Assembly (NCBI GenBank): GCA_965248355.1 | Contig: OZ252098.1 | Span: forward strand, 800,001-864,000 | Source of the DNA: Candidatus Latescibacterota bacterium | Lineage (GTDB): Bacteria; Latescibacterota; UBA2968; UBA8231 | Reading direction: 5' to 3' | Length of the DNA stretch: 64,000 nt | Shown here: piece by piece, positions 1-64,000 of the stretch | Position numbering within the stretch: the first letter of the stretch is position 1 | Layout of the letters: each line of letters begins with the position of its first letter | The notes under the pieces: model-generated | Seen by the model: only the letters and a program-made list of their open reading frames with translations | The model's database searches: none | Told to the model about the DNA's origin: nothing | Made by a program: the position numbers and the translations under genes

Positions 1-2
1 GA

Positions 3-194
3 CTGCCCGCGCAGGTGCCGTACCGCACCCTGACGTTGGAAGCCGGCGTGCCGGCGGCCTGGTGCCGGGACCCGCGTATTGTGGTGGACGGGCGGGAGCT
101 GGCGGCGGAGGTGGTGCGGCCCGGCGTGCTGCGGGTGACGGCGCCGGTGCGGGACGGGACCGAGGTTGGGGTCAGGGTCAGGCCGCGCCCTTGA
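3..194 (+). CDS. 3' end of a hypothetical protein, truncated by the window edge (...LPAQVPYRTLTL...VRVRPRP*)
   Basis: Open frame from 3 to TGA at 192-194 with high-GC codon usage. Confidence 0.55.
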   Translation: MPAQVPYRTLTLEAGVPAAWCRDPRIVVDGRELAAEVVRPGVLRVTAPVRDGTEVGVRVRPRP

Positions 195-196
195 CA

Positions 197-225
197 TTGC
201 ATGCTATACGTCATTGGCGTATATT
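197..225 (+). promoter_or_regulatory. sigma70-like promoter (TTGCAT-17 bp-TATATT) overlapped by a palindromic operator TATACG-N7-CGTATA (205-223)
   Basis: Direct reading. The -10 box ends 6 nt before the toxin ATG at 232 and there is no Shine-Dalgarno, consistent with a leaderless mRNA. Confidence 0.65.
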
Positions 226-231
226 GGGGCC

Positions 232-549
232 ATGCTCTTCGTCGAAACACCAATCTTCACAAAGGAGATTGTGACCCTGTTATCCGATGAGGACTACCGG
301 GCAATACAGTTGGCCATTTTACTCCGCCCAGAATCAGGAAAGACAATTCAAGGTACGGGTGGGTTGCGAAAACTCAGGTGGAAATTCCCTCGTGGTGGCA
401 AGCGGGGCGGTCTTCGTGTTGTCTACTACTGGGACCCGCCGGACGATGTCCTTTACATGCTATGGGTATATCGCAAGAGCCGGCAGGAAGATCTCACGCC
501 TCGCCAGTGCAAGTTGCTTGGCAAACTCGTAAAGGAGTATCTCGCATGA
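232..549 (+). CDS. higB: RelE/HigB-family type II toxin
   Basis: MLFVETPIF...GTGGLRKLRW...GKRGGLRVVYYW...Y.KS.QEDL motifs; toxin-first gene order. Confidence 0.85.
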   Translation: MLFVETPIFTKEIVTLLSDEDYRAIQLAILLRPESGKTIQGTGGLRKLRWKFPRGGKRGGLRVVYYWDPPDDVLYMLWVYRKSRQEDLTPRQCKLLGKLVKEYLA

Positions 550-836
550 ACGAGCGCGACTTTGACCAACTCGTAGCCAGCGTCAAGCAAGCCGGAGCGA
601 TCAAGCGCGGTGAGTTGAAGCCAGGGCGAATGACTCAGATGGATCCCGAGGATATCCGGATGATCCGGAGGAGACTGAATAAGTCGCAATCAGAATTTGC
701 CCTGATGATTGGCGTCAGCGTCTCTACTCTGCAGAATTGGGAGCAGGGACGGCGGCGCCCCGAGGGTCCTGCTCGGGCTCTGCTAAAGATTGCTTCGGAA
801 AACCCCGAGACCGTGGCACGGTCGTTAGGCGCTTGA
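546..836 (+). CDS. higA: HigA/NadS-like XRE HTH antitoxin
   Basis: IRRRLNKSQSEFALMIGVSVSTLQNWEQGRRRPEGPARALL HTH; ATGA overlap with the toxin stop. Confidence 0.85.
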   Translation: MNERDFDQLVASVKQAGAIKRGELKPGRMTQMDPEDIRMIRRRLNKSQSEFALMIGVSVSTLQNWEQGRRRPEGPARALLKIASENPETVARSLGA

Positions 837-896
837 GCAACCCCTCACCCCCCTGACTTCAGGCCAGTCCGCTTCCCACTGTCGCTTCTGGTCCAC

Positions 897-1532
897 TTGG
901 CGCTCATGGTTCGGCATAGCACGACACAGGACGAGGAAGTCTTGACAGCTTCCGAGTACGACAAGGCAGGGGATTTCTATCTGAACTGGCTGGACCGGAA
1001 TGTTCCGGACAGGGATCGGGGAATCCAGTCCTCGGTAGAGATCATGCTGGCCATGCTGGACGATGTCCAAGGGATCAGGGTATGCGACCTGGGATGCGGT
1101 GAAGGGTATCTGTCTCGCATCCTGGCCAGTCGAGGGGCTCTCGTCACGGGTGTTGACATTTCGCGGATACTGCTGCGGCATGCGAAGGAGCATTCTGACG
1201 ATCACGGCATCAGGTATGTCCTGGACGATGCGTCTTCTCTCCCTTCAATGGAGAGAATCCCAAGGAGGATCTCGACGAGGAGGGGAACTTCAAGGCCTTG
1301 CGTGTTTCACGATATGGCCATGAAGGCAAGTGGTACTCCGATGGAAGCGGGATGTGCGGAACCCTTGGCAGCCACCACCGAACGCTCTCGACCTACTTCA
1401 ATACCTTGATCCGAAGCGGATTCCAACTTTCCGAGATCTCCGAACCGCTTGAGGATTCTGCAGCAGACCCGGCGGAGAGGCGTCGAGAGAGCATCGTGCC
1501 GACCCTCCTGATCGCCAAGGCGATCGCCCTGC
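897..1532 (+). pseudogene. class I SAM-dependent methyltransferase with an internal deletion/frameshift near 1240-1250; its last codons are displaced by IS256 (original stop at 2985-2987)
   Basis: DLGCGEG motif I and VTGVDIS in one frame; C-terminal HHRTLSTYFNTLIRSGF...EP in another frame; the central strands appear to be missing. Confidence 0.7.
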
Positions 1533-2956
1533 GGCATTGTCCCGATCTTAGTTGAAATAGCACAGGCTCCCATCGTTACGTTTGATACGAGAAATCCCCA
1601 AGAAGCCTCGTATCGGTAACCCAAGGAGCCTGCCATGAGCAAGCTACAAGCACGGAAAAGGGGCGTCAAACGGACCGTGGCCATCGGCCCCGTGAACCGC
1701 CAAGCCACCGCGTCGATGGACGATCTGGAGACTCGCATCGAGGTCATCCAGCTGCTGATCCCTTTGGGTCTGCAGGCGGTCTCGGAGGAGCTGCAGCAGT
1801 CGGTCGAGGCCTTGGCCGGACCTCGGTATCAGCGCAAGGGTCCGGATCAGGCGTTGCGCCGCTGGGGGGCGCAGGCCGGGTCGGTGTACCTGGGCGATCA
1901 GAAACTGCCGGTCGAGGTGCCGCGCGTGCGCGATGTGGTCCGCGGCACCGAGGTCCCGCTGGAGGCCTACCAGGCCCTGCAGACGCCGAGGCAGATGGAT
2001 CAGGGGCTGTTGTTGCGGGTGCTGAAGGGCTTGGCCACGCGCAACTACGAGGCCTGCGCCGAGACCGTCCCGCAAGCCTTCGGTCTGTCCCGTTCCTCGG
2101 TCTCTCGCCGGTACGTGAAAGGCACGGCGCGCAAGCTGGCCGAATTCCAGCAGCGATCCTTGGAAGGCTACGACCTGGTGGCGCTGTTTCTGGACGGCAA
2201 GAGCTTCGCCGACGAGGAGATCCTCATCGCCCTGGGTGTGACTCTGGAGGGCCAGAAGGTGCCCTTGGGCTTCGTGCAGGCGGCCACCGAGAACGAGCGC
2301 GTCTGTCGCCGCTTCCTGGCGGAGCTGGTCGAGCGGGGCCTGCAATACGAAGCCGGGCTGCTCGTGGTGATCGATGGAGGCAAGGGCCTGTACAAGGCGG
2401 TGCGGTCGGTGCTTCAAGGCCATGCCTGCGTGCAGCGATGCCAGTATCACAAGCGCCAGAACGTGGTCTCGTACCTGCCCAAGAGCGAGCAGGCCGGCGT
2501 TCGTCGAAAGCTGGAAGCGGCGTATGGGCACTCGACGTACGAGGAGGCCCAAGCCGCCCTGGAGGCGCTGAAACCGGGGTTGCAGTTGATGAACCAGTCG
2601 GCCCTGCGCAGCTTGGAGGAAGGCCAGCAAGAAACCCTCACGCTCCACCGCCTGGGCCTGATGCCGATGCTGAAGGCCTCCTTCCGTACCACCAACTGTA
2701 TCGAGAACGTCAACAGTCTCCTGGAGCAGTTGACGCACAACGTGCGGCGCTGGACCAACTCGTCGCAGCGTCACCGCTGGGTCGCCACGGCGTTGCTTGA
2801 CATCGAACCTCGCCTCCGCCGGGTCAACGGCTACCACCACCTGCCGATGCTCCGGCAAGCGCTCCAAGCCGAGCTCGGCATCCAGCAGCTCGCGATGACG
2901 GGCTGACTCATCCACTCGAGCCTGGGCTACGTTTCAACTGAGAATGGGACTTGCCC
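1533..2956 (+). mobile_element. IS256-family insertion sequence, copy 1 (1424 bp), 8-bp target duplication CGCCCTGC at 1525-1532 and 2957-2964
   Basis: Imperfect terminal IRs GGCATTGTCCCGATCTTAGTTGAAA / GGGCAAGTCCCATTCTCAGTTGAAA; ends defined by comparison with copy 2. Confidence 0.92.
1635..2906 (+). CDS. IS256 (mutator-family) DDE transposase
   Basis: LFLDG, VIDGGKGL, QRCQYHK (CxxH) and RTTNCIE motifs. Confidence 0.92.
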   Translation: MSKLQARKRGVKRTVAIGPVNRQATASMDDLETRIEVIQLLIPLGLQAVSEELQQSVEALAGPRYQRKGPDQALRRWGAQAGSVYLGDQKLPVEVPRVRDVVRGTEVPLEAYQALQTPRQMDQGLLLRVLKGLATRNYEACAETVPQAFGLSRSSVSRRYVKGTARKLAEFQQRSLEGYDLVALFLDGKSFADEEILIALGVTLEGQKVPLGFVQAATENERVCRRFLAELVERGLQYEAGLLVVIDGGKGLYKAVRSVLQGHACVQRCQYHKRQNVVSYLPKSEQAGVRRKLEAAYGHSTYEEAQAALEALKPGLQLMNQSALRSLEEGQQETLTLHRLGLMPMLKASFRTTNCIENVNSLLEQLTHNVRRWTNSSQRHRWVATALLDIEPRLRRVNGYHHLPMLRQALQAELGIQQLAMTG

Positions 2957-3022
2957 CGCCCTGCCTATTCGCCCGGATCTCCCCTGACACGTCCACCTGT
3001 CCCGCGTACCCGCAGAGCGGAC

Positions 3023-3070
3023 CTCAGCGTGGCCGCAGGATGGCAGCGGAGCCGGCGGGACACGTCGAAG
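3023..3070 (-). repeat. degenerate duplicate of the 3' end of the gene at 4760-7282 (imperfect direct repeat of 4759-4805)
   Basis: CTCAGCGTGG(C/G)CGCAGGATGGCA is 22/23 identical and similarity continues to TCGAAG; both copies encode ...AILRPR*. Confidence 0.6.
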
Positions 3071-3154
3071 TGTCCGACTCTGAACCGTTGTTGATCCGCC
3101 AGGCCGGGGCCGTGCAGGGCTGGCTCATCGACCACTGTCACTCGCCGGGAGGAG

Positions 3155-3742
3155 TCATGGCTTGCGCGCCAGGAGCTGTACCACTGCTTCACGCCTTCCG
3201 TCTTCGAGCTTGGTCACCTTTTCGGCGAACCGCAGCAGCTCCCAGCCGGCAAAGGCCAGCCGCAATTCCTGGGGGTCGGCGAGGTGGTCGGGATTGCCGG
3301 GGCCCCATCCGAATCCCGCCTGCGCCTTGGCATAGGTCTGAAACAGGAAGTGGCCGCCGCTCTTGAGCGCCGACCTGACACGGGGGAAGAGCGCCGGCTC
3401 GTGAAAGTAGAGGTTCGTCACCAGATCCCAGTTCTCGACGCCGGCATCGAAGGACAGCACGTCGGATGCAATCGTCTCAACCTCGACACGGCGCTCGGCT
3501 GCCAGCCGCCGGCACCACGCCATTGCGGCTGGAGCGATGTCCACGGCTGTCACCGCGAAACCGAGCTCCGCCAGGAAAACGGCGTTCCTGCCGGCTCCAG
3601 CGGCCAGACACAAGGCGCGGCCCGGTTTCAGTTCCCTCGCTTCCGTCGCGAGAAACGGCACCGGCTCGCGGTTCGGCTCGAAATCGCCGGCGCGGTAGCG
3701 GGATTCCCACTTCTCCTTGGGAGATACTGGCGGCTGTGCCAT
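3155..3742 (-). CDS. class I SAM-dependent methyltransferase (TehB-like)
   Basis: KWESRY...PGRALCLAAGAGRNAVFLAELGFAVTAVD...LKSGG. Confidence 0.85.
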   Translation of the reverse strand: MAQPPVSPKEKWESRYRAGDFEPNREPVPFLATEARELKPGRALCLAAGAGRNAVFLAELGFAVTAVDIAPAAMAWCRRLAAERRVEVETIASDVLSFDAGVENWDLVTNLYFHEPALFPRVRSALKSGGHFLFQTYAKAQAGFGWGPGNPDHLADPQELRLAFAGWELLRFAEKVTKLEDGRREAVVQLLARKP

Positions 3743-3759
3743 CTTGTGACGCCCGGTTC

Positions 3760-4707
3760 CTACTTTCGGTCTCCGGCGCCGTATCCCCCGTCGAAGAACG
3801 TCTTCAGGCCAGGGTGCTCCTGGATGTAGCTCTTCAACTCCAGGACGATGTTCTCCTGAAGCTGGATGCTGTGGCCGCCGTCGACCGGCAACACCACGCC
3901 GGTGATGAAGGCGGCTTCTTCCGAGCACAGAAACGAGACCGCGTTGCCGATGTCTTCCGGCACCCCCGTGCGCCTCACCGGGTACTGCAACTCGAGAAGC
4001 CGGAACCCGGCTTCGTTGGCCACGTCCGACCACAGCTTCTCCAGGCCCTCCGTCACGATATGGCCCGGAGCGACGGCATTCACCGTGATCCCCAGCGGCC
4101 CGAAGTCGATCGCCATCTGGCGCGTGAGACCGATGACCGCCGCCTTCCCGGATTCGTAGACCATGGTCCCGGCCGCCTGCAGCAGCCCGTGCACGGAGGA
4201 GATGTTGACGATGCGGCCGACCTCCATGGCCGGCGGCGAGCCGTGGCGCAGGCCGCGGCCCTCCCACGGCCCGGGATCGAACCCCTGCGGCGGTCCTGAC
4301 TCGGTCATGGCCGGCACCCCGTACTTGGCGCCGAGGAAGTGGGCCATCACCAGCAGATCCATCCCCTTCCGCCAGGATTCGACGTCCACTTCCAGGGCGC
4401 TGCCGTCCGAATAGCCGATGACCCCGAAGGCGTTCTGAACGAGGATGTCGAGGCGCCCGTACTCTTCGACAGCGCGTGCGACCATCTCTTTGGCGACCTC
4501 TTCCTTCGACACGTCGCCGAGAATGGAGGAGGCCCGTCCTCCCCCATCCCGGATCCGTTCGGCGCTGGCAGCCGCCCCGTCCTCGTCGATGTCGACGATG
4601 AGGACCGCCGAGCCGTCGGCGGCCAGCTTGCGGGCGATGCCGGCGCCGATTCCGGTGGCGCCGCCCGTTACGATGGCGACCTTGCCGTGCAGTTTCGTCC
4701 GATCCAT
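3760..4707 (-). CDS. short-chain dehydrogenase/reductase (SDR)
   Basis: TGGATGIG, NISS, YESGK (YxxxK), NAVAPG and VDGG motifs. Confidence 0.9.
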   Translation of the reverse strand: MDRTKLHGKVAIVTGGATGIGAGIARKLAADGSAVLIVDIDEDGAAASAERIRDGGGRASSILGDVSKEEVAKEMVARAVEEYGRLDILVQNAFGVIGYSDGSALEVDVESWRKGMDLLVMAHFLGAKYGVPAMTESGPPQGFDPGPWEGRGLRHGSPPAMEVGRIVNISSVHGLLQAAGTMVYESGKAAVIGLTRQMAIDFGPLGITVNAVAPGHIVTEGLEKLWSDVANEAGFRLLELQYPVRRTGVPEDIGNAVSFLCSEEAAFITGVVLPVDGGHSIQLQENIVLELKSYIQEHPGLKTFFDGGYGAGDRK

Positions 4708-4759
4708 GCGTTTGCCTCCTGGCGACGAAGCGGAGCGCTGTAGAGTGCCGCGCCGAATC

Positions 4760-7282
4760 TCAGCGTGGGCGCAGGATGGCACCGCCCCGGCGGACCACCT
4801 CGAAGGCAAGCTCCCTGCCGCCGGCGCGCAGCCGGAACCCGTCCTCCTCATTGATCACTCGCGCCTTCGCCGAGCGGCTGCAAATGGCGAGGACGAGGAC
4901 GTCGTCGGCCGTGCCCGCCACCAGCCGGGTCGACGCCTCGGCGGCATCCGGGAGAAAGCTCACGAGGCTGCCCGCGGCGAGCCCGGAGGGCGCGAAGGGC
5001 ACCTCCTCCGTCCGCAGTTGCAGGCCCTGCCCGAAAGCCGCGATCACCTCCACCGCCCGAGCCCCCGCACCGAGACGAGCGCGATTCCTGCTCGCACCGC
5101 GCAGCTCCACCGGGTTCAGCTTGCAGGCCAGCTCGCCGCCGCCCGTCTCCGGTCCCGCGCCATGGGCAGGATCCACCGTGAGCCGCCGGCGCCCTGGACA
5201 ACTCAGATCGACAAGGGCCAGATCGCACGCCCCTGAGACGCCGGGTGTCTGCAGGGCACCGCCGAAAGCCAGGGAGGTCTGGGGCCGCACGTAGAAGGTG
5301 CGCGGCTCCTCTCGCGAGGCGAGTCCCTGGGAGTCGCGGCCCGTCTCGCCGAAGGTGGCCGGGTCCTCCTGCCGCCTCGCCTCGCCGTCCAGGGCCGTCT
5401 CCATCCACGGCCGGCCCGCGCGCCGGTTGAAGCCGCCCCAGCCGATCTCGACCTCGTGCCAGGCCCCGAGGCTCACCCGCCCCGGCGCGGCGACGGTCAC
5501 CTCGTGGTTGCGCTGGCTTTGCACGGTGAAGCGCAACCGGCCGTCGGCCTCGACGATCAAGGCGAAGGTGTTGACCCCCGTGCCGCCGATCCCGCCGGCG
5601 CCGTGGCCGGTGTTGAACAAGACCCTTGGACCGCCGTGGCGCCCCCGAAGCCGGAAGCGCATGCGCAGGCGTCCGCCGTCGGCGCGGAACCAGGGGTCTG
5701 CCTCGCATTGCATGGCGTCCCCTCCGCGCAGCCGGAGCAGGGGCACGCCGGCGTTCCCGACCCGCTGCAGCCCCCGCGGCCGCCGCCGCAGGGCCACGAG
5801 CAGGACCGGGTGCTCCCCGGGCAAGAGCCAGTACTCCTGCTCGGTGCGCCGGCCGGCGACGCGCAGCCGCTGCCAGGGCCCCGCGCTCTCCAGACCGCCG
5901 GGCACGCCAACGATCTCGTTCTGGCCGCCCACGCAGGGCAGGCTGCCGCAACTCACGGGCTGGGCCTCGGCGGCGCTGATCGTGCGCAGCACGGGATGGC
6001 CCGCCCACTGCACGTGCAGGTCCATGAAGCCGTGGGCCACGCCGCCGTCGTAGCCGCTGACGCAGAGGATCGCCGCCTCGGGTCCGTGGCCGCTGCGCAT
6101 CACGGCGGAGCGGCCGGCCCGAGCCGAGAGCCGGCGCGCCAGTGGTGCCGCCCGGCGCGGTCTGGAGGGACGGAAGGCGGGGTCGCAATAGCAGTAGGCG
6201 TAGGGCCCATAGGAGATCATGCACTCCGCCGTCGATCCCTTGACGCCGGCGCCGAAGCGGTAGAGCCGCCCCAGGCGCGGGTCGGCGAGGGCGGCGTCGC
6301 GCAGCGCTTCGTCGCCGGCCTCCTGGGCCAGCCGCAGCAGGGCGGGGGAGCAGGCGTTGAGCTGGGTGCCGAGGAGCACGTTGGCGTTGGCGGGATAGTA
6401 GAGCTGGTCCGGGATCTTGCGGGGCGCCGCCCAGTGGGCGCGGAACCAGGTCAGGGGCCGCCGGAACCGCGCCGGGACCTCGCGGGTGAGGTCGATGCCG
6501 GTGACGTTGCGCAGGGCGTCGGCGAACTGCAGGAGCCACAGGTTCTCCCAGGGCCAGAAGGAGGGCCCGTCCACCGGCTCGCCGGCGGGGCCGCAGCCGT
6601 GGGGGAGGATGGCGGCGCGGAAGCGGTCGATGACCGCCTGCACCCAGACCGCCGCCTTGGGGTGCTCGCCCAGCAGGTGGAGGGCGGCCACCCCGAAGTG
6701 CCCGTTGTCGACGACGGCGTGGTGCCCGCCTTCCTCCGAGTGGCGCTGCCCGTCCACATCCGGCCACCAGCGTTCCAGCATCCGCACGAGACAGCCGCGG
6801 GCCCGGCGCTTCTCCGCGGCTGGCAGCTCGCCGTCCAGCAGGTCGAGGGCCAGGGCGAAGGCCTGCATGTAGCGGTTGGCCGTGTAGAAGTGTTCCTCCA
6901 CGGCGTCGTCGTGGTCCCAGCCGGCGGCCGCCCGCAGCCAGGCGCGGGCCCGGCCGAGCCAGCGCCGATCCCCCGTCATCCGCCAGGCGAAGGCGTAGTT
7001 CTCGATCAGGGCGGTGGCCTGCATGGCCGTGTAGAAGGTCAGGTAGAGCTGGTGGTAGGGATGGGGGCTGTGCGGCCGCCGCGGAATGCGCCGCCACGGC
7101 CGCCGGCGGGCGTACAGCTCGCAGTCGGCGAGCAGATTCGCGAGGATGCGCCGGCGCACGGCGTCGGCCGGCGGTTGGAAGCGGAAGCCGGGATCGTCGA
7201 AGGGCCGCAGCAGCCGGGGCCGTTCGCGGCGGATCACCGGGATTTGGGGCGGCTCCGCGGAGGCGGTCGGCGGTGCGGGCAT
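4760..7282 (-). CDS. large hypothetical protein with a heparinase II/III-like (DUF4962-type) helical N-terminal region and a LamG-like beta region
   Basis: AFAWRMTGDRRWL..AR.WL and G.PVDGPSFW patterns; later FNT..G..GVNTF...GRLRF...WHEVEIGW beta-sandwich pattern; start overlaps the GNAT stop. Confidence 0.5.
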   Translation of the reverse strand: MPAPPTASAEPPQIPVIRRERPRLLRPFDDPGFRFQPPADAVRRRILANLLADCELYARRRPWRRIPRRPHSPHPYHQLYLTFYTAMQATALIENYAFAWRMTGDRRWLGRARAWLRAAAGWDHDDAVEEHFYTANRYMQAFALALDLLDGELPAAEKRRARGCLVRMLERWWPDVDGQRHSEEGGHHAVVDNGHFGVAALHLLGEHPKAAVWVQAVIDRFRAAILPHGCGPAGEPVDGPSFWPWENLWLLQFADALRNVTGIDLTREVPARFRRPLTWFRAHWAAPRKIPDQLYYPANANVLLGTQLNACSPALLRLAQEAGDEALRDAALADPRLGRLYRFGAGVKGSTAECMISYGPYAYCYCDPAFRPSRPRRAAPLARRLSARAGRSAVMRSGHGPEAAILCVSGYDGGVAHGFMDLHVQWAGHPVLRTISAAEAQPVSCGSLPCVGGQNEIVGVPGGLESAGPWQRLRVAGRRTEQEYWLLPGEHPVLLVALRRRPRGLQRVGNAGVPLLRLRGGDAMQCEADPWFRADGGRLRMRFRLRGRHGGPRVLFNTGHGAGGIGGTGVNTFALIVEADGRLRFTVQSQRNHEVTVAAPGRVSLGAWHEVEIGWGGFNRRAGRPWMETALDGEARRQEDPATFGETGRDSQGLASREEPRTFYVRPQTSLAFGGALQTPGVSGACDLALVDLSCPGRRRLTVDPAHGAGPETGGGELACKLNPVELRGASRNRARLGAGARAVEVIAAFGQGLQLRTEEVPFAPSGLAAGSLVSFLPDAAEASTRLVAGTADDVLVLAICSRSAKARVINEEDGFRLRAGGRELAFEVVRRGGAILRPR

Positions 7283-8370
7283 CAGAAGTGGTCGGACGCC
7301 CAGAAGATGACCTCGCGGCGGGGGAACCACTCCTCGAGCTGGCGGACCTCCCCGGCCTCCAGCGGAACCCCGCGGGCGCGGAGGACGGGTTCCAGGTCGC
7401 GGCCGGAGGACTCGCCGAAGAGGAGCCGGCAGATCAGGTCCTCGGGCAGCCGGCGCACCCACTCCGCCGCTTCCGGCGCGGCCCTGGCGATCAGGGCGTC
7501 CAGGTGCAGGGGCAGGACCATCATCGAGCTGCTTCCGCTGAGCCGCAGATCGGCGTTGGTCGCCCGCACCAGGGCGTCGACGAAGGGATGGCCGTGGGGG
7601 ATCTCGCCCTGGATCCGGGTCAACTGCGCCGCGCACTCATCGAGCAGGTAACGGACGAGAGCCTCCAGGGCGGGACCGCTGTCCCAGGCGACTTCGCTGA
7701 CCCAGGCGCCGTCCTCGTCCGACTCCCAGTTGATGTACCCGCCGAGCCGGGCCCCATCGCGGACGACCGCGGTGGGCAGCACGCCCCGCACGCGGGAGGG
7801 GGTGTAGTCCCAGTAGGGGCGGGGCCGCAGCAGGGTGCCGCTGCGGCCGGCGTTGTGGCGCTGATAGAGGGCCGCCGTCTCCTCCAGGTCCCGGCTCTCG
7901 TCGAAGGGTTGCACCTCGAGGGAGGGCCGCCCCGGCGCCGGAGACTCGTGCAGTTCGGCGCGGAATCCCATGAGGGATACGCAGGACCACCCGATGCGCC
8001 GGTAGAAGCGCTCCGGGATCGCCGAGAACAGCAGGCCCAGATCGTAGCCGTCGTCGCGCATGTGCGCGGCCGTGTGAGTCATGAGCCGCGTCGCCAGGCC
8101 GCGCCGCCGGTGGTCGGGATGGGTGGTGACGCCGCCGATGCCGCCCATGCGCACCGGCGTGGAGCCGAGGTGGACGTGCCGGTCCCAGATGCGCAGGGCC
8201 GACACCAGGCGACCATCGAGGTCGACGACCTGGGTGTGCGACGGGCGCCAGGTGGGATCGCCTTCGATGTAGCCCCGGTAGCGCTCGTGGCCTCGGGGGT
8301 TGTGGGAGGTGCAGAGGAGGTCGATGAGCTCGTCGAGCTCGGATTCGCGGAGGGGGCGGATGGTCTCCAT
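7282..8370 (-). CDS. GNAT-family N-acetyltransferase (Eis-like)
   Basis: GGIGGVTTHPDHRRRGLATRLM acetyl-CoA motif A and FYRRIGW. Confidence 0.85.
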   Translation of the reverse strand: METIRPLRESELDELIDLLCTSHNPRGHERYRGYIEGDPTWRPSHTQVVDLDGRLVSALRIWDRHVHLGSTPVRMGGIGGVTTHPDHRRRGLATRLMTHTAAHMRDDGYDLGLLFSAIPERFYRRIGWSCVSLMGFRAELHESPAPGRPSLEVQPFDESRDLEETAALYQRHNAGRSGTLLRPRPYWDYTPSRVRGVLPTAVVRDGARLGGYINWESDEDGAWVSEVAWDSGPALEALVRYLLDECAAQLTRIQGEIPHGHPFVDALVRATNADLRLSGSSSMMVLPLHLDALIARAAPEAAEWVRRLPEDLICRLLFGESSGRDLEPVLRARGVPLEAGEVRQLEEWFPRREVIFWASDHF

Positions 8371-8493
8371 GGAATCAGGCAGGGGAGGCGCGGACCAGGG
8401 CGCCGCGGTGTTCGCCGCGGGGGAGCGTGGCCCTCGGGGGGCGGTTGCCCCTGGGCGTGGGATGTATCAAGCTCATGGGAGGAGACAAGATAG

Positions 8494-9279
8494 ATGCCCA
8501 TGCGTGAAGGTGACGACCAGGCCATGACCCTGTCGGACACGACGGCCCTGGTGACGGGCGGAGGCAGGGGCATCGGCCGGGCCGTGGCCGAGGCCCTGGC
8601 GGCGGCCGGCGCCGCCGTGGTGGTGAACTACCTGGCCGACGAGGCCGCGGCGAGCCGGACGGTGGCCGGCATCCGGGCCTCCGGAGGGCGGGCCTGGGCC
8701 GTGCAGGCGGACGTGGCGGACCCGGGTCAGGTGGAGGCCCTGTTCGCCCAGGCGGGGCGGCACCTCGGCGACCGTCTCGACATCCTGGTGAACAACGCCG
8801 GCGGCCCGGGGACGCGCCGGACGGTCGGGGAGATGACCCTGGAGGAGTGGCGGCGCTGCCTGGCCGTGAACCTCGACGGCGTCTTCCTGTGCACCCGGGC
8901 GGCCCTGCCGCTGCTGGCCGACGGCCGCGGGCGCATCGTCAACGTCACCTCCATCTCGGCGCGCACGGGCGGCCCTCCGGGCGCCGGCCACTATGCCGCC
9001 GCCAAGGGCGGGGTCAGCAACTTCACGCGGACCTGCGCCAAGGAGCTGGCGCCGCGGGGCATCACCGTCAACGGCGTCGCCCCGGGCGTGATCGACACCG
9101 ACCTGCACCGGCGGGGCACGTCTGCGGAGGAGCTGGCGGCGGTGACCGCCCAGGTCCCCCTCGAGCGCCTCGGCACGTCCGAGGAGGTCGCCGCCGCGGT
9201 GGTCTTCCTCTGCGGCGAGGAGGCCCGCTACATCACCGGCGAGATCCTCGAGGTCAACGGCGGCCTGCGCATGGACTGA
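8494..9279 (+). CDS. SDR-family oxidoreductase (FabG-like)
   Basis: TGGGRGIG, NNAG and YAAAK motifs; GGAGGAG RBS. Confidence 0.9.
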   Translation: MPMREGDDQAMTLSDTTALVTGGGRGIGRAVAEALAAAGAAVVVNYLADEAAASRTVAGIRASGGRAWAVQADVADPGQVEALFAQAGRHLGDRLDILVNNAGGPGTRRTVGEMTLEEWRRCLAVNLDGVFLCTRAALPLLADGRGRIVNVTSISARTGGPPGAGHYAAAKGGVSNFTRTCAKELAPRGITVNGVAPGVIDTDLHRRGTSAEELAAVTAQVPLERLGTSEEVAAAVVFLCGEEARYITGEILEVNGGLRMD

Positions 9280-9316
9280 GGCCGAGCCGCTGCGGCCCGG
9301 CTGACGAGCACGAGGA

Positions 9317-11266
9317 TTGAAGATTCTGCAGTCTCGCCAAACCTCGGGAGTGACGTTGCGCGCGGTGCTCACCGGCGCGGTGCTGATGGGGGCCATCTGC
9401 GTGCTCGGCCCCTGGGCGATCCTGATGGTCAAGGGATCGCAGTTGGCCACCACCTCCATCCCCCTCATGGCCGTTCTGTTCCTCTTCGGGCTGACCGCCG
9501 TGGCCGGGCCGGCGCTGGGCGCGCTCCACCGCCGGCTGGCCTTCTCGCGCTCCGAGGTGATCACCGTCTACGGGATGATGCTGGTGGGTGCGACCATCGT
9601 CACCAGCTTCACCGGCCACTTCCTGTCGGTCATCACCGGCGCCATGTACTACGCCAGTCCCGAGAACGACTGGAAGGCCCTGTTCGTGGAGCACCAGCAT
9701 CCCTGGGTGACGCCCACGGACCCCCGGGCCGTGCAGTTCCTCTTCGAGGGCCTTCCGCAGGGCATGGCCGTCCCCTGGTCGGCCTGGGCCCTCACCCTGG
9801 CCGTCTGGATGCCCTTCATGGCCGCCCTCTACTGGGTCGTCTTCTGCCTGGCGGTGCTGCTGCGCGGCCAGTGGATCGAGAACGAGCGGCTGCTCTTTCC
9901 GCTGACGAGCCTGCCCCTGGCGATGATGCAGGATCCGGGGAGCTCCGCAAGCCGATTCAGCCCCCTGCTGAGAAGCCGGCTCATGTGGCTGGGATTCGCC
10001 GTGCCCTTGCTGCTGCACTCGTGGAATTCCCTCTCCGCCTACCACGACGGCATTCAGGCCGTGGCCCTGACCGGCTCCTTCAGCCTGTTGCAGGGGCAGG
10101 TGAGGGTGCCCTTTCGCCTCAACCTGCCGATCATCGGGGTGGGTTACCTGATGTCCCTGGGGGTCTCCTTCAGCATCTGGTTCTTCTTCGTCCTGGGCGT
10201 CGTGCAGACCTGGCTCTTCACGCGCATCGGCCTGGACATCGGCGGCGGCGACGTGTGGAACTCCGGGGGAGGACCGGCGGCGATCATGCACCAGCAGGCC
10301 GGGGGCCTCGTGGTCCTGGTGGGATTCGTGCTGTGGACGGCGCGGCGGCACCTGGCCGGACAGGTGCGCCAGGCCCTGGACAACAAGGGGGGCGACGGGG
10401 AGGTCGTGGCGCCGCGCACGGCGGTCCTCGGCCTGGTGGTGGGCGTGGCCGTCCTGGTGGCGTGGCTCACTCTGACCGGCCTCAGCCTGTACGTGGCCGT
10501 GCTGCTGGTGCTCGGGGCCCTGATCGTGTACATCGGCGTGTCCCGCATCATCTGCGAGGCCGGCCTCCCCGGCGTCCAGACGCCCATGGTGCCCCAGGCC
10601 TTCATCACCCGCGGTTTCGGGCCGGGCGTGCTGGGCCTGCGGAACATGACCGGACTGGGGTTGAGCACGGTCTGGGTGGGGGCCGGGGGGATCACCACCA
10701 TGATGGGCGCCATGCTTCACACCTTCAAATTGAAGTCCACCGCGGGAGAGCGGCCGGACCGGCGCCTGCCCTGGATCTTCCTGGCCGCCATCGCAATCGG
10801 CATGGCCGGCTCGATCTGGGTCACCATGGGCTTCTCCTACGCCCACGGCGGCATCAACCTGCACGGGTGGTACTTCGAGGGAGCGCCCAGGTGGCCCCTG
10901 ACCTACATGGCCTCCGTGTACAACGATCCGGAGTCCTCCTTCGCGCCGCGGATGCTGTTCACCGCCCTCGGAGGCAGCTTCATGGGCCTGCTCCTGTTCC
11001 TGCGCCAGCGCTTCCCCTGGTGGCCCCTCCACCCCATCGGCTATCCCATCGCCACCACCTACCCCATCTCCTCCTACGACTGGTTCGCCCTCTTGCTGGC
11101 CTGGGTCCTCAAGGGGCTGACCCTGCGCCACGGCGGGGTGCGGACCTACCGCTCCCTTCTGCCCTTTTTCCTGGGGTTGATCCTGGGCGAGTTCTCCACC
11201 GCCTGCCTGTGGGTCTTCATCGACGGGGCCCATGGCGTGGAAGGGAACATGATCGTCAACTTCTGA
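9317..11266 (+). CDS. DUF6785/DUF6784-type polytopic membrane protein (putative transporter), paralog 1
   Basis: Many TM segments; ASPENDW, QWIENERLLFPL, RIICEAG, WPLHPIG and PFFLGLILGE motifs. Confidence 0.75.
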   Translation: MKILQSRQTSGVTLRAVLTGAVLMGAICVLGPWAILMVKGSQLATTSIPLMAVLFLFGLTAVAGPALGALHRRLAFSRSEVITVYGMMLVGATIVTSFTGHFLSVITGAMYYASPENDWKALFVEHQHPWVTPTDPRAVQFLFEGLPQGMAVPWSAWALTLAVWMPFMAALYWVVFCLAVLLRGQWIENERLLFPLTSLPLAMMQDPGSSASRFSPLLRSRLMWLGFAVPLLLHSWNSLSAYHDGIQAVALTGSFSLLQGQVRVPFRLNLPIIGVGYLMSLGVSFSIWFFFVLGVVQTWLFTRIGLDIGGGDVWNSGGGPAAIMHQQAGGLVVLVGFVLWTARRHLAGQVRQALDNKGGDGEVVAPRTAVLGLVVGVAVLVAWLTLTGLSLYVAVLLVLGALIVYIGVSRIICEAGLPGVQTPMVPQAFITRGFGPGVLGLRNMTGLGLSTVWVGAGGITTMMGAMLHTFKLKSTAGERPDRRLPWIFLAAIAIGMAGSIWVTMGFSYAHGGINLHGWYFEGAPRWPLTYMASVYNDPESSFAPRMLFTALGGSFMGLLLFLRQRFPWWPLHPIGYPIATTYPISSYDWFALLLAWVLKGLTLRHGGVRTYRSLLPFFLGLILGEFSTACLWVFIDGAHGVEGNMIVNF

Positions 11267-11404
11267 GTCGCGGCACCCCCTTCGCCTCGCCGGTTCCGCG
11301 ACTGCCATCAAGGAGAGTAGCCGCCGCCCCTCCGGGAAGTTGGCCGCGGCCGGGCACCGCCCAGCTCCCTCCTGCAGCGAGGATCCCGGCCACTCGAATC
11401 AGGA

Positions 11405-12645
11405 ATGGAGATGATACAGATGCCCATGCGCGAACGGCCCGACCTGTTGTCCGAGGACAGCCCCGAGGGTCTGCAGGTCTTCCAGCTGACCACGGAGGAG
11501 ACGCCCTCCTCCCACATCTACATGGAGGCGCAGATCTTCACGCCGGACTCGCGGCGGTTCCTCCTCCATCACCCGGCCCGCGCCCACGGTATCGATTTCA
11601 TGGACCCGGCCCGCCGCTACCTGATCTGCGACCTCGACGCCGGCGGCGGACTGACGCCGATCACCGAGGAGGTGGGGGCCGCGGCGCCGTCGGTGTCACC
11701 CGACGGCGAGCATCTCTACTACTTCGTCGACGGCACGAGCCCCGGCGCGGGCGGGCGGCTGACCCTGAAGCGGGTGCGCATGGACGGCACCGGGCGCGAG
11801 GAGATCGCCGGCCTCGACGGAGTCCCCTCCGGGTGGCCGGGACCGTTCTCGCGTCCGTACTCGCTGTCGACGATCTCCTCCGGGGGCGACCGGCTGGCGA
11901 TCTCGGGTTTCCTCGGCGACGGCTCCTCGGAGGACGCACCGTGGGGGCTGCTGGTCTTCGACGTCGCCACCGGCGGCGTCGAGCTGATCCTGCAGGGGCC
12001 GTCCTGGTGCAACGTCCACGCCCAGATCCGGAGGCCGCCCGCGACATCCTCGTGCAGGAGAATCACGGCAACCGCTGCGACGCCACGGGCCGGTGCACGC
12101 GGCTGGTGGGGGGCGACGGCGCCGACGTGCACGTCATCCGCGACGACGGCACCGATTTCCGCGACCTGCCGTGGGGGCGCGACGGCAACGAGTTCTGCCA
12201 GGGTCACCAGTGCTGGATCGGCCGCAGCGAGCGCGCCATCACCAGCACCATGACGCGAGAGCCCGCCGGCTGCGAGCTGATCGAAGGGCGCGCCGCCCCC
12301 CACGCCGGCCACCAGGGCCTGCGCACGCCGGGGGGAGAGCGCAACGACCTCTCCCGCGGCTTCCCGGAGCCCGGTTTCTGCCACTTCGCCACCGATATCG
12401 CCGGACGGCGGCTGATCTCGGACTCCGGTCCCCGGGACGGCGGCGGCGGTCTGTGGCTGGGCCGCCTGCCCGCCGCCGGGCAGGGGCCGATGGAGGACTG
12501 GACCTGGCTGCTGAACCCGCGCTCGTCGTGGCGCAAGGAGAGCCATATCCACCCCTTCCTGTCGCCGGACGGACGCACGGGGTTCTTCAACTCCGACGAG
12601 AGCGGGACCCACCAGTGCTACATGGTGAGGGGCTGGGAGGGCTGA
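11405..12645 (+). pseudogene. oligogalacturonate lyase-like / TolB-like beta-propeller protein, frameshifted near 12025
   Basis: N-terminal part (QLT...HIYMEAQIFTPDS, SVSPDG) and C-terminal part (DILVQENHG, GHQCW, HIHPFLSPDG..FFNSD) lie in different frames. Confidence 0.65.
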
Positions 12646-12660
12646 GCCGGGGGGCGGAGC

Positions 12661-13752
12661 TCAGTTGCCGAAGCCCTCGCTGTCGTAGCGGGCGCGGATG
12701 CGCCCCTCGTCCTCGGTGTTGGAGTTGCCGTGGACGGCGACCTCGAGCAGTTCCTCGTTGGCCTCGGGATTGGTGATCGGGCTCGTGTAGGTGAGCAGGT
12801 AGAAGCTCCGCGACAGGTTGGTGATCTCCGACTGGATGTCGAGGAAGACCTGCTCCAGCTCGGAGATGATGTCGGCCTCGAAGAAGCCCATGGTGCGGAA
12901 GGTGAGCCGCTGCAGGGGCCCCCGCTCCAGATCCTCGGTGTTGAGGGCGGCGACATAGATCTTCTTGAGCTCTCCGTCGGCGCCCCTCATGGATTCGATG
13001 GCGTCCTGCACGTTCAGGCTCGGGTCGGCGTTGTGGAAGCCGTCGGTGAAGACCACCAGGCTGCCGTCGACGATCTCCGTCATCGAGACCTGGTCCTCCC
13101 AGCGGTCGGCCACGTCGATGATCGCCCCGAAGAGGTTGGTGGAGGGGACCAGGTCCTCCTCCCGGATCGAGGCCACGGCGTCGGCGAGGGTCGCGGCGTC
13201 GGAGGTGAAGTCCTGGATCAGCTGCGTCTCGCTGTCGAAGACGTAGACGGCGATCTCCTGGTTGTCGGTGACGCTGCCCACCAGGGCGGTGACCGCTTCC
13301 TTGATCTGCGGCACCAGGCCCTGAACGCTCGAACTCATGTCGAGGAGGAGCACGGTGGGGATGGTGAAGGGAATGGCCGAGGTGCTGACCGTCACGTTCG
13401 ACTCGACGCCGACCTTGCGGCCGTTCTCGGCGACGACGAAGTCCGCCTCCCCGAGCCCGGCCACGCCGTGGCCCTCGTCGTCCTTCACCTGCAGCAGGAG
13501 GCGCACCTCGCGGGCCTGCGGATCGACGGAGAGCTCGAACTCGGTGAGGTGGTAGAACCGGTCGGGGTCGTAGGTGCAGCTGCCGTCGTCGGTGTTGGCG
13601 GAGCGCGAGAAGTTGGTGCCCGCCATGTCGGTGCAGCCCTCGATCTCGGGCTCGTCGGGGACGAGCACCGGGTTGTTGCCGCCGCCGCCGCCGCCGCAGC
13701 CGGTGGCCGCGGCCGCCGCGAGGCCCATCAGAAAGAGTACCCGTCGTCTCAT
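12661..13752 (-). CDS. VWA-domain lipoprotein
   Basis: Lipobox-like AATGC followed by Gly6; GCTD...N....NTDDGSC.Y motif; MIDAS residues DMSSS / T / FTDG. Confidence 0.8.
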   Translation of the reverse strand: MRRRVLFLMGLAAAAATGCGGGGGGNNPVLVPDEPEIEGCTDMAGTNFSRSANTDDGSCTYDPDRFYHLTEFELSVDPQAREVRLLLQVKDDEGHGVAGLGEADFVVAENGRKVGVESNVTVSTSAIPFTIPTVLLLDMSSSVQGLVPQIKEAVTALVGSVTDNQEIAVYVFDSETQLIQDFTSDAATLADAVASIREEDLVPSTNLFGAIIDVADRWEDQVSMTEIVDGSLVVFTDGFHNADPSLNVQDAIESMRGADGELKKIYVAALNTEDLERGPLQRLTFRTMGFFEADIISELEQVFLDIQSEITNLSRSFYLLTYTSPITNPEANEELLEVAVHGNSNTEDEGRIRARYDSEGFGN

Positions 13753-13778
13753 CGTCGCCTTTCCACTGATTCGGTTCT

Positions 13779-13860
13779 TCGATAACGACGTTCCCGCAGC
13801 ATGTCAAGCAGGGGGAACGGTCCGCCGCGCCTTGAGGGAGTCGGGGCGGCGGGGTAAGAT
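13779..13860. promoter_or_regulatory. divergent sigma70-like promoters: TTGAGG-17-TAAGAT on + (13832-13860) and TTGACA-17-TATCGA on - (13807-13779)
   Basis: Consensus-like hexamers with 17-bp spacing between two divergent genes. Confidence 0.45.
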
Positions 13861-13887
13861 GAAGGGCATGATGGACGAGACCTCCCG

Positions 13888-15834
13888 ATGACGCAGCATC
13901 CCCAGACAGGCGCCGGTCCGGTGCGGGCGCCGCGCACCCTGATCGTCGGCTCGGCCATGTGCGTGCTCATCGCCGCCTGGGGGCCCTACAACCTGCTCGT
14001 CCTCCACGGCTCCTGCCTGACCATCGACTTCTCCACGGGGGCGGCGATCGCCCTCCTGTTCTTCGCCGCCTTCTTCCTCAACGGCCTGCTGCGCGCCTTC
14101 CTGCCGGGGCTGTCCCTGTCCTCGGGCGAGCTCTCCATCACCTACCTGATGGCGGCCATCGCCTGCTCGATCTGCACCATGGGGCTCACCCTGCAGCTGG
14201 TGCCCCTGGTGCCGGCCCTGGACTACCTGGCCTCACCGGAGAACGAGTGGGCCCGCGACATCCTGCCCTACGTGCCCCACTGGCTGCGGCTGCCGGGGGA
14301 CGACGTGATCCTCGGCTTCTACGAGGGCCTCTCCGAGGGCGAGTCGATCCCGTGGGGGGCCTGGGCCGAGCCCCTGCTGGCGTGGATGCCCGTGATCATC
14401 GGCCTCTACCTGGTCATGATCTCCCTGGCCGTGCTCTTCAGCCGCCAGTGGATCGAGCACGAGCGTCTCGCCTACCCCCTGGCCCAGGTGCCCCTGGTCA
14501 TGGCCTCCCAGGACGAGGGCCGGGCCCTGAACGCCTTCTTCCGCAACCCGGTCATGTGGCTGGGCTTCTCCGTGCCCTTCATGGTCACCGGTATGAACGG
14601 CCTCCACTTCTACCACCACTTCGTTCCCACCCTCTACCTGAACACCCAGATCAACCTCTTCCACGACATGCCCAACCTGCTCTTCAACCTCACCTTCCCC
14701 ATGATGGGCTTCGCCTACCTGGTGCACCAGGAGGTGGCCCTGAGCATCTGGCTGTTCTACCTGGCGGGCTACGCCCTGGCCGGCGTCTTCGCCAAGGTCG
14801 GCATCACCCGCAGCCTGAGCCTGGACTACTACGCCCAGCACGACGGCGGCCCGATCTTCGCCTACATCCAGTTCGGCGCCCTCATGGCCCTGGTGGGCTA
14901 CACCCTGTGGACGGCGCGGAGCTACCTGCGCAGCACCTGGCGGTCGGCTTGGCGCCGGTCCGCCGCCTCGTCCGGGGACGACCTGTCCATGCGCGGCGTC
15001 TACGTGCAGCTGATCCTGGGGCTGGTGCTGATGACGGGATGGTTCGCCGCCGTGGGCGTCCCCCTCTGGGCGGGGGCGATCTTCGTCCTGGTGATGACGG
15101 CGACCTTCCTGGGGGTCACGCGCATCCTCTGCGAGGCCGGCCTGGCCCGGACGCGGGCCCAGTTGATCACGCCCACGGTGGTGCGCTCCATGGTCGGCAC
15201 CGCCCACCTGGGCCCGGCCGGGACGGTCGGCGTTCTGGGCTACGGGCAGGTCTGGATGAGCGACGTGCGCACCTTCGTCATGGCCGCCACCGCCAACGGC
15301 CTCAAGCTGACGTCATCGATCCGGGGCAAGGCCCTGGTCCTGGGGAGCACGGTGCTGGCGGTGGTGCTCGCCCTCGTCGCGTCGATCGGGTCGACCCTGT
15401 ACTTCGCCTACGAGAGCGGCGCCCACAACGCCAACGGCTGGTTCTTCATCCGCGCCCCCCGGTACATCATCGACTTCGCCGCCGGGTACGTGCGCGAGCC
15501 GGCGGCGGTGGACGCCGCGGGCCTGGGGCTGATGGGGCTGGGCGGCGCCGGCATGCTCGGCCTTTACTGGATCCGCGCCCACTTCATGGGCTTTCCCATC
15601 CACCCCCTGGGGCTGGCCGTCTCCCAGATGGCCCTCACCCGGCACATGTGGTTCAGCATGTTCGTCGTGTGGCTGCTGAAGGCGGTGATGATCCGCTACG
15701 GCGGCCCCCGGCTGCTGCTGCGGGTGCGGCCCTTCTTCCTGGGCTTCATCCTCGGGGAGTTCGTGGCCCTCTCCGTGTGGCTGATGATCAGCCTGGCCAC
15801 CGGGGCCCGGGGCAACAGCCTCTACAACGTCTGA
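13888..15834 (+). CDS. DUF6785/DUF6784-type polytopic membrane protein, paralog 2
   Basis: ASPENEW, QWIEHERLAYPL, RILCEAG, FPIHPLG and PFFLGFILGE motifs. Confidence 0.75.
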   Translation: MTQHPQTGAGPVRAPRTLIVGSAMCVLIAAWGPYNLLVLHGSCLTIDFSTGAAIALLFFAAFFLNGLLRAFLPGLSLSSGELSITYLMAAIACSICTMGLTLQLVPLVPALDYLASPENEWARDILPYVPHWLRLPGDDVILGFYEGLSEGESIPWGAWAEPLLAWMPVIIGLYLVMISLAVLFSRQWIEHERLAYPLAQVPLVMASQDEGRALNAFFRNPVMWLGFSVPFMVTGMNGLHFYHHFVPTLYLNTQINLFHDMPNLLFNLTFPMMGFAYLVHQEVALSIWLFYLAGYALAGVFAKVGITRSLSLDYYAQHDGGPIFAYIQFGALMALVGYTLWTARSYLRSTWRSAWRRSAASSGDDLSMRGVYVQLILGLVLMTGWFAAVGVPLWAGAIFVLVMTATFLGVTRILCEAGLARTRAQLITPTVVRSMVGTAHLGPAGTVGVLGYGQVWMSDVRTFVMAATANGLKLTSSIRGKALVLGSTVLAVVLALVASIGSTLYFAYESGAHNANGWFFIRAPRYIIDFAAGYVREPAAVDAAGLGLMGLGGAGMLGLYWIRAHFMGFPIHPLGLAVSQMALTRHMWFSMFVVWLLKAVMIRYGGPRLLLRVRPFFLGFILGEFVALSVWLMISLATGARGNSLYNV

Positions 15835-15846
15835 GCCGCGCCCCGG

Positions 15847-16593
15847 TCAGCCCTCCCGCTCCTTCTTCCAGGCCTCGTACTCGGGCCGCGCCTCCTCCGA
15901 GAGCGGGTAGTACTTCTTCAGGTGGCCGCCCTCCAGCAGCCTGAGCCGGCTGAACTCCTCCCACTCGGCGTGGGAGCCGGCCGTCTCCACCAGCTCGACG
16001 GCCAGCTTCGCCGGCACGGCCACGACCCCGTCGTCGTCGGCGACGATGATGTCCCCGGGCAGCACCAGGGTGTCGTTGAGGGCGATGGGCACGTTCACGG
16101 CGTAGGGGAAGATGCTCGTCTGGGTGTGGAAGTTCGGCGTCACTCCGCGCAGCCACAGCCCCAGGTCGAGGTCCCGCTGCACGATGGGGAAGTCGCGGAT
16201 GCAGCCGTCGACGACGACGCCGGCGCCGCCGCGGCCCTGGAAGAAGGTGAGCATCATGTTGCCGAAGACGCCGCTCTTCATGTCGCCCCGGGCGTCGACG
16301 CAGACCACGTCGCCGGGCCGCGTGTGATAGAGCACGTGCCGGTGCAGCTGCGACTCCGGGTCGGCGTACTCGTCCTGGTTGTACACGTCCTCCCGCTGGG
16401 GCATGAACTGCAGGGTCAGGGCCGGACCGACGACGCTCTTGCCGGGGGTGAAGGGAACGGGGCCGAGGACGTGGGGATCCTGGATGCCGAGACGCTTGAG
16501 CTCGCCGGCGGCGGTGGCCGAGCCGATGTCCCGGAGTCCCTCGATGATCTCCGGCGGCGGGCGTTCGATGTCGGGGGTGTGGGTCTCTGCCAT
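15847..16593 (-). CDS. RraA-like / HMG aldolase family protein
   Basis: VVGPALT, GVFGNMM, GVVVDGCIRD and PGDIIVADDDGVV motifs. Confidence 0.85.
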   Translation of the reverse strand: MAETHTPDIERPPPEIIEGLRDIGSATAAGELKRLGIQDPHVLGPVPFTPGKSVVGPALTLQFMPQREDVYNQDEYADPESQLHRHVLYHTRPGDVVCVDARGDMKSGVFGNMMLTFFQGRGGAGVVVDGCIRDFPIVQRDLDLGLWLRGVTPNFHTQTSIFPYAVNVPIALNDTLVLPGDIIVADDDGVVAVPAKLAVELVETAGSHAEWEEFSRLRLLEGGHLKKYYPLSEEARPEYEAWKKEREG

Positions 16594-16768
16594 GGTTCTC
16601 TCCTGAGAGGGGGACCGCCGTCCTCCTTCGGCGGCGGCGATTGGAGGCTCTTCCGGGCGGGAGAAGGTAGGGAAGAACCCCCAGGCGCATGGTGTCCTCC
16701 CTGGCACCGGGGCCGGTTGACGGCCCCCGCGGCATGACGTTAGCTCCCTGACCGCCTGAAGGCCCTCC

Positions 16769-18619
16769 ATGACCGAAGCCCTCCTCTTCCTCGCCGCCGC
16801 CGCCCTCCTCCTCGCCGCGTTCCTCCTTGTGCGGGGGCGGCGGGGGAGCGCCGGCCACCTCGACAGCTCCTACGACGAGTCCGAGGGTGAGCGCCGGTTG
16901 CACAAGTGGGGCTACGCCGACACCCGCTTCGAGTTCGACGGCCCCCGCAGCGTGCGCGTCACCGGCTCCCGCTACCCGCTGGCCGGGTACAGCCTGCCCT
17001 CCTTCATCCCCTTCGCCGAGGACGTCCTCGGCGTGCCGATCACGCCGGAGGAGATGGTGCCGGAGGTGGAGCGCGGCCCCCTGGCGCCGCCGCGTCCCTG
17101 CGAGGCCTTCCTCGACGCCTGCCGGCGGGGCCTCGGCGAGGGCCGCGCCGCCACCGACGACGAGTCCCGCCTGACCCACAGCCACGGCCAGCTCAGCGTC
17201 GACGAGATCTACCGCCTCCTCTACATCGGCCGCCTGCCGCGGGTGGCCGACCTGGTGCTGTTCCCCGAGAGCGAGGAGGAGGCGCGGCAGCTCGTGAGCC
17301 TCGCCGGGGAGCACGGCCTCTGCCTGGTGCCCTACGGGGGCGGGACCAACGTCAGCGGCGCCCTCTCCCTGCCGCCCGGGGAGGAGCGCCCCATCGCCTC
17401 CGTCGACATGGGCCGCATGAACCGCATCCTGTGGCTGGACGAGGAGAACCTGCAGGCCTGCGTCGAGGCCGGGATCACCGGCAAGGAGCTCGAGCGCCTC
17501 CTCGGGGAGCGCGGCTACACCTCGGGCCACGATCCGGACAGCGTCGAGTTGTCCACCCTCGGCGGCTGGATCGCCACCAACGCCAGCGGCATGAAGAAGA
17601 ACCGCTACGGCAACATCGAGGACATCGTCGTCGAGGCGACCCTGGTGACGCCGGCGGGGGAGGTGGAGTCGCGCCGGGCGACGCCGCGCAACTCCACGGG
17701 GGTGGCGCCCCGCCTGTGGCTCTTCGGCTGCGAGGGCAACCTCGGCCTGATCACCAAGGCGGTGATCAAGATCCACCCGCGGCCCGAGGCGCGGGAGTAC
17801 GGCTCCCTGGTCTTCCCCTCCCTCGGCCACGGCGTGCGCTACCTGAAGGCCCTGCGCCGGGAGGGGGCCCTGCCGGCGAGCATCCGCCTGGTGAACAACA
17901 CCGAGTTCCGCTTCGGCCAGGCCCTGAAGCCGGCGCCATCGGCCGTGGGCCGCGTCAAGGCGGCGCTGCAGCGCTTCGTCCTGGCGCGCCTGAAGGGCTT
18001 CGACCTGCGGAACCTCGCAGCCTGCACCATCGTCATGGAGGGCGGCCGCCGCGAGCTGGCCTGGCAGCGGCGGATCATCTTCTCCCTGGCCAAGGGGTTC
18101 GGCGGCGTCAGCGGCGGCGCCCACAACGGCCGGCGCGGCTACATGCTCACCTTCGCCATCGCCTACATCCGCGACTTCCTCAACCAGTTCCACATCATGG
18201 GGGAGACCTTCGAGACCTCGGTGCCGTGGGACCGCATCCACGACCTGACCGGCGCCGTGGAGCGAGAGCTGGGCGAGCAGTGCCGGAGCCACGGCGTGCG
18301 CGGGATCCCGTACCTGTCGTACCGCATCACCCAGACCTACCACACCGGGGTGTGCATCTACTTCACCATGGGCTTCAGCGGCAAGGGGCTGGAGGCGCCC
18401 GACCGCGTCTACCACGACGTGGAGGCGAGGCTGCGCCAGACGATCCTGGACCACGGCGGCTCCCTGTCCCACCACCACGGGGTCGGCAAGATCCGCGCCG
18501 CCTTCCTGCCGGAGATCCAGACCGAGGCCAGCCTGAAGATCATGCGGGAGACGAAGCGGGCCATGGATCCCGACGACGTCTTCGGCATCGCCAACGGCGC
18601 CCTGGCCGCGGACCGCTGA
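16769..18619 (+). CDS. alkyldihydroxyacetonephosphate synthase (AGPS-like FAD-linked enzyme) with an N-terminal membrane anchor
   Basis: PYGGGTNVS, GHDPDSVELSTLGGWIATNASGMKKNRYGNIED, GYMLTFAIAYIRD, GETFETSVPW, RITQTY..G.CIYF and GGSLSHHHGVGK motifs. Confidence 0.88.
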   Translation: MTEALLFLAAAALLLAAFLLVRGRRGSAGHLDSSYDESEGERRLHKWGYADTRFEFDGPRSVRVTGSRYPLAGYSLPSFIPFAEDVLGVPITPEEMVPEVERGPLAPPRPCEAFLDACRRGLGEGRAATDDESRLTHSHGQLSVDEIYRLLYIGRLPRVADLVLFPESEEEARQLVSLAGEHGLCLVPYGGGTNVSGALSLPPGEERPIASVDMGRMNRILWLDEENLQACVEAGITGKELERLLGERGYTSGHDPDSVELSTLGGWIATNASGMKKNRYGNIEDIVVEATLVTPAGEVESRRATPRNSTGVAPRLWLFGCEGNLGLITKAVIKIHPRPEAREYGSLVFPSLGHGVRYLKALRREGALPASIRLVNNTEFRFGQALKPAPSAVGRVKAALQRFVLARLKGFDLRNLAACTIVMEGGRRELAWQRRIIFSLAKGFGGVSGGAHNGRRGYMLTFAIAYIRDFLNQFHIMGETFETSVPWDRIHDLTGAVERELGEQCRSHGVRGIPYLSYRITQTYHTGVCIYFTMGFSGKGLEAPDRVYHDVEARLRQTILDHGGSLSHHHGVGKIRAAFLPEIQTEASLKIMRETKRAMDPDDVFGIANGALAADR

Positions 18620-18626
18620 GTCGCCG

Positions 18627-19478
18627 GTGCCCGGGGAACGCTCCGTCGTCATCACCGGCGCCTCCTCCGGTCTGGGAGCGGCCCTGGCGGCCGCCTTCGC
18701 CCGGGACGGCGCCCGCCTCACCCTGATGGCCCGGCGGGCGGACCGGCTGGCCGAGGTCGCCGAAGGCTGCGGCGCCGGCGTGCAGACCGTGGAGGGCGAC
18801 GTCACCGTTCCCGGCCACGGCGAGCGGCTCGTGGAGGCCGCGGTCTCCGCCCACGGCGGCATCGACTGCCTGATCGCCAACGCCGGCGTGAGCATGTGGG
18901 CGCCCTTCGAGGAGGTGAGCGACCTGTCCCTCTTCCGCCGGCTCATCGAGGTCAACTACCTCGGTGCCGTGCACTGCGTCCATCCCGCCCTGCCCCATCT
19001 GAAGACGAGCCGCGGACAGTTCGTGGCCATCTCCTCCATCCAGGGCCGCGTGGGGGTGCCCCAGCACACGGGGTACTCGGCCTCCAAGCACGCCCTGCAG
19101 GGGTTCTGCGACGCCCTGCGCATGGAGCTGGAAGGCAGCGGCGTCAACGTGCTCACCGTGGTCCTCCACTGGCTGGGGGGCACGGAGCTGCGGGAGCAGG
19201 CCTACGCCGCCGACGGCCGGCCCTTCGGCGAAGGCCGCCGCCGGGCCAGCCGGGACGCGATCGGTCTCGAGGAGACCTGCGCCGCCATCCTGGAGGCCGT
19301 GAACGAGCGCCGCCGGGAGCTCGTGATGCCCTGGAAGCTGAAGGCCCTGCTCGCCATACGCGCCCTGCGGCCCCGGCTGGCGGACGCGATCGTGCGCCGG
19401 GCCGTGAACCGCCAGGGGGGCGAGGCCCTGGGAGAGGTATCGGACCCGGACACGAGTCATGGAAAGGACCGATCGTGA
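18627..19478 (+). CDS. SDR of the DHRS7/DHRS7B-like type
   Basis: ITGASSGLG, NAGVS, EVNYLG, AISSIQG and YSASKHALQGFCDALRMEL motifs. Confidence 0.8.
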   Translation: MPGERSVVITGASSGLGAALAAAFARDGARLTLMARRADRLAEVAEGCGAGVQTVEGDVTVPGHGERLVEAAVSAHGGIDCLIANAGVSMWAPFEEVSDLSLFRRLIEVNYLGAVHCVHPALPHLKTSRGQFVAISSIQGRVGVPQHTGYSASKHALQGFCDALRMELEGSGVNVLTVVLHWLGGTELREQAYAADGRPFGEGRRRASRDAIGLEETCAAILEAVNERRRELVMPWKLKALLAIRALRPRLADAIVRRAVNRQGGEALGEVSDPDTSHGKDRS

Positions 19479-20542
19479 AGTTCGGAATGTTCATGATGCC
19501 CCTGCATCCGCCCGAGAAGGACCGCACCCGGTGCTTCGAGGAGGACATCGAGACCGTGGTCCTCGCCGACCGCCTGGGCTTCACCGAAGCCTGGATCGGC
19601 CAGCACCACTCCGTGGCCTGGGAGCCGATCCCGTCCAACGACGTCTTCATCGCCAACCTGCTGCCGAGGACGGAGCGCATCCGCCTGGGCACCGGCGTCT
19701 CCATCGTGCCCCAGCACCACCCGGTGAACATCGCCGTGCGCCTGGCCCTGCTCGACCACCTGTCGCGGGGCCGCATCAACTGCGGCTTCGGCCAGGGCGG
19801 CGTGGCCACCGACTGGGGGCTCTTCGACCTGCCCGACCCGAAGACCCAGGGCCTGATGACCCTGGAGGGCATCGACCTCGTGCTCAAGCTCTGGTCCGAG
19901 GACGCCCCCTTCGACTACAAGGGCGACCACTGGCACGTGCACCTCACCGAGCCCGTGCCGGAGCTGGGCATCGGCGTCCTCCTCAAGCCCTTCCAGAAGC
20001 CCCATCCGCCGATCGCCATGAGCGTCATCAAGGGCGATTCCATGGCCGGGCACATGGCCGGCGAGCGCGGATGGATCCCCATGAGCACGAACCTGGTGCC
20101 GGTGCCCACCGTGGCCCGCCACTGGGAGACCTACCGCGGCGGCGCCCAGGCCGCCGGCCGGCCGGAGCCCGACCGCGGCATCTGGCGCATCTCGCGCAGC
20201 CTCCTGGTGGCCGAGTCCCGGGCCCAGGCCGAGGACGTGGCCGCAGGGGCCATGCACCGGTCCTTCGAGTACCTCATCGCCGTCCTCACCTCGGTGGGCC
20301 AGCTGCCCCTGATGAAGCGCGACCCGGAGATGCCCGACGAGGAGGTGACCGCCGACTACTGCCTGCGGGAGCTGGCCATCATCGGCGACACCGCCGAGGT
20401 CACGGAGCGGCTGCGCGCCCTCTACGACGACACCGGCGGCTTCGGCACGCTGATGATGATCGCCCACGACTGGGACCACGAGGCCGTGTGGCGGGCCTCC
20501 ATGGAGCGGCTGGCGCGCGACGTCGTGCCGAGGCTGCCCTGA
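19475..20542 (+). CDS. luciferase-like (LLM) flavin-dependent monooxygenase
   Basis: KFGMFMMPLH, ADRLGFTEAWIGQHH, IRLGTGV, LDHLSRGR and KPFQKPHPP motifs; GTGA overlap with the SDR stop. Confidence 0.88.
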   Translation: MKFGMFMMPLHPPEKDRTRCFEEDIETVVLADRLGFTEAWIGQHHSVAWEPIPSNDVFIANLLPRTERIRLGTGVSIVPQHHPVNIAVRLALLDHLSRGRINCGFGQGGVATDWGLFDLPDPKTQGLMTLEGIDLVLKLWSEDAPFDYKGDHWHVHLTEPVPELGIGVLLKPFQKPHPPIAMSVIKGDSMAGHMAGERGWIPMSTNLVPVPTVARHWETYRGGAQAAGRPEPDRGIWRISRSLLVAESRAQAEDVAAGAMHRSFEYLIAVLTSVGQLPLMKRDPEMPDEEVTADYCLRELAIIGDTAEVTERLRALYDDTGGFGTLMMIAHDWDHEAVWRASMERLARDVVPRLP

Positions 20543-20624
20543 GCCGGCGATTGCCCGCATCTGCAATCGTTGGCAAGTTTCTACAACTCTCGCTCTACCT
20601 TCACCCTGTCGAATCGGATACGCC

Positions 20625-23510
20625 ATGACGCGCCGGCCATCGACCGCCCTGATCCTTCCTCTCCTCGCCGCCGCGGGTCTGGCCCTCGGCGGCTGCGCCG
20701 CCCGGCCCTCCGCGTCCGGGAACGCCGCCGGGGCGCCGGCGGCCGGCGCACCCGAATCCGTGCTGCCGGTGGACCCCAAGGTCACGCGCGGCACCCTGGA
20801 CAACGGCCTGCGCTACGTCATCCGGGCCAACGCCAAACCCGAGAACCGGGCCGAGCTGCGCCTCGCCCTCGACGTGGGCTCCATCCTGGAGACCGACGAG
20901 GAGCAGGGGCTGGCCCACTTCGCCGAGCACATGGCCTTCAACGGCACCACCCACTTCGAGAAGCAGGAGCTCTGGTCGTACCTGGAGTCCGTGGGGCTGC
21001 GCACGGGCGCCGACCTCAACGCCCACACCAGCTTCGACGAGACCGTGTACAAGCTCACCATCCCCCTCGACTCGGTGCAGGTGGTGGAGCAGGCCTTCCA
21101 GATCTTCGAGGACTGGGCCCACGGCGTCACCTTCGACGGCGAGGAGATCGACAAGGAGCGCGGCGTCGTCATCGAGGAGTGGCGCCGCGGCCAGGGCGCC
21201 GGCCTGCGCATGCTCTACAAGCAGCTGCCGGTGCTGTTCGCCGACTCGAAGTACGCCGAGCGCATTCCCATCGGGCAGAAGGCCGTCCTCGACACCTTCC
21301 ACCACGACACGGTCCACGGGTTCTACCGCCGCTGGTACCGGCCGGACCTGATGGGCTTTGCCGCCGTGGGCGACTTCGAGCCGGCCTACATGGAGAGCCT
21401 GATCGCCGAGTACCTGGGCCGCGTGCCGGCCGTGGAGGCGCCCACGGCGCGGCCGGAGGCGGCGGTGCCCGACCACGAGGAGACCCTCTTCGCCATCGTC
21501 ACCGACCCGGAGGCCACGAGCAACGTGGTGCGCATCATGCACAAGCAGGACCGGACCGACGACTCGACGAAGGGCGCCTACCGGGACCACCTGATGGAGA
21601 GCCTCTACCACGGCATGCTCAACCGGCGCCTCTACGAGCTGACGACCCGGGCCGACCCGCCCTTCCTGGGGGCGTTCTCCGGCGGCTACTACTCGGTGCG
21701 CACCAAGGAGATGATCCAGCTGGCCGCGGGCGTCGAGAACAACGGCTTCGACCGCGGCCTCGAGGCCCTGCTCACCGAGGCCGAGCGGGTCCGCCGGCAC
21801 GGCTTCACGGCCACGGAGCTGGCGCGGCAGAAGAAGGAGCTGCTGCGCGGCATGGAGCAGTCCTGGCGCGAGCGCGACAAGCTCCAGTCCCGGGGGTTCG
21901 CCGCCGAGTACGTCCGCCACCTGCTCGAGGACGAGCCGATCCCCGGCATCGAAGGGGAGTACGAGCTCTACCAGGAGCTGCTGCCGACGATCGCCCTGGC
22001 CGAGGTCAACGACCTGGCGGGGGAGTGGACGGGGGACCGCAACCGCGTCATCACCGTCAACGCTCCGGACAAGGAAGGCGTGGGCGTGCCCAGGCAGGAG
22101 CAGTTGCTGGCCATTCTCGAGGCCGCCGCCGGCAAGGAGGTGGAGGCCTACGTCGACCAGGGCGCCGACCTGCCGCTGCTGCCCGACGAGCCGCAGGCGG
22201 GGTCCGTGGCCTCGCGCGGCGAGATCCCGGAGCTCGGCGTCACCCGGTGGGAGCTGTCCAACGGCGTGCGCGTCTTCCTCAAGCCGACGGACTTCAAGAA
22301 CGACCAGATCCTGTTCGCCGCGTACAGCCCCGGCGGCCATTCCCTGGTGGAGGACGGCGAGTTCATCGCCGCCTCCACGGCCCCCGCCGCGATCACCGAG
22401 AGCGGCCTCGGGAACTTCGACAAGGTGGGCCTCATCAAGTGGCTCAGCGGCAAGGTGGTGAGCGTCGCGCCGTACGTCTCGGAGCTGGAGGAGGGGCTGT
22501 CGGGCTCGGCCTCACCCCAGGACGCGGAGACGATGTTCCAGATGATCCACGCGTACTTCACGGCCACGCGCTCCGACAGCGCCGCCTTCGCCTCCCTGCG
22601 CACGCGCCTGCGCGCCTGGCTGGAGAACCGGAGCTCCGACCCCGAGACCGCCTTCTCCGACACGGTCTCGGTGACCATGGCCCAGTACCACCACCGGGCC
22701 CGCCCCTGGTCGCTGCCGATGCTCGACGAGCTCGACCTCGACGCCTCGGTGCGCATCTTCCGCGACCGCTTCGCCGACGCTTCCGACTTCACCTTCTTCT
22801 TCGTCGGCAACTTCACCCCCGGGGAGATCGAGCCCCTGGTGAGCCGCTACCTGGCGAGCCTGCCGGCGCCGGGACGCGGGGAGACCTGGCGGGACGTGGA
22901 CATGGATCCGCCCCCGGGGGTGGTGAAGAAGGTGGTGCGCGCCGGCATGGAGCCGAAGAGCCGGACCCGCATCCTGTTCACCGGCCCCTTCGACTTCGAC
23001 GTGCGCGCCGACCGGGTGCAGCTGGGCCTGATGACCCAGGCCTTCCAGATCAAGCTGCGGGAGGTGCTGCGCGAGGATCTGGGCGGCACCTACAGCGTCG
23101 GCGTGCGCGGCTCGGTCTCCCACTACCCGGAGGAGAGCTACCTCCTCAGGGTGAGCTTCGGCAGCGATCCCGAGCGGGCCGAGGAGCTGACCGCCGTGGT
23201 CTTCGAGCAGATCGACAGCCTGCGCTCGGTCGGCCTCGACTCCACCTACGTGGAGAAGGTGAAGGAGATCCTCCGGCGGGAGCACGAGGTGGCCCTGAAG
23301 GAGAACGGCTGGTGGCTCAGCAACCTCCGCTATGCGGACACCCACGGCATCGACCCGCTGCTGATCCTCGACCGGTCCCTGGTGGAAGGGCTGACCCCGG
23401 CGGCCGTGAAGCGCATGGCCCAGCGCTTCGACACCGGCAACCACGCCCACTTCGTCATGCTCCCGGCCGAGGCGGACAGCGCCGCGGCAGAGATGGAGCA
23501 GGGGCCGTGA
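20625..23510 (+). CDS. M16-family zinc protease (PqqL-like), lipoprotein
   Basis: GLAHFAEHMAFNGT (HxxEH), NAHTSFDETVY, LREDLGGTY; lipobox LGGC. Confidence 0.92.
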   Translation: MTRRPSTALILPLLAAAGLALGGCAARPSASGNAAGAPAAGAPESVLPVDPKVTRGTLDNGLRYVIRANAKPENRAELRLALDVGSILETDEEQGLAHFAEHMAFNGTTHFEKQELWSYLESVGLRTGADLNAHTSFDETVYKLTIPLDSVQVVEQAFQIFEDWAHGVTFDGEEIDKERGVVIEEWRRGQGAGLRMLYKQLPVLFADSKYAERIPIGQKAVLDTFHHDTVHGFYRRWYRPDLMGFAAVGDFEPAYMESLIAEYLGRVPAVEAPTARPEAAVPDHEETLFAIVTDPEATSNVVRIMHKQDRTDDSTKGAYRDHLMESLYHGMLNRRLYELTTRADPPFLGAFSGGYYSVRTKEMIQLAAGVENNGFDRGLEALLTEAERVRRHGFTATELARQKKELLRGMEQSWRERDKLQSRGFAAEYVRHLLEDEPIPGIEGEYELYQELLPTIALAEVNDLAGEWTGDRNRVITVNAPDKEGVGVPRQEQLLAILEAAAGKEVEAYVDQGADLPLLPDEPQAGSVASRGEIPELGVTRWELSNGVRVFLKPTDFKNDQILFAAYSPGGHSLVEDGEFIAASTAPAAITESGLGNFDKVGLIKWLSGKVVSVAPYVSELEEGLSGSASPQDAETMFQMIHAYFTATRSDSAAFASLRTRLRAWLENRSSDPETAFSDTVSVTMAQYHHRARPWSLPMLDELDLDASVRIFRDRFADASDFTFFFVGNFTPGEIEPLVSRYLASLPAPGRGETWRDVDMDPPPGVVKKVVRAGMEPKSRTRILFTGPFDFDVRADRVQLGLMTQAFQIKLREVLREDLGGTYSVGVRGSVSHYPEESYLLRVSFGSDPERAEELTAVVFEQIDSLRSVGLDSTYVEKVKEILRREHEVALKENGWWLSNLRYADTHGIDPLLILDRSLVEGLTPAAVKRMAQRFDTGNHAHFVMLPAEADSAAAEMEQGP

Positions 23511-24559
23511 GGGTCGTCTCCCTGGAGCAGGAGGAGCTCTTCGTCAGCGGCGAGGGCGGCTGTCACACCTGCCGCATCCCGGCCCTGGCGGCGACCGCGG
23601 CGGGCACGGTGCTGGCCTTCTGCGAGGGGCGCCGCCACAGCCGCTCCGACAGCGGCCAGATGGACCTGCTCCTGCGCCGCAGCGGCGACGGCGGCCGTAC
23701 CTGGGGCCCGCCTCAGGTGGTGGTCACCGAGCCGGGCATGACCTGCGGCAACCCCTGCCCCGTGGTCGACGCCGCCACGGGCCGGGTGTGGCTGCCGTTC
23801 TGCAAGAACCTGGCCGACGGCCCGGAGAGCATGATCATCGAGGGCAAGGCGCCGCGCACGGTGTGGATCACCCACTCCGACGACGACGGGGGCAGCTGGT
23901 CCGAGCCCCGGGAGATCACGGCGCAGGTGAAGGCGCCGGACTGGACCTGGTACGCCACCGGCCCCTGCCACGGGATCCAGCTGGGCAGCGGCCGGCTGGT
24001 GGTCCCCTGCGACCACATCGTGGGTCTGCACCACGACGCCCGGCGCGATCCCTACCACTCACACGTGATCCTCTCCGACGACGGCGGCGCCACCTGGCGC
24101 ATCGGCGGCATCGTCGACGAGGGCACCAACGAGTGCTGCGTCGTGGAGACGGAGGACAACTCCCTCTACCTCAACGCCCGCAGCTACCGGGGGCGCAAGG
24201 TGCGGGCCAGCGCCCGAAGCGATGACGGCGGCGCCAGCTTCGGCCCGCGGATCTGCGAGGAGGGCCTGCCGGAGCCGGTCTGCCAGGGGAGCCTGGTGAG
24301 CCTGGGGCCGCCGGGAGGGCCGCCCACCGACCGGGCCCTGTTCGCCAATCCCGCCAGCACCGAGGCCCGGGAGAACCTCACCCTGCGGGCCACCGCCGAC
24401 GGCGGCCGCACCTGGACAGTGGTCCGCAGCTTGTACGAGGGGCCGTCGGCCTATTCCGACTTGGCGGTCACCGCCGATGGCGACGTCCTCTGTCTGTACG
24501 AGCGCGGCGCCGACCACCCGTCCGAGACCCTGACCCTGGCGCGTCTCACCCTCGGCTGA
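23507..24559 (+). CDS. exo-alpha-sialidase (GH33-like)
   Basis: RIP motif, five Asp-boxes (SxDGGxTW-like), NEC and AYS; GTGA overlap. Confidence 0.88.
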   Translation: MRVVSLEQEELFVSGEGGCHTCRIPALAATAAGTVLAFCEGRRHSRSDSGQMDLLLRRSGDGGRTWGPPQVVVTEPGMTCGNPCPVVDAATGRVWLPFCKNLADGPESMIIEGKAPRTVWITHSDDDGGSWSEPREITAQVKAPDWTWYATGPCHGIQLGSGRLVVPCDHIVGLHHDARRDPYHSHVILSDDGGATWRIGGIVDEGTNECCVVETEDNSLYLNARSYRGRKVRASARSDDGGASFGPRICEEGLPEPVCQGSLVSLGPPGGPPTDRALFANPASTEARENLTLRATADGGRTWTVVRSLYEGPSAYSDLAVTADGDVLCLYERGADHPSETLTLARLTLG

Positions 24560-24597
24560 GCTGCACCGGCCACCGGCCGGGGACCGGGGCGGCCGCG

Positions 24598-24625
24598 TTG
24601 ACCGGCTAGCGGGTCCGCCTACCTT
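24598..24625 (+). promoter_or_regulatory. putative sigma70 promoter TTGACC-16-TACCTT upstream of the cyclase operon
   Basis: Hexamer match; AGGAGG RBS downstream. Confidence 0.4.
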
Positions 24626-24665
24626 TGGCCCCGCAACGCTCGAGCTCTTCAAGGAGGCACGAACC

Positions 24666-25661
24666 ATGGGACGCTCCACGACTCTCGCACTGGCCCTGGC
24701 CGCCATCCTGCTCGCCGCCGGCGACCAGGCCTCCGGACAGACCCGGGAGGAGGGTCCCTGGTGGCCGCACCCGGTCTGGGGTCCCGACGATCAGGCCGGC
24801 GGCTCGAACTGGATCACCCCCGAGGTCGTGCTGCGCGCCGCCCGCCTGGTGGAGACGGGGAAGGTCTACGAGCTCGGCCAGGTCTACGAGTACGGCATGC
24901 CCCTCTTCGGGCAGCGCACCTACTCCCTGAGCATCCCCGGCTCGCCCACGGGCGGACCCTTCGGCGTCAAGAACCAGCTCGTCTACCACGACGAGTTCCT
25001 CTGCGGCGAGATCGGCCAGATCGGCACCCAGTTCGACGGCCCGGGCCACATCGGCACGCGCATGACCATGGGTGACGGCTCCACGGCCGATGTCTTCTAC
25101 AACGGCGTGACCCGGGAGGAGATGAAGGGCGCCTACGGCCTGAAGAAGCTGGGCATCGAGAACATCAAGCCCTTCTTCACCCGCGGCGTGCTCATCGACG
25201 TGGCCGGCCTCAAGGGGGTCGACGCCCTCGATCACAGCTACGAGGTCACCGTGGCCGACGTGCGCGGCGCCCTCGAGCGCCAGGGGATGTCGGAGGCGGA
25301 GTTGCGGCCCGGCGACGCCCTGCTCTTCCGCTACGGCTGGTCGAAGCACTGGAAGGATCCGGAGAAGTACAACACCAACCCGCCCGGCATCGGCATGGAG
25401 GTGGCCGCCTGGCTCGTGGAGCGCCAGCCGTCGATGATCGGCTCCGACCAGTGGACCACCGAGGTCGTGCCGAACCCCGACCCGGATCTCCAGTTCCCCG
25501 TGCACCAGGAGCTGATCACCAAGGCCGGCATCTGGAACCTGGAGAACATGGTCTACGACGGTCTCGCGGAGGACGAGGTCCACGAGTTCCTCTTCGTCTT
25601 CACGCCGGTTCCATTCAAGGGAGGGACCGGGTCCCCCGGCCGGCCGATCGCGATCCGATGA
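24666..25661 (+). CDS. secreted cyclase-family (kynurenine formamidase-like) metal hydrolase
   Basis: Signal peptide; WGPDDQAG, QIGTQFDGPGH, TRGVLID, NLEN and GGTGSP motifs. Confidence 0.85.
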   Translation: MGRSTTLALALAAILLAAGDQASGQTREEGPWWPHPVWGPDDQAGGSNWITPEVVLRAARLVETGKVYELGQVYEYGMPLFGQRTYSLSIPGSPTGGPFGVKNQLVYHDEFLCGEIGQIGTQFDGPGHIGTRMTMGDGSTADVFYNGVTREEMKGAYGLKKLGIENIKPFFTRGVLIDVAGLKGVDALDHSYEVTVADVRGALERQGMSEAELRPGDALLFRYGWSKHWKDPEKYNTNPPGIGMEVAAWLVERQPSMIGSDQWTTEVVPNPDPDLQFPVHQELITKAGIWNLENMVYDGLAEDEVHEFLFVFTPVPFKGGTGSPGRPIAIR

Positions 25662-28327
25662 CGGTACCGACACCCGCGTCGCTGAGCCGGCTCTGCCGGG
25701 GCGCCCTGCCCGCGATCCTCGACGCCGCCGACGGCAAGGGGATGATGAAGATGGTGGAGGTGATCGTCGAGCACGATCGCTGGAACTCCTTCGACCGCTT
25801 CCACGACACCACCGGGGCCCTCGTCGAGATGTACGGGAAGGCGGGAGCCGGCGCCGAGGTGACCCCGGTCCAGACCGGCGGGCGCATCGGCACGGGACGC
25901 TGGATCATCCAGGAGGCCCAGGACGTCAGCGCGGCCACCCTCGACGTGGTGCAGCCCTTCCGCGAGCGCGTCGCCGACTACCTCGAGAACCCCTGGCACG
26001 CCGTGCAGTGGACGGCGGCCACCGCCACGGGCGGGTTGCGCTGCGAGCTGGTCGTGGTCGACGACGAGGAGGCCCTGGATCGCATGGGTCCCGACGCCCT
26101 CGACGGGCGGGCGGTGCTCACGCGGCTCGACATCCGGGGCCGCATGGAGCGGTTCGCCCAGAAGGGGGCCGCCGCGGTCATCATGGACAAGGAGATGCCC
26201 AACAATCCCGGCGCCGTGGCCTGGACCAAGTTCGGCTGGGGGGCCGTGCCCATGGATCACGCCACGGCCAGGCTCGTGGGCCTGGTCCTGTCGCGCCGCC
26301 AGGGCGACCGCCTCCGGAAGCAGCTGGGGCAGCACCCGGGCCTCGTCGTCGAGATCCACGTCGACGCCCGGCGCTACGTGGGCCGCCACGACGTCGTCTC
26401 CGGACTGATACCCGGCCGCGACGACCCCCAGGACGAGGTCTGGGCCATCGCTCATTCGGCCGAGCCCGGGGCCGTGGACAACGCCTCGGGGTGCGCCGTG
26501 ACCGTCGAGATCGCGCGGGTCCTCGAGGGGCTGATCGCCTCCGGGGCCCTGCCCCGCCCACGGCGGACGATCCGCCTGCTCAACGGCTACGAGTGCTACG
26601 GGTTCTTCGCCTACCTCGAAAGGGTGCAGCGCCTGCAGCCGCCCCTGGCCGGCGTCTGCATCGACACCCTCGGCTCCCAGCCGGCGATCTGCGACGGCCG
26701 CCTGGAGTGGCGGGCGACGATACCGGGCTCGGCCGGGTTCGTCGACTGGATCGGCGAGAAGATCCTGCGCTCCACCCTGCGGCAGTACCGCGACGCCGGC
26801 TACCACCTCTCCCTCGGGCCCTTCATGGCCACCAGCGACACCCTGATCGGCGATCCCCAGTACGGCTACCCCTGCCCGTGGATCACCAACCACCACAAGC
26901 GCGACGGCAGCTCCTGGGACGCCTACCACTCCTCGGCGGACCAGCTCGAGCTGCTGAGCCCGGCGGGGCTCAAGACCTGCGCCGCGGCCATGGCCGCGTA
27001 CCTCTACTACCTGGCCGACGCCGCCACACCCGAGGTCGTGCAGATCGCCCGGTCCGAGACGGACCGCCTCACCGGGGAGCTGCGCGCCCACCGCCGCCGC
27101 CTGGACCGGGACGGCGCCGAGTTCCTGCGCCGGGCCCACGAGACGAGCCTGACGCGGCTGCAGCGCTGGCTGTGGGGCGGCGACCGCGCCGAGGCGATGG
27201 CCGAGCTGGACGGGATGAGCCGGGAGATGGACGAGGCCGCTGCGAGCGTTCGGCGCCGGGGCCCGGTACTGCGTTCCTCGGCGTCTCTGCGCCGCATCCC
27301 GCGCCGCACGGCGCTGCTGACGCCGACCACCGAGAACCTGCCGACGCCGGTGGCGCGGAAGATCTCCAGCGCCGGGCAGAGCCCCTGGGCGCTGTACTGG
27401 GCCGATGGCCGCCGCACCCTCGCCGAGATCACCGCCGCCCTGGCCTGGGAGCGCGGCGGCCTGCTGGAGCCCGGGGCCGCCCCGAGGCGCGGGGAGGTGA
27501 AGGCCGAGGACGTGGTCCGCTTCTTCGAGGCCCACGCCGAGCTCGACTACGTGGACATGCCCGAACGGCACGAGATGGTGGACAAGGAGAGAATCGTCGC
27601 CGACCTGCGCCGCCTCGGCGTGGAGCGCGGCATGGACCTCATGGTCCACAGCTCGCTGTCGAACATCGGCCATGTCGAGGGCGGGGCCGACACGGTCGTC
27701 TCGGCGCTGCTCGAAGCGGTGGGCTCCTCGGGGACGCTGCTCATGCCCTCCTTCAACCACCGTGCCGCCCAGATCTACAACCGGATGGCGACGCCGACGA
27801 CCAACGGCGCCATCTCCGACGCCTTCTGGCGCCTCCCCACGGCGGTTCGCAGCGAGCACGCCACCCACGCGGTGGCCGCCCTGGGTCCGCGGGCCGAGCG
27901 CTATTGCGCCTCCCACCTGGAGGCGGGGATCTGGGAGCCGGAGAGCCCCATCGGCCAGCTCGTCCACGGCGGCGGCTGGATCCTGGCCCTCGGCACCACC
28001 CACTGGACCTCCACGGCCTACCACGTGGCCGAGATGTCCGTGCCCTGCGGCTGCATCGACCCCTTCGGCAACATCGACCGCGTCGTGGGCGACGATGGCC
28101 GGGTCGAGGAGGTCTGGGGGCTGGCCTTCCGCAAGGGCGAGTGCCCTGTGGAGATCTCTCCGAAGCTGGACGACGCCCTGGACCGCCGCGGCCTGCAGCG
28201 GCGCGGCAGGGTGGGGGAGGCGGACTGCGAGCTGGTGCGGGCCGAGGACCTGTGGCGCCTGCGCCGCGAGCACCTGCGTCCGGTCTGCCCGACCTGCAGG
28301 ATCTCCCCCAGCTACCGGGACGGCTGA
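25658..28327 (+). CDS. fusion of an M28/DUF4910-like metallopeptidase with a C-terminal AAC(3)/YokD-family N-acetyltransferase (from about 27575)
   Basis: AHSAEPGAVDNASG, RTIRLL..YE, SD, YHSSAD and DGRRTL.EI wHTH-like segment, then LGV..G..LMVHSSLS.IG, GTLLMPSF, RS.H.THAVAA.G and TAYHVAE. Confidence 0.8.
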   Translation: MTVPTPASLSRLCRGALPAILDAADGKGMMKMVEVIVEHDRWNSFDRFHDTTGALVEMYGKAGAGAEVTPVQTGGRIGTGRWIIQEAQDVSAATLDVVQPFRERVADYLENPWHAVQWTAATATGGLRCELVVVDDEEALDRMGPDALDGRAVLTRLDIRGRMERFAQKGAAAVIMDKEMPNNPGAVAWTKFGWGAVPMDHATARLVGLVLSRRQGDRLRKQLGQHPGLVVEIHVDARRYVGRHDVVSGLIPGRDDPQDEVWAIAHSAEPGAVDNASGCAVTVEIARVLEGLIASGALPRPRRTIRLLNGYECYGFFAYLERVQRLQPPLAGVCIDTLGSQPAICDGRLEWRATIPGSAGFVDWIGEKILRSTLRQYRDAGYHLSLGPFMATSDTLIGDPQYGYPCPWITNHHKRDGSSWDAYHSSADQLELLSPAGLKTCAAAMAAYLYYLADAATPEVVQIARSETDRLTGELRAHRRRLDRDGAEFLRRAHETSLTRLQRWLWGGDRAEAMAELDGMSREMDEAAASVRRRGPVLRSSASLRRIPRRTALLTPTTENLPTPVARKISSAGQSPWALYWADGRRTLAEITAALAWERGGLLEPGAAPRRGEVKAEDVVRFFEAHAELDYVDMPERHEMVDKERIVADLRRLGVERGMDLMVHSSLSNIGHVEGGADTVVSALLEAVGSSGTLLMPSFNHRAAQIYNRMATPTTNGAISDAFWRLPTAVRSEHATHAVAALGPRAERYCASHLEAGIWEPESPIGQLVHGGGWILALGTTHWTSTAYHVAEMSVPCGCIDPFGNIDRVVGDDGRVEEVWGLAFRKGECPVEISPKLDDALDRRGLQRRGRVGEADCELVRAEDLWRLRREHLRPVCPTCRISPSYRDG

Positions 28328-28337
28328 GGGTGCTCCC

Positions 28338-29096
28338 TTGAACGAGCTCTCCTTCCGCGCTCCGGGAGAGGTGATCGACGCCAACGTCGGCGCCGGCCAC
28401 CGCCACGACCGCCCCGCCCCCTTCGAGGACGCCTCCGGCCTGCTGGCGGAGATGGACCGCCACGGCGTCGACGCCGCCGTGGTCTATCACGTGCAGGGTG
28501 AATCGGTGAGCGCCCTCGACGGCAACGACCTGCTCACCGAGTGGGTGGAGGGCCAGCCGCGGCTGATCCCCCAGTGGGTGGCCGGCTCGGACCCGGCCTG
28601 CCTCAGGCAGCTGGAGGGGCTGCGCGCGGAAGGGCGGCTGCGTAGCGTGCGCCTCCACGACACCGCCTCCTGCTACAATCCCCTGACCGAATGGATCTAC
28701 GGCGACCTGCTCGTCTGGCTGGAGGCGGAGGGCATCCCCTTGTGGGTCTCCCTGGCGGACAACGACACGGTTCAGCTGGCCGACACCCTCGGGCGATACC
28801 CGGAGCTGGTGAGCGTGCTGGTGGGCGCCCACTACACGCACGCGGCCCTCGTGCGGCCCCTCATGCGGAAGCTGCCGCGGTCCGTGCTGGAACTGAGCCG
28901 GGACGAGACTCTGGTCGACGTCGAGGCCCTGCAGCGCGACGTGGGGGCCCGCCGCCTGGTCTACGGCTCCTTCTACCCCCGGTACGCCATGGGCCCCATC
29001 CTCTACTACCTGCACCGCTGCGACCTCACGGCCTCCCAGCTGGCGCTGATCTGCGCCGGCAACGTGCGCCGCCTGCTCGGAGAGGAGGCCGGATGA
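28338..29096 (+). CDS. amidohydrolase-family protein with a degenerate metal site
   Basis: IDANVG in place of DxHxH; GARRLVYGS.YP; I.AGN.RRLLG. Confidence 0.7.
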   Translation: MNELSFRAPGEVIDANVGAGHRHDRPAPFEDASGLLAEMDRHGVDAAVVYHVQGESVSALDGNDLLTEWVEGQPRLIPQWVAGSDPACLRQLEGLRAEGRLRSVRLHDTASCYNPLTEWIYGDLLVWLEAEGIPLWVSLADNDTVQLADTLGRYPELVSVLVGAHYTHAALVRPLMRKLPRSVLELSRDETLVDVEALQRDVGARRLVYGSFYPRYAMGPILYYLHRCDLTASQLALICAGNVRRLLGEEAG

Positions 29097-29842
29097 TCGC
29101 CGGCGACCGGGTCATCGACGCCCACGGCCACGTGGGCAACTGGGAGGTCCTCGGCATGCGCGACGCCGCCGGGGACGTCCTGCGGGCCATGGACCGCGCC
29201 GGCATCGACCTGTCGGTGGTCTTCGGCATCTTCCACCCCGAGGGCCGCAGGTCCAACGACGCCGCGGCCGCCTTCGTGGCCGCCCACCCCGACCGCTTCG
29301 CCGCCTTGGCCTACGTCTCGCCCTTGCTGCCGGAGGGCATGCTCTCCGAGCTGCGCCGGGCCATCGACGATCTCGGCTTTCTGGGCGTGAAGATCTACCC
29401 GCCGTACACGCCCTGGCCCCTCGACCACGAGGCCTGGGACCCGATCTACGCTTTCGTCGAAGAGCGCGGACTGCCCCTGCTCTCCCACACCGACGCCGGC
29501 GACGTCTCCCAGCCGGCGCAGCTGGCGGCGGCGGCGAGGCGCTTTCCGGGGGCCGCCTTCATCGCCGGTCACTCCGGCAACATGGAGCCCGCCCGCTCCC
29601 AGGCGATCCGGGCGGCGCAGGAGCTGCCCAACTACTACCTCGAGACCTGCTCCACCTACCGCACGCCCGGCGTCATCGAGGAGCTGGTGGCCGGCGCCGG
29701 CGCCGACCGGGTGCTCTTCGGGTCGGACCAGCCCCTGATGGATCCCCGGCCCCAGCTGGGCAAGATCATCACGGCCGACCTGACCGACGAGGACAAGCGC
29801 CTCATCCTCGGCGGCAACGCCGCCCGCCTGCTGGGCCTGTAG
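29093..29842 (+). CDS. amidohydrolase 2-family protein
   Basis: IDAHGH, GVKIYP, HT, GHSG, LFGSD and GGNAARLLG motifs. Confidence 0.88.
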   Translation: MIAGDRVIDAHGHVGNWEVLGMRDAAGDVLRAMDRAGIDLSVVFGIFHPEGRRSNDAAAAFVAAHPDRFAALAYVSPLLPEGMLSELRRAIDDLGFLGVKIYPPYTPWPLDHEAWDPIYAFVEERGLPLLSHTDAGDVSQPAQLAAAARRFPGAAFIAGHSGNMEPARSQAIRAAQELPNYYLETCSTYRTPGVIEELVAGAGADRVLFGSDQPLMDPRPQLGKIITADLTDEDKRLILGGNAARLLGL

Positions 29843-29844
29843 CC

Positions 29845-30735
29845 ATGGCCGGCCCCCTCACCCTGCTCAGCATCGGCGCCCACCCGGCCGACATCTTCGA
29901 TCAGTCGGGGGGCACCATGGCCCACCACGTGCAGCGCGGCGACCGCGTCGCCTGCGCCGTGCTCACCCACGGGGCCCGCGTCCACGACGCCGAGGTCAGC
30001 GACGCCATGTTCCACCGCAGGCAGGTGCCGGAGGCCGGGGAGCTGACCTCCCTGATGGAGGAGCGCGCCGAGGTCAAGGCCGGGGAGGTCCGCCGCGCCT
30101 GCGCCCTCCTCGGCGTGGAGGAGATCCACTTCCTCGGCTTCGACGACGCCGTGCTGCAGGCCACCGAGGAGATCGTGCGCCGCGTGGCGAGCCTGCTGCG
30201 CCAGGTGCGCCCCCACGTGGTCCTCACCCACTTCCCGTACGAGGGCAACGCCGTCAACGCCCACGCCGTCACCGGTCAGATCTGCCTGCTGGCCCTGGGG
30301 CTGGCCGGCAGCGTCGACCCCGGCGACCGCAACCCGCCGCTCCGGACCGCCCAGGTCTTCTTCTTCGGCACCGGCGCCGCGCCCCTGCCGCGCGATGTTT
30401 GGGGCGCCCGGGGCGGGTTCTACAACGATGTCTTCATCGACATCGGCGACGTGGTGGACAAGAAGCTGGCCGCCCTCGACGCCTTGGTCAGCCAGGGCTA
30501 CGGCGGCGCTTACGCCCGCAAGCGCATCGAGACCTCCGACGGCGCCTTCGGCAACGCCGCCCACTGCAGCTACGCCGAGGGCTTCATCAAGATGAACGCC
30601 GAGTGCCACCACTACCTGCCGGTGACCGATCGGGCCCTCGAGATGGCGGGGTTGAGCGACCACCAGATGATCGCCCGGGCATCGCTCCGGCAGGACGTGG
30701 ACCAGGGCGCTTCCGGGGCTGGTTCCTCCGCTTGA
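29845..30735 (+). CDS. PIG-L/LmbE-family deacetylase
   Basis: GAHPAD..D..GGT, LT.G, ACALLG, LTH, KL.AL...SQ and YAEGF motifs. Confidence 0.82.
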   Translation: MAGPLTLLSIGAHPADIFDQSGGTMAHHVQRGDRVACAVLTHGARVHDAEVSDAMFHRRQVPEAGELTSLMEERAEVKAGEVRRACALLGVEEIHFLGFDDAVLQATEEIVRRVASLLRQVRPHVVLTHFPYEGNAVNAHAVTGQICLLALGLAGSVDPGDRNPPLRTAQVFFFGTGAAPLPRDVWGARGGFYNDVFIDIGDVVDKKLAALDALVSQGYGGAYARKRIETSDGAFGNAAHCSYAEGFIKMNAECHHYLPVTDRALEMAGLSDHQMIARASLRQDVDQGASGAGSSA

Positions 30736-30760
30736 CATGGGCCGCCCTCCGGCGTAAGGT
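30732..30760 (+). promoter_or_regulatory. strong sigma70-like promoter TTGACA-17-TAAGGT
   Basis: Perfect -35, 17-bp spacer, TAnnnT -10. Confidence 0.75.
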
Positions 30761-30766
30761 ACTGGC

Positions 30767-30922
30767 ATCCCCAGGCCGGTTCCTTCGGGTTCCGGCCGAA
30801 CCGGAACGACGGTAGGCCGCCTCGTACCGCCGTTTCGGAAAGTCGAGCGGTCCTCTGCTTTCTCCTACGCTCGACCTTGTTTCTCCATAGGCAGGAGGCC
30901 TTCGGGCCTCCTGCCTATTTTT
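30767..30922 (+). ncRNA. putative structured small RNA or cis-regulatory leader (three hairpins plus a terminator); family not recognised
   Basis: Hairpins at 30774-30797 (cUUCGg loop), 30801-30838 and 30842-30875 (CU-rich loop), lying between a promoter and a terminator. Confidence 0.7.
30887..30922 (+). terminator. intrinsic terminator ATAGGCAGGAGGCC-TTCG-GGCCTCCTGCCTAT followed by a T run
   Basis: Perfect 14-bp stem, UUCG loop, T-tract. Confidence 0.85.
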
Positions 30923-30923
30923 C

Positions 30924-32237
30924 ATGTCGCCCGAACCGCCCACGATCCTCCCACCCGCGATCCTCCCCATGACCCTCTCCCGTGAAGCTGCGGCCGCCCT
31001 CGACCGGCGGCTGGCCCGCGTCGACGACACCGAGCCGCGGATCCGGGCCCTGGTCCCGGAGGCGGACCGCCGCCGGCGTCTGGCCGCCGAGCTGGAGGCC
31101 GCGCCGGAGGGCCCCCTGGGCCACCTGCTGGTGGGCGTGAAGGACATCTTCCACGCGCGGGGTCTGCCCACCCGGGCCGGTACCGAGCTGCCCGCCGGGC
31201 TCTTCGCCGCCGAGGGCGCCGAGGAGGCCGACGCCGACTGCGTGGCCGCCCTGCGGGCGGCCGGAGCGGTGGTGCTCGGCAAGGCGGCGACCACCGAGTT
31301 CGCCTACTTCGAGCCGGGGCCCACGCGCAATCCGCGCGATCCCGCCCACACCCCCGGCGGCTCCTCCAGCGGCTCGGCGGCGGCGGTGGCGGCCGGGTAC
31401 TGCGAGCTGGCCCTGGGGTCCCAGACCGTGGGCTCCGTCATGCGGCCGGCCGCGTTCTGCGGCGTCGTGGGGTTCAAGCCGAGCTACGGGCGCGTGCCCC
31501 GCGGCGGCCTGCTGCTGTGCTCCCCGTCGGTGGACACGGTGGGGCTCTTCGCCCCCGACGCGGCCACGGCGGCCCGGGGGGCCGAAGTGATCGTCGAGGG
31601 ATGGGACTCCTCCGTTGCCCGGAATCTCCGGGCGGCCGACTCGCCCCGGCCCGTCCTCGGCGTGCCGGAGGGTCCGTACCTGTGGCACGCCTCGCCGGAG
31701 GGCCTGGCGGCCTTCGAAGAGCAGTCGGGGAAGCTGGAGTCCGCCGGCTTTCGGGTGAAGCGGCTGGAGGTCCTGGCCGACATCGACGAGGTCAACGAGC
31801 GCCACCGGGACCTGCACGCGGCGGAGATGGCCATCGAGCACGCCGGATGGCTGGAGGAATACCTCCATCTCTACCGGCCGCTGACCCGCGAGTTCCTGCT
31901 GGGCGGCCGGGAGATCCCCGAGACGCGGCGGCTGGAGGCCCGGGAAGGGCGCGGGCGGCTGCGGCGCCAGCTGGAGGAGGCCATGGGGGCGGAAGGCGTC
32001 GACCTCTGGATCTGCCCGTCGGCGGTGGGGCCCGCCCCCCGCGGCCTGGAGGCGACGGGGGATCCGGTCATGAACCTGCCGTGGACCCACTCCGGCCTGC
32101 CGGCCCTGAGCCTGCCCGCGGGCCTCGTCGGCCGGCTGCCCCTGGGCCTGCAGTGCGTGGCCGCCCACGGCCGCGACGAGTCCCTCATGGCCTGGGGCGC
32201 CGCCCTCGAGGCGGCCCTGGGACCCGTCGGGGGCTGA
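30924..32237 (+). CDS. amidase-signature family enzyme (start may be 30969)
   Basis: VKD, GKAATTEFA, PGGSSSGSAAAVA, GSQT.GS..RPAAFCG and GFKPS motifs. Confidence 0.9.
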   Translation: MSPEPPTILPPAILPMTLSREAAAALDRRLARVDDTEPRIRALVPEADRRRRLAAELEAAPEGPLGHLLVGVKDIFHARGLPTRAGTELPAGLFAAEGAEEADADCVAALRAAGAVVLGKAATTEFAYFEPGPTRNPRDPAHTPGGSSSGSAAAVAAGYCELALGSQTVGSVMRPAAFCGVVGFKPSYGRVPRGGLLLCSPSVDTVGLFAPDAATAARGAEVIVEGWDSSVARNLRAADSPRPVLGVPEGPYLWHASPEGLAAFEEQSGKLESAGFRVKRLEVLADIDEVNERHRDLHAAEMAIEHAGWLEEYLHLYRPLTREFLLGGREIPETRRLEAREGRGRLRRQLEEAMGAEGVDLWICPSAVGPAPRGLEATGDPVMNLPWTHSGLPALSLPAGLVGRLPLGLQCVAAHGRDESLMAWGAALEAALGPVGG

Positions 32238-32325
32238 GGCTTCCCGCGAGAGGGAACTTCGACCCGCGTACCGGCGGTTCCTATATTTCGTAGAAATCCA
32301 TGAAGGAGAGCCGCGGAGAGGACGG

Positions 32326-33198
32326 ATGAAGCTGAGCAAGGACCAGATCGAGTTCTATCGCGAGAGGGGGTACCTCGGGGTGGAGGGGGTGTTCTCGACG
32401 GCCGAAGTCGCGGAGTTGAGCCGGGTGACCGACGAGTTCGTGGAGAAGTCGCGCACCGTGATCGAGCATGACGACATCTTCGATCTCGAGCCCGACCACA
32501 CGCCCGAGTTCCCCAAGCTGCGCCGCCTCAAGACCCCCGCCCGTCACCACGAGGTCTACGACCGCGCCCTGCGCAACGACCGTGTCCTCGACATCGTCAG
32601 CCAGCTCGTCGGCACCGAGGCCCTGCGCGGCCACGGGAACAAGCTCAACATCAAGGCCGCCGACTTCGGCAGTCCCGTGGAGTGGCACCAGGACTGGGCC
32701 TTCTACCCGCACACCAACGACGACATGCTGGCCGTCGGCGTCTGCATCGACGAGATGTCGGAGGAGAACGGCTGTCTTCTCGTGATCCCCGGCTCCCACA
32801 AGGGTCCGGTCCTCGACCACCACCAGGACGGCCGCTTCGCCGGCGCCGTCACCGATCCCGCCTTCGACGACTCCACGGCCGAGAAGGTGGAGCTGCCCGC
32901 CGGCGGCATCTCCCTCCACCACGTGCGCGCCCTCCACGGCTCGCTGTCCAACCACTCGCCGAACCCGCGGCGCCTGCTGTTGTTCGAGTACGGCGCCGGC
33001 GATTCCTGGCCGCTGAGAGGCGCGGACTGGGAGGCCTACTGCAACGCCTTCGTGCGCGGCGAGCCCTCCATCCAGCCTCGCCTGGCCGCGGTCCCCGTGC
33101 GGCTGGCCCTGCCGGCGGCGTTGCGGGCGGGCTCCATCTACGAGAACCAGAGCGTCCTCAAGAGCACGACCTTCAAGTCCGCCGCCCCCAAGGGCTGA
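32326..33198 (+). CDS. phytanoyl-CoA dioxygenase (PhyH)-family Fe/2OG dioxygenase
   Basis: WHQD, ENGCL.VIPGSH and HGS..N.S..PRR motifs. Confidence 0.9.
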   Translation: MKLSKDQIEFYRERGYLGVEGVFSTAEVAELSRVTDEFVEKSRTVIEHDDIFDLEPDHTPEFPKLRRLKTPARHHEVYDRALRNDRVLDIVSQLVGTEALRGHGNKLNIKAADFGSPVEWHQDWAFYPHTNDDMLAVGVCIDEMSEENGCLLVIPGSHKGPVLDHHQDGRFAGAVTDPAFDDSTAEKVELPAGGISLHHVRALHGSLSNHSPNPRRLLLFEYGAGDSWPLRGADWEAYCNAFVRGEPSIQPRLAAVPVRLALPAALRAGSIYENQSVLKSTTFKSAAPKG

Positions 33199-33247
33199 AC
33201 CTGGTGAGCGGCCACCCCGTCGACCGCATCGTGGAGAGGGCGAACTG

Positions 33248-34069
33248 ATGGGCCTCGTCGACTCGCTGCGGGACCAGGTCCTGGGGCAGGGCTACTGCAT
33301 CCTGGAGGAGGTCATCCCCTCCGACCGCGTCGGCCGGGTGCGCGACGGCGTGCTGCAGGCGGCGTCCTCCCACAACCGTCCCGACGCGCCCGCCAACCGC
33401 GGCGCCGTGTCGGGGCTGATCAACCACACCCAGGGCTTCGCCCCTTACCTGGCCGACCCGCGGCTGACGGGCCTGACCCAGGCCCTGCTGGGCCGGCCGG
33501 TGCGCGTCTCCTTCACCTCCACCATCATCAGCTATCCGGAGGCCGAGCGCCTCCAGTGGCACGCCGACTGGCCCTTCAACCAGAACAACGCCGGCCACAT
33601 CCCGGCGCCCTATCTCGACGCCGTCGTTCACCTCACCTCGATCTGGATGCTCAGCGACTTCACGATCGCCAACGGCGCCACCCTCATCGTGCCGGGCAGT
33701 CACCGCGAGCCCAACAACCCCACCGGCGGCAACGGCGTTCCCATGTTTGAGCCGCACCCCGACGAGATCCACGTGGAGGGGAAGGCGGGCACGGTGATGG
33801 TCATGGACAGCCGCATGTGGCACGCCACTCCGCGCAACGACAGCGGCGAGATCCGCGTGGGCCTGGCCATCCGCTGGGCCCCCTGGTGGCTGAACCTCGA
33901 CGTGCTCATGCCCGCCTCCGACGACCGGGACCGCCTCCTGGAGGAGACCGGCGGCAAGGAGAACCAGGTGCCCCTGGTGGAGCCGGAGGTCTTCGCGGCC
34001 CTGCCGGCGGACGTGCAACCCCTCTTCCGGCACTGGCTCCGCGGCGGGGCGAACTGGCCCGGGGCCTGA
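33248..34069 (+). CDS. phytanoyl-CoA dioxygenase (PhyH)-family dioxygenase
   Basis: WHAD, NGATLIVPGSH and DSRMWH...N...R motifs. Confidence 0.9.
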   Translation: MGLVDSLRDQVLGQGYCILEEVIPSDRVGRVRDGVLQAASSHNRPDAPANRGAVSGLINHTQGFAPYLADPRLTGLTQALLGRPVRVSFTSTIISYPEAERLQWHADWPFNQNNAGHIPAPYLDAVVHLTSIWMLSDFTIANGATLIVPGSHREPNNPTGGNGVPMFEPHPDEIHVEGKAGTVMVMDSRMWHATPRNDSGEIRVGLAIRWAPWWLNLDVLMPASDDRDRLLEETGGKENQVPLVEPEVFAALPADVQPLFRHWLRGGANWPGA

Positions 34070-34142
34070 CGGGTTCCCGCTCCCCGGCCCTGACAGGGCG
34101 CCCCGCCGGGATAGCGCGCCCCCGTGCGTGGGGCCGTCCGCT

Positions 34143-34595
34143 CTACTCGGTTGCAGACTCGTCCGGGGTGGCTCGTGCCGCTGCGAGGTGGGTCTCGATC
34201 TTGCCGACGATCTCGGCGGCCGTGTTCTGCCTGGTCACCGTTTCCACCAGGTTGTTGTCCCGGGCGTCGATGAGCAGGACCAGGCCGGTCTTGTTGTTGG
34301 CCTTCAGGTGCTCCTCCACGCCCAGAGCCGCCGCAAGCAGGCGGGCCTGGGCCGTCCGGGTCGAGTCGGTGACGTCCAGCTGGACGAAGAGGACGGGCTC
34401 GTCGGCGACCCCCGCCCGGACTTCCTCGAGGATGGGCACGAGGGCCGTGCAGGAGCCGCACCAGTCGGCGTGGACCTTGGCCACGTACAGGGCCGGGTCG
34501 CCCTCGCCTTCCACAGGGACCGTGCCGGCGAGGGTGGGGGACTGGCTCAGGCACAGAGTCACGGCGGCGAGGGTGAAGACGCATCGGGTCAGCAT
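34143..34595 (-). CDS. secreted thioredoxin-like protein
   Basis: Signal peptide; HADWCGSC (CxxC). Confidence 0.8.
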   Translation of the reverse strand: MLTRCVFTLAAVTLCLSQSPTLAGTVPVEGEGDPALYVAKVHADWCGSCTALVPILEEVRAGVADEPVLFVQLDVTDSTRTAQARLLAAALGVEEHLKANNKTGLVLLIDARDNNLVETVTRQNTAAEIVGKIETHLAAARATPDESATE

Positions 34596-34688
34596 GTCTC
34601 TTGTCCCCTGGATTGTAGATCGTGTGGAGTCAGGATCATGGCGCATTCGTAGAAGGACGTCCTGGCTCGCTTGGGGTTCCTTCAGTGT

Positions 34689-35669
34689 CTACCCCTTGAC
34701 CACGGGACCCATGGCCGCGATGTGCTCCGGCCCCGAGGCGCAGCAGCCGCCGATGACCTGCGCCCCCATCTTCTTCCACCGGCCGGCGAACTCCGCCATG
34801 CGCGACGGGTAGTAGTCGGCGTTCTGCAGGATGTCCACGCCTCCGCTGGGCTTCTGGTTGGTCAGCATCGGCCGGTTGGCGAGGGGGGCCGTGGGGTTGT
34901 ACCCGAGGTTGGGATACGCGCCCACGGGGCCGGCGAAGGCCTCCCGCAGAATCGGCAGGCCGGCGGAGACGCTCTCCGGGTTGCTGCACATGAGCAGGAC
35001 GGCGTCCACGGGACGGCTCTCGAGGGCGGCGGCGAGATCGGTCAGGCTCTCGCCGTACTGCATGGCGCCGTCCTCCTGGATGTGGCGGACCCCGAGGAAG
35101 ACCGGCCGTCCGGCCTCGCCGCAGGCGTCGACGGCGGCCACGCAGTCCTCGACGAATCCCACGTACTCCGCCAGGATCAGGTCCGCGCCCTCGTCGGCCA
35201 GGAGCCTGGCGTGGTCGGCCCATTCCCGGCGGTAGGCTTCCGGGCCCAGGGCGTGGACGTCCGAAGTCGGGCGGTCCGAGACCATCGGCCACTGCAGGCT
35301 GGGCGCGGCGATCCCGCCGGCCACCCAGGCCTTCCCGCCCATGCCGTCCCGGGCCTCCACGGCGTTGCGGATCCCCGCGGTGGCGTAGGTCCGCCAGGCG
35401 CGGCGCTCACCGATGGTGTCGAGGCGGGACGGCGTCGTCCAGAAGTTGTTGCTGGTGATGATGTCGGCGCCGACCCGCAGGTAGTCGGAGTGCACCTGGC
35501 GGACCACGTCGGCGTACTCCACGTTGGCCGTGGCCGACCACGCCTTGAGCCGGTCCTCGGCCCCCTTGAGGACATCGGCCCCGCGGCGCTGCAGCTCCGA
35601 GCCGGTGCCGCCGTCGAGCAGCAGCATCTCGCCCCTGCCCAACCGTTCGGTGATTCCCTGTGCGGCCAA
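34689..35669 (-). CDS. homocysteine S-methyltransferase family protein
   Basis: LLDGGTGSEL, HSDYLRVGADII, MC, AYPNLG and IGGCC..GPEHI zinc motifs. Confidence 0.9.
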   Translation of the reverse strand: MAAQGITERLGRGEMLLLDGGTGSELQRRGADVLKGAEDRLKAWSATANVEYADVVRQVHSDYLRVGADIITSNNFWTTPSRLDTIGERRAWRTYATAGIRNAVEARDGMGGKAWVAGGIAAPSLQWPMVSDRPTSDVHALGPEAYRREWADHARLLADEGADLILAEYVGFVEDCVAAVDACGEAGRPVFLGVRHIQEDGAMQYGESLTDLAAALESRPVDAVLLMCSNPESVSAGLPILREAFAGPVGAYPNLGYNPTAPLANRPMLTNQKPSGGVDILQNADYYPSRMAEFAGRWKKMGAQVIGGCCASGPEHIAAMGPVVKG

Positions 35670-37556
35670 CTGATCTGCCCCTCTTCAACAGGTCCGTTTC
35701 CTGCCACCTGAAGGTAGTGCGGGCGGGGTTCCCCCGGGGAAGCTACTACTCGAGATAGATCAATCGTCTGGTCTGCCGCCCCCTGGGGTAGTGCAGGCAA
35801 GCGAGGTAGACGCCGGCCGCCAGCGGCCGCCCGCCTGGGTCCCGGGCATCCCAGTGGGCGCGGTGCCAGCCGGCGGTCTGGACCTGGTCGACCAGGGTGC
35901 GCACGACTTGGCCGAGGAGGTTGTAGACCTCCAGGCGCACCGGACCGGCCTCGGCCAGGCGGTAGGGGATGAGGGTACCGGCGTTGAAGGGGTTGGGGAA
36001 GTTGGGGTCCAGTCCGCTGAGGGCCGGCACCGCGGGAAGGGCGGCGGCCTTGCCCGCACCCTGGGTCTGGTCGGCCTCCAGGTGGGCGCCGCCGCCCATG
36101 GTGAGCTGCAGAACGTGGCGCCGGTCGGGGTTGAGGGGGATGCTGTTCCACCGTCCCACGACTTGCCCGTCGGAGGTGCGGGCGCGGGCCTGGTAGAGGC
36201 CGGTGATGCCGGGGTAGACATCGCTGATGGTCAGTTCCAGGCGGCCGTCCTCGTCGATGGGGGCCCTCCAGGCGTAGTCGGGTCGGCGGCCGGAGATGGA
36301 GCGGGAGAACTCGAGGGTCAGGCCGTGGACGTCGTCGCCGTGGAGGGTGGCCAGGATGGTGGCGGTATCGTGGCAGCGGGGCAGGTGGTCGACCCATGGG
36401 GCGAGAGGTTCGGGTACGCATCCGGTCAGGGGATTCTTGTCGAGGCGCAATTGTTCCAAATGGGTAAGTCGGCCCAACTCGGGAGGAATCCCACCGGTCA
36501 AGGCGTTGCCCGAGAGGAGCAGCTCCCGGAGGTGAGTCAGGTTGCTCCATTGAGGCGGGATGATACCGGTCAAGCGGTTGTCCTGGAGCCACAACAATTC
36601 CAGGTGAGTCAGTTGGCCCAACTCGGGAGGGAGCGGTCCGCTCAGGCCGTTGTTTGAGAGGAGCAACAAGCTCAACTGGGTCAACAGGCCGAGTTCGGGT
36701 GGGATCGGTCCCGAAAGCATGTTGTTGTTGAGAAGCAAGTACCTGACGTTGGCCAGTGCGCCCAACTCGGGTGGGATTGGACCGGTCAAATTGTTTGCAT
36801 GGAGTCCCAGACTGCGGAGTTCGGTCAGTCGGCCCAACTCTGATGGAATCTCCTCGATCAAGCCGTTGCCCGAGAGGAGCAACTCCCGGAGGGAGGTCAG
36901 GTCTCCCAACTGAGGCGGGATGGTACCTGTCAAGTGATTGTTCTGGAGCCACAGGAACTGCAGGTGAGGTAGTTTACCCAACTCGGGCGGAATCGGCCCC
37001 GTCAAGGCGTTGTTGGAGAGGAGCAACAATCTCAGCTGGGTCAGTTGGCCGAGCTCGGGTGGGATCTCCCCGGTCAACTGGTTCTTCAACAGGACCAACT
37101 CCATCAGTTCGGACAGTCGCCCCAACTCCGGCGGGATGGGTCCGGTCAGCCCGTTGACGCTGAGATCCAGCTCCTGCAAGCTCGTCAGTCTGACCAGTTC
37201 CTTCGGAATCCCTCCGGTCAACAGATTGGAATGGAGGCCCAATTCGCGCAGGTTGACCAGTTGGCCCAACTGGGAAGGAATGGGACCTGCCAACTCGTTC
37301 TCGGAGAGCACCAGCCAATTCAGCCTTGTCAATTGCCCCAGTTCGGGCGGAATGGGACCCGTCAGATCGTTTGCCTGGAGGTTCAGCAGCTCCAACCCTT
37401 TCAGTTGTCCCAACTCGGAAGGGATTGCACCCGTCAGGCTGTTGTCATGGAGGTACAAGGCCGTCAAGTTGGCCAGTTCGGCAAGTTGGGGTGGAACGGG
37501 ACCTGTCAAGTCGTTTCCCCGCAGGTTCAGGACTCTCAACTTCTCCAGTCGTGCTA

Positions 37557-38727
37557 GTGTCCCGTCCGAGAATTAAGAAGAATCAACAAGGGCTGTCCGA
37601 TGTCGCCGCCACCGTCTCCCGAGCGCGCTGGATCTTGCGCAGGATGGTCTCGCCGTCGGCCTTCCAGCGGTAGGGTTTGGGGGCCAAGTTCCGCTGCGCC
37701 AAGTAGGCTTCGATGTCGCGCACCAACTCCCCGACGCTGGCAAAGCTGCCGTCCCGAATCACATCCTGCGTCAGCTCGCCGAAGAACCGTTCGACCAAGT
37801 TCATCCAGGAGGAACTGGTGGGGGTGAAATGGACATGGAAGCGCCGATGCCGAGACAACCAATGCTGCACGCTCTCCTCCTTGTGGGGGCCGGCGTTGTC
37901 CACGATCAGGTGCAGCGACAGGTTCTTGGGCGTCTCGCGGTCGATCTGCTTGAGAAAGCGGAGCCATTCGACGTGGGTATGACGCGCCTCCAGACGCGCG
38001 ATGAGCTTGCCGTCGAGGTAGTTGAGCGCGGCGAACAAGGTGATCGTACCGTGGCGCTTGTAATCGTGGGTCCGGGTGCGGATGTCGCCGATCCCCAGCG
38101 GCAAGCCCGGCTGGGTCCGTTCCAGCGCCTGGCACTGGCTCTTCTCGTCACAGCACAGCACCAGCGCGCGCTCGGGGGGATCCAGGTAGAGCCCGATCAC
38201 GTCCCAGAATTTTTCCTCGAAGTGCGGGTCCGTGGAGACCTTGAAGGTCTTGGTCAAATGGGGCTTGATGTCGTTGGCCTTCCAGATCCGGTGCACGCTG
38301 TCCGGCGACATCCCCGCCGCCTGGGCCATCGAGCGCACGCTCCAGCGCGTGCGCGGCTTCGGCGGCTGCGTGACCGCGGTGAGGACCTGCTCGACCTTGT
38401 CCGCCGGCAAGCTCGCCGGCCGGCCCCGGCCCTTGGCGTCGTTCAGTCCCGCCAAACCCTCGCGATCAAAGCGTTGCGACCACTTGTTCACACACGCCAC
38501 ACTGGCGCCCAACTCGGCGGCCACCTGCACCTGCTTGATCCCTTCGGCCCGGCGCAGGACGATGGCCGCGCGCAGGCTGTCGCGCTGGGACGCGGAGGGG
38601 GCCCTGACGCGACGCTCCAACTCCTGTCGCTCGGACGCGGTCAACTCAAGGCGGGACACCGGGCGGGCCATGGCCTGAAGATAAGGCCTTGACTCTGTTT
38701 TTACAACTCATTTGTCGGACGCGACAC
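37557..38727 (-). mobile_element. IS630-family insertion sequence (~1171 bp) with TA target duplication (37555-37556 and 38728-38729) at a CTAG site
   Basis: IRs (TA)GTGTCCCGTCCGAGAA / (TA)GTGTCGCGTCCGACAA. Confidence 0.92.
37583..38671 (-). CDS. IS630 transposase, intact single frame
   Basis: N-terminal HTH; CDEKSQ, HDYKRHGT, IVDN and HFTPTSSSWMNLVERFF motifs. Confidence 0.93.
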   Translation of the reverse strand: MARPVSRLELTASERQELERRVRAPSASQRDSLRAAIVLRRAEGIKQVQVAAELGASVACVNKWSQRFDREGLAGLNDAKGRGRPASLPADKVEQVLTAVTQPPKPRTRWSVRSMAQAAGMSPDSVHRIWKANDIKPHLTKTFKVSTDPHFEEKFWDVIGLYLDPPERALVLCCDEKSQCQALERTQPGLPLGIGDIRTRTHDYKRHGTITLFAALNYLDGKLIARLEARHTHVEWLRFLKQIDRETPKNLSLHLIVDNAGPHKEESVQHWLSRHRRFHVHFTPTSSSWMNLVERFFGELTQDVIRDGSFASVGELVRDIEAYLAQRNLAPKPYRWKADGETILRKIQRARETVAATSDSPC

Positions 38728-39291
38728 TAGCTCGGGCGGGATTTCACCCGTCAAGGCGTTGCCATGGAGATACAACCCCTGCAGGTTGGCCAGGTCGCTC
38801 AGTTCGGGTGGAATCGGGCCTGAGAGCTCGTTGTGCGAGAAGGCAAGCCATTTCAGCTTCTCCAGTTTTCCAATCTCGGCAGGGATCGGACCCGTCAGCT
38901 TGTTCTCGAAGATGTACAAAATCTCCAGGTCGGTCAGCTCTGCCAACGTGGGTGGGAGCGTTCCCGTCAGCCCGACCCCTGCGAGAACCAACTTCCTGAC
39001 GAAAGAATGGTCGACCCAAACGCCCCTCCACCTCGTGATGGGTCTATCGGGCCCCCAGTTCAAGGCAGCGTCCCCGGCCAGTTGATCGCGGAGGGCAAGC
39101 AGCACCTTGCAGTCCGCCACCAGCTGGGGATGGTCTTCCGGATGTGGCACGGAGATGCCGTTGGCGCAAGGACTTTGGTCCGGCCCTACCTGGGCGGCGG
39201 CCGGAGCCGAGCCCGCAAGAGCGCCCAGCAGGCAGGTCGCCAGCCAACGGGCGGGAGTGAAGAGCCGCCCGGTATGCCCCTGCCAATCCAT

Positions 39292-39332
39292 AGGATGTCT
39301 CATCGGGATGATCAGGATGTCTCATCGGGATG
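39292..39332. repeat. two exact copies of the 19-mer AGGATGTCTCATCGGGATG, 22-nt period, over the LRR gene start
   Basis: Copies at 39292-39310 and 39314-39332. Confidence 0.85.
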
Positions 39333-39434
39333 TCCTTCGCCTCGCCCAAGCCAAGTCCCAGCATGGCCTCCCACGTAGTTGGCGCCTTAGATTCGACCGC
39401 CTCAGACCCCTACGGTCAAGGGAGATCGTAACCC

Positions 39435-41723
39435 ATGAGCGACTACGTAGCCAACGCCGTCCTGTCCACAAGGGAGTACCGCGTCGTGGGCCGGCGCCCG
39501 GTGCGCCACGACGGCGCCGACAAGGTGACCGGCAAGGCGCGCTACGGCGCCGACATGGTGCTGCCGCGCATGCTCTACGGCAGGATCCTGCGCTCGCCTC
39601 ACGCCCACGCCCGCATCGAGAGCCTCGACACGAGCCGCGCCGAGGCGGCGCCCGGGGTGAAGGCCGTGGTCACGGCGCGTGACTTCCCGGACCCCGGCCG
39701 ACCGCCCGGCGCCTTCCAGCTGCTCAACCTGATGGCCCGCGACAAGGTGTGGTACAAAGGCCATGCCGTGGCCGCCGTGGCCGCCGCCGGTCCCCACGAG
39801 GCGGAGGAGGCCCTCGATCTGATCGACGTGCGCTACACGCCCCTGCCGGCGGTCTTCGACGCCGGCCAGGCCATGGCCGACGGGGCGCCCCTGCTGCACG
39901 GGGATCTGCAGGCGGTCATGGATCCGGACAGCCTCGAGCTGGAGACCTGGCCGCCGAACGTGGCCAATCACCCCGAGCTCGAGCTCGGCGACGTGGACGA
40001 GGGCTTCCGCCGGGCCGAGGTGATCGTGGAGAAGAGCACGACGACCAAGGCCGTGCACCAGGGATACATCGAGCCCCACGCGGGCACGGCCATGTGGCAC
40101 GAGGACGGACGGCTGACGATCTGGAGCAGCAGCCAGGGCCACTTCTCGGTGCGCGAGCAGACGGCCCGGGCCTGCGGCGTGCCGGTGTCGCAGGTGCGCG
40201 CCGTGCCGCTGGAGATCGGCGGCGGTTTCGGCGCCAAGCTGCGGGTCTACGTGGAGCCGGTGGCGGCCCTGCTGGCGCGCAAGGCGCGGGTTCCGGTGAA
40301 GATCGCCATGACCCGCGCCGAGGTCTTCGAGGCCACGGGGCCCACATCGGGCACCCAGATCCAGGTCCGCATCGGGGCCACCCGCGACGGCCGGCTCACC
40401 GCCGCCTCGGCCCGCCTGGTCTACGAGGCCGGCTGCTTTCCCGGCTCCTCCGTGGGCGGCGGGCTGCGCTGCATGTTCTCGCCGTATCACATCCCCAACG
40501 CCGCCATCGAGGGCTTCGACGTGGTCGTCAACCGCCCGAAGACGGCGGCCTACCGGGCGCCGGGCACGCCGGCGGCGGCCTACGCCGTGGAGACGGCCCT
40601 GGACGAGCTGGCCCGGCGGCTGGGCATGGACCCCATCGAGCTGCGCCTGAAGAACTGCGCCGCCGAGGGCACCCGCACCATCGCCGGCACCACCCTGCCC
40701 AAGGTGGGGTTCGCGGAGGTCCTGGAAGCGGCCCGGGACCACCACCACTACCGGACGCCTCTCGAGGGCCCGTGGAGGGGCCGCGGCGTGGCCAGCGGGT
40801 TCTGGGGCAACGGCTCGGGCCCGTCGAGCGCGGTGGCCGTGGTCCACGCCGACGGCACCGTGCACCTGGCCGAGGGCTCGCCCGACATCGGCGGCACCCG
40901 CACGAGCGTGGCCCAGCAGTTCGCGGAGACCCTGGGACTGGCCGTGGAGGACGTGCGCCCGGAGGTGGCCGACACCGACTCGGTGGGTCAGACCTCCAAC
41001 ACCGGCGGCAGCGGCGTCACCTTCAAGACGGGGTACGCGGCCATCACCGCGGCCGAGGACGTGAAGGGCCAGCTCGTGGAGCGCGCCTCCCGGATCTGGG
41101 AGTGCGACCCCGGTCAGGTGAGCTACGCGGACGGCGTGCTGACCCACGCGGGCGATCCGGAGCTGCGGCTCACCCTCCGGGAGATCGCCGCCAGCGCCGC
41201 GAGGACGGGCGGACCCATCGTCGGCCGGGCGGGGGTCAGCCCCTCGGGCGCCGGGCCCGCATTGGCGACGCACATCGTCGATGTCGAGGTCGACCCCGAG
41301 ACCGGCAAGGTGGAGATCCTGCGCTACACGGCCGTGCAGGACGCCGGCAAGGCGATCCATCCCAGCTACGTGGAGGGCCAGATCCAGGGCGCCGTGGCCC
41401 AGGGGGTGGGCTGGGCGCTCAACGAGGAGTACTTCACCAACGCCGAAGGGGTCATGGAGAACTCGACCTTCCTCGACTACCGAATGCCCACCAGCCTCGA
41501 CCTGCCCATGGTCGACACGGTGATCGTCGAGGTCCACAACCCCGGCCACCCCTTCGGTGTTCGGGGCGTCGGCGAGGTGCCCATCGTGCCGCCCCCGGCG
41601 GCGGTGGCCAACGCCGTGTACGCGGCCACGGGCGCCCGCATCGACGACCTGCCCATGAACCCGCCGGCGGTGGTGGCCGCCATCGCGCGGGCGCAGGAGG
41701 AGCGCCTGGCGGCGGGGGGTTGA
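39435..41723 (+). CDS. xanthine dehydrogenase-family molybdopterin-binding large subunit
   Basis: DKVTGKARY, LRSPHAHARI, IGGGFGAK, AYRAPG, QIQGAVAQG and RGVGE motifs. Confidence 0.92.
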   Translation: MSDYVANAVLSTREYRVVGRRPVRHDGADKVTGKARYGADMVLPRMLYGRILRSPHAHARIESLDTSRAEAAPGVKAVVTARDFPDPGRPPGAFQLLNLMARDKVWYKGHAVAAVAAAGPHEAEEALDLIDVRYTPLPAVFDAGQAMADGAPLLHGDLQAVMDPDSLELETWPPNVANHPELELGDVDEGFRRAEVIVEKSTTTKAVHQGYIEPHAGTAMWHEDGRLTIWSSSQGHFSVREQTARACGVPVSQVRAVPLEIGGGFGAKLRVYVEPVAALLARKARVPVKIAMTRAEVFEATGPTSGTQIQVRIGATRDGRLTAASARLVYEAGCFPGSSVGGGLRCMFSPYHIPNAAIEGFDVVVNRPKTAAYRAPGTPAAAYAVETALDELARRLGMDPIELRLKNCAAEGTRTIAGTTLPKVGFAEVLEAARDHHHYRTPLEGPWRGRGVASGFWGNGSGPSSAVAVVHADGTVHLAEGSPDIGGTRTSVAQQFAETLGLAVEDVRPEVADTDSVGQTSNTGGSGVTFKTGYAAITAAEDVKGQLVERASRIWECDPGQVSYADGVLTHAGDPELRLTLREIAASAARTGGPIVGRAGVSPSGAGPALATHIVDVEVDPETGKVEILRYTAVQDAGKAIHPSYVEGQIQGAVAQGVGWALNEEYFTNAEGVMENSTFLDYRMPTSLDLPMVDTVIVEVHNPGHPFGVRGVGEVPIVPPPAAVANAVYAATGARIDDLPMNPPAVVAAIARAQEERLAAGG

Positions 41724-41726
41724 GGG

Positions 41727-44125
41727 GTGAAAGCCTACCCGCAGCCGGAGGCGGTCTTCGGGGAGGCGCGGTGGATCACCGTGCCGGGACCGCATCCTGA
41801 CAACTGCACCTTCCTCGCCCGCCGCGGCTTCACGGTGGCGCAGGTCCCGCGGCCGGCTACCCTGCGCATCGCCGCGGAATCGAGGTACGCCCTGTACCTC
41901 AACGGCCGCTACCTGGGCTCGGGACCGGCGCGCGGCACCCACTACCGCTACTTCTACGACAGCTACGAGGTTGGGGATCTGCTGGTGGCGGGTCCCAACA
42001 CCCTCGCCGTGCGCGTCCACTGCCCGCTCAAGGGTACCACCGGCACGGTACCGCCCGTGCTGCCGGCGCTGATCGCGCGGCTGGATCAGCTGGTCGTCAG
42101 CGATGCCTCGTGGCAGGTCTGCGCCGACCCGGCCCATCGCGCCGACGCGCTCGAGTACAACCTTCACATCGGCTACTCCGAGTACCGGGACCTGCGCCGG
42201 GATCCCGAGGGCTGGGAGGTGGGGGAGGACCGGTTCGACGGTTGGCCGGACGCGCTCGAGGTGGGCGCCGCAGACGACGGTCTCGACGGCCGGGTGCTCA
42301 CCCCGCGGGACATTCCACCCCTCACCGAGCGCCACTGCCGGCCGGCGCGCATCGTCGACACCGGCGCCGTGCCGCTGCACCGTCCGGGAGTCGAGGACGA
42401 CCTGGACTACGCCGGGCTGATGCAGGTGGAGATGCACCTGGGCCTCTCCCATCAGCTCTTCAAGCAGACCGACGCCCTCACCCGGGGCGGCGCCGCCACG
42501 ATCCTGCCCTCGCCGCGGCTCACCACCCTGGCGTCGGCGGAGGGCGCCTACCTGATCGCCGACTTCGAGCGCGCCATCTGCGGGCACCTGGTGCTGGATA
42601 TCGAGGCCCCCTCCGGCACCATCGTCGACGTCGGCTACGATGAGGCGCTCAGCAACGGGCGCCTGGATCCGAAACGCTTCAACCCCCTCGGGCCGATCTA
42701 CCGGTTCGCCGATCGCTACATCCTGCGCGGCGGCCGCCAGCAGGTGGCCAGCCGGCTCCACGACCGGGGGGCCCGCATCGTGCAGCTCACTCTGCGCCGG
42801 TTCTCCGAGCCGGTCCACGTGCACGGGCTGGAGCTGGTGGACCGGGTCTACCCCTTGCCCCTGCAGGCGTCGTTCCACTGCGATCAGCCTTTCCTGAACC
42901 GGCTCTGGGAGAAGTCGTGCGCCACCGTGGCCGCCTGCAGCACCGATCTGTTCATCGACTGCCCGTGGCGCGAGCAGACCTTCTGGCTCGACGACTACTA
43001 CGAGGAGAACCTCTACTACCTCTGTCTGACCGCCGAGCGCACCTTCCTGGAGCGCAACCTGCGGGTGAGCGCGGAGGCGGCCTTGCCCAACGGCCAGATG
43101 CCCGGCCGCTACCCGTCGGCCCGCGACGAGCTGCTGCCGGTGACCACCGCCAACTGGATCATGGTCCTGGGCGACTACTACCGGTTCACCGGCGACCTGT
43201 CCCTGGTGCGGGAACTGCTGCCGGTGGCCGACGCGGCCCTGGGGTGGTTCGACTCGCTGCGCGATACCGACCTGCTGGTGCCCGATCAGACCGACCAGTG
43301 GAACTTCATCGACTGGGGGTACGACACCGCCGGCATCCAGCTGGGCGGGAAGACGGCCGTCCTCAACATGCTGGTGGCCGCGGTCTGCAAGGAGGCGGCC
43401 GGGTGCACGCGGCCGCCGGCCACGCGGAGCGGGCCCGGCACCTGGAGGCCCTCTCCCGGGACACCGTCGCCGCCTTGCTGAAGGCCCTGTGGCTGCCCGA
43501 GGAGCGCCGCCTCCTCGACTGCACCGAGCCGGGAGACGGCCGGCGCACCTTCAGCCAGATCCCGCACGCCCTCGGCCTGTACTACGACCTGCTGCCGGCC
43601 GAGCACCGGGAGGGGGCGCTGGAGTCGCTGGTCGATCCGGAGGTGGTGCGGGCCGAGCTGGGCTACCAGTACTTCGTGTTGGCCTCCCTGGCGCGCGCCG
43701 GCCGCGGCGGGCGCGCCCTGGCGGTGCTGCGCGAGATATGGGGCGGCATGGTCGCCGCGGACACGCCCACCCTGTGGGAGGTGGTCGACGGCCGTTCCTC
43801 CATGAGCGGCTGCGGCAGCCTGTGCCACGCCTACGCCTGCGCGCCCCTGCCGATCCTGCAGAGCACGGTCCTCGGCGTCAGTCCGCTGCGGCCGGGTTTC
43901 GCGGAGTTCCGGTTCGCCCCCCGGAGTCTGGGAGTCCGCTGGGCCGAGGGGCGGGTGCCGACCCCCCACGGTGCCGTGGAGGTGTCCTGGTCGCAGCGGG
44001 AATCGGACGGCCCCCTGGCGGCCACCATCGTCGTGCCGGAAGGGACGGTTGCGGTGTACGCCGATGGGCGGCGCCTGGAGCCGGGGACCCACGGCCTGCA
44101 GATCGCGGCGGAAGAGACGGACTGA
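41727..44125 (+). pseudogene. alpha-L-rhamnosidase (GH78-like), frameshifted near 43400 (apparent 1-nt loss)
   Basis: IDCPWREQ..W..D and FIDW in frame 1; TLWE...SLCHA and VPTPHG in frame 2. Confidence 0.8.
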
Positions 44126-44204
44126 ACCTCGCCCTGAACCGTGCGCGCCCCGGCATTGCGGCCGCGTCAGGGCGGCCTGCCTGCCAGAGAGACGGAGATC
44201 CACC

Positions 44205-46958
44205 ATGAGAACCGAACTGGTCCTGCACTACGCCTTTGGTGCGTCCGACGATCTCGTTGAACGAGACCTGAGCGGAGCCGGCCATGACGGCAGAATCGTG
44301 GGAGGCGCCAGACGTGTGGAGGGTGAATTCGGCAGCGCCCTGGAGCTTGATGGGACGGATGGGCATGTCGATTGCGGGGCCGGGCCGGGCCTGAACATCG
44401 GCAAGGCGGGAACGATCATGTTCTGGTTGAAGCCCCGGACCCCGAGGCAGGGCGGGATCGTCAGTTGGTCGGCGGGCCCGAAGGAGGCGGATCAGCGCCT
44501 GGTGATTTCTCTCAATACCTGGAAGCAGAATGGTTTCGCCGGTGAACAGCGGCACGAAGCTCTGGGGACCTATGCCGCCGACGGTGAGCACTTCGGCGAG
44601 CAGTTCCGTACGCCCGAGCACAAGCCGTGGTTCCCGCCGCCGGATGAGTGGACCTTCTGCGCCGTGACCTTCGATGGGCGTTCGATGAACTTCTATCGGG
44701 ACGGCGTAGCCGTGGAGACGCGGTTTCAGACGCTGGTTCCCGACACCGAGGGTGTGCCGCTGTGGCTGGGTCGATGCGTGGGTCTGGGCGGGCCGGGCGA
44801 CTACTACAAGGGATGGATCGCCGACGTGCGCATCTACCAGGGCGCATTGTGCCACCAGGAGATCTACCGGCGCTACATGGAGTCAGCCGCGGGGCGAAGC
44901 AAAGACACCTCCCACTTCGGGTCCGTTGCCGTCAAGACGGTCGTCAATCCGGAGGCGGGTACGATCTTCGCCGACCTGGACTATCGCGGCCTGGCGCCAA
45001 TAGCCGACAGGCCCGCACTTGCGGCAACTCTCTTCGACGGCAGCGGCCAGGCCGTGGCCCGGGCGAAGATGCGCATGGCGCCGTCCTGGGGGCATGCCGA
45101 GGCGGTGCTGGACGTAGCCGAGCTTCCCGCCGGCGGCTACACCCTGCGGGTCGAGCCGGGCCGGGGCGAGGCCGCCGGTGAGATGGTCGAATGGCCGGGA
45201 AGAGCCAGGGGCTGGGAGTCGGTGAAGGTGCTGAACAACTTCTGCTGGGAGCTTCTCGACGAGCTGCCGGTCGCCGGTCAGTCCGAGTATCCCTTCACCA
45301 ACCCACGGCGCGGCTGGGTCTACTTCCGGATCGAGAGCGAAGGGGACTTGACGCTTCGAGTGGCCGGCGGGACCCCGGAGGTCGTCAACGATCCGGAGAA
45401 GGGCGGCAAGCAGGAGGTGATGCGTTGGATGGAGGCCGGTGAGCACCGGATCGCGCTCGGAGGCACCGGCAGGCTCGACCGCATCATCGTGCGCTCCGTT
45501 CCCATCCTGTTGTTCTGGCACTATCCCCACATCGGGCCGGGCACCGGGGACGACGGGGAATACCTGGACCAGCATGTCCTCAATTCCTGCAACACGATCC
45601 ACACCCACCACTCCGGCCCCGACTCCGGTACGAGCAGGTTCCTGGAGGAGTGGGTGGGGGAACGAGGACTCTTCGCCATGGAAGGCCTCTACCTGCTGCA
45701 GGATGTCCATGACAGGCTCGAGGATGACACGGCACAGCAGCAGATCGCGGACTTCCTGACCGAGAGCCCGGGCCTGCGGGAGGCCCGGTACCGAGGCGTG
45801 ATCCTCGACGAGTTCTCGCCCGGCGACGACGTGCAGATGTTCAACAAGAGCTACTACGACGAGTGGACGCGGGCCTGCGCCGCGATCCTCGAGGATCCCC
45901 GGTATGCCGGTCGGCTCATCATGCCGGCCATGGGCTACAACATGTACGACTTCGAGAAGAGCGCCGCCTTCCTCGCCGGGCTCATCGAGCACGGTTCCTA
46001 CGTCATCGAGGAGCACTACCTGAACGAGTGCGATACCGAGGATGAGGCGTGGCGGTCGATCCACGAGATCGGCGCCGGCCTCGAGCCCAGGCGGCAGCAG
46101 GCGAGTCCCGGCTACACCCGGCACGTGATCAAGCTGCTCAGCTACCTCCAACGTGAGATCTGGAATCCGGCCTGCAACTTCCGGGTCTTCCTTGACATGC
46201 AGTTCGAGCACCATGCCACACGGCCGGAATTCTTCGGCGTCGGCGGTATCGGCGCCTACTCCAGCTACAACTGCAACAACGAGGAATATGTCCGATGGGT
46301 GGCCGAGTTGATGCGGCACTATGCCATGGAAGGCCACACCGATCGGTTGAGCACCGATCCGTACGAGGTCGCACAGATTCGCAATCCCGACTTCCTCGAG
46401 GGGACCGGAGGCTGGACGCTGCAGCCGGCCGAGGAGGGGAGCATGAGGGTGAGGAGCCACAAGGGCTACGGACTCACCCAGGAACGACGCCCTCATCGGA
46501 GCCACACGGAGATGCCCTTCCTCTGGACCCGGCGCTCGGGGTCGATGCCGAACCGCTTCTCCCAGGAGATCCGCAACCTGGAAGCAGGCAGACTCTATCT
46601 CGTGCGGCTATGGGTGGGAGACTACACCGAGCTGCTGGCCGGGGAGTCGAGAGACGAGCCGCGGGCGATCCGTCTGCGGGTGGACGGCGGCGAAGATTGG
46701 GACGACTGGTACCGCACACAGTCGTACACGGGCAACGAGTTCACCTTTGCCAGCTATCTGCCACCCTTCAGCGCCGACAACCGCTGTTACTTCAGGATCC
46801 ACCAGCTCATCTTCCGCGCCAGGGGTCCCACGGCTCAACTGGTCATCGGGGACTGGAAAAGTGATTCCGAGCCGGGCGGCCCCATCGGTCAGGAACTGAT
46901 GTTCAACATGATCGACGTGCACCCTTACCTGGAACCGGAGGGTGCCGGCGGGAGCTGA
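44205..46958 (+). CDS. large hypothetical protein with an N-terminal LamG/concanavalin A-like domain
   Basis: DLSG.GHDG...G.FGSALELDG, WTFCAVTFDG and YKGWIADVRIY..AL motifs; GGAG RBS. Confidence 0.75.
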   Translation: MRTELVLHYAFGASDDLVERDLSGAGHDGRIVGGARRVEGEFGSALELDGTDGHVDCGAGPGLNIGKAGTIMFWLKPRTPRQGGIVSWSAGPKEADQRLVISLNTWKQNGFAGEQRHEALGTYAADGEHFGEQFRTPEHKPWFPPPDEWTFCAVTFDGRSMNFYRDGVAVETRFQTLVPDTEGVPLWLGRCVGLGGPGDYYKGWIADVRIYQGALCHQEIYRRYMESAAGRSKDTSHFGSVAVKTVVNPEAGTIFADLDYRGLAPIADRPALAATLFDGSGQAVARAKMRMAPSWGHAEAVLDVAELPAGGYTLRVEPGRGEAAGEMVEWPGRARGWESVKVLNNFCWELLDELPVAGQSEYPFTNPRRGWVYFRIESEGDLTLRVAGGTPEVVNDPEKGGKQEVMRWMEAGEHRIALGGTGRLDRIIVRSVPILLFWHYPHIGPGTGDDGEYLDQHVLNSCNTIHTHHSGPDSGTSRFLEEWVGERGLFAMEGLYLLQDVHDRLEDDTAQQQIADFLTESPGLREARYRGVILDEFSPGDDVQMFNKSYYDEWTRACAAILEDPRYAGRLIMPAMGYNMYDFEKSAAFLAGLIEHGSYVIEEHYLNECDTEDEAWRSIHEIGAGLEPRRQQASPGYTRHVIKLLSYLQREIWNPACNFRVFLDMQFEHHATRPEFFGVGGIGAYSSYNCNNEEYVRWVAELMRHYAMEGHTDRLSTDPYEVAQIRNPDFLEGTGGWTLQPAEEGSMRVRSHKGYGLTQERRPHRSHTEMPFLWTRRSGSMPNRFSQEIRNLEAGRLYLVRLWVGDYTELLAGESRDEPRAIRLRVDGGEDWDDWYRTQSYTGNEFTFASYLPPFSADNRCYFRIHQLIFRARGPTAQLVIGDWKSDSEPGGPIGQELMFNMIDVHPYLEPEGAGGS

Positions 46959-47037
46959 TGCAGCGCCGACCAGTAATTGAGTCAGGCGGCGCCGTGCCTG
47001 GTGTGGCGAGGTCCCCGGCCCCGCCGTCAGGGGGAAG

Positions 47038-48132
47038 TCACTCTCCGTAGAGCCATCGCACCCCGATGCGGGCCAGGCGGATCCCGTCCAGGGCGTGGTA
47101 GTTCACCAGGGCGACGCGGTCGTCGTCGATCCAGGTGAGGCCCGGGTAGCCATAGTCCCCGAAGCCACCCTCCGGATCGGGCGCCAGACAGCGAAACCGC
47201 CCCCAGGTCCGCCCTCCGTCGGTCGAGATCGCCGAGGTGAGGGGCGAACGCACCTTGCCGAGGGGGATCTCCAGCTCGCCGACGCGGACCACCTGCTGCT
47301 TCTCACCCCTGCAGAAGGCGGGCGCAAGCGGGTTCCTGCAGAAGATGACCAGAATGTCACCGGTCGCAGGGATGCGCGTCGCCAGGAACCCTGCGCACGG
47401 GTCGGGGAGCTGCGGGATCAGCTCCGGCCGGGACCAGGTGAGGGCGTCGTCCTCCGAGTAGGAGCGCGCGAGGTACCCCCGTCGCGTGCGGCACATCATG
47501 AGCAGCCGGCCGTCGCCCAGCTCGACCACACTCGGCTCTTCGGTAGACCCGCCGAGGTCGACGAAGTCGCGGCTCGGCCACCACGAATACCCGTCGTCGT
47601 CGGAATGGAAGCAGAGGGAGACGCAGTGGTCCCAGCCTGTCAGCCAGAATCCTTCCACCGGAATGACGATGCGCCCCGATGACAGCTGGACCACTTTGTC
47701 AGCCTGGCTCTGGCACGACCCCGGGTAGTGAGCCGCGCAGATTGGCGAGCTCCAGGTTGCGCCGTCGTCCGTCGAGCGGCGCACGTAGACGTGCTGGTCC
47801 AGAGTGGGTGTGTGATCGCCCCAGCCCCGGGGCCGCGCGCTGAGCACCTCGAGCGTGTAGAACAGAAGCACCTCGCCGCTCTCCAGCCGCAGCAAGGTGG
47901 GGGCGATGGTCTCGAAGTTGTCCTCCCGGGGCAGCGGCGCGAACGGGTCGCCCCAGGTGCGGCCGTCATCCAGAGACCTTCGTGCCTCGAGCCAGCATTC
48001 CCCCTTCAGCGGGTTGGTCTCGATGGCATGGACGAAGAGCAGGGAGCCATCGGTCATTCGAAGTATGCTGCCCGAGATGCCGCGGTGGGTGCGGTCGGGC
48101 GGCAGGGGTACCACCACGGTCTCTTCAAACAT
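47038..48132 (-). CDS. sialidase-family (BNR/Asp-box) protein
   Basis: Five Asp-boxes; EEPSVVEL.DGRLLM..R and YGYP motifs. Confidence 0.82.
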   Translation of the reverse strand: MFEETVVVPLPPDRTHRGISGSILRMTDGSLLFVHAIETNPLKGECWLEARRSLDDGRTWGDPFAPLPREDNFETIAPTLLRLESGEVLLFYTLEVLSARPRGWGDHTPTLDQHVYVRRSTDDGATWSSPICAAHYPGSCQSQADKVVQLSSGRIVIPVEGFWLTGWDHCVSLCFHSDDDGYSWWPSRDFVDLGGSTEEPSVVELGDGRLLMMCRTRRGYLARSYSEDDALTWSRPELIPQLPDPCAGFLATRIPATGDILVIFCRNPLAPAFCRGEKQQVVRVGELEIPLGKVRSPLTSAISTDGGRTWGRFRCLAPDPEGGFGDYGYPGLTWIDDDRVALVNYHALDGIRLARIGVRWLYGE

Positions 48133-48144
48133 GATCTGGCCGCC

Positions 48145-49287
48145 TCAGGCGGGCCGGTCCTTGTCGGGGTGCCAGTGGGTCACGGCCACATGGGTGGTCC
48201 CGTCCGCGGGAGTGATGTAGTAGGCCGTCAGGATCCTGCCGTCGTCAAGCTCGGTCGAGACCGGATATCCGACGTCCGAGCTGCCGAAGCCGGGTTGGGC
48301 GCGTTTCCCCGCCGGCCACGCCGTCGACGCCGTACCGCCGTCGTCCCGCAGCACGTACTCGTGCTCGAGGTCCCAGGCGGCCCCGTCCTCGCTGATCAGG
48401 GCGCGCACTCCCATCGGTTTGCGCCGGTACCCGAAGCTGCACACGATCCGTCCATCCCTCAGCTTCAGGAGATGGTTGGGATACCCCTGGAAGGCGGTCT
48501 CCACCGGCTGGGTCCAGGTCCTGCCGCCGTCCTCCGACCAGACCTCCAGCGCGTAGATGCGGTCGTTCTCCGGATGCCCCCAGCGGTAGCCGGAGCGCAG
48601 GTGTCCCAGCACCACTCCCGGAGCGACCTCCGCCAGCGCCCACTCGTTGCACACCCTGGGGACGCAGAGGTGCAGCCGCCACGTCTCCCCCTTGTCGCTC
48701 GACCGGAAGATGAGGCCGTCGCCGCCGCCGTCGGGACGGCTGGTGTAGACCGGGAACAGCCAGGTGCCGTCGTCGAGGATGGCGCCGCGGGGAAAGCCGA
48801 TCAGCAAGGCGTAGCCCGGCACCGTCCAGGTGCGCCGCTCCCAGCTGGCGCCCTGGTCCCGCGATCGGATCACCGACAGGCGATGGCCCGAGACGACGAG
48901 CCTTCCCGGGAGCTGGCCGCTGACGATTTCGTCCTCGATGATCCGCAGTCCCCGGGCCTCGGCCTCGGCCCGGCGACCGGGCTCCCAGCACTCGTACCCG
49001 ACGGAGCCGACCGCCATCCACGTGCCGTCCGGCAGGACGCCGCAGAGGCGGTCGTAGCGCTCCCGCGGGGTGCTGCCGGGCCAGTTGGGCGGCAGGGCGG
49101 GATCGTCCGAGCGGCTCCAGGTCTCGCCCTTGTCCGTCGACTCGAAGACCGGCCAGTCTCCCATGGCCATGTGATCGCCCACGGGTGAGGAGACGCAGCC
49201 GATGGCGAGGCGGCCATCGGCGAGCTGATGCAGGACCGGGAAGGCGTTGTAACGGCCCTCCTGTCTCAGGACGATGGTGTGTTTCAC
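48145..49287 (-). CDS. sialidase-family (BNR/Asp-box) protein (start could be 49323)
   Basis: YNAFP, four Asp-boxes, NE, and DVGYP.S.EL.DG...T.YY motifs. Confidence 0.8.
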   Translation of the reverse strand: MKHTIVLRQEGRYNAFPVLHQLADGRLAIGCVSSPVGDHMAMGDWPVFESTDKGETWSRSDDPALPPNWPGSTPRERYDRLCGVLPDGTWMAVGSVGYECWEPGRRAEAEARGLRIIEDEIVSGQLPGRLVVSGHRLSVIRSRDQGASWERRTWTVPGYALLIGFPRGAILDDGTWLFPVYTSRPDGGGDGLIFRSSDKGETWRLHLCVPRVCNEWALAEVAPGVVLGHLRSGYRWGHPENDRIYALEVWSEDGGRTWTQPVETAFQGYPNHLLKLRDGRIVCSFGYRRKPMGVRALISEDGAAWDLEHEYVLRDDGGTASTAWPAGKRAQPGFGSSDVGYPVSTELDDGRILTAYYITPADGTTHVAVTHWHPDKDRPA

Positions 49288-49411
49288 GGCTGCTGTTGGC
49301 CCACGGACGGCCGCTGTCTTCATTTGCGAGGTCTGAACCGCGGAGGTGACTCCGGCGGTTGTCCCGGGGCAAGGTAGGAGAGCCCCGGCCCCCCCGACAA
49401 GCTCGAAGCCG

Positions 49412-50263
49412 ATGGCCCTGAGCGTCCCCCTCCAAGAACTCGGCCTGCCCTCCGACGTTTTGCTGTGGCAGGCGGTGCTGCTGACCGTCATGTCCTTCGG
49501 CGTCGGCATCGTGGGCGGATTCGTCGGGCTCACCCTGGGGACGGTGAGGCTGCCCGTGCTCCTGCTGCTCGGCCTGCCGTCGACCCTGGCGGCCGGCACC
49601 AACATCATCGTCAGCACCTGCAGCTCCCTCTTCGGCGCCCTGCGCCACATGCGGGAGGGGAGGGTGGACCTGCGGGTCGTCCTCCTCATGGGGGTGCCGA
49701 GCTTCGCGGGGGCCTTCTTCGGCGGGTACTACGCCGGCGCCGCGCCCGAGGAGTTGCTGGTGCTGCTGGTGGGGATCCTCGTGCTCTGGCAGGGGATCGA
49801 GCTGGTGGGCAAGGCCCGGGCCGCGGCCCGGAGCCCTGCCGGGCCGGGCGGCGCCATGGCCGGCGCCATGGCCGGCGGGACCCGGCGCGGGCGCCACCCG
49901 GCCCTGGCCGCGGCCATGGGCCTGGTCATCGGCGTGACCGGAGGCGCCGTCGGCCTCATCCTGGGGAGCTTGCGGCTGCCCGGTCTGATCCAGGTCCTGG
50001 GGATGGGCCCGAGGATCGCCGCCGGGACCAACCTCTTCATCGGATTCGCCATGGGCGCCTCGGGCTGGACGGGACACGTCGCCCGGGGACAGGTCGACTA
50101 CCCCCTGGCGGTGCTCATGAGCCTGGCCGCCCTGGCGGGCGTCAACATCGGCGCCCGGCGGACCGGCCGCGTCGGCCTGCGCAGCCTGCTGGCGTCGATG
50201 GGGGCGGTGCTGATCGTCGTCGGCGCCCTCATGGCGTGGCGGGGCGTCAGCGGATGGCTGTGA
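49412..50263 (+). CDS. TauE/SafE (TSUP) family membrane transporter
   Basis: Twice-repeated GG.VGL.LG..RLP...AAGTN motif; hydrophobic. Confidence 0.85.
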   Translation: MALSVPLQELGLPSDVLLWQAVLLTVMSFGVGIVGGFVGLTLGTVRLPVLLLLGLPSTLAAGTNIIVSTCSSLFGALRHMREGRVDLRVVLLMGVPSFAGAFFGGYYAGAAPEELLVLLVGILVLWQGIELVGKARAAARSPAGPGGAMAGAMAGGTRRGRHPALAAAMGLVIGVTGGAVGLILGSLRLPGLIQVLGMGPRIAAGTNLFIGFAMGASGWTGHVARGQVDYPLAVLMSLAALAGVNIGARRTGRVGLRSLLASMGAVLIVVGALMAWRGVSGWL

Positions 50264-50307
50264 CCCGCTCTCCACGCCGGGACTCACCGGCGTCAGGCGG
50301 CCGATCC

Positions 50308-53300
50308 ATGCCCGCCAGGCGAACCCGCACACACCCTCTCCTCGTCCTGTCCTTGCTGGTCCTGCTCGGCGGCCCCCGGGAGGCCCTGTCCCAGGCCACC
50401 ACCGGGGTGATCCGCGGCTCGGTCCGGGACCAGTTCGGCAGCCCCGTGGCCGACGCCCGGATCGCGATCAGGGAGACCCGCACCAACTACGAGCGCTCTC
50501 TCGCCTCGTCCGACCTGGGGACCTTCACGGCCACCTTGCTGCCCCTCGGTTCCTACGACGTGACCGTACAGGCCTCGGGATGGAGTGAAGTGCGGCGGAC
50601 CGGGGTGCCGGTGCGGGCCGGGGAGACCGTGGAACTGACCCTGGAGATGGTGCCCCAGATGGAGGCGGTCATCGTCGAGGCCTCGGTGCCCGCGGTGGAC
50701 GTCACCCGGAGCGGGCCGGCCACGCGCCTGCCCGAGGAGGCGGTGGGGGACCTGCCCAACAACGGCCGCAACTTCCTCGACCTGACCCTGCTGACGCCGG
50801 GCGCCGCCATCGTCCAGGGACCGGACGGCGACGAGCTGAGCATCGCCGGGCAGCGGGGGATCCACAACAACATCTCCGTGGACGGCGCGGATTTCAACAA
50901 CCCCTTCTTCGGCGAACAGCGCGGCGGCCAGCGCCCGGCCTTCACCTTCAATCTCGACGCCGTGGAGGAGATGGTCGTGGTGCCCCAGGGGGCCAACGCC
51001 GAGTTCGGCCGTTCCAGCGGCGGCTTCGTCAACGTCATCACCAAGTCGGGCGGCAACGAGCTGCGCGGCTCCCTGCACCTCTTCGGCAAGAGCTCGGCCC
51101 TGTCGGGCACGGCCCGCCACGACGGCCTGGAGCGGGAGCCGGACTTCGGCCAGGGGCAGTTCGGCTTCACCCTCGGAGGGCCCATCAAGAAGGACCGGGC
51201 CTTCTTCTTCACCGCCTACGACCAGCAGGTCCTGCGCGACACCCGGCAGGACGACGCCGGGCGCATCGACCCCCGGCTGCGCGGTTTCATGGACACGGAG
51301 TTCGAGGGCGCCCTGGCCGGCGACTACGGGGCCATCCAGCGCACCGACGATGCCCGCGCCTTCCTCGCCAAGGTCGACTGGCACCTCTCGGACCACCACT
51401 ACGCCACCTTCAAGTACAACTACACCTGGTCCGAGCAGGTGAACGGCACCTTCGACGTGGACTCGTGGGCCGGCAGCGCCAATGCCCTGGAGAGGGACTG
51501 GTCCCATGCCTTCAACGGCAGCCTGGTCTCGCTGCTGTCGGCCGCGGCGACCAACGAGTTCCGCTTCCAGCTCTCCCGCGAGGACCGTCCGCGCCCGTAC
51601 CGGGGCCCGATCAACCCCGGTACCGGCCGGCCCTTCCCGGACACGGCCATGGACTTCGACCACGGCTACCGCTTCGGGATGCCCTTCTTCATCCCCGTGG
51701 AGTACCACGACACCCGCCTTCAGTTGCTGAACAACGTCACCCTGGCCCGGGGCGATCACCTGTTCAAGGCCGGCGTCGAGTGGAACCGCGTCGAATCGGC
51801 GCAGACCTTCATCGGCTTCGCCAACGGCCGTTACATCTTCGGGTCGGTGGAAGGCTTTCTCAATTTCGTCGAGCAGGGCAACGGCTACGTGGAGTGCTCC
51901 GACGACAGCGCGGGCGCCGACGGCGCCTGCCCGGACGGGACGGCGATCACCGGGCCGGTGTTGATCTATCTGCAGCAGTCCGGCGTCGGCGGCCTGACGG
52001 TGGAGGAGGCGGGCACCCAGGAGATCCCCCAGCAGGAGCTGGCCCTGTTTTTGCAAGACAGCTGGAAGCCCGGCGACCGCCTCACCGTCGACTACGGCCT
52101 GCGCTGGGAGGCGCAGCTCCAGCCCGGCCCGATCACCGAGCCGGAGGACGTGTTCTTCGCCGATTTCATGGGACGCGAAGTGACCACTGAGACCGGGACC
52201 TACGAGTTCCCCTCCAACGGCCGCATCCCCTCCGACCGGGACATGTTCCAGCCGCGCCTCGGGGTGGCCTGGGACGTGCGGGGCGACAACCGGACCCTGG
52301 TGCGCGCCAGCGCCGGCCTCTACCACGCCCGCATCCCGGGCCTCAACCTGGCCAGCTCGCGCTCGACCAACGGCTCCCGCGGGCAATCGATCTTCCGCTC
52401 CAGCGCCCTGACGCCGGTCCTGGGTCCACCCCCGGCCTTCGGCGAGCTGCTGCCCGCACCCGCGGGCGATCCCTTCCGTCCCAACATCTTCGTCTTCGAC
52501 CGGGACTTCCAGAACCCGCGCACCCTCAGCACCCACGTGGGCCTCGAGCACGAGCTGCATGCCTCGGGCCTGGTGGGCTCCATCGGTTACACCCATGCCC
52601 GCACCGACGACCTGACGCGCTTCGTCAACCACAACGACGCCGGCTTCGGCTCACCCTGGGCCGCGGGCCTGGGGGCCGACGGCGGCAACGGTCTCGGCGA
52701 TCTCACCGTCGTGGAGAGCACGGCCCGCTCGCGCTACCACGGCCTCGGGCTCGGCCTGCGGCGGATGGTGGGGGAGGGGGAGGTCCAGTTCCAGATCAAC
52801 TACACCTTGTCGTGGGACCGCTCCGACGACGACAACGAGCGCGACCCCTTCACCTTCCGCTACGTGGATCCCACGCGGCTGGACCGCGAGTGGGGCTACT
52901 CCGACCGCGACCAGCGCCACCGCCTCAACGCCTGGGCCCTGGCGCGGCTGCCCGGCGGGCTCTCACTCAACCACCGCCTGAGCTGGTACTCGGCGCAGCC
53001 GGTCTCCGAGGCCTGCGGCGACGGCAACCGCGGCACCGGCCGGCCGGCGGTCAACCCCTGGGGCGCCCTCTCCGACCGCATCTGCGGCGACGGCCGCATC
53101 CTCCGGCGCAACACCCTGCGCAAGGACCACGGGTTCTTCTCCTGGGACGTGCGCCTGTCGCGGCCGGTCCCGGTGGGGGACGGCCGGCTGGAGGCGATCG
53201 TGGAGGTTTTCAACCTGCTCGACACCGACAACTACCGCGAGCCCTCCAGCGCCGGCCTGCTCTTCAACTTCGACGGCGCCGTGCAGTCGGGCCTGGGCGA

Positions 53301-53340
53301 TCCCCGCGAGGTCCAGCTCGGCCTGCGCTGCGCCTGGTGA
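50308..53340 (+). CDS. TonB-dependent receptor (Oar-like) with an N-terminal carboxypeptidase-regulatory-like domain
   Basis: Signal peptide; LP.NGRNF..L..L.PG, AEFGRSSGG.VNVITKSG.N, QDSWK, PRLG.AWD; terminal Trp. Confidence 0.9.
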   Translation: MPARRTRTHPLLVLSLLVLLGGPREALSQATTGVIRGSVRDQFGSPVADARIAIRETRTNYERSLASSDLGTFTATLLPLGSYDVTVQASGWSEVRRTGVPVRAGETVELTLEMVPQMEAVIVEASVPAVDVTRSGPATRLPEEAVGDLPNNGRNFLDLTLLTPGAAIVQGPDGDELSIAGQRGIHNNISVDGADFNNPFFGEQRGGQRPAFTFNLDAVEEMVVVPQGANAEFGRSSGGFVNVITKSGGNELRGSLHLFGKSSALSGTARHDGLEREPDFGQGQFGFTLGGPIKKDRAFFFTAYDQQVLRDTRQDDAGRIDPRLRGFMDTEFEGALAGDYGAIQRTDDARAFLAKVDWHLSDHHYATFKYNYTWSEQVNGTFDVDSWAGSANALERDWSHAFNGSLVSLLSAAATNEFRFQLSREDRPRPYRGPINPGTGRPFPDTAMDFDHGYRFGMPFFIPVEYHDTRLQLLNNVTLARGDHLFKAGVEWNRVESAQTFIGFANGRYIFGSVEGFLNFVEQGNGYVECSDDSAGADGACPDGTAITGPVLIYLQQSGVGGLTVEEAGTQEIPQQELALFLQDSWKPGDRLTVDYGLRWEAQLQPGPITEPEDVFFADFMGREVTTETGTYEFPSNGRIPSDRDMFQPRLGVAWDVRGDNRTLVRASAGLYHARIPGLNLASSRSTNGSRGQSIFRSSALTPVLGPPPAFGELLPAPAGDPFRPNIFVFDRDFQNPRTLSTHVGLEHELHASGLVGSIGYTHARTDDLTRFVNHNDAGFGSPWAAGLGADGGNGLGDLTVVESTARSRYHGLGLGLRRMVGEGEVQFQINYTLSWDRSDDDNERDPFTFRYVDPTRLDREWGYSDRDQRHRLNAWALARLPGGLSLNHRLSWYSAQPVSEACGDGNRGTGRPAVNPWGALSDRICGDGRILRRNTLRKDHGFFSWDVRLSRPVPVGDGRLEAIVEVFNLLDTDNYREPSSAGLLFNFDGAVQSGLGDPREVQLGLRCAW

Positions 53341-53342
53341 CC

Positions 53343-54578
53343 ATGGAACGGCTGATCAGCCTCTTCGGGCTCCTGGTGATGGTCGGTCTGGCCTTCGCCC
53401 TGAGCGCTGACCGCCGCCGCGTGGACCTGCGTCTGGTGGGGGCCGGCGTTGGTCTGCAGTTCCTCCTCGCCCTGCTCGTCCTCAAGACCGGTCCGGGCCA
53501 GGCCCTGTTCGCCCTGGCCGGCGGGTTCTTCACCGCCCTTCTCGGCTACGTCGATTTCGGCTCCCGCTTCGTCTTCGGCGACGCCTTCGAGGACCACTTC
53601 TTCGCCTTCAAGGTCCTGCCCACCATCATCTTCTTCTCCGCCTTGATGAGCGTGCTCTACCACCTCGGCCTGATGCAGCCGGTGGTGGGGGCCTTCGCCT
53701 GGGTCATGCGCCGCAGCCTGCGCACCTCGGGCGCCGAGAGCCTGGCGGCGGCGGCCAACGTCTTCGTCGGCCAGACCGAGGCCCCCCTCGTGGTGCGCCC
53801 CTACGTGGCCGCCATGACCCGCTCGGAGCTGATGGCCCTCATGGTGGGCGGCTTCGCCACCATCGCCGGCGCCGTGCTGGCCGCCTTCGTGGGCCTGGGG
53901 ATCGACGCCGCCCACCTGCTGGCCGCCTCGGTGATCTCCGCCCCGGCGGCGCTCATGGCCGCCAAGGTGATGCAGCCGGAGGTGGAGGCCCCCGCCACCC
54001 TGGGACAGACCGCGGTCCGGGTGGAGCGCACCGCCGACAACGTGGTGGAGGCGGCGGCCAACGGCACCCTGGACGGTTTGCGGCTGGCCCTGAACGTGGC
54101 CGCCATGCTCATCGCCGCCCTCGGGTTGATCGCCCTGCTCGACGGCTCCCTGGGCTGGCTGGGCCGGGCCGTGGGCTGGGTCCTGGGGATGGAGGGGATG
54201 GAGTGGTCCCTGTCGGCGGCCCTGGGCTACCTCTTCGCCCCCTTCGCCTGGCTCATGGGCATCGAGGCCGCCGACTGCCTGCACGCCGGCGAGCTGCTGG
54301 GCAAGAAGATGGTGGCCAACGAGTTCGTCTCCTACGTTCAGTTGAGCCAGTGGATGCAGCCCGGCTCGGGGGTGGAGCTGAGCCCGCGCTCCGTGGTCAT
54401 CCTGACCTACGCCCTGTGCGGCTTCGCCAACTTCAGCAGCATCGGCATCCAGATCGGCGGCATCGGCGGCCTCGCCCCCGAGCGCCGGTCCGACCTGGCG
54501 CGTCTCGGCTTCCGGGCCATGCTCGGCGGTACCCTGGCCTGCTTCATGACCGCCTGCGTGGCGGGGATCCTGCTGTAG
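53343..54578 (+). CDS. nupC: concentrative nucleoside transporter (CNT, NupC-like)
   Basis: LPTIIFFS, FVGQTEAPL, GGFATIAG, NEFVSY and YALCGFANFSSIGIQIGG motifs. Confidence 0.92.
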   Translation: MERLISLFGLLVMVGLAFALSADRRRVDLRLVGAGVGLQFLLALLVLKTGPGQALFALAGGFFTALLGYVDFGSRFVFGDAFEDHFFAFKVLPTIIFFSALMSVLYHLGLMQPVVGAFAWVMRRSLRTSGAESLAAAANVFVGQTEAPLVVRPYVAAMTRSELMALMVGGFATIAGAVLAAFVGLGIDAAHLLAASVISAPAALMAAKVMQPEVEAPATLGQTAVRVERTADNVVEAAANGTLDGLRLALNVAAMLIAALGLIALLDGSLGWLGRAVGWVLGMEGMEWSLSAALGYLFAPFAWLMGIEAADCLHAGELLGKKMVANEFVSYVQLSQWMQPGSGVELSPRSVVILTYALCGFANFSSIGIQIGGIGGLAPERRSDLARLGFRAMLGGTLACFMTACVAGILL

Positions 54579-54677
54579 ATTCACCTCGGAGGAGGAATCA
54601 TGGTGCCACCACGAGACTCCGCGGCCCGTACCGGACCGTTCAGGGTCGGCCGAGCGCCAGATCGAGGACGCGACGCG

Positions 54678-55967
54678 ATGACCACTGATCGGCGCACCTT
54701 TCTAGGCCGTCTCTTCGCCGCTGGTTATGGGCTGGGAAGCTTCTCGCTCCTGCGCGCCCAGGATCTGGATCCGCCCGAAGGCGAGGTCTGCAAGAAGATC
54801 GCCTTCCTTGGCACGGAGGTGCGTACGCACTCGCACGCCCAACACTTTCTCGACCGCCTGGCGATGGGTTACGGGTGGGGCGGGCACTGGGAGGATCCGC
54901 GCCTTGAAATCGCCTCGGTCTACCTCGACCAGTTTCCGGAGGTCGACCTGGGGCGGCAACGTGTCGAAAAGTACGGGCTGAGACTCTATCCCAGCATCGA
55001 GGAAGCCCTCACCCTCGGTACCGGCCAGCTCGCCGTCGATGGGGTGGTTATCATCGCCGAACACGGAGATTACCCCTACAACGAGAAGGGTCAGAAACTC
55101 TACCCGCGCTACCAGTGGTTCAAGAAGTGCGTGAACGTCTTCGAGCAGTCCGGCCGGTCGGTTCCAGTCTTCAACGACAAGCACCTCTCCACCAACTGGA
55201 AGGAATGCGCTGAGATGGTGGCAGACTCAAAGCGCCTCGGTTTTCCATTTTTCGCGGGCTCCTCGCTTCCGGTCACGCGCCGCATGCCCTCGCTCGACAT
55301 GCCGCACGGGGCTCCTCTCGAGGAGAGCGTCTGCGTGGCCTACGGTGGCGTCGACAGCTACGACATCCACGCCCTGGAGACGGCGCAGTGCATGTCGGAA
55401 CGGCGCCAGGGTGGCGAAGTCGGCATCAAGAGGGTGCTCGCCCTCCGCAATCAGGCCATGTGGGACTACGTCTTCCGCAGCGACCGCGCCGGCACCCGCC
55501 GCCTTGTCGAATCCGCATTGACCCGCAGCCACAATCTCCCCGTAAGCGGCGGCTACTACACCGATCGCATCACCTGCGAGTGGGCCCGCGAGAAGTTCGG
55601 CCAGGCCACCGGCTACTTCATCGAGCACCGCGACGGTTTCCGCACCTCGATGTTTCTGGTCGGCATCCAGGACTTCAACTATGCCGGGCTTCGCGCCGAC
55701 AATGGTGAAATCGTCTCGACCCAGATGTATCTTCCGATGCCCACCCACGGCTCCACCACCGCCGATTTCTTTCACCCCCTTGTTCGGCACATCGAAGACA
55801 CCGTCCTCACCGGCCAGGTCCCGTACCCCGCCGAACGCACTCTCCTCACCTCCGGCATGGTCATCGCCGGAGTGGAGAGTCTGCACCGGGGCGGCGTGCC
55901 GATTGACACTCCGGAGATGGCGGTGCGCTACACGGTGGGACCGAAATCGACCTATTGGCGGGACTGA
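54678..55967 (+). CDS. putative Tat-exported Gfo/Idh/MocA-like oxidoreductase
   Basis: DRRTFL twin-arginine signal; YPSIEEAL, VDGV.IIAEHG, PVFNDKHL, AGSS and Y.IHALE motifs. Confidence 0.65.
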   Translation: MTTDRRTFLGRLFAAGYGLGSFSLLRAQDLDPPEGEVCKKIAFLGTEVRTHSHAQHFLDRLAMGYGWGGHWEDPRLEIASVYLDQFPEVDLGRQRVEKYGLRLYPSIEEALTLGTGQLAVDGVVIIAEHGDYPYNEKGQKLYPRYQWFKKCVNVFEQSGRSVPVFNDKHLSTNWKECAEMVADSKRLGFPFFAGSSLPVTRRMPSLDMPHGAPLEESVCVAYGGVDSYDIHALETAQCMSERRQGGEVGIKRVLALRNQAMWDYVFRSDRAGTRRLVESALTRSHNLPVSGGYYTDRITCEWAREKFGQATGYFIEHRDGFRTSMFLVGIQDFNYAGLRADNGEIVSTQMYLPMPTHGSTTADFFHPLVRHIEDTVLTGQVPYPAERTLLTSGMVIAGVESLHRGGVPIDTPEMAVRYTVGPKSTYWRD

Positions 55968-55973
55968 GGGATC

Positions 55974-58412
55974 TTGAGCAACGGCGACCTCAACTGGATC
56001 GCGAACTACATCTGGGGCATCGCCGACGACGTCCTGCGCGACCTCTACGTGCGCGGCAAGTACCGCGACGTGATCCTGCCCATGACCGTGCTGCGCCGGC
56101 TCGACGCGGTGCTGGAGGACAGCAAGCAGGCGGTTCTGGACATGAAGGCCACCCTCGACGAAGCCGGGGTCGTCGAGCAGGATGCGACCCTGCGGCAGGT
56201 CGCGGGTCAGGCCTTCTACAACACCTCGAAGTTCACCCTGCGCGACCTGCGCGCCCGCGCCAACCGCCAGCAGCTCGAGGCCGACTTCCGGGCCTGGCTC
56301 GACGGGTTCTCGCCCAGCGTGCAGGACATCCTCGACAACTTCGAGTTCCGCAACCAGATACAGAGACTCTCCAGGGCCGACGCCCTGGGCACGCTGATCG
56401 AGAAGCTGACCTCCCCCGACATCAACCTGAGCCCAGCCCCGGTGCGCAACGCCGACGGCTCGGTCCGGCACCCCGGCCTCGACAACCACGGCATGGGCAC
56501 GATCTTCGAGGAACTGATCCGGCGCTTCAACGAGGAGAACAACGAGGAGGCGGGCGAGCACTGGACCCCGCGCGACGCCGTGACCCTGATGGCGAAGCTG
56601 GTCTTCCTGCCCGTGGCCGACCGGATCAAGTCCGGCACCTACCTGATCTACGACGGGGCCTGCGGCACCGGCGGCATGCTGACCGTGGCCGAGGACGTGC
56701 TGCAGCAGCTCGCCGCCGAGCACGGCAAGCAGGTATCCACCCACCTGTTCGGCCAGGAGATCAACGCCGAGACCTACGCCATCTGCAAGGCCGACTTGCT
56801 GCTGAAGGGGGAAGGGGACGCCGCCGACAACATCGTGGGCGGCCCCGAGCACTCGACCCTGGCCAACGACGCCTTCCCCTCCCGCGAGTTCGACTTCATG
56901 CTCTCCAATCCCCCCTACGGCAAGAGCTGGAAGACCGACCTGGAGCGCATGGGCGGCAAGCGCGACATGCGCGACCCCCGCTTCGTGATCGAGCACGACG
57001 GCGATCCCGAGTACTCCCTGGTCACCCGCTCCAGCGACGGCCAGATGCTCTTCCTCGCCAACAAGCTGTCCAAGATGAAGCCGGGCGGCAGCCGCATCGC
57101 CGAAGTCCACAACGGCAGCTCCCTGTTCACCGGCGACGCCGGCCAGGGCGAGAGCAACATCCGCCGCTGGATCATCGAGAACGACTGGCTGGAGGCGATC
57201 GTCGCCCTGCCCCTCAACATGTTCTACAACACCGGCATCGCCACCTACGTCTGGGTGCTCACCAACCGCAAGCCGGAGCAGCGCCGGGGCAAGGTGCAGC
57301 TGATCGACGCCACCGGGTGGCACCGGCCCCTGCGCAAGAACCTGGGCAAGAAGAACTGCGAGCTCGGCGAGGAGGACATCCAGCGCATCTGCGACACCTT
57401 CCTCGCCTTCGAGGAGAGCGAGCAGAGCAGGATCTTCGACAACGCCGCCTTCGGCTACTGGAAGGTGACGGTCGAGCGTCCGCTGCGGCTCGAAGGAGCC
57501 GACCCCGACCGAGCCTACAAGACCGCCGAGATCAAGAAGCTCAAGGAGAGCTGCGAGCGCAGCGAGACCGCGCCGCCCGTCATCAGGAAGATCCACAGGA
57601 GGGGCACGGAGGCCGACCCGCTGCGCGGCCGGTTCGAGGCTACTGTCAACGGCAGGTCCGCCGTGGTGGAGTACGAACCGGACACCGATCTGCGCGACAC
57701 CGAGCAGATCCCGCTGCAGGAGGAAGGCGGCATCGAGGCGTTCCTGCGGCGGGAGGTGGTGCCCTTTGCGGCTGACGCCTGGTGCCAACCGGACAGCGTG
57801 AGGATCGGCTACGAGATCAGCTTCACGCGGTATTTCTACAAGCCCCAACCGATGCGGACGCTGCAGGAGATCGGGGCGGATATTCTAGAGATAGAGAAAG
57901 AGACTGAGGGGCTGCTCGGCGATCTGCCGATGGTGCGCGAACCGCCGACTGAGTACGGCAAGCCGCGCATCTACGTGGACACCTCGGTGATCGGCGGCTG
58001 CCATGACGATGAATTCCGCGAACAATCGATGCAGTTGTTCGAGATGTTTCGCCAAGGAGAAGCCAAGATGCTCCTCTCGGGCATCACTCTGGATGAACTT
58101 GCGGATGCTCCGCCCTCCGTCAGGCAGGCAACCAGCACCGTTCCCCCGGAACACGCGGAGCTGCTCGCCACTTCAAGAGAGGCAGAAGAGCTCGCCGATG
58201 CCTACATCTCGGCTGGGGCCATGGGTGGGGCCAACCTGAACGATGCGCTGCACATCGCTCTCGCGACCTTGGCCAAGGCCGATGTCCTGGTGAGCTGGAA
58301 TTTCAGGCACATGGTGAACTGGCGGCGCATCAGGGTCTGCAACAAGGTAAATCGAGAGAACGGCTACTCTGCTATTGACATTCGAACTCCGGAGGAAATT
58401 ACCCATGACTAA
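55974..58412 (+). CDS. hsdM: type I R-M methyltransferase HsdM fused to a C-terminal PIN (VapC-like) nuclease domain (about 57960-58412)
   Basis: IW.IADD.LR, AGEHWTPR, YDGACGTGGML, NPPY, IGYEI.F.RYFY; continues without a stop into IYVDTSV...LDEL...DALHIA...DVLVSWNFRHMVN. Confidence 0.9.
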   Translation: MSNGDLNWIANYIWGIADDVLRDLYVRGKYRDVILPMTVLRRLDAVLEDSKQAVLDMKATLDEAGVVEQDATLRQVAGQAFYNTSKFTLRDLRARANRQQLEADFRAWLDGFSPSVQDILDNFEFRNQIQRLSRADALGTLIEKLTSPDINLSPAPVRNADGSVRHPGLDNHGMGTIFEELIRRFNEENNEEAGEHWTPRDAVTLMAKLVFLPVADRIKSGTYLIYDGACGTGGMLTVAEDVLQQLAAEHGKQVSTHLFGQEINAETYAICKADLLLKGEGDAADNIVGGPEHSTLANDAFPSREFDFMLSNPPYGKSWKTDLERMGGKRDMRDPRFVIEHDGDPEYSLVTRSSDGQMLFLANKLSKMKPGGSRIAEVHNGSSLFTGDAGQGESNIRRWIIENDWLEAIVALPLNMFYNTGIATYVWVLTNRKPEQRRGKVQLIDATGWHRPLRKNLGKKNCELGEEDIQRICDTFLAFEESEQSRIFDNAAFGYWKVTVERPLRLEGADPDRAYKTAEIKKLKESCERSETAPPVIRKIHRRGTEADPLRGRFEATVNGRSAVVEYEPDTDLRDTEQIPLQEEGGIEAFLRREVVPFAADAWCQPDSVRIGYEISFTRYFYKPQPMRTLQEIGADILEIEKETEGLLGDLPMVREPPTEYGKPRIYVDTSVIGGCHDDEFREQSMQLFEMFRQGEAKMLLSGITLDELADAPPSVRQATSTVPPEHAELLATSREAEELADAYISAGAMGGANLNDALHIALATLAKADVLVSWNFRHMVNWRRIRVCNKVNRENGYSAIDIRTPEEITHD

Positions 58413-58620
58413 GGCCCGTCCCAGCAAGAAGAAATTCGACTGCGTCAAATTCATGCGCGAAGCCCGCGCCCGCAGTGTCGCCGAGACCGCCAACATGACG
58501 ATTGACGAACGGATAGAGTGGTTCAATTCCAAGCGGTATTCCGACCCCGCGCTGGAGGCATTGGCCGCGCGAATGCGCCAATCAACACAGGCCAGGCCCA
58601 CAGATAGTCGCGACGACTGA
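58405..58620 (+). CDS. small putative antitoxin partner of the PIN domain
   Basis: 71 aa, KKFDCVKFMREAR...ETANMT..E; GGAGG RBS; overlaps the hsdM-PIN stop. Confidence 0.65.
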   Translation: MTKARPSKKKFDCVKFMREARARSVAETANMTIDERIEWFNSKRYSDPALEALAARMRQSTQARPTDSRDD

Positions 58621-58654
58621 GCCAAGAGGGAAACCGATACCGCAGGAGCGAGCG

Positions 58655-58873
58655 ATGTCCAGCACCGAGATCATCTTTGAAGTCAGCGAAGACGAAATAG
58701 ATGGGGGTTATTCAGCAAGTGCGCCTGGATATGGCATCCATATGCAGGGCGAAGACTGGAACGACCTGAAGGCCATGGTGCGAGACGCGGTGCTTTGCCA
58801 CTTTGACGACTCCATGCCGCGGCCCAAGTTGATTCGCCTTCACTTCGTTCGTGATGAGATTCTCTTGGTATGA
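58655..58873 (+). CDS. HicB-like antitoxin-fold small protein (no adjacent hicA)
   Basis: EIIFEV.ED..DGGY.A.A.G..I..QG....DLK.MVRDAV.CHFD; AGGAG RBS. Confidence 0.7.
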   Translation: MSSTEIIFEVSEDEIDGGYSASAPGYGIHMQGEDWNDLKAMVRDAVLCHFDDSMPRPKLIRLHFVRDEILLV

Positions 58874-60276
58874 AGTTATCCAGTACTGGGGCACTGAAGC
58901 CGTATCCGGAGATGAAGGACTCCGGTGTAGAATGGCTGGGGGGCGTGCCGATGCATTGGGAGGGGCGTCGGCTACGCACCTTGGTCAGGATCATAAATGG
59001 TGCTACGCCTGCAAGTGGGGAGCCAAGGTATTGGGATGGTCAGATCACCTGGATTACGCCGGAGGATCTTGGCAAGTTGTCCGGCGAGTACGTTGGAGAA
59101 AGTGGACGACAGATAACAACTGAGGGCTATGATGCTTGTGGAACAACCCTCGCGCCATCAGGAAGTGTCGCTCTGTCGATAAGAGCACCGATCGGCCACC
59201 TCGGGTTACTGACTTCAAGCGCCTGCGTGAATCAAGGTTGCCGATTGTTGGTCCCGGGTGACGCGCTCCGTTCTTCTTTTTTGTATCAGGCACTCAAGAC
59301 TGCACGGGGGGAATTAGCATCTCTGGGCCAAGGTACGACTTTTTCGGAACTCCCTGCGGGTAAGTTGGCCGATCTACGCATGACGCTCCCGCCCCTCGCC
59401 GAACAAACTGCCATCGTCTGCTTCCTCGACCACGCCGACCGGCGCGTCCGGCGCTACATCCGCGCCAAGCAGAAGCTGATCGCGCTGCTGGAGGAGCAGA
59501 AGCAGGCCATCATTCACCAGGCCGTCACGGGCCAGATCGACGTCCGAACCGGCGAGCCGTACCCATCATACAGGGTCTCCGGTGTGGAGTGGCTAGGGGA
59601 TGTGCCTGGGCATTGGGAGGTCCCTGCTTTGCACCACAGATACTCGCAGTGCCTAGGTAAGATGCTGGACTCCAAACGACTTACCGGAACGCACTCGGTT
59701 CCGTATCTGCGGAATGTTGACGTTCAGTGGGACCAGATCAACACCAAGGACCTTCCCAGTATGGATATCCCGCCAGACGAATACGAGCGCTACACCGTTC
59801 AAGAGGACGACTTGCTCGTATGCGAAGGGGGGGAGATAGGCCGCTGCGCTCTGTGGTCGGGTGAAGTGGCCATATGCGGATTTCAAAAGGCGCTTCACCG
59901 GCTCCGCCCTCGCAATGCCCGCCAGGATGTTCCACGGTTCATGCACTATGCCCTCCGTGCTGCGGCGAAAGGCAACGCTTTCAGTGATGGACATCTCAGT
60001 ACTATCGCCCACCTGACAGGTGAAAAGCTGAGATCACACCGCTTCCCATTCCCGCCCGTAGCAGAGCAAGAATCGGTGGTCCGCTTTCTCGATGGCGTTC
60101 TGAATCAGGCTGACCATTCGGTTTCTTGCGTCCGCCGCCAAATCGACGTCCTCCGCGAATACCGCACCCGTCTGATCGCCGATGTCGTCACCGGCAAGCT
60201 GGACGTGCGCGAGGCGGCGCCTGGATTACCTGAGACAGACGTCCCCAGCGATACCCCTGAGTCGGCAGAAGAGTAA
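58870..60276 (+). CDS. hsdS: type I R-M specificity subunit HsdS
   Basis: Two repeats of SGVEWLG.VP.HWE and of PP..EQ..(I/V)V.FLD; two variable TRDs; LIADVVTGKLDVR. Confidence 0.93.
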   Translation: MKLSSTGALKPYPEMKDSGVEWLGGVPMHWEGRRLRTLVRIINGATPASGEPRYWDGQITWITPEDLGKLSGEYVGESGRQITTEGYDACGTTLAPSGSVALSIRAPIGHLGLLTSSACVNQGCRLLVPGDALRSSFLYQALKTARGELASLGQGTTFSELPAGKLADLRMTLPPLAEQTAIVCFLDHADRRVRRYIRAKQKLIALLEEQKQAIIHQAVTGQIDVRTGEPYPSYRVSGVEWLGDVPGHWEVPALHHRYSQCLGKMLDSKRLTGTHSVPYLRNVDVQWDQINTKDLPSMDIPPDEYERYTVQEDDLLVCEGGEIGRCALWSGEVAICGFQKALHRLRPRNARQDVPRFMHYALRAAAKGNAFSDGHLSTIAHLTGEKLRSHRFPFPPVAEQESVVRFLDGVLNQADHSVSCVRRQIDVLREYRTRLIADVVTGKLDVREAAPGLPETDVPSDTPESAEE

Positions 60277-60292
60277 CAGAATCGAAAAGGAG

Positions 60293-60649
60293 GTGCCCGC
60301 ATGGCGGACTGGAGCCCGGCTCCGGGCGGCGGAGCTGGACATGTCGGTATCCGCCCTGGTCCTGGACTACCTGAGGAACTTGGTTGCAGACCGCGCCGTC
60401 CGAACAGCGGACAAGGGGCTGGACGTGGAGGCAGAGGCCGAACGTCGTCGTAGGATGTTGTGGGAGGTCGTTGAGAAGGTCACCGCCAAGGGCGGCGGAT
60501 TGCGTATGGCCGACAACCTGTCCCGGGAGGAGCTGTACGACCGGGCAAGGGCAAGGGCAAGGGCCGAGGCTCAGGCGGCGGCCCTCGCCGAACGCCAGGA
60601 CCTCAAGGGCGGGGCAAGATGGCGCAGACTGAGTACCTGGTCATTGTAG
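60293..60649 (+). pseudogene. 5'-truncated paralog of the RHH-type antitoxin at 60993-61298
   Basis: RAAELDMSVSALVLDYLR...GLRMADNLSREELYDRARARA matches the downstream gene; the N-terminal MKNITVSV strand is absent. Confidence 0.65.
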
Positions 60650-60840
60650 AGAGACATGGCCCCCGCGCATATGGGGCGTATGTGCCGGAACTGCCGGGCA
60701 TCGGTGTGGCCGGGAAAACGGAGGATGAGGTGCGTGACTTGGTCGCCGACGCGATCAGGCTGTATCTCGATGAGCTCGAGCGGGGCGGGGATCCAGCGAC
60801 GGATTCGGTCGTGGTGAACCACTACACGGTTACTGTTTGA
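60619..60840 (+). CDS. hicB: HicB-family antitoxin (orphan, short form)
   Basis: YLVIVE....YGAYVPELPG....GKT.DE......DAI..YL. Confidence 0.8.
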   Translation: MAQTEYLVIVERHGPRAYGAYVPELPGIGVAGKTEDEVRDLVADAIRLYLDELERGGDPATDSVVVNHYTVTV

Positions 60841-60968
60841 CCATAGGGGCCAGCAGCGAACGCGGCCTCGAACGCCTCATCTGTACGGCCCTGGCGGGCC
60901 AGCCCCTGAAGGCTCCCCCTCCGCCGGCGGTGTTGCCCATCGGCCATTGAGCACCTACTATTGTGCCA

Positions 60969-60981
60969 CACAGAAACTGTG
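60969..60981. promoter_or_regulatory. palindromic operator CACAG-AAA-CTGTG upstream of the vapBC-like pair
   Basis: Perfect 5-bp inverted repeat 11 nt upstream of the antitoxin ATG. Confidence 0.5.
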
Positions 60982-60992
60982 AGGCTGTGACC

Positions 60993-61298
60993 ATGAAGAA
61001 CATCACCGTATCCGTCGACGAACAGACCCACCGGCTCGCCCGCATCCGGGCGGCGGAACTGGACACGTCGGTATCTGCCTTGGTGCGGGACTACCTGAGG
61101 AGCCTGGCGTCCGGTAGCAGAGACGCGGAGAAAGAGGCCGAGCGTCGCCGTGAGCTGATGCGGCAGGTCTTTCAGGACTTCGATGCCCGTGGCGTCGGCC
61201 TGAGGATGTCCGACAATCTCACCCGCGAAGAGCTATACGACCGGGCCCGCGCGCGGGCGGAGGCCGAGGGTGAACGCCGGTCTCGCCCAACCGGGTAG
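60993..61298 (+). CDS. ribbon-helix-helix antitoxin (VapB-like)
   Basis: MKNITVSVDE...ARIRAAE..TSVSALVRDYL; LTREELYDR tail; directly upstream of a PIN gene. Confidence 0.8.
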   Translation: MKNITVSVDEQTHRLARIRAAELDTSVSALVRDYLRSLASGSRDAEKEAERRRELMRQVFQDFDARGVGLRMSDNLTREELYDRARARAEAEGERRSRPTG

Positions 61299-61303
61299 CT
61301 GCG

Positions 61304-61726
61304 GTGCGCCTCGTCGACACCAACGTGCTGCTGTACGCGGCGAGCCGGTTGCCTGAGGAGGCCGGCAAACGGGACCGCGCCCGTGAGCTTCTCGCGGGTA
61401 CCGACCTTGCCGTATCGGTGCAAGTCCTGCAGGAGTTCTATCACCAGGCAACGCGCTCGACTCGACCCGGAAGGCTGACTCATGACGATGCCTGGGTGTT
61501 CTTGGGGCCGGTCATGATGATTCCGGTCCAAGAGCTCACCCTCAGCATCTTCCAGGACGCGGTAGCCATCAGCCAACGCTTCCGGCTGTCCTGCTGGGAC
61601 GGTGCCATTCTTGCGGCGGCGCGCGCCTTGGGCTGCGATGCGGTCTACTCTGAGGACCTCGGTTCGGAACAGGACTACGATGGCCTCCGGGTCATAAACC
61701 CGTTCGTCGAGCTGGTAAGCTCATGA
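61304..61726 (+). CDS. vapC: PIN-domain toxin (VapC-like)
   Basis: VDTNVLLYA, SVQVLQEF, LS.WD..I.AAA, YSEDL and INPF motifs. Confidence 0.88.
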   Translation: MRLVDTNVLLYAASRLPEEAGKRDRARELLAGTDLAVSVQVLQEFYHQATRSTRPGRLTHDDAWVFLGPVMMIPVQELTLSIFQDAVAISQRFRLSCWDGAILAAARALGCDAVYSEDLGSEQDYDGLRVINPFVELVSS

Positions 61727-62002
61727 CCGCCGTGTTGGTGGAAGATCGTCGAATTACTGGGGATGGTAAAGTACTGTTGAATCGGGGAATGCCTTTCGTC
61801 AGGTGGTGGGGTTGCAGCTCGGTGGATCGCTATTCGTACCCACCTAATAGAGAAGGACGACAAGCGAATGGAACTTGAAACGACCACGAAGGTGCCAGTG
61901 CAGAAGCTTCGACTGGATGGCAGTAACCCGCGGCTGCTAGGGCAAGCGGAGGATGCATCCGACGAGTCGATCATCGCGCGGCTCTACCTCTCGGCGGAGC
62001 TC

Positions 62003-63426
62003 GGGCAAGTCCCATTCTCAGTTGAAACGTAGCCCAGGCTCGAGTGGATGAGTCAGCCCGTCATCGCGAGCTGATGGATGCCGAGCTCGGCTTGGAGCGC
62101 TAGCCGGAGCATCGGCAGGTGGTGGTAGCCGTTGACCCGGCGCAGGCGAGGTTCGATGTCGAGCAACGCCGTGGCCACCCAGCGGTGACGCTGCGACGAG
62201 TTCGTCCAGCGCCGCACGTTGCGCGTCAACTGCTCCAGGAGACTGTTGACGTTCTCGATACAGTTGGTGGTTCGGAAGGAGGCCTTCAGCATCGGCATCA
62301 GGCCCAGGCGGTGGAGCGTGAGGGTTTCTTCCAGACCTTCCTCCAAGCTGCGCAGGGCCGACTGGTTCATCAACTGCAACCCCGGTTTCAGCGCCTCCAG
62401 GGCGGCTTGGGCCTCCTCGTACGTCGAGTGCCCATACGCCGCTTCCAGCTTTCGACGAAGGCCGGCCTGCTCGCTCTTGGGCAGGTACGAGACCACGTTC
62501 TGGCGCTTGTGATACTGGCATCGCTGCACGCAGGCATGGCCCTGGAGCACCGACCGCACCGCCTTGTACAGGCCCTGGCCTCCATCGATCACCACGAGCA
62601 GCCCGGCTTCGTATTGCAGGCCTCGCTCGACCAACTCCGCCAGGAAGCGACGACAGACCCGCTCGTTCTCGGTCGCCGCCTGCACGAAACCCAAGGGCAC
62701 TTTCAGGCCCTCCAGAGTCACACCCAGGGCGATGAGGATCTCCTCGTCGGCGAAGCTCTTGCCGTCCAGAAACAGCGCCACCAGGTCGTAGCCTTCCAAG
62801 GATCGCTGCTGGAATTCGGCCAGCTTGCGCGCCGTGCCTTTCACGTACCGGCGAGAGACCGAGGAACGGGACAGACCGAAGGCTTGCGGGACGGTCTCGG
62901 CGCAGGCCTCGTAGTTGCGCGTGGCCAAGCCCTTCAGCACCCGCAACAACAGCCCCTGGTCCATCTGCCTCGGCGTCTGCAGGGCCTGATAGGCCTCCAG
63001 CGGGACCTCGGTGCCGCGGACCACATCGCGCACGCGCGGCACCTCGACCGGCAGTTTCTGATCGCCCAGGTACACCGACCCGGCCTGCGCCCCCCAGCGG
63101 CGCAACGCCTGATCCGGACCCTTGCGCTGATACCGAGGTCCGGCCAAGGCCTCGACCGACTGCTGCAGCTCCTCCGAGACCGCCTGCAGACCCAAAGGGA
63201 TCAGCAGCTGGATGACCTCGATGCGAGTCTCCAGATCGTCCATCGACGCGGTGGCTTGGCGGTTCACGGGGCCGATGGCCACGGTCCGTTTGACGCCCTT
63301 CTTCCGTGCTTGTAGCTTGCTCATGGCAGGCTCCTTGGGTTACCGATACGAGGCTTCTTGGGGATTTCTCGTATCAAACGTAACGATGGGAGCCTGTGCT
63401 ATTTCAACTAAGATCGGGACAATGCC
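62003..63426 (-). mobile_element. IS256-family insertion sequence, copy 2 (1424 bp), 8-bp target duplication CGGAGCTC at 61995-62002 and 63427-63434
   Basis: Same IRs and length as copy 1, in the opposite orientation. Confidence 0.92.
62053..63324 (-). CDS. IS256 DDE transposase
   Basis: 423 aa; differs from copy 1 at about 9 residues by my count. Confidence 0.92.
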   Translation of the reverse strand: MSKLQARKKGVKRTVAIGPVNRQATASMDDLETRIEVIQLLIPLGLQAVSEELQQSVEALAGPRYQRKGPDQALRRWGAQAGSVYLGDQKLPVEVPRVRDVVRGTEVPLEAYQALQTPRQMDQGLLLRVLKGLATRNYEACAETVPQAFGLSRSSVSRRYVKGTARKLAEFQQRSLEGYDLVALFLDGKSFADEEILIALGVTLEGLKVPLGFVQAATENERVCRRFLAELVERGLQYEAGLLVVIDGGQGLYKAVRSVLQGHACVQRCQYHKRQNVVSYLPKSEQAGLRRKLEAAYGHSTYEEAQAALEALKPGLQLMNQSALRSLEEGLEETLTLHRLGLMPMLKASFRTTNCIENVNSLLEQLTRNVRRWTNSSQRHRWVATALLDIEPRLRRVNGYHHLPMLRLALQAELGIHQLAMTG

Positions 63427-64000
63427 CGGAGCTCGACGAGCTTCTTCAGTCGATATCCGCCAACGGGTACCTCGACATCGAGCCGCTCGTCGTCATGAGC
63501 GCGTCTGAAGATGACGCGCTGATCGTCCTTGAGGGAAACCGGAGGCTGGCCACGCTTCGTCTCTTGCTGGAACCGGCCTTGGTTGGCAGGATCGCGTTCT
63601 CGGAGAATACCCGTATAGCGGTGCCTGAGATCGACGATGCGGTGCGCAGTACCTTGGATCAAGTGTCAGTCTACCTTGTCGCAAGTCGGGAGCGGGCTCG
63701 TGCGTTCATAGGTTACAAGCACATCAACGGCCCGGCCAAGTGGGATGCTTACGCCAAGGCGCGTTTTGCAGCTAAGTGGTACCGGGAGGCCCGGGATGAT
63801 GGGGTGGACCTAGAACAGATCGCAACTGCAATCGGCGACCGACACGATACGATCAAGCGGATGGTGTCGGCAATCTACGTGCTGGAGCAGGCGAAAGAAG
63901 AGGACCTGTTCGAGATCGAAGATCGCCACAGTAGCAAGTTCAATTTCTCTCATCTGTACACGGCGCTTTCGCGTTCCCAGTACATGGAGTATTTGGGTCT

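What the first reader, a model, noticed from the sequence alone, without database searches (positions are those of the whole stretch)
16769..20542. Eukaryote-style ether-lipid module: alkyl-DHAP synthase, DHRS7B/PexRAP-like reductase and a flavin monooxygenase
Seen: the first ORF carries AGPS-type motifs (SGMKKN.YGNIED, GY.LTF.IAYIRD, FETS.PW, TQTY..G.CIYF, HHHG) and an N-terminal membrane anchor. The SDR 7 nt downstream has AISSIQG...Y.ASKHA.Q.F.D.LR.E, which as I recall closely resembles DHRS7B. An LLM monooxygenase is coupled by a GTGA overlap. Known: in animals AGPS forms the ether bond and DHRS7B has been reported as the acyl/alkyl-DHAP reductase of the next step; bacterial AGPS homologues are best known from myxobacteria. 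Inference: two consecutive steps of alkylglycerol-ether synthesis or host ether-lipid salvage in a probable symbiont. No DHAP acyltransferase or fatty acyl-CoA reductase is in the window.
Basis: partly seen in the sequence, partly recalled or inferred. Interest (0 to 1): 0.75.

Follow-up and report, generated by a model that had tools for sequence, protein, structure and literature searches.

The report
Bacterial ether-lipid synthase with partner reductase
An uncultured marine bacterium carries a true copy of the animal ether-bond enzyme AGPS followed by a reductase that probably does the next step; this is a solid but modest addition to known bacterial ether-lipid genes.

Summary
Window 16769-18619 encodes a full-length alkyl-DHAP synthase (AGPS): 508 bits to guinea-pig AGPS against 82 bits for the best non-AGPS flavoenzyme, with the catalytic Tyr, Arg, Thr and HHH loop kept and an N-terminal membrane anchor. 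A classical SDR follows after 7 nt, and a luciferase-like monooxygenase (LLM) overlaps it by GTGA.

The SDR lies downstream of AGPS in 71 of 77 judgeable loci, whose record titles name several phyla. In 151 genomes of the phylum it occurs only where AGPS does (103 against 109). It is therefore most likely the alkyl/acyl-DHAP reductase. Direct kinship to DHRS7B could not be tested.

The LLM is a passenger. Its orthologues sit elsewhere in most relatives, and AGPS-less genomes also have them.

De novo synthesis is likelier than salvage. The genome has an ElbD-like FAR-ACS-acyltransferase fusion and an orphan 649-aa acyltransferase (X649). In related families X649 sits in a FAR-X649-AGPS-SDR operon. 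PlsX, PlsY, PlsB and GpsA were not found in this genome; PlsY and GpsA were not found in any of 114 class genomes.

AGPS homologues in Latescibacterota are already published. This scan has noted the same gene pair on other DNA several times.

The parts
16769..18619 (+). Alkyl-DHAP synthase (AGPS, EC 2.5.1.26 type), 616 aa, FAD-dependent. R373, T521, Y531 and H568-570 correspond to guinea-pig R419, T568, Y578 and H615-617.
   Evidence: Pfam FAD_binding_4 plus FAD-oxidase_C. PDB 4bby E 3.4e-151, 508 bits, query 44-609 aligned to chain 93-656; 2uuu 312 bits; the next non-AGPS hit scores 82 bits. Motif positions.
16775..16831 (+). N-terminal hydrophobic membrane anchor of AGPS (residues 3-21), followed by RGRRG.
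   Evidence: Kyte-Doolittle 19-residue mean of 2.59. A similar segment (>=1.6) lies N-terminal of the WGY motif in 59 of 73 judged orthologues.
18627..19478 (+). Classical short-chain dehydrogenase/reductase, 283 aa; candidate NADPH-dependent alkyl/acyl-DHAP reductase. TGASSGLG at 10-17, ARR at 35-37, NAG at 85-87, S137, Y150-x3-K154.
   Evidence: Pfam adh_short E 6.9e-45. NCBIfam NF004825/PRK06181 273.5 bits against a cut-off of 215. Motifs. Downstream of AGPS in 71 of 80 loci. Found only in AGPS-bearing genomes, 103 against 109 of 151.
19475..20542 (+). Luciferase-like flavin monooxygenase, 355 aa, start overlapping the SDR stop (GTGA). A neighbour, not a conserved part of the module.
   Evidence: Pfam Bac_luciferase E 2.4e-43. 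Best PDB hit 3,6-diketocamphane 1,6-monooxygenase at 125 bits. Follows the SDR only in L019, L025 and L068 of 80 loci and in G106, G065 and G091 of 64 family genomes; orthologues lie elsewhere in the others.

Best explanation
The AGPS and SDR genes encode two consecutive steps of the DHAP route to 1-O-alkyl glycerolipids. AGPS is held at the membrane by an N-terminal anchor and swaps the acyl group of 1-acyl-DHAP for a fatty alcohol through its FAD. This mechanism is inferred from the conserved Tyr/Arg/Thr/HHH site of the solved animal enzyme.

The SDR then reduces the keto group of alkyl-DHAP, and probably also acyl-DHAP, to give 1-O-alkyl-glycerol-3-phosphate, probably with NADPH. That product can be acylated by a PlsC-type enzyme. 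The SDR's role is inferred from context, not shown.

The substrates are made by unlinked genes of the same genome. One is an ElbD-like fusion of fatty acyl-CoA reductase, acyl-CoA synthetase and acyltransferase at about 1.80 Mb. The other is an orphan 649-aa acyltransferase (X649) at about 3.14 Mb. In related families X649 sits inside a compact FAR-X649-AGPS-SDR operon.

The luciferase-like monooxygenase is a recent passenger and not part of the pathway. The products are probably alkyl (plasmanyl) lipids and not plasmalogens, since no PEDS1/CarF was detected; that search had no working positive control.
For: AGPS identity:
- 508 bits, E 3.4e-151, full length to guinea-pig AGPS; 312 bits to Dictyostelium AGPS; best non-AGPS hit 82 bits.
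- The Y578F mutant chain 4bca marks the catalytic Tyr, which the query keeps.

Gene pair:
- The SDR orthologue lies downstream on the same strand in 71 of 80 loci (59 within 400 nt, 12 at 401-1811 nt); 6 have none and 3 cannot be judged.
- By record title, the loci include Latescibacterota/Gemmatimonadota, Trueperaceae, Puniceicoccaceae, Phycisphaeraceae, Ectothiorhodospiraceae and Neomarinimicrobiota.

Phyletic profile in 151 genomes of the phylum:
- AGPS in 109 and the SDR in 103; every SDR-bearing genome has AGPS.
- There is exactly one SDR match at E<=1e-50 per positive genome, out of 26-86 SDR candidates.
- Both genes are missing together in four genomes of genus g11 and in G049, G054 and G102, although all of these keep X649.
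- By my hand tally, 93 of 102 relatives with both genes have them within 2 kb on one strand.

Pathway context:
- FAR (NAD_binding_4 plus Sterile) lies upstream of AGPS in 34 of 80 loci.
- Between FAR and AGPS lies X649 in 29 of 80 loci, or a 258-aa PlsC-type acyltransferase in L092.
- X649 model: pLDDT 82.8, pTM 0.87. The best fold match is PlsC 5kym (E 6.5e-4, probability 1.00), followed by PatA, plant and algal GPAT and human GPAT1.
- X649 motif: H449 is invariant in 23 of 23 sequences, and position 454 is D or E in all 23.

Own genome:
- 1403-aa FAR-Sterile-AMP-binding-acyltransferase fusion.
- X649 orthologue, 569 bits.

Literature:
- The M. xanthus operon is AGPS-FARAT-NAD epimerase, and deleting MXAN_1676 lowers ether lipids (PMC9131029 passages; PMC13012113).
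Against: - There is no biochemistry for any protein here. In M. xanthus, loss of the AGPS homologue gave only a minor drop in ether lipids (PMC9131029).
- Kinship of the SDR to DHRS7B was not tested. Its profile does not single out one solved family: clavaldehyde dehydrogenase 137 bits, yeast (3R)-hydroxyacyl-CoA dehydrogenase 131, 11beta-HSD1 about 127, FabG 123.
- Six of 77 judgeable loci lack the SDR downstream. Four genomes keep it far from AGPS (G094, G087, G078, G007).
- Six AGPS-positive genomes have no SDR match at the threshold. Two of these have a divergent AGPS of 46-48% identity, and others are fragmented.
- The acyltransferase domain of the fusion protein scores 22.8 bits, just under Pfam's 23.
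- A sponge study that found agps in Latescibacterota MAGs detected no short-chain plasmalogens (preprint 10.64898/2026.06.23.733905, section 15).
- RNA-library contigs hold pieces of all three genes, but none bridges a gene junction and no silent control stretch was laid.
Confidence: 0.68

Rival explanations
1. The SDR is the general acyl-DHAP reductase of a lineage that builds all its glycerolipids through DHAP. X649 acylates DHAP, the SDR reduces acyl-DHAP (and alkyl-DHAP) to lysophosphatidate, and AGPS is a side branch. The pair would then be central to membrane synthesis and not a speciality.
For: The genome is one contig and 95.7% complete. It gives no match to PlsY, PlsX, PlsB or GpsA, while the control genomes ring. 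In the phylum sample PlsY and GpsA are each found in 0 of 114 genomes of the window's class and in 29 of 36 outside it. X649 is found in 112 of 114 class genomes and 2 of 36 outside.
Against: Four of five genus g11 genomes, and G003, have X649 but no PlsY, GpsA, AGPS or SDR orthologue; the fifth g11 genome, G081, has only a divergent AGPS of 48% identity. Of the four g11 genomes and G003 searched again at a loose threshold (G136 was not), the best SDR hit scored only 97 bits. So X649-dependent lipid synthesis does not need this SDR, which follows AGPS and not X649. Other routes to glycerol-3-phosphate (glycerol kinase, other dehydrogenases) were not searched.
Confidence: 0.18
2. The SDR supplies or recycles the fatty alcohol, as a fatty aldehyde reductase or alcohol dehydrogenase, and does not reduce alkyl-DHAP.
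For: It is a classical SDR with no assigned function (NF004825 carries only a generic name). Many SDRs act on aldehydes and alcohols, and the best solved relative is clavaldehyde dehydrogenase.
Against: In 34 of 80 loci an alcohol-forming FAR with the Sterile domain is encoded in the same gene string, so a second alcohol-forming step would be redundant. The pathway would also be left without any reductase for alkyl-DHAP.
Confidence: 0.08
3. This is host ether-lipid salvage by a symbiont: AGPS and the SDR rework host-derived fatty alcohols or acyl-DHAP and do not serve de novo synthesis.
For: Some relatives' record titles and three RNA runs labelled 'sponge metagenome' point to sponge-associated kin. 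No FAR or acyltransferase lies in the window.
Against: The 5.5-Mb genome encodes its own FAR-ACS-acyltransferase fusion and X649. Relatives carry a self-contained FAR-acyltransferase-AGPS-SDR operon. AGPS is near-universal in the class (107 of 114). [quoted passage not shown]
Confidence: 0.05
4. All three genes form one functional unit in this genus, with the LLM modifying or cleaving the ether lipid or oxidising the fatty aldehyde or alcohol.
For: The GTGA overlap suggests translational coupling. The LLM follows the SDR in L019, L025, L068, G106, G065 and G091. Luciferase-type enzymes act on long-chain aldehydes (recalled).
Against: The LLM is absent from 76 of 80 AGPS loci, with a 60-aa remnant in L021. 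Orthologues of 60-77% identity sit elsewhere in 51 of 64 family genomes, including all 5 genomes of genus g11, four of which have no AGPS match. In the two other contexts examined its neighbours are PhyH-type dioxygenases, an aminotransferase and an Fe-alcohol dehydrogenase.
Confidence: 0.07

Closest known systems
Eukaryotic alkyl-DHAP synthase (AGPS/ADPS; solved structures 4bby from guinea pig and 2uuu from Dictyostelium)
   Same: Same two FAD domains and the AGPS-specific N-terminal region, aligned from query residue 44. Conserved R373/T521/Y531/H568-570 correspond to R419/T568/Y578/H615-617. Scores are 508 and 312 bits.
   Different: It has an N-terminal transmembrane-type anchor where the animal enzyme has a peroxisomal targeting N-terminus (the targeting signal is recalled; the anchor is). 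It is bacterial and encoded in a gene pair.
[quoted passage not shown]
   Same: A bacterial AGPS is followed in the same transcription direction by a Rossmann-fold reductase candidate. FAR and acyltransferase activities are encoded in the genome (PMC9131029 passages; PMC13012113 figure legend).
   Different: Here the partner is a classical SDR (adh_short, PRK06181) and not an epimerase-family protein. No FARAT lies between or beside the genes. FAR is part of an unlinked ElbD-like fusion, and a separate orphan acyltransferase X649 exists.
Mammalian DHRS7B/PexRAP (and DHRS7), acyl/alkyl-DHAP reductase
   Same: A classical SDR placed directly after AGPS in the pathway. It has the catalytic Ser-Tyr-Lys and an Arg-Arg after the second strand, which fits NADPH use (the NADPH rule is recalled). 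PMC13200781 places the DHRS7 subfamily near HSD11B1 and HSD17B4 (passage), and relatives of both are among the top solved matches.
   Different: Orthology is untested. There is no strongly hydrophobic N-terminal segment: the best 19-residue hydropathy of 1.71 covers the nucleotide-binding motif. That DHRS7B has an N-terminal anchor is recalled. The top solved match is clavaldehyde dehydrogenase.
M. xanthus ElbD (FAR1-like, ACS, ACP and AGPAT-like domains)
   Same: The own-genome 1403-aa protein has NAD_binding_4 plus Sterile, AMP-binding and an Acyltransferase domain. Standalone elbD hits together with agps were reported in sponge Latescibacterota MAGs (preprint 10.64898/2026.06.23.733905).
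   Different: No PP-binding (ACP) domain was detected in it (the genome-wide PF00550 hits lie elsewhere). The acyltransferase score is borderline at 22.8 bits. There are no elbB/C/E-like neighbours; LGT-like and OYE-like genes follow it.

Membership tests
AGPS (alkylglycerone-phosphate synthase, EC 2.5.1.26) | VAO-type FAD_binding_4 domain plus FAD-oxidase_C domain | tested here: met
   E 2.4e-37 and 3.9e-34
AGPS (alkylglycerone-phosphate synthase, EC 2.5.1.26) | Full-length similarity to solved AGPS, well above that to glycolate oxidase or D-lactate dehydrogenase relatives | tested here: met
   508 and 312 bits to AGPS against 82 bits or less for all others. NCBIfam GlcD scores 140.6 bits against a cut-off of 567.9.
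AGPS (alkylglycerone-phosphate synthase, EC 2.5.1.26) | Active-site Tyr578, Arg419, Thr568 and HHH loop 615-617 (guinea-pig numbering). Their roles are recalled from Nenci et al. 2012, which I did not read here. | tested here: met
   Y531, R373, T521 and H568-570 are aligned (alignment). The Y578F mutant chain 4bca differs from the wild type at exactly that Tyr.
AGPS (alkylglycerone-phosphate synthase, EC 2.5.1.26) | Acyl-for-alkyl exchange activity on acyl-DHAP | not testable with these tools
   Needs an enzyme assay.
DHRS7B/PexRAP-type acyl/alkyl-DHAP reductase (EC 1.1.1.101) | Classical SDR with TGxxxGxG, NAG and catalytic Ser/Tyr-x3-Lys | tested here: met
   TGASSGLG at 10, NAG at 85, S137, YSASK at 150. 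S137, Y150 and K154 are invariant in 22 orthologues.
DHRS7B/PexRAP-type acyl/alkyl-DHAP reductase (EC 1.1.1.101) | Sequence orthology to DHRS7B/DHRS7 ahead of other SDR subfamilies | not testable with these tools
   No eukaryotic DHRS7B sequence could be obtained. The best 120 homologues are all bacterial and the atlas clusters are all bacterial. PDB profile hits give no clear affiliation.
DHRS7B/PexRAP-type acyl/alkyl-DHAP reductase (EC 1.1.1.101) | N-terminal membrane anchor (recalled for DHRS7B) | tested here: not met
   The highest 19-residue hydropathy is 1.71, over residues 7-25, which hold the nucleotide-binding motif.
DHRS7B/PexRAP-type acyl/alkyl-DHAP reductase (EC 1.1.1.101) | Functional coupling to AGPS | tested here: met
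   Adjacent in 71 of 77 judgeable loci. Found only in AGPS-bearing genomes and lost together with AGPS.
NCBIfam NF004825 (PRK06181) SDR family oxidoreductase | Score above the curated cut-off | tested here: met
   273.5 bits against 215. The family has no assigned function.
M. xanthus MXAN_1676-1674 type operon | [quoted passage not shown] | tested here: not met
   There is no FAR or acyltransferase in the window. The partner is adh_short and matches Pfam Epimerase only at 20.6 bits, below the cut-off.
Luciferase-like monooxygenase (PF00296) | Pfam Bac_luciferase domain over the whole length | tested here: met
   149.1 bits, residues 1-321. No NCBIfam subfamily reaches its cut-off.

The most novel reading that the evidence does not exclude
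In this whole class of Latescibacterota the textbook bacterial start of membrane-lipid synthesis (GpsA and PlsY class-wide; PlsX and PlsB also not found in this genome) is missing and replaced by an animal-peroxisome-like DHAP route. The orphan acyltransferase X649 would acylate DHAP, AGPS would convert part of it to alkyl-DHAP, and this SDR would be the first bacterial acyl/alkyl-DHAP reductase. Ether lipids would then be a main membrane component and not a speciality. The SDR family could be the prokaryotic sister of DHRS7/DHRS7B, which would extend the proposed bacterial origin of the eukaryotic pathway to its reductase step.
Probability: 0.2. Interest if true: 0.78.

Novelty: new member of a known kind. 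Interest (0 to 1): 0.45.

Why it matters
The reductase step of the bacterial AGPS route has no assigned enzyme in the papers I could search. This conserved partner SDR is a concrete candidate that can be cloned and tested.

Together with the unlinked FAR-ACS-acyltransferase fusion and the orphan acyltransferase X649, it gives a complete, oxygen-compatible route to 1-O-alkyl glycerolipids. The lineage is uncultured and is common in sponges, sediments and marine waters. This bears on who makes the alkyl glycerol ethers seen in such samples.

PlsY and GpsA were not found in any of the 114 class genomes searched. If that reflects true absence, it raises the question of how these bacteria start glycerolipid synthesis at all.

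Tried and rejected
- **Direct comparison with DHRS7B.** The homologue search listed only bacterial SDRs in its best 120. The protein atlas returned only bacterial SDR clusters. Single-sequence and profile searches of solved structures gave a smooth score decline with no decisive affiliation.
- **PEDS1/CarF (PF10520).** No match in the own genome, but the family rang in none of the 14 control genomes, so this says nothing about absence.
- **X649 against known families.** BLASTP against the ElbD-like fusion showed no similarity. NCBIfam gave nothing. phmmer against PDB gave nothing at E<=1. Pfam gave nothing for the own copy, and weak PF01553 hits in 9 of 23 members, best E 0.011. Only the fold search placed it.
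- **Promoter and terminator scan of 16400-20800.** 0 sites of either kind; uninformative for this phylum.
- **Genes inserted between AGPS and the SDR.** Two of the 12 loci with 401-1811-nt gaps were looked at. They held unrelated ORFs: a 197-aa ORF in L052 and a 537-aa ORF in L046. No conserved extra member was seen.
- **First GC3 filter for gene calling** in LLM-context loci was too strict and was redone.
- **RNA evidence.** Contigs of four metatranscriptome runs from two studies cover parts of AGPS, the SDR and the LLM at 93-100% likeness. None bridges 18619/18627 or 19475/19478, DNA carry-over cannot be excluded, and no silent control was laid. This shows neither transcription nor co-transcription.
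- **Earlier notes for this place:** none.

Full report
**1. What is there**

The window is G000:C1:800001-864000 of a single-contig genome of 5.50 Mb, estimated 95.7% complete. The region has about 70% G+C. Three same-strand ORFs lie at the stated coordinates:
- 16769-18619 (616 aa);
- 18627-19478 (283 aa), 7 nt after the first stop;
- 19475-20542 (355 aa), whose GTG start shares GTGA with the preceding stop.

Pfam gives FAD_binding_4 plus FAD-oxidase_C for the first, adh_short for the second and Bac_luciferase for the third. The closest public relatives are MAGs titled Candidatus Latescibacterota or Gemmatimonadota.

**2. The FAD enzyme is an AGPS**

Against all solved structures the best matches are:
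- guinea-pig AGPS: 4bby, E 3.4e-151, 508 bits, query 44-609 on chain 93-656;
- Dictyostelium AGPS: 2uuu, 312 bits.

The best non-AGPS flavoenzymes (a putative oxidoreductase, D-lactate dehydrogenase, LctD, glycolate oxidase) reach 82 bits or less and cover only the FAD domain. NCBIfam GlcD is far below its cut-off, at 140.6 against 567.9 bits.

From the printed alignment, R373, T521, Y531 and H568-570 correspond to guinea-pig R419, T568, Y578 and H615-617. The Y578F mutant chain 4bca differs from the wild type at exactly the Tyr that the query keeps.

The genome has five other members of the FAD-oxidase superfamily at 30-33% identity, and none is a second AGPS.

Residues 3-21 form a strongly hydrophobic segment (Kyte-Doolittle 2.59) followed by RGRRG. 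A comparable N-terminal segment occurs in 59 of 73 orthologues that could be judged. Of the other 7 of the 80 loci, 3 ran off a contig edge and 4 had no start codon upstream by my simple rule. The enzyme is therefore probably membrane-anchored.

**3. The SDR is tied to AGPS**

tblastn of the window's proteins against the 80 best AGPS loci from species-representative genomes gave the following (threshold 130 bits):
- an SDR orthologue of 45-88% identity downstream on the same strand in 71 loci (59 within 400 nt, 12 at 401-1811 nt);
- no SDR in the downstream flank in 6 loci (L030, L036, L039, L049, L095, L098);
- 3 loci that end too soon to judge (L023, L073, L091; L073 shows the first 44 residues of the SDR at its contig end).

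By record title the pair occurs in Latescibacterota/Gemmatimonadota MAGs and also in Trueperaceae, Puniceicoccaceae, Phycisphaeraceae, Ectothiorhodospiraceae and Neomarinimicrobiota.

In a sample of 151 genomes of the window's phylum:
- AGPS (E<=1e-60) is found in 109 and the SDR (E<=1e-50) in 103.
- All 103 SDR-bearing genomes have AGPS.
- Six have AGPS only: G081 and G107 with a divergent copy of 46-48% identity; G084 and G093, where AGPS matched only in part or in two pieces; G117; and G020.
- 42 have neither.
- Each positive genome has exactly one SDR match, although 26-86 SDR candidates per genome were seen in the first look (16 scored per genome).

By my hand tally of the two tables, 102 relatives have both genes. 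In 93 they lie within 2 kb on one strand. In 4 they are far apart in the same assembly (G094, G087, G078, G007). In 5 they lie on different contigs.

Both genes are missing together in four of five genomes of genus g11 and in G049, G054 and G102. A relaxed search of four g11 genomes and G003 found only generic SDR similarity, 97 bits at best. Related genomes are not independent, so these numbers overstate statistical weight. The co-losses do, however, lie in three different families.

The SDR has TGASSGLG (10-17), NAG (85-87), S137 and Y150-x3-K154. S137, Y150 and K154 are invariant in 22 orthologues. It has Arg-Arg after the second strand, which by a recalled rule fits NADP(H). It passes the curated cut-off of NCBIfam NF004825/PRK06181, a family with no assigned function.

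**4. The DHRS7B resemblance could not be tested**

- The homologue search listed only bacterial proteins among its best 120.
- The atlas returned only bacterial SDR clusters.
- No DHRS7-subfamily structure appeared in the listed PDB hits.

A profile of 22 AGPS-linked SDRs scores clavaldehyde dehydrogenase 137 bits, a yeast (3R)-hydroxyacyl-CoA dehydrogenase 131, many 11beta-HSD1 entries about 127 and FabG 123. A passage of PMC13200781 says the DHRS7 subfamily lies close to HSD11B1 and HSD17B4.

The SDR has no strongly hydrophobic N-terminal segment.

**5. The rest of the pathway**

In 34 of 80 loci a fatty acyl-CoA reductase (NAD_binding_4 plus Sterile) lies upstream of AGPS on the same strand. 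What lies between the two genes varies:
- In 29 of 80 loci it is a protein of about 645 aa with no Pfam family, here called X649.
- In L092 a 258-aa PlsC-type acyltransferase takes that place.

An AlphaFold model of the own-genome X649 was built from an alignment of 23 sequences (the own copy plus 22 of the 29 locus copies). It has pLDDT 82.8 and pTM 0.87. Foldseek against the PDB puts glycerolipid acyltransferases first: PlsC 5kym (E 6.5e-4, probability 1.00, target TM 0.60), then PatA, squash and algal GPAT and human GPAT1. H449 is invariant in 23 of 23 sequences, and position 454 is Asp in 14 and Glu in 9, giving an H-x4-D/E motif. Nine of the 23 members give weak PF01553 hits, best E 0.011.

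Related families thus carry FAR-X649-AGPS-SDR, which matches the four peroxisomal steps in order.

In the window's own genome these genes are dispersed:
- X649 lies at C1:3144567-3146516, among unrelated genes.
- The only FAR with a Sterile domain is the N-terminus of a 1403-aa protein at C1:1801664-1805875. This protein also has an AMP-binding domain and a borderline Acyltransferase domain (22.8 bits against a cut-off of 23). No PP-binding domain was detected in it.

That architecture resembles M. xanthus ElbD as described in PMC9131029 (FAR1-like, ACS, ACP, AGPAT-like), minus the ACP.

**6. The LLM is a passenger**

- It follows the SDR in only 3 of 80 loci (L019, L025, L068), with a 60-aa remnant in L021.
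- It follows the SDR in 3 of 64 family genomes (G106, G065, G091).
- Orthologues of 60-77% identity occur in 51 of 64 family genomes, usually far from AGPS. They occur in all five genomes of genus g11, four of which have no AGPS match.
- Two other contexts were examined. The neighbours there were PhyH-type dioxygenases, an aminotransferase, an Fe-alcohol dehydrogenase and an amidohydrolase.

Its best solved relative is 3,6-diketocamphane 1,6-monooxygenase, at 125 bits. Its substrate is unknown.

**7.

The own genome gives no match to PlsY, PlsX, PlsB or GpsA, while these families ring in 8, 9, 2 and 10 of the 14 control genomes.

In the phylum sample (excluding the window's own genome):

| Gene | Window's class (f1-f4), of 114 | Outside the class, of 36 |
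|---|---|---|
| PlsY | 0 | 29 |
| GpsA | 0 | 29 |
| X649 | 112 | 2 |
| AGPS | 107 | 1 |
| SDR | 102 | 0 |

X649 therefore looks like the class's replacement for the usual first acyltransferase. Whether it uses DHAP, glycerol-3-phosphate or both is open.

Genus g11 and G003 have X649 without PlsY, GpsA or the SDR, and without AGPS apart from one divergent copy in G081. So the SDR is not needed wherever X649 works. This ties the SDR to AGPS, and it leaves unexplained how those genomes obtain lysophosphatidate.

**8. Literature**

- PMC13012113 (abstract, passages and section 11) and PMC9131029 (passages) describe the M. xanthus AGPS-FARAT-NAD-epimerase operon. Neither mentions DHRS7B for bacteria: the term occurs 0 times in each main text.
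- PMC11868695 (passages) reports Agps homologues in 67 of 92 Latescibacterota MAGs from the Black Sea.
- Preprint 10.64898/2026.06.23.733905 (abstract and section 15) reports elbD and agps together in sponge Latescibacterota MAGs, but no short-chain plasmalogens in the lipid data.
- Five full-text searches listed no paper whose title or abstract assigns an AGPS-adjacent bacterial SDR as the acyl/alkyl-DHAP reductase. That holds only for this library. The supplementary tables of the preprint and the PNAS datasets were not seen and may list these genes.

**9. Earlier notes of this scan**

At least ten notes on other genomes describe an AGPS gene with an SDR or other reductase, or the FAR-acyltransferase-AGPS-SDR operon. 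Three of them are in Latescibacterota. These are unchecked AI notes. I reached the operon and the acyltransferase fold before reading them, and I tested the claim about missing lipid-start genes myself.

**10. Expression**

Contigs from four metatranscriptome libraries of two studies, two of them labelled sponge metagenome, match pieces of AGPS, the SDR and the LLM at 93-100% likeness. None spans a gene junction and no control stretch was laid. This is no more than a hint.

**11. Verdict**

AGPS is secure (about 0.93). The SDR as alkyl/acyl-DHAP reductase is likely (about 0.65-0.7), from context alone. The LLM should be dropped from the module. De novo synthesis is favoured over salvage.

AGPS in this phylum is already in print, and the pair has been seen repeatedly in this scan. 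The finding is therefore a new member of a known kind. A testable candidate for the unassigned bacterial reductase step is its main value.

Noticed in passing
G000:C1:3144567-3146516 (locus L100:6568-8517), outside the window: A 649-aa protein with no Pfam or NCBIfam family. Its model matches PlsC/GPAT-type acyltransferases and it has an invariant His in an H-x4-D/E motif. It is found in 112 of 114 genomes of the window's class and 2 of 36 outside, the mirror image of PlsY and GpsA (0 of 114; 29 of 36).
   Followed up: yes
whole genome G000: No match to PlsX (PF02504), PlsY (PF02660), PlsB (TIGR03703) or GpsA (PF07479) in a single-contig, 95.7%-complete genome, with positive controls ringing. 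How glycerol-3-phosphate or lysophosphatidate is made is open, above all in genus g11 and G003, which also lack the SDR and (apart from one divergent copy in G081) AGPS.
   Followed up: partly
G000:C1:1801664-1805875 (locus L018:5665-9876, minus strand), outside the window: A 1403-aa ElbD-like fusion (FAR with Sterile domain, AMP-binding, borderline acyltransferase; no ACP detected). It is followed by an LGT-like gene and an Old-Yellow-Enzyme-type flavin oxidoreductase.
   Followed up: partly
window 15847-16770 (-): An RraA/HMG-aldolase-like gene (NCBIfam PRK08245, 268.5 bits) lies divergent from AGPS. A copy lies divergently just upstream of AGPS in 9 of 80 loci (L019-L021, L023, L025, L027, L028, L047, L068) and elsewhere in the flank in 2 more (L030, L036). 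The listed ORF start overlaps the AGPS start by 2 nt, but the family match begins only at residue 69, so the true start is probably further in.
   Followed up: no
window 13888-15834 (+): A 648-aa polytopic membrane protein with DUF6785 (350 bits) plus DUF6784 and no NCBIfam family. It is conserved upstream of the RraA-like gene only in the three closest loci.
   Followed up: no
loci L107 (G142) and L109 (G092): Where the LLM orthologue sits away from AGPS, a PhyH-family dioxygenase is close by in both loci examined, directly downstream in L109. This is a possible true partner of the LLM.
   Followed up: no
window 20625-23510 (+) and about 23500-24559 (+): An M16 (insulinase-type) peptidase of 961 aa directly follows the LLM. 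After it comes an ORF whose C-terminal part reads, by eye only, like a BNR/sialidase-type protein. It was not scanned.
   Followed up: no

Follow-up and report, generated by a model that had tools for sequence, protein, structure and literature searches.

The element at positions 30732-30923 (+) of the window (the whole 64,000-nt stretch of Candidatus Latescibacterota DNA analysed here, from genome G000) constitutes a gene in its own right, whose product is a non-coding RNA of about 157 nt; the gene runs from a sigma-70-type promoter through four hairpins, the last of them a 14-bp intrinsic terminator, to a U-tract. We show that this gene is real, conserved, single-copy and independent of the downstream gene, and that the structure of its product is backed by covariation. 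The RNA probably acts in trans, as a base-pairing small RNA (sRNA) of the anti-Shine-Dalgarno type; pairing in trans, like the precise position of the 5' end and the existence of targets, is something that we infer. The locus has what is expected of an independent sRNA gene, namely a conserved promoter, an intrinsic terminator, a conserved structure and no conserved ORF. The initial annotation had described a promoter, three hairpins, a linker and a terminator, and a check of the sequence found all of them where it had placed them (Table 1).

Table 1. Features of the sRNA gene, numbered by position in the window.
Feature	Position	Strand	Basis
-35 hexamer TTGACA	30732-30737	+	sequence; TTGAC(A/T) in 11/11 close and 6 divergent homologues
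Putative -10 hexamer TAAGGT	30755-30760	+	homologue alignments, TAnnnT conserved
Predicted transcript, ~157-160 nt, end in U-tract	30764-30923	+	promoter geometry and terminator
5' single-stranded C-rich motif CAUCCCCA	30766-30773	+	invariant 11/11 in A1
Hairpin 1, GGCCGG..CC-UUCG-GG..CCGGCC	30774-30797	+	covariation
Hairpin 2, apical loop GGCCGCCUCG at 30815-30824	30801-30838	+	covariation; loop holds CGCCUC
Hairpin 3, stem GUCGAGCG/CGCUCGAC, 18-nt loop GUCCUCUGCUUUCUCCUA at 30850-30867	30842-30875	+	covariation
Single-stranded linker CUUGUUUCUCC, second UUUCUCC motif	30876-30886	+	UCUCC invariant in A1
Intrinsic terminator, 14-bp stem with UUCG loop; T5 at 30919-30923	30887-30918	+	terminator scan and covariation

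The upstream PIG-L-family gene ends inside the -35 hexamer, with its TGA stop at 30733-30735. The promoter spacer measures 17 nt here and varies among homologues, while the -35 and -10 hexamers are conserved. For the putative -10 the homologues carry, among others, TAAAGT, TAACGT, TAAGAT, TAGGAT, TAGGGT or TACGGT; TACCGT or ATACCG was seen in G020 only. A consensus promoter scan left the sRNA promoter out of its list, since the -10 agrees with TATAAT at no more than 3/6 positions. The assignment of this predicted promoter, with a -10 that is weak against the consensus, rests on conservation and not on the consensus scan. Counting from the -10, the 5' end would fall at about 30764-30768. At the other end of the gene, the terminator scan lists the 14-bp stem.

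The minimum free energy fold of 30762-30925 consists of exactly the four hairpins and has an energy of -81.7 kcal/mol, against a mean of -56.7 kcal/mol for shuffled sequences (z -6.4), and none of 200 shuffles matched the native fold. The reverse strand folds almost equally well (z -5.6), so that the strand cannot be read from folding energy by itself; it is the promoter, together with the T-tract and the many G-U pairs in the alignment, that fixes it as the plus strand. A search for homologues followed by covariation analysis, the check that had been proposed at the outset, backed all four helices with compensatory changes. In alignment A1 (11 close sequences from 3 genera), 17 of the 44 pairs have changed on both sides and 99.4% of 481 cells are paired, a score that 0/500 shuffles reach; when the partners are slid against each other as a control, pairing falls to 52% or less. 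RNAalifold counts 16/44 compensatory pairs in the same alignment. The core of a wider alignment (17 sequences, 6 genera) keeps 95.9% of its cells paired, with 17/29 pairs compensatory and, again, no match among 500 shuffles. Hairpin 1 is the most variable helix in A1, with 5 of its 9 pairs changed on both sides and 100% of cells paired. Hairpin 2 has 3 compensatory pairs out of 14 (99.4% of cells paired in A1), and hairpin 3, which is deleted in G009, has 4 out of 8, rising to 5/8 in the wider alignment. For the terminator, 5 of 13 pairs are compensatory in A1 and 9/13 in alignment A3. The loops of the homologues in A1 differ by indels of 1, 2 and 4 nt, and a conserved reading frame is therefore excluded.

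Conservation is not confined to the stems. The proportion of invariant columns in A1 is 40/69 for unpaired positions vs 42/88 for paired ones, and four unpaired, pyrimidine-rich motifs do not vary at all across these sequences: CAUCCCCA, GGCCGCCUCG, the loop of hairpin 3 with CCUC..CUUUCUCC (its CCU and CU.UCUCC parts), and UUCUCC in the linker. Across 7 genera only CGCCUC is fully invariant (17/17 sequences), making it the most conserved stretch of the family. The seventh of these genera (g15, represented by G023) was found with a model built from the alignment of 17 sequences and 6 genera. AUCCCCA or a close variant directly follows the promoter in the divergent genera except g15, where inspection of the alignment of G023 revealed no AUCCCCA-like motif after the promoter. 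The linker retains UCUCC in G020 and reads UUCCC, UUCCCC or ACUCC in the other divergent genera. The four pyrimidine-rich motifs look similar to the 3' end of this organism's 16S rRNA, which terminates in CACCUCCUUUCU.

The gene is present in one copy in its 5.5-Mb genome: sequence search matches the locus and its own palindromic terminator only, the covariance model gives 1 match, and the search of the family yielded one true copy per genome. A REP/MITE-like dispersed repeat, an origin that the initial annotation would have taken as a refutation, does not fit these counts. Homologues occur in 19 of the 76 genomes of the same family, covering 7/18 genera, and in 0/87 genomes from 13 other families of the phylum; this count leaves out weak blastn matches in G033 (31 nt, E 0.002) and G056 (22 nt, E 0.008). 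Other matches of the searches were rejected on inspection. Those of the covariance model at L033/L068, L069, L070 and L071 consist of a tRNA with a terminator behind it; at L065, L066 and L067 (G098, G081 and G099) the model had picked up a coding sequence's 3' end and the terminator after it; and pattern matches L043 and L046 lie inside coding sequences of unrelated metagenome-assembled genomes. The 12 public records with true homologues are titled Gemmatimonadaceae/Gemmatimonadetes (5), Ca. Latescibacterota (6) or simply 'bacterium' (1). At the gathering threshold, no Rfam 15 family matches anywhere in the window or in any of 7 homologous loci. At E values up to 10 Rfam returns sub-threshold noise only (mir-1976 with 19.6 bits vs 71, sX9 with 15.6 vs 44, SorY with 14.7 vs 111). 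The remark of the initial annotation that the element resembled no riboswitch it recognised was therefore right, and the RNA belongs to no known Rfam family.

In three metatranscriptome runs and a fourth run, contigs cover 30779-30932 with 99-100% identity. They document presence in RNA libraries and are not proof of transcription, as ends, strand and level are not visible in contigs and DNA may have been carried over. All four contigs begin at 30779-30782, a point within hairpin 1 that lies 12-15 nt beyond the predicted start. This could reflect a processed or different 5' end without CAUCCCCA, or simply the assembly graph breaking at hairpin 1, which is variable. On 30500-30778 and 30933-31200 no contig reaches at least 99% identity, an absence that by itself proves nothing; contig pieces at 30502-30557 and 30606-30638 have 2-5 differences and continue into unlike sequence.

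The neighbourhood of the gene bears on whether the RNA acts on adjacent genes. The initial annotation had left the choice between a trans-acting sRNA and a riboswitch or attenuator of the amidase, whose ORF starts at ATG 30924, directly after the U-tract. This position, a downstream gene that in most loci shares the strand of the RNA, the Zn-alcohol dehydrogenase that follows in all of g17, g12 and g15, and a CU-rich loop 3 that can pair with the 5' arm of the terminator in G000 would all suit a cis-acting leader controlling read-through into the downstream gene. However, the gene class that follows is not constant. An amidase is found only in G000, G002, G006 and G007; elsewhere the position is taken by a sulfatase, a GFO/IDH/MocA oxidoreductase, the Zn-alcohol dehydrogenase or, in 3 genomes, a gene on the opposite strand (PhyH in G009 and G010, GFO/IDH/MocA in G016), so that five unrelated downstream families are involved. 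Because the downstream gene differs between genomes, the sRNA is not a leader of the amidase. Both of the mutually exclusive pairings that had been pointed out can indeed form here (7/7 and 11/12 pairs), but neither is supported across homologues. The one between hairpins 1 and 2 (30789-30795 with 30801-30807) has no covariation support, with 45/500 shuffles as good. The antiterminator between loop 3 and the 5' arm of the terminator (30849-30860 with 30889-30900) has 0 compensatory pairs, is equalled by 500/500 shuffles and has 6/12 pairs broken in some homologues; moreover, the 14-bp terminator is far stabler than this pairing. The RNA is also served by a promoter of its own, which immediately follows a different gene or the terminator of a different RNA, and Rfam offers no riboswitch match. 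With neither a constant same-strand gene class downstream nor a conserved terminator/antiterminator alternative, two features of a riboswitch are missing and control in cis is very improbable. Alternatively, the hairpins could be the structured 3' end of the PIG-L/GNAT operon, terminating or stabilising its transcript with no regulatory role of their own. In g1, g6 and g8 the gene always adjoins the 3' end of a same-strand operon ending in a PIG-L or GNAT-like gene, with no intervening terminator and, in the window, with the upstream stop codon inside the -35; part of the RNA could arise in this way in these three genera. Yet in g17, g12, g15 and g2 the RNA is detached from the operon and sits after another small RNA gene, and a 3' stabiliser leaves the invariant unpaired motifs and the conserved promoter unexplained. 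We consider this reading improbable too. The other option of the initial annotation, an sRNA that stands alone, acts in trans and exposes anti-Shine-Dalgarno stretches, fits the conserved promoter and terminator, the covarying helices, the invariant CU motifs and the single copy.

How would such an sRNA work? We propose that the four helices are a scaffold displaying four pyrimidine-rich single strands (CAUCCCCA, CGCCUCG, CCUC..CUUUCUCC and UUUCUCC), one or more of which would pair in trans with purine-rich ribosome-binding regions (GGAG, GAGG, GGAGAAA) of target mRNAs. Pairing would block 30S binding and/or alter mRNA stability, and may proceed without the classical chaperones, as for the sRNAs of Firmicutes with C-rich regions. 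The organism does use Shine-Dalgarno sites, GGAG/GAGG peaking at -14 to -9 of candidate starts at ~4-fold above background. Additionally, searches of the genome, a single contig with a completeness of 95.7%, found no Hfq, CsrA or ProQ domains. Genome-wide scans of G000 identified no mRNA target. A scan by 8-nt seed and duplex energy gave 12,743 sites, and among the top 40 sites per segment 2.5-5% were start-like vs 3-8% of all seed sites, with no enrichment at starts. Exact seeds occur at about chance frequency, and the target candidates listed by the scan look like noise; complementarity of CU-rich to GA-rich sequence is of low complexity and easily found by chance. The sequence GGAGAAA with a plausible start occurs 13 times in G000, and four of these genes are PhyH dioxygenases, a family with 115 matches in the genome. 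Comparing duplex energies between 98 PhyH genes and 3,343 other ORFs gave a weakly significant value for the linker S4 (p = 0.011, uncorrected), which is a lead only; S1, S2 and S3 were not significant, and the anti-Shine-Dalgarno control sequence of this comparison had been cut at the wrong place.

Food for debate is whether the exposed motifs meet a protein or another RNA instead. In a protein-binding RNA, the C/U-rich motifs would titrate or scaffold a KH, S1 or cold-shock-type protein, a sequestration like that of CsrB or 6S. A rigid scaffold exposing four pyrimidine-rich motifs that do not vary in the close alignment is compatible with this, as are target scans from which no mRNA emerged and a genome in which the usual sRNA chaperones were not found. 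Known titrating RNAs, however, carry uniform repeats, and the motifs here differ among themselves (CAUCCCCA, CGCCUCG, CUUUCUCC). The locus has no link to a candidate protein, its neighbours encode catabolic enzymes, and CsrA itself was not found; we regard this role as unlikely. A partner RNA can be named. In four other genera (G025, G035, G061, G020, G023 and G010) a second sRNA gene of ~80-90 nt, RNA-2, lies directly upstream. RNA-2 carries an invariant loop, CAGAGGCGA, on its terminator, and 6-7 nt of this loop complement the unchanging CGCCUC loop of our RNA. The main job of our RNA might accordingly be to pair with RNA-2, as sponge or as sponged regulator; a stand-alone G-rich sponge of a C-rich sRNA is known from RosA-RoxS (PMC8216469). 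The complementarity of the tandem loops is seen in six genomes, but CGCCUC is equally invariant in g1, g6 and g8, where RNA-2 was not found: blastn and nhmmer gave none in G000, and a pattern scan none in the 9 other g1 genomes, the 2 of g6 and the 1 of g8. Variant matches to the RNA-2 pattern in g3, and a second match in G061, fall in coding sequence. We estimate that a 6-nt match of two short loops arises by chance in ~5% of cases, and such a pairing as the main role seems rather unlikely. Finally, the observations could be joined in a chaperone-free two-RNA module, in which the two RNAs would, in four genera, be transcribed in tandem and the GAGGCG(A) loop of RNA-2 would kiss CGCCUC and set the activity of the regulator. 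RNA-2 would have been lost in the genus of the window, with the regulator attached to the end of the PIG-L/GNAT/acetyltransferase operon and tuning, via UUUCUCC, part of hugely expanded catabolic families such as the PhyH dioxygenases. This scheme is speculative, and we would not expect all of it to hold.

The base-pairing sRNA that we favour has functional counterparts in distant bacteria. The Cuckoo RNAs/CcsR1-4/NfeR1 (alpha-r14) of Alphaproteobacteria expose several loops per RNA with anti-Shine-Dalgarno-like motifs of the CCUCC type, and several such motifs are likewise exposed in the new sRNA. MicL and DapZ of enterobacteria are Hfq-dependent sRNAs embedded in the 3' end of a gene and made from an internal promoter. 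In g1, g6 and g8 the new sRNA is similarly located at an operon end, with a promoter that overlaps the last codons and a terminator common to the operon; unlike MicL and DapZ, it lies entirely downstream of the stop codon, is detached from the operon in other genera and comes from a genome in which no Hfq was found. PMC8034643 describes RNAs of the Cuckoo type as tandem repeats or multiple copies that often adjoin a DUF1127 gene, whereas the new sRNA is single-copy and has no Rfam match, and DUF1127 is absent from the Pfam matches of the scanned flanking ORFs. In RsaE/RoxS, several C-rich regions pair with G-rich Shine-Dalgarno sequences and Hfq is dispensable for RoxS (PMC4409812); RoxS also has a dedicated G-rich sponge RNA, RosA (PMC8216469). 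The new sRNA is like RsaE/RoxS in being stand-alone, ended by a terminator and ~100-160 nt long, with conserved unpaired C-rich stretches complementary to Shine-Dalgarno regions; Hfq-free action, the other shared point, is for the new sRNA only proposed. That several C-rich regions are conserved, unpaired and capable of pairing with Shine-Dalgarno sequences supports the view that it 'works like' RsaE/RoxS, not that it is a member. It belongs to a different lineage, its motifs are CU-rich (CUUUCUCC, CGCCUC, AUCCCCA) and not UCCC/CCCC repeats, and it has four hairpins, unlike the architecture of RoxS. The RsaE covariance model is absent among the Rfam matches up to E = 10, so that homology to it is not supported.

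Our literature search found no paper on regulatory RNA in this lineage, whose public genomes are labelled Gemmatimonadota or Ca. Latescibacterota. The sRNA family described here had not been catalogued before and persists in several genera of a single, little-studied family of bacteria. Although small, it has unusually strong support for a purely computational find, from promoter, terminator, four covarying helices and invariant single strands to contigs in RNA libraries, and the alignments A1, A3 and A4 (the latter of RNA-2) could seed new RNA family models. The tandem RNA-2 is a testable candidate for an sRNA-sponge pair. The invariant, exposed pyrimidine-rich stretches suggest that mRNAs are silenced by covering their ribosome-binding sites, which would add a further independent lineage to the recurring 'anti-Shine-Dalgarno' sRNA design and open a concrete way to study post-transcriptional regulation in bacteria in which Hfq, ProQ and CsrA were not detected.

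The initial annotation had described a structured RNA gene, and we confirm this observation: the promoter TTGACA-17-TAAGGT, the three hairpins, the linker and the 14-bp UUCG terminator are all present where it had placed them. The minimum-free-energy fold of 30762-30925 consists of exactly the four hairpins (-81.7 kcal/mol, against -56.7 +/- 3.9 kcal/mol for shuffled sequences; z -6.4), and 0 of 200 shuffles equalled the native fold. Because the reverse complement folds almost as well (z -5.6), folding energy does not set the strand; it is fixed as + by the frequent G-U pairs in the helices of close homologues. The terminator stem was picked up by the terminator scan. The promoter is absent from the promoter-scan output, which missed it because TAAGGT agrees with TATAAT at only three of six positions.

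Features of the main RNA gene, its window neighbours and RNA-2 (window coordinates, except for locus L028)
Feature	Position	Strand	Basis
-35 hexamer TTGACA	30732-30737	+	sequence
promoter spacer, 17 nt	between -35 and -10	+	sequence
-10 hexamer TAAGGT	30755-30760	+	sequence
short 5' single strand, ends in CAUCCCCA	30766-30773	+	sequence
hairpin 1	30774-30797	+	sequence, fold
hairpin 2, apical loop GGCCGCCUCG	30801-30838	+	sequence, fold
hairpin 3, 18-nt loop GUCCUCUGCUUUCUCCUA	30842-30875	+	sequence, fold
linker CUUGUUUCUCC	30876-30886	+	sequence
terminator, 14-bp stem, UUCG loop, then five T	stem-loop 30887-30918	+	sequence; terminator scan
958-aa ORF	25451-28327	+	
PIG-L-family ORF	29845-30735 (TGA 30733-30735)		
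amidase, possible ATG	30924		
amidase, in-frame alternative ATG	30969		
PhyH copies after amidase	32326-33198; 33248-34069		
RNA-2 (also L029, L031, L030, L032, L064; alignment A4)	L028:1352-1446	+	

Blastn recovered the RNA from 10 of 60 relatives, with identities of 75-91%. When the loci are aligned together with their surroundings, the -35 and -10 (TAnnnT) hexamers are conserved but neither the spacer nor the sequence outside promoter and terminator is, which is a promoter signature and not general conservation. For the 11 close homologues (alignment A1), RNAalifold returned the same four helices with 44 pairs, 16 of them compensatory. As many as 99.4% of 481 cells are paired, and sliding the partners by 1-3 columns brings pairing down to 35-52%. 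Covariation backs the fold, with both-sided changes in 17 pairs (48 cells; 3-5 pairs per helix), a level reached by 0 of 500 shuffles. In the shared core (alignment A3, 17 sequences) 95.9% of cells are paired and compensatory changes occur in 17 of 29 pairs, matched by 0 of 500 shuffles. A conserved reading frame is excluded by the loop indels in A1, which measure 1, 2 and 4 nt. Unpaired columns of A1 are conserved no less than paired ones (40/69 vs 42/88 invariant), and the CGCCUC of the hairpin-2 loop is unchanged across 17/17 sequences. With a covariance model (R1) the RNA was detected in each of the nine remaining genomes of the window's genus as well as in more distant genera, whose forms carry additional hairpins in the 5' half. 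Most of these distant forms keep a TTGACw-17-TAnnnT-type promoter, the hairpin-2 loop, hairpin 3, linker and terminator; directly after the promoter, most of them have a CCCC motif (AUCCCCA or a close variant, e.g. AAUCCCCA), of which none was seen in genome G023. A natural deletion variant occurs in one species of the window's genus (G009; L027 / L041), without hairpin 3 and its CU-rich loop and with promoter, hairpins 1 and 2, linker motif and terminator retained.

That the RNA corresponds to no known riboswitch was borne out by Rfam 15, which gave no match at gathering score across the whole window, none in seven homologous loci, and only sub-threshold noise up to E 10. Full-text literature searches found no described sRNA for this lineage. 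A dispersed repeat is ruled out, since the 5.5-Mb genome, assembled as one contig, contains a single copy of the RNA. A search with the core model R2, in which each weak hit was inspected, found the RNA in 19 of 76 family genomes: the window's genus g1 (10/10, the window's genome and nine others), g6 (2/2), g8 (1/1), g17 (3/3), and g12, g2 and g15 (1/1 each). Searches of 11 further genera of the family, g14 (0/31 genomes) among them, and of an even phylum sample (0/87 genomes, 13 other families) did not find it; they were run under stricter filters that weak relatives may escape. An exact-pattern scan of the genomes of 185,579 species gave 14 loci, of which 12 are real and two were rejected as chance matches within coding sequence. 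Depositor titles of the 12 real records read Gemmatimonadaceae/Gemmatimonadetes (5), Ca. Latescibacterota (6) or 'bacterium' (1). The source records of loci L034-L047, one genus in the genome collection, bear titles from two phyla (Gemmatimonadota, Ca. Latescibacterota); the taxonomic labels of the carrier clade are inconsistent.

A public-run index listed RNA libraries holding part of the stretch, and four runs were compared with 30500-31200. Three are metatranscriptomes of one study, labelled sponge metagenome; the fourth belongs to another study and its RNA nature is only guessed. Each run holds a 151-186-nt contig over the RNA body with 0-1 differences, spanning from 30779/30782 to 30889, 30898, 30927 or 30932; one 154-nt contig is 30779-30932 and nothing more. 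We take these contigs as presence of the RNA in RNA libraries only, because ends, strand and level are not readable from contigs and DNA carry-over is possible. All four start within hairpin 1, 12-15 nt past the predicted start; the assembly may have broken there, in the most variable of the helices, or the 5' end may be a different one.

In g17, g12, g15 and g2, a second conserved gene, RNA-2, lies head to tail upstream of the main RNA. It has a strong, near-identical promoter (A-tract plus TTGACA-17-TAGTAT), and the predicted transcript of ~80-90 nt has a variable first hairpin and an invariant terminator hairpin (GGCCGGCAGGA-CAGAGGCGA-UCCUGUCGGCC, with loop CAGAGGCGA, then a U-tract). RNA-2 has no Rfam match, is absent from the window's genome and, by pattern scan, is confined to these four genera; other matches, within coding sequence, were rejected. 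Over 6-7 nt, the RNA-2 loop GAGGCG(A) is the complement of the (U)CGCCUC loop that is invariant in the main RNA. Two short loops would match over 6 nt by chance in ~5% of cases by our estimate, which is not rare, and the CGCCUC loop is invariant also in genomes without RNA-2. The complementarity recalls RosA, described in passages of PMC8216469 as a sponge of RoxS. This candidate loop pairing is a lead, not a finding.

Genomic neighbourhoods of the main RNA (RNA, read left to right), with flanking ORFs typed by Pfam scan
Genome or genus	Arrangement
G000 (window), G002, G006, G007	PIG-L > RNA > amidase
G000, G006 (only genomes scanned that far)	Amidohydro_2 upstream of PIG-L; PhyH after amidase
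G001	Antibiotic_NAT > GNAT-like > RNA > sulfatase > GFO/IDH/MocA
G003	RNA > sulfatase
G005	Antibiotic_NAT > GNAT-like > RNA > GFO/IDH/MocA
G008	RNA > GFO/IDH/MocA; contig end just upstream of RNA
G014	PIG-L > 352-aa ORF without Pfam hit > RNA > GFO/IDH/MocA x2
G028	GNAT-like > RNA > GFO/IDH/MocA x2
G016	PIG-L > GNAT > RNA; GFO/IDH/MocA on opposite strand
G009	GNAT > RNA; convergent PhyH gene
g17 (G025, G061 scanned)	divergent epimerase + DsbA; RNA-2 > RNA > Zn-alcohol dehydrogenase
g15	divergent epimerase; RNA-2 > RNA > Zn-alcohol dehydrogenase
g12	AP_endonuc_2 > RNA-2 > RNA > Zn-ADH
g2	beta-lactamase-fold gene (opposite strand); RNA-2 > RNA; PhyH (opposite strand)

The initial annotation had offered two interpretations, a riboswitch or attenuator of the amidase and a trans-acting sRNA with anti-Shine-Dalgarno-like stretches. 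In the window the possible amidase ATG directly follows the T-tract (the alternative lies 45 nt downstream), and both proposed alternative pairings are present in this genome. Neither is maintained among homologues: the hairpin 1-hairpin 2 alternative is 83% paired, with 45/500 shuffles as good, and the pairing of loop 3 with the terminator arm is 83% paired with zero compensatory changes and 6 of 12 pairs broken in some sequences, its partial complementarity arising because a CU-rich loop faces a GA-rich stem arm. Genes of five unrelated families lie downstream of the RNA, and at three loci the neighbour is on the opposite strand, a pattern unlike that of an amidase leader. The cis reading is thus not supported, and the trans-acting sRNA is the half that is. 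No Shine-Dalgarno motif precedes the first amidase ATG. The stop codon of the upstream PIG-L-family ORF falls within the -35 hexamer, and the PIG-L operon is followed by no terminator until that of the sRNA, so operon read-through would cross the sRNA.

In the 958-aa ORF a Peptidase_M28 region is joined to an aminoglycoside 3-N-acetyltransferase-like (Antibiotic_NAT) domain at the C-terminus. G001, G005 and G009 likewise have an Antibiotic_NAT ORF (at least 520 aa, domain C-terminal) upstream of the sRNA, in which M28 was not detected (the ORF is truncated in G005); it recurs in the company of genes for PIG-L, GNAT, sulfatase and GFO/IDH/MocA. This grouping suggests an amino-sugar or sulfated-glycan catabolic island.

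How might a trans-acting sRNA work here? The exposed stretches AUCCCCA, CGCCUCG, CCUC..CUUUCUCC and UUUCUCC resemble the 16S 3' tail of the window's genome (..GGAUCACCUCCUUUCU). Shine-Dalgarno sites are in use in this genome, where GGAG/GAGG is most frequent at positions -14 to -9 relative to candidate starts, at about four times the background. In a target search of the same genome the best hybridisation sites were not enriched at translation starts, and exact seeds occurred at about chance frequency. GGAGAAA stands just before a plausible start in 13 genes, 4 of which encode PhyH (phytanoyl-CoA) dioxygenases, a very large expansion here with 115 domain matches over the Pfam cut-off. The energy-based comparison for PhyH targets gave p = 0.011, uncorrected, for the linker and nothing significant for other segments, and PhyH genes are a weak lead as candidate targets, unconfirmed by energy. 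PhyH also recurs beside the RNA locus, twice in the window.

Hfq, CsrA and ProQ domains were not found in this genome (95.7% complete, one contig), with controls behaving as expected. The closest working analogy is with the RsaE/RoxS sRNAs of Firmicutes, several C-rich regions of which pair with G-rich Shine-Dalgarno sequences and for which, in the case of RoxS, Hfq is dispensable, according to passages of PMC4409812. The anti-Shine-Dalgarno-like stretches, Shine-Dalgarno use, the negative searches for Hfq, CsrA and ProQ, and this analogy together favour base-pairing in trans. We class the main RNA as a new family within a known type, the terminator-ended sRNA with CU-rich seeds, and on balance we lean towards a trans-acting RNA that would base-pair through redundant anti-Shine-Dalgarno-like seeds.

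Follow-up and report, generated by a model that had tools for sequence, protein, structure and literature searches.

A type I R-M methylase subunit fused to a VapC-like PIN domain and followed by a conserved small partner gene

Nucleases associated with R-M and toxin-antitoxin loci

A link between R-M, as an immunity system, and effectors of suicide or dormancy was already proposed in 2012 (PMC3506569). The closest precedent is the anticodon nuclease PrrC, which is embedded in the type Ic R-M locus EcoprrI (PMC3506569, PMC12707154). As at the locus described here, an RNase-type effector is physically tied to the type I R-M machinery, and its gene forms part of the R-M operon. However, PrrC consists of an ABC-ATPase and a HEPN part, is bound non-covalently and has no antitoxin, whereas here a PIN domain is covalently fused to HsdM and comes with its own partner gene; Pfam found no ATPase or HEPN match in the fused ORF. 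To our knowledge, PrrC is still the sole worked-out case of R-M coupled to a suicide or dormancy effector.

A second point of comparison is formed by genes embedded in defence operons, those of type I R-M included, and by PIN toxin-antitoxin genes situated beside hsdM and hsdS. PIN genes were found to be apparently co-transcribed with type I subunits (Matelska 2017, PMC5499597), PIN and other effectors were found embedded in defence operons under the notion of "guilt by embedding" (Payne 2024, 10.1101/2024.01.29.577857), and vapC21 of M. tuberculosis was found to adjoin hsdM and hsdS.1 (PMC7517352). These are all separate genes, in contrast to the translational fusion to HsdM reported here. 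Our literature search retrieved no paper that describes HsdM and PIN as a translational fusion, nor one that describes the partner family, in agreement with the original prediction that the fusion had not been characterised, and the accessible part of the supplement text of PMC5499597 holds no N6_Mtase or HsdM_N entry.

Compared with VapBC, the locus shares a PIN fold with a conserved D/E/D putative active site, and a two-gene organisation in which the overlapping genes specify an acidic nuclease and a small protein of basic charge; on one plasmid, moreover, the PIN-partner pair lies beside a rep gene. It differs from VapBC in that the partner gene is located downstream of the PIN (the VapB antitoxin gene being located upstream), in that the partner could not be matched to the RHH, AbrB, PHD or HTH families, in that an SWNxxH motif stands in place of the fourth acidic residue, and in that the PIN is fused to HsdM. 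Finally, in the fused toxin-antitoxin defence protein CapRel SJ46, the toxin is reportedly attached covalently to its regulator and can still be switched on. The idea of a toxin domain that stays attached to a regulator is common to both cases, although the toxin fold is another one and, at the locus described here, a methylase carries the toxin, whose putative regulator is usually not part of the same chain.

The fused gene, its PIN domain and its operon

The window (i.e., the whole 64-kb stretch of DNA that was analysed) contains an 812-aa ORF on the + strand (positions 55974..58412, with TAA stop codon at 58410-58412), which runs without interruption, as originally predicted, and constitutes a complete type I HsdM joined by a 16-aa linker to a VapC-like PIN domain. 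Its HsdM core (residues 1-648; 55974..57917, + strand) comprises the Pfam domains HsdM_N (residues 9-145, E 7.8e-21) and N6_Mtase (residues 171-483, E 4.6e-52), matches PADLOC model MTase_I PDLC03029 (E 7.6e-235), displays the SAM-binding motif I (YDGACGTGG) and catalytic motif IV (NPPY) in its translation, and terminates in the closing helix ...EIEKETEGLL. The linker that follows (residues 649-664, GDLPMVREPPTEYGKP; 57918..57965, + strand) is 16-20 aa long in 74 of the 75 fused proteins that were parsed, and a recurrent (M/L)VREP...YG motif was identified among them.

The evidence for the PIN domain (57966..58412 on the + strand, stop codon included; residues 665-812) comes from Pfam, AlphaFold2, Foldseek and residue conservation. 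Its Pfam PIN (PF01850) score is marginal (19.0 bits for the whole protein, 23.4 when starting from 57870 and 23.9 from ATG 57930, for a cut-off of 23.6), the PIN_3 profile yields 20.2 bits (vs. a cut-off of 27), and the precomputed Pfam column flags the PIN part in only 2 of the 120 listed fused-type proteins. A sequence-profile search of the PDB with the PIN likewise returned chance-level matches only, with no VapC among them, and neither the PIN nor its small partner is represented by a PADLOC model. The AlphaFold2 model of residues 662-812 (pLDDT 92.8, pTM 0.88) predicts a three-layer alpha/beta/alpha domain folded like a VapC-type PIN. When the model was compared with the PDB via Foldseek, VapC/PIN proteins came out best (TM 0.54-0.63). 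Specifically, 20 matches were obtained at E<=1e-3, with 1w8i, 1y82, VapC 3h87, 5h4g and 6ifc at the top; VapC toxins from solved VapBC complexes (3h87, 6ifc, 3zvk and 5ecw) rank among the top matches, and archaeal PIN proteins stand beside them. A few tryptophanyl-tRNA synthetase chains also matched the model, at low target coverage.

Among 134 fused homologues, the putative catalytic residues D669, E708, D757, N776 and H779 are retained in 134, 134, 131, 134 and 132 proteins, respectively, which agrees with the likely catalytic D, E, D and N that had been named beforehand and indicates that the putative active site is under purifying selection. Three acidic residues are thus conserved (D669, E708 and D757), whereas classical PINs have four. 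The fourth acidic position corresponds to N776 or H779 here, and an Asp is found at these positions in 5 and 10, respectively, of 215 stand-alone PIN members.

The fusion recurs widely, since this PIN was found on long, HsdM-sized proteins in 194 protein clusters at E<=1e-3. Both HsdM_N and N6_Mtase are present in 108 of the 120 long proteins listed, and the PIN part is at least 74% identical to that of the window in 24 of them. In close relatives from separate contigs (P0001, P0002, P0004 and P0005), the same 812-aa frame occurs with a 96-99% identical PIN part. The fused PINs have one origin, with 134 out of 135 falling within one clade of 148 tips (support 97; FastTree of 350 PIN domains), and the covalent tether to HsdM has been maintained across two phyla. 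On plasmids, 741 records matched the fused form, none of them covering >=80% of the query.

Identity between the HsdM core and its 120 best relatives, fused and unfused alike, amounts to 89-96%, which argues that the 3' module has been swapped or lost through recombination. Of the unfused relatives listed, 13 out of 14 end 10-22 residues past ETEGLL, and the other one (P0472) ends 29 residues past it. A recombined 3' module had also been proposed on the basis of base composition, and the GC content indeed falls from 0.66-0.69 over positions 56000-57800 to 0.55-0.61 over positions 57800-60050 of the window.

Relatives of the fused gene occupy hsdM-hsdS-hsdR operons: of the 11 fused-type loci, 10 have hsdS and 10 have a homologue of hsdR, which is full length in 6. 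Related loci moreover embed Fic, DarT-macro, Mrr and VapBC. In the window, hsdS (468 aa; 58870..60276; Methylase_S in Pfam, E 8.4e-28; Specificity_I in PADLOC, E 3.7e-85) lies on the same + strand as hsdM-PIN and is connected to it through overlapping small ORFs. One of these, a 72-aa ORF of unknown family (58655..58873, + strand), overlaps the hsdS start with its stop codon (ATGA) and has no Pfam match; its homologues occur in three related loci, i.e., L001 (directly 5' of hsdS), L006 and L009. An intact hsdR (ca. 1000 aa, with HSDR_N and SF2 motor) is absent from the 3.7 kb between hsdS and the end of the window, where only a 5'-end remnant of 18-30 codons was identified (SERGLERLICTALAGQP...; 60849..60938, + strand; no start codon, stop at 60939-60941). 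When five HsdR proteins of related loci were used as tblastn queries, all five matched only this region of the 64-kb window (E 1.4e-4 to 5e-3). Since hsdR is reduced to a 5' remnant, the copy in this window may not restrict at all.

The small partner gene and the stand-alone family

The PIN stop codon is overlapped by 8 nt by a 71-aa ORF (58405..58620, + strand; ATG at 58405) with a pI of 9.9 and the motif K-x-F-D-C-V-x-x-M-R-x-x-R, and a GGAGGA sequence is found 8 nt 5' of its ATG. Because of this overlap, translation of the partner gene, which is kept separate, is probably coupled to that of the PIN. An iterated HMM revealed a partner homologue directly 3' of the PIN in 78 out of 80 fetched loci in addition to the window, i.e., in all 11 fused-type loci and in 67 of the 69 stand-alone ones, which indicates that the 71-aa gene is the cognate partner of the PIN. 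Of the original claim of a co-occurring antitoxin gene, the association with the PIN therefore stands; the antitoxin role is a putative one, as the protein belongs to no known family and, unlike in VapBC, is encoded downstream. The partner has no relative in Pfam, NCBIfam, PADLOC or PDB, its Atlas clusters carry the label "hypothetical protein", and a sequence-profile search of the PDB yielded chance-level matches only. The opposite charges of both proteins recur in the family, with median pI values of 5.3 for the PIN (below 7 in 112 of 121) and 9.6 for the partner (above 8 in 49 of 63).

The PIN derives from a large, unnamed two-gene family in which a PIN of ca. 152 aa is followed by an overlapping small basic protein. 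The family counts 3473 representatives at E<=1e-3, and the 80 fetched loci place it in at least 18 named phyla of both domains; its proteins currently go by the annotations "hypothetical protein" and "PIN domain protein". No further component is conserved in the stand-alone module. Specifically, no conserved upstream antitoxin gene was found, the largest family among the 227 ORFs upstream of the 69 stand-alone loci covering just two loci, and no consistent upstream tandem repeat resembling ToxI-like RNA was present at the stand-alone loci. R-M neighbours were observed at only 2 of these 69 loci. On one plasmid, a stand-alone pair is situated next to the replication gene, and the annotation of this PIN reads VapC family toxin. 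Phage records contained neither PIN nor partner homologues.

Both proteins also occur naturally as single chains, i.e., PIN-partner, partner-PIN, and one N6_Mtase-PIN-partner protein. The predicted fold of the PIN-partner fusion P0128 shows a confidently modelled three-helix partner (pLDDT 83-96), and since its pTM is only 0.71, the model does not settle how PIN and partner dock. Near-invariant PIN residues are lost in eight of the nine natural PIN-then-partner chains, and the third Asp in five of the nine, so that these chains may be decaying copies rather than proof of partner binding. One of the nine also carries an N-terminal copy of the partner. A usual position of the partner 5' of the PIN, which P0123 and P0204 (with the partner at the N-terminus) had brought up, was ruled out by the opposite order in the loci. 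At fused loci, two to three diverged paralogues of the partner often stand in tandem, an arrangement that would not be expected of a simple antitoxin.

Possible roles of the tethered PIN domain

The reading we favour, to which we give about an even chance, is that the fusion arose when a methylase subunit of type I R-M took up the nuclease gene from a PIN-partner module that otherwise occurs free-living, creating a tethered toxin/partner unit on the methylase complex. The PIN would then be a VapC-type RNase that is toxic if free, and the small protein would bind it and keep it inactive, as in a toxin-antitoxin-like pair with reversed gene order. Since HsdM enters M2S1 and R2M2S1 complexes, each R-M complex would carry two tethered PIN:partner units, and the copy in the window would act with the methylase (M+S) alone because its hsdR is truncated. 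When the supply of partner stops, either by loss of the operon or by shut-off of host expression during infection, the tethered nuclease would become active and cause cell arrest or death, so that the outcome could be addiction to the locus, abortive infection, or both. With its toxin-type nuclease tethered covalently to the methylase subunit in a conserved manner, and with a separately encoded partner for the nuclease, the system is compact enough for testing if, and in what way, a toxin is controlled by an R-M complex. HsdM-PIN might clarify the link between DNA-based phage defence and defence of the suicide type, and it exposes a large uncharacterised family of PIN and small basic protein pairs in reversed gene order.

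Alternatively, the R-M complex itself might hold the PIN inactive, with phage anti-restriction proteins that bind M2S1 (of the Ocr, ArdA or Stp type) freeing it to trigger abortive infection while the small protein merely tunes its activity. This PrrC-like guarding, which was the role originally proposed and which we consider unlikely, would be in keeping with the retention of the HsdM tether across two phyla, with the specificity of the fused PIN clade (in contrast to the stand-alone modules) for R-M loci, and with the PrrC precedent (PMC3506569, PMC12707154). Nevertheless, the module brings its own conserved partner, whereas PrrC needs none, and it lives mostly outside R-M loci; the hsdR in the window being a mere remnant and the absence of homologues from phage records also argue against it.

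Equally doubtful is an accessory role, in which the PIN would lack toxicity and serve the methylase or restriction complex as a nuclease or as a domain that binds nucleic acids, with the basic partner as a cofactor or regulator instead of an inhibitor. Nucleic-acid binding would also suit a basic three-helical partner, and the single-chain forms, the tandem partner paralogues and the missing fourth acidic residue are compatible with this role. However, VapC toxins from toxin-antitoxin complexes of solved structure are among the closest folds (along with archaeal PIN proteins), the stand-alone pair forms a mobile unit of two genes, complete in itself, that has reached at least 18 phyla and a plasmid, and there is no need for a replacement nuclease because relatives carry hsdR.

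More elaborate, and in our view distinctly unlikely, is a second-line effector role within the type I complex. Two partner-capped PINs would be held apart on M2S1, and be freed or paired into an active dimer by the distortion that DNA-mimic anti-restriction proteins impose or by stalling of the complex at DNA that lacks modification. In that case, the methylase subunit would serve as sensor for abortive infection, and the tandem diverged partner copies as a defence against phage mimics of the partner.

Finally, it is highly improbable that a sequencing or assembly error, or the one-off stop loss that the original prediction had considered, joined hsdM to a PIN gene starting at ATG 57930: although unfused relatives end soon after ETEGLL, the linker in the window contains a Met, and the frame is broken in 2 of the 11 related loci (L009 and L011), the continuous frame is common to hundreds of independent records, the linker has a conserved motif and the fused PINs group in a single clade. 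A Met occurs within the linker of only 42 of the 75 parsed fused proteins, which rules out ATG 57930 as a conserved internal start of the PIN.

The fused HsdM-PIN protein

The ORF at 55974–58412 (+ strand) encodes 812 residues without a stop, in which Pfam placed HsdM_N at residues 9–145 (E = 7.8e-21) and N6_Mtase at residues 171–483 (E = 4.6e-52), and which the PADLOC type I methyltransferase model PDLC03029 matched at E = 7.6e-235; its translation contains motif I (YDGACGTGG) as well as motif IV (NPPY). The HsdM part closes with the helix ...EIEKETEGLL, ending at residue 648, and is followed by a 16-residue linker (GDLPMVREPPTEYGKP) and a 148-residue C-terminal domain. The Pfam PIN score of this domain was marginal (19.0 bits in the whole protein, and 23.4 or 23.9 bits for pieces trimmed to start at 57870 or 57930, respectively; cut-off 23.6). 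Its AlphaFold2 model (alignment of 121 homologues; pLDDT 92.8, pTM 0.88) matched, via Foldseek against the PDB, archaeal PIN proteins and VapC toxins from solved toxin-antitoxin complexes (1w8i, 1y82, 3h87, 5h4g, 6ifc, 3zvk, and 5ecw; TM 0.54–0.63; E 9e-5 to 1e-3), along with a few tryptophanyl-tRNA synthetase chains at low target coverage. It is the predicted fold that settles the domain as PIN. The elements on which the original prediction was built (i.e., the ORF, the HsdM domains, the PIN domain, an overlapping small ORF, and a G+C drop from 0.66–0.69 to 0.55–0.61 at about 57800, remaining low as far as hsdS inclusive) were all recovered.

A search with residues 645–812 against long proteins only (446–1421 aa) returned 194 matches to the PIN tail at E ≤ 1e-3, ruling out a one-off fusion. 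Among the 120 matches listed, identity of the PIN part to that of the window ran from 99% down to 51%, and 108 (784–899 aa) carried both HsdM_N and N6_Mtase, confirming that the three domains recur in one ORF. The remaining 12 (459–759 aa) had N6_Mtase only and look N-terminally truncated. The source records call these proteins 'N-6 DNA methylase' or 'type I restriction enzyme M protein' and nothing more, and precomputed Pfam annotation flagged PIN in just 2 of the 120 listed. The putative catalytic residues, including those named in the original prediction, were kept across 134 fused homologues (D669, E708, and N776 in 134, H779 in 132, D757 in 131). Linkers could be parsed in 75 of 116 fused proteins (the other 41 did not fit the pattern); 74 of these 75 measured 16–20 aa, with a recurrent (M/L)VREP...YG motif. 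Only 42 of the 75 contained a Met within the linker, and ATG 57930 is therefore ruled out as a conserved internal start.

In a FastTree phylogeny of 350 PIN domains (built without 27 ambiguous proteins and without domains that span less than 135 residues of the query), one clade (148 tips, local support 97) held 134 of the 135 fused PINs, that of the window included; the sole exception was P0185 (774 aa). Among the 14 'alone' tips in this clade are fragments, as well as parts of fused genes that have been broken, such as P0280, the PIN ORF of a frameshifted locus (L011). The best 120 matches to the HsdM core (residues 1–640) were 85–96% identical; only 43 carried the PIN, no PIN domain being detectable in the other 77 (655–712 aa), and unfused relatives stop 10–22 residues past ETEGLL in 13 of 14 printed ends. 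Between the window and ten fused-type loci (L001–L010), the core was 75–85% identical, whereas the PIN was 49–56% identical. On a weakly resolved tree of 113 very similar cores (7 of the 120, without the end motif, dropped), the fused/unfused state changed at least 13 times, versus 30–37 times with shuffled labels. Linkers fall into two types, one of which (GEIVGxQPHTRxKKLRVY...) extends the tail found in relatives without the fusion (GEIVGAQPHTRGT-stop), and PIN remnants occur: P0400 retains only the last PIN residues, while P0399 ends 19 residues into the PIN. Together with the G+C step, these patterns support the recombining 3′ module suspected from the outset. The fusion itself arose essentially once; thereafter, hsdM alleles that are nearly identical have swapped or lost it.

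The core family (P0391–P0472 and others) is common on Klebsiella and Enterobacter plasmids, with a C-terminal part that is 63% identical, and the sequence past the ETEGLL helix is variable throughout. This family is highly mobile, with a recombination hot spot at the hsdM 3′ end.

The partner gene and the stand-alone module

The 71-aa partner ORF (58405–58620, + strand) starts at ATG 58405, overlaps the TAA stop of hsdM-PIN by 8 nt, and is preceded by GGAGGA 8 nt upstream. With each species represented by a single genome, a scan gave 589 confirmed relatives; the best 80 were taken as loci, 11 of which (L001–L011) match the HsdM tail and PIN, and 69 (L012–L080) the PIN only. An HMM iterated from the 71-aa protein placed a partner homologue on the same strand directly downstream of the PIN in 78 of these 80 loci, usually overlapping its stop codon, and found none in L029 and L061. 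All 11 fused-type loci have the partner, as does the window. The partner matched no family in Pfam, NCBIfam, PADLOC, or the PDB, its nearest Atlas clusters are named 'hypothetical protein', and it carries a near-invariant K-x-F-D-(C/A)-V-x-x-x-R motif. Median pI is 5.3 for the PINs, which are acidic, and 9.6 for the basic partners. In contrast to VapBC, gene order is reversed, with the partner downstream of the PIN.

The PIN part alone matched 3473 cluster representatives at E ≤ 1e-3, mostly of about 150 aa, and the 2915 near-length PIN matches are called 'PIN domain protein', 'predicted nucleic acid-binding protein', or 'hypothetical protein'. Stand-alone modules span at least 18 named phyla, two archaeal ones included. 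At the 69 stand-alone loci, 227 ORFs lie immediately 5′ of the PIN, and the largest family shared among them covered 2 loci; a common upstream tandem repeat was sought as well, and repeats occurred in 12 of 67 loci, sporadically and unrelated to each other. With nothing conserved beyond PIN and partner, the module is a self-contained two-gene unit. Nor is it tied to R-M when it stands alone, R-M-like neighbours being found at 2 of the 69 loci (phmmer, one query per subunit). On the Leptospira interrogans plasmid pLiSL47 (L081, 2495–3140), a stand-alone pair directly follows the replication initiation gene, a position typical of addiction modules; the annotation there gives 'type II toxin-antitoxin system VapC family toxin' for the PIN and 'hypothetical protein' for the partner.

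Possible roles of the tethered PIN

HsdM-PIN is a conserved covalent protein with an intact-looking PIN active site, and the gene overlapping the PIN stop is its cognate partner. VapC-type PIN toxins cut tRNA or rRNA, and their antitoxins block them by occupying the acidic pocket; by analogy, the PIN would be a toxic RNase neutralised by the basic partner. In type I enzymes, HsdM is built into M2S1 and R2M2S1 complexes, so that every complex would hold two PIN:partner units, each tethered by a linker of about 16 residues at a site adjoining the HsdM region that contacts HsdS. Loss of the partner, or a failure to renew it, would let the nuclease act, thereby stabilising the locus, aborting infection, or both. 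We give this reading about an even chance of being right.

An unlikely alternative is a non-toxic accessory role of the PIN, which draws on several features that the main reading leaves unexplained. Firstly, fused genes are often accompanied by 2–3 diverged tandem partner paralogues, 31–69% identical in printed pairs (L001 10773–11218 and 13603–13875; L002 10770–11512; L003 10773–11244; L004 10779–11598 and 3524–3998; L006 10783–11252), and the F/Y-D-C/A motif is retained by all listed copies but one (L004:11356–11598, with FDG). Stand-alone PIN loci almost always have a single copy. Secondly, PIN and partner are joined in single chains in either order (with P0073 being N6_Mtase-PIN-partner), and of the 9 PIN-then-partner chains, 8 have substitutions at near-invariant PIN residues and 5 lack the third Asp (the nine include P0174, which has an extra N-terminal partner copy). 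Such substituted chains may be inactive decoys or decaying copies, and are not clean evidence for interaction. Thirdly, P0128, the one intact PIN-partner chain, folded at pLDDT 94.4 with a pTM of only 0.71, too low to place the partner on the PIN with confidence; the partner part in the fold of a natural PIN-partner fusion forms three helices (pLDDT 83–96). Single-chain PIN-partner proteins include P0179, P0151, P0154, P0264, P0250, P0174, L009:11064–11768, and L005:10985–11755, two of them lying directly after fused hsdM-PIN genes.

The PrrC-like guard of the original prediction, in which anti-restriction proteins would release the tethered PIN, is attractive but likewise unlikely. The persistence of the tether to HsdM and the confinement of the fused PIN clade to R-M loci speak for it; the module, however, brings its own partner.

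The association of toxin-type genes and domains with R-M systems is already in print, with PrrC as the worked example (PMC3506569, PMC3710099, PMC12707154), and 'guilt by embedding' has been reported (10.1101/2024.01.29.577857). Matelska 2017 (PMC5499597) describes PIN genes that seem to share a transcript with type I subunit genes, one supplementary text file of that study having no N6_Mtase, HsdM_N, PF02384, or PF12161 entry, and M. tuberculosis vapC21 adjoins hsdM and hsdS.1 (PMC7517352). Searches of full-text literature outside subscription journals turned up neither a translational HsdM-PIN fusion nor the partner family, and the finding is therefore a variant within a known theme. New are the conserved fusion, which makes immunity-suicide coupling testable, and a large PIN-partner family that has no name and whose gene order is reversed.

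Operon setting

The 11 fused-type loci (8 Acidobacteriota, 3 Gammaproteobacteria) share the order hsdM-PIN, 1–3 partner genes, variable embedded genes, hsdS, further embedded genes, and hsdR. Ten have hsdS and ten an hsdR homologue, which is a full ORF (962–1020 aa) in six, runs past the end of the examined stretch in L006 and L009, and is fragmented in L010 and L011; the L007 contig ends ahead of hsdR. Frame breaks in the fused gene of L009 and L011 may be assembly errors. Embedded genes include Fic (L002), DarT and macro (L004), Mrr (L005, L008), and VapBC-like pairs. At L004 11669–14078, DarT is fused behind an N-terminal region of no identified family and accompanied by the macro-domain gene; hsdS similarity lies in an overlapping ORF (L004:11595–13043). 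Fic, Mrr-type nucleases, and a Shedu SduA_C protein are in or beside related operons at L002 13416–14282, L005 12291–13337, and L008 17873–20203.

In the window, the order is hsdM-PIN, partner, a 72-aa ORF, hsdS, an RHH-like ORF, a HicB-like ORF, and an hsdR remnant. The 72-aa ORF (58655–58873, + strand) has no family match, ends in an ATGA overlap with the start of hsdS, and has homologues in L001, where the gene directly precedes hsdS, and in L006 and L009. An orphan RHH-like ORF (60182–60649) and the HicB-like ORF (60619–60840) lie between hsdS and an IS element. The remnant (60849–60938, + strand) covers the first 18–30 hsdR codons, lacks a start codon, terminates early at 60939, and is the sole match of all five HsdR queries within the 64-kb window (E 1.4e-4 to 5e-3). 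No intact hsdR was found in the 3.7 kb from hsdS to the window end, so that, unless the gene is located beyond that end, the window copy is probably limited to a methylase (M+S); the restriction subunit gene seems lost or displaced.

An RHH-VapC pair (60963–61298, 61304–61726) follows the remnant, and its homologues lie directly upstream of hsdR in L002, L009, and L011, so that this R-M family recurrently has a second, classical PIN toxin-antitoxin pair. Finally, a ParB-like gene (61868–64000; PADLOC PD-Lambda-5_A, E = 2e-18) appears to be interrupted by an IS256-family element (about 62009–63420), with its transposase at 62053–63324 (minus strand) and 19-nt terminal inverted repeats that are 84% complementary.
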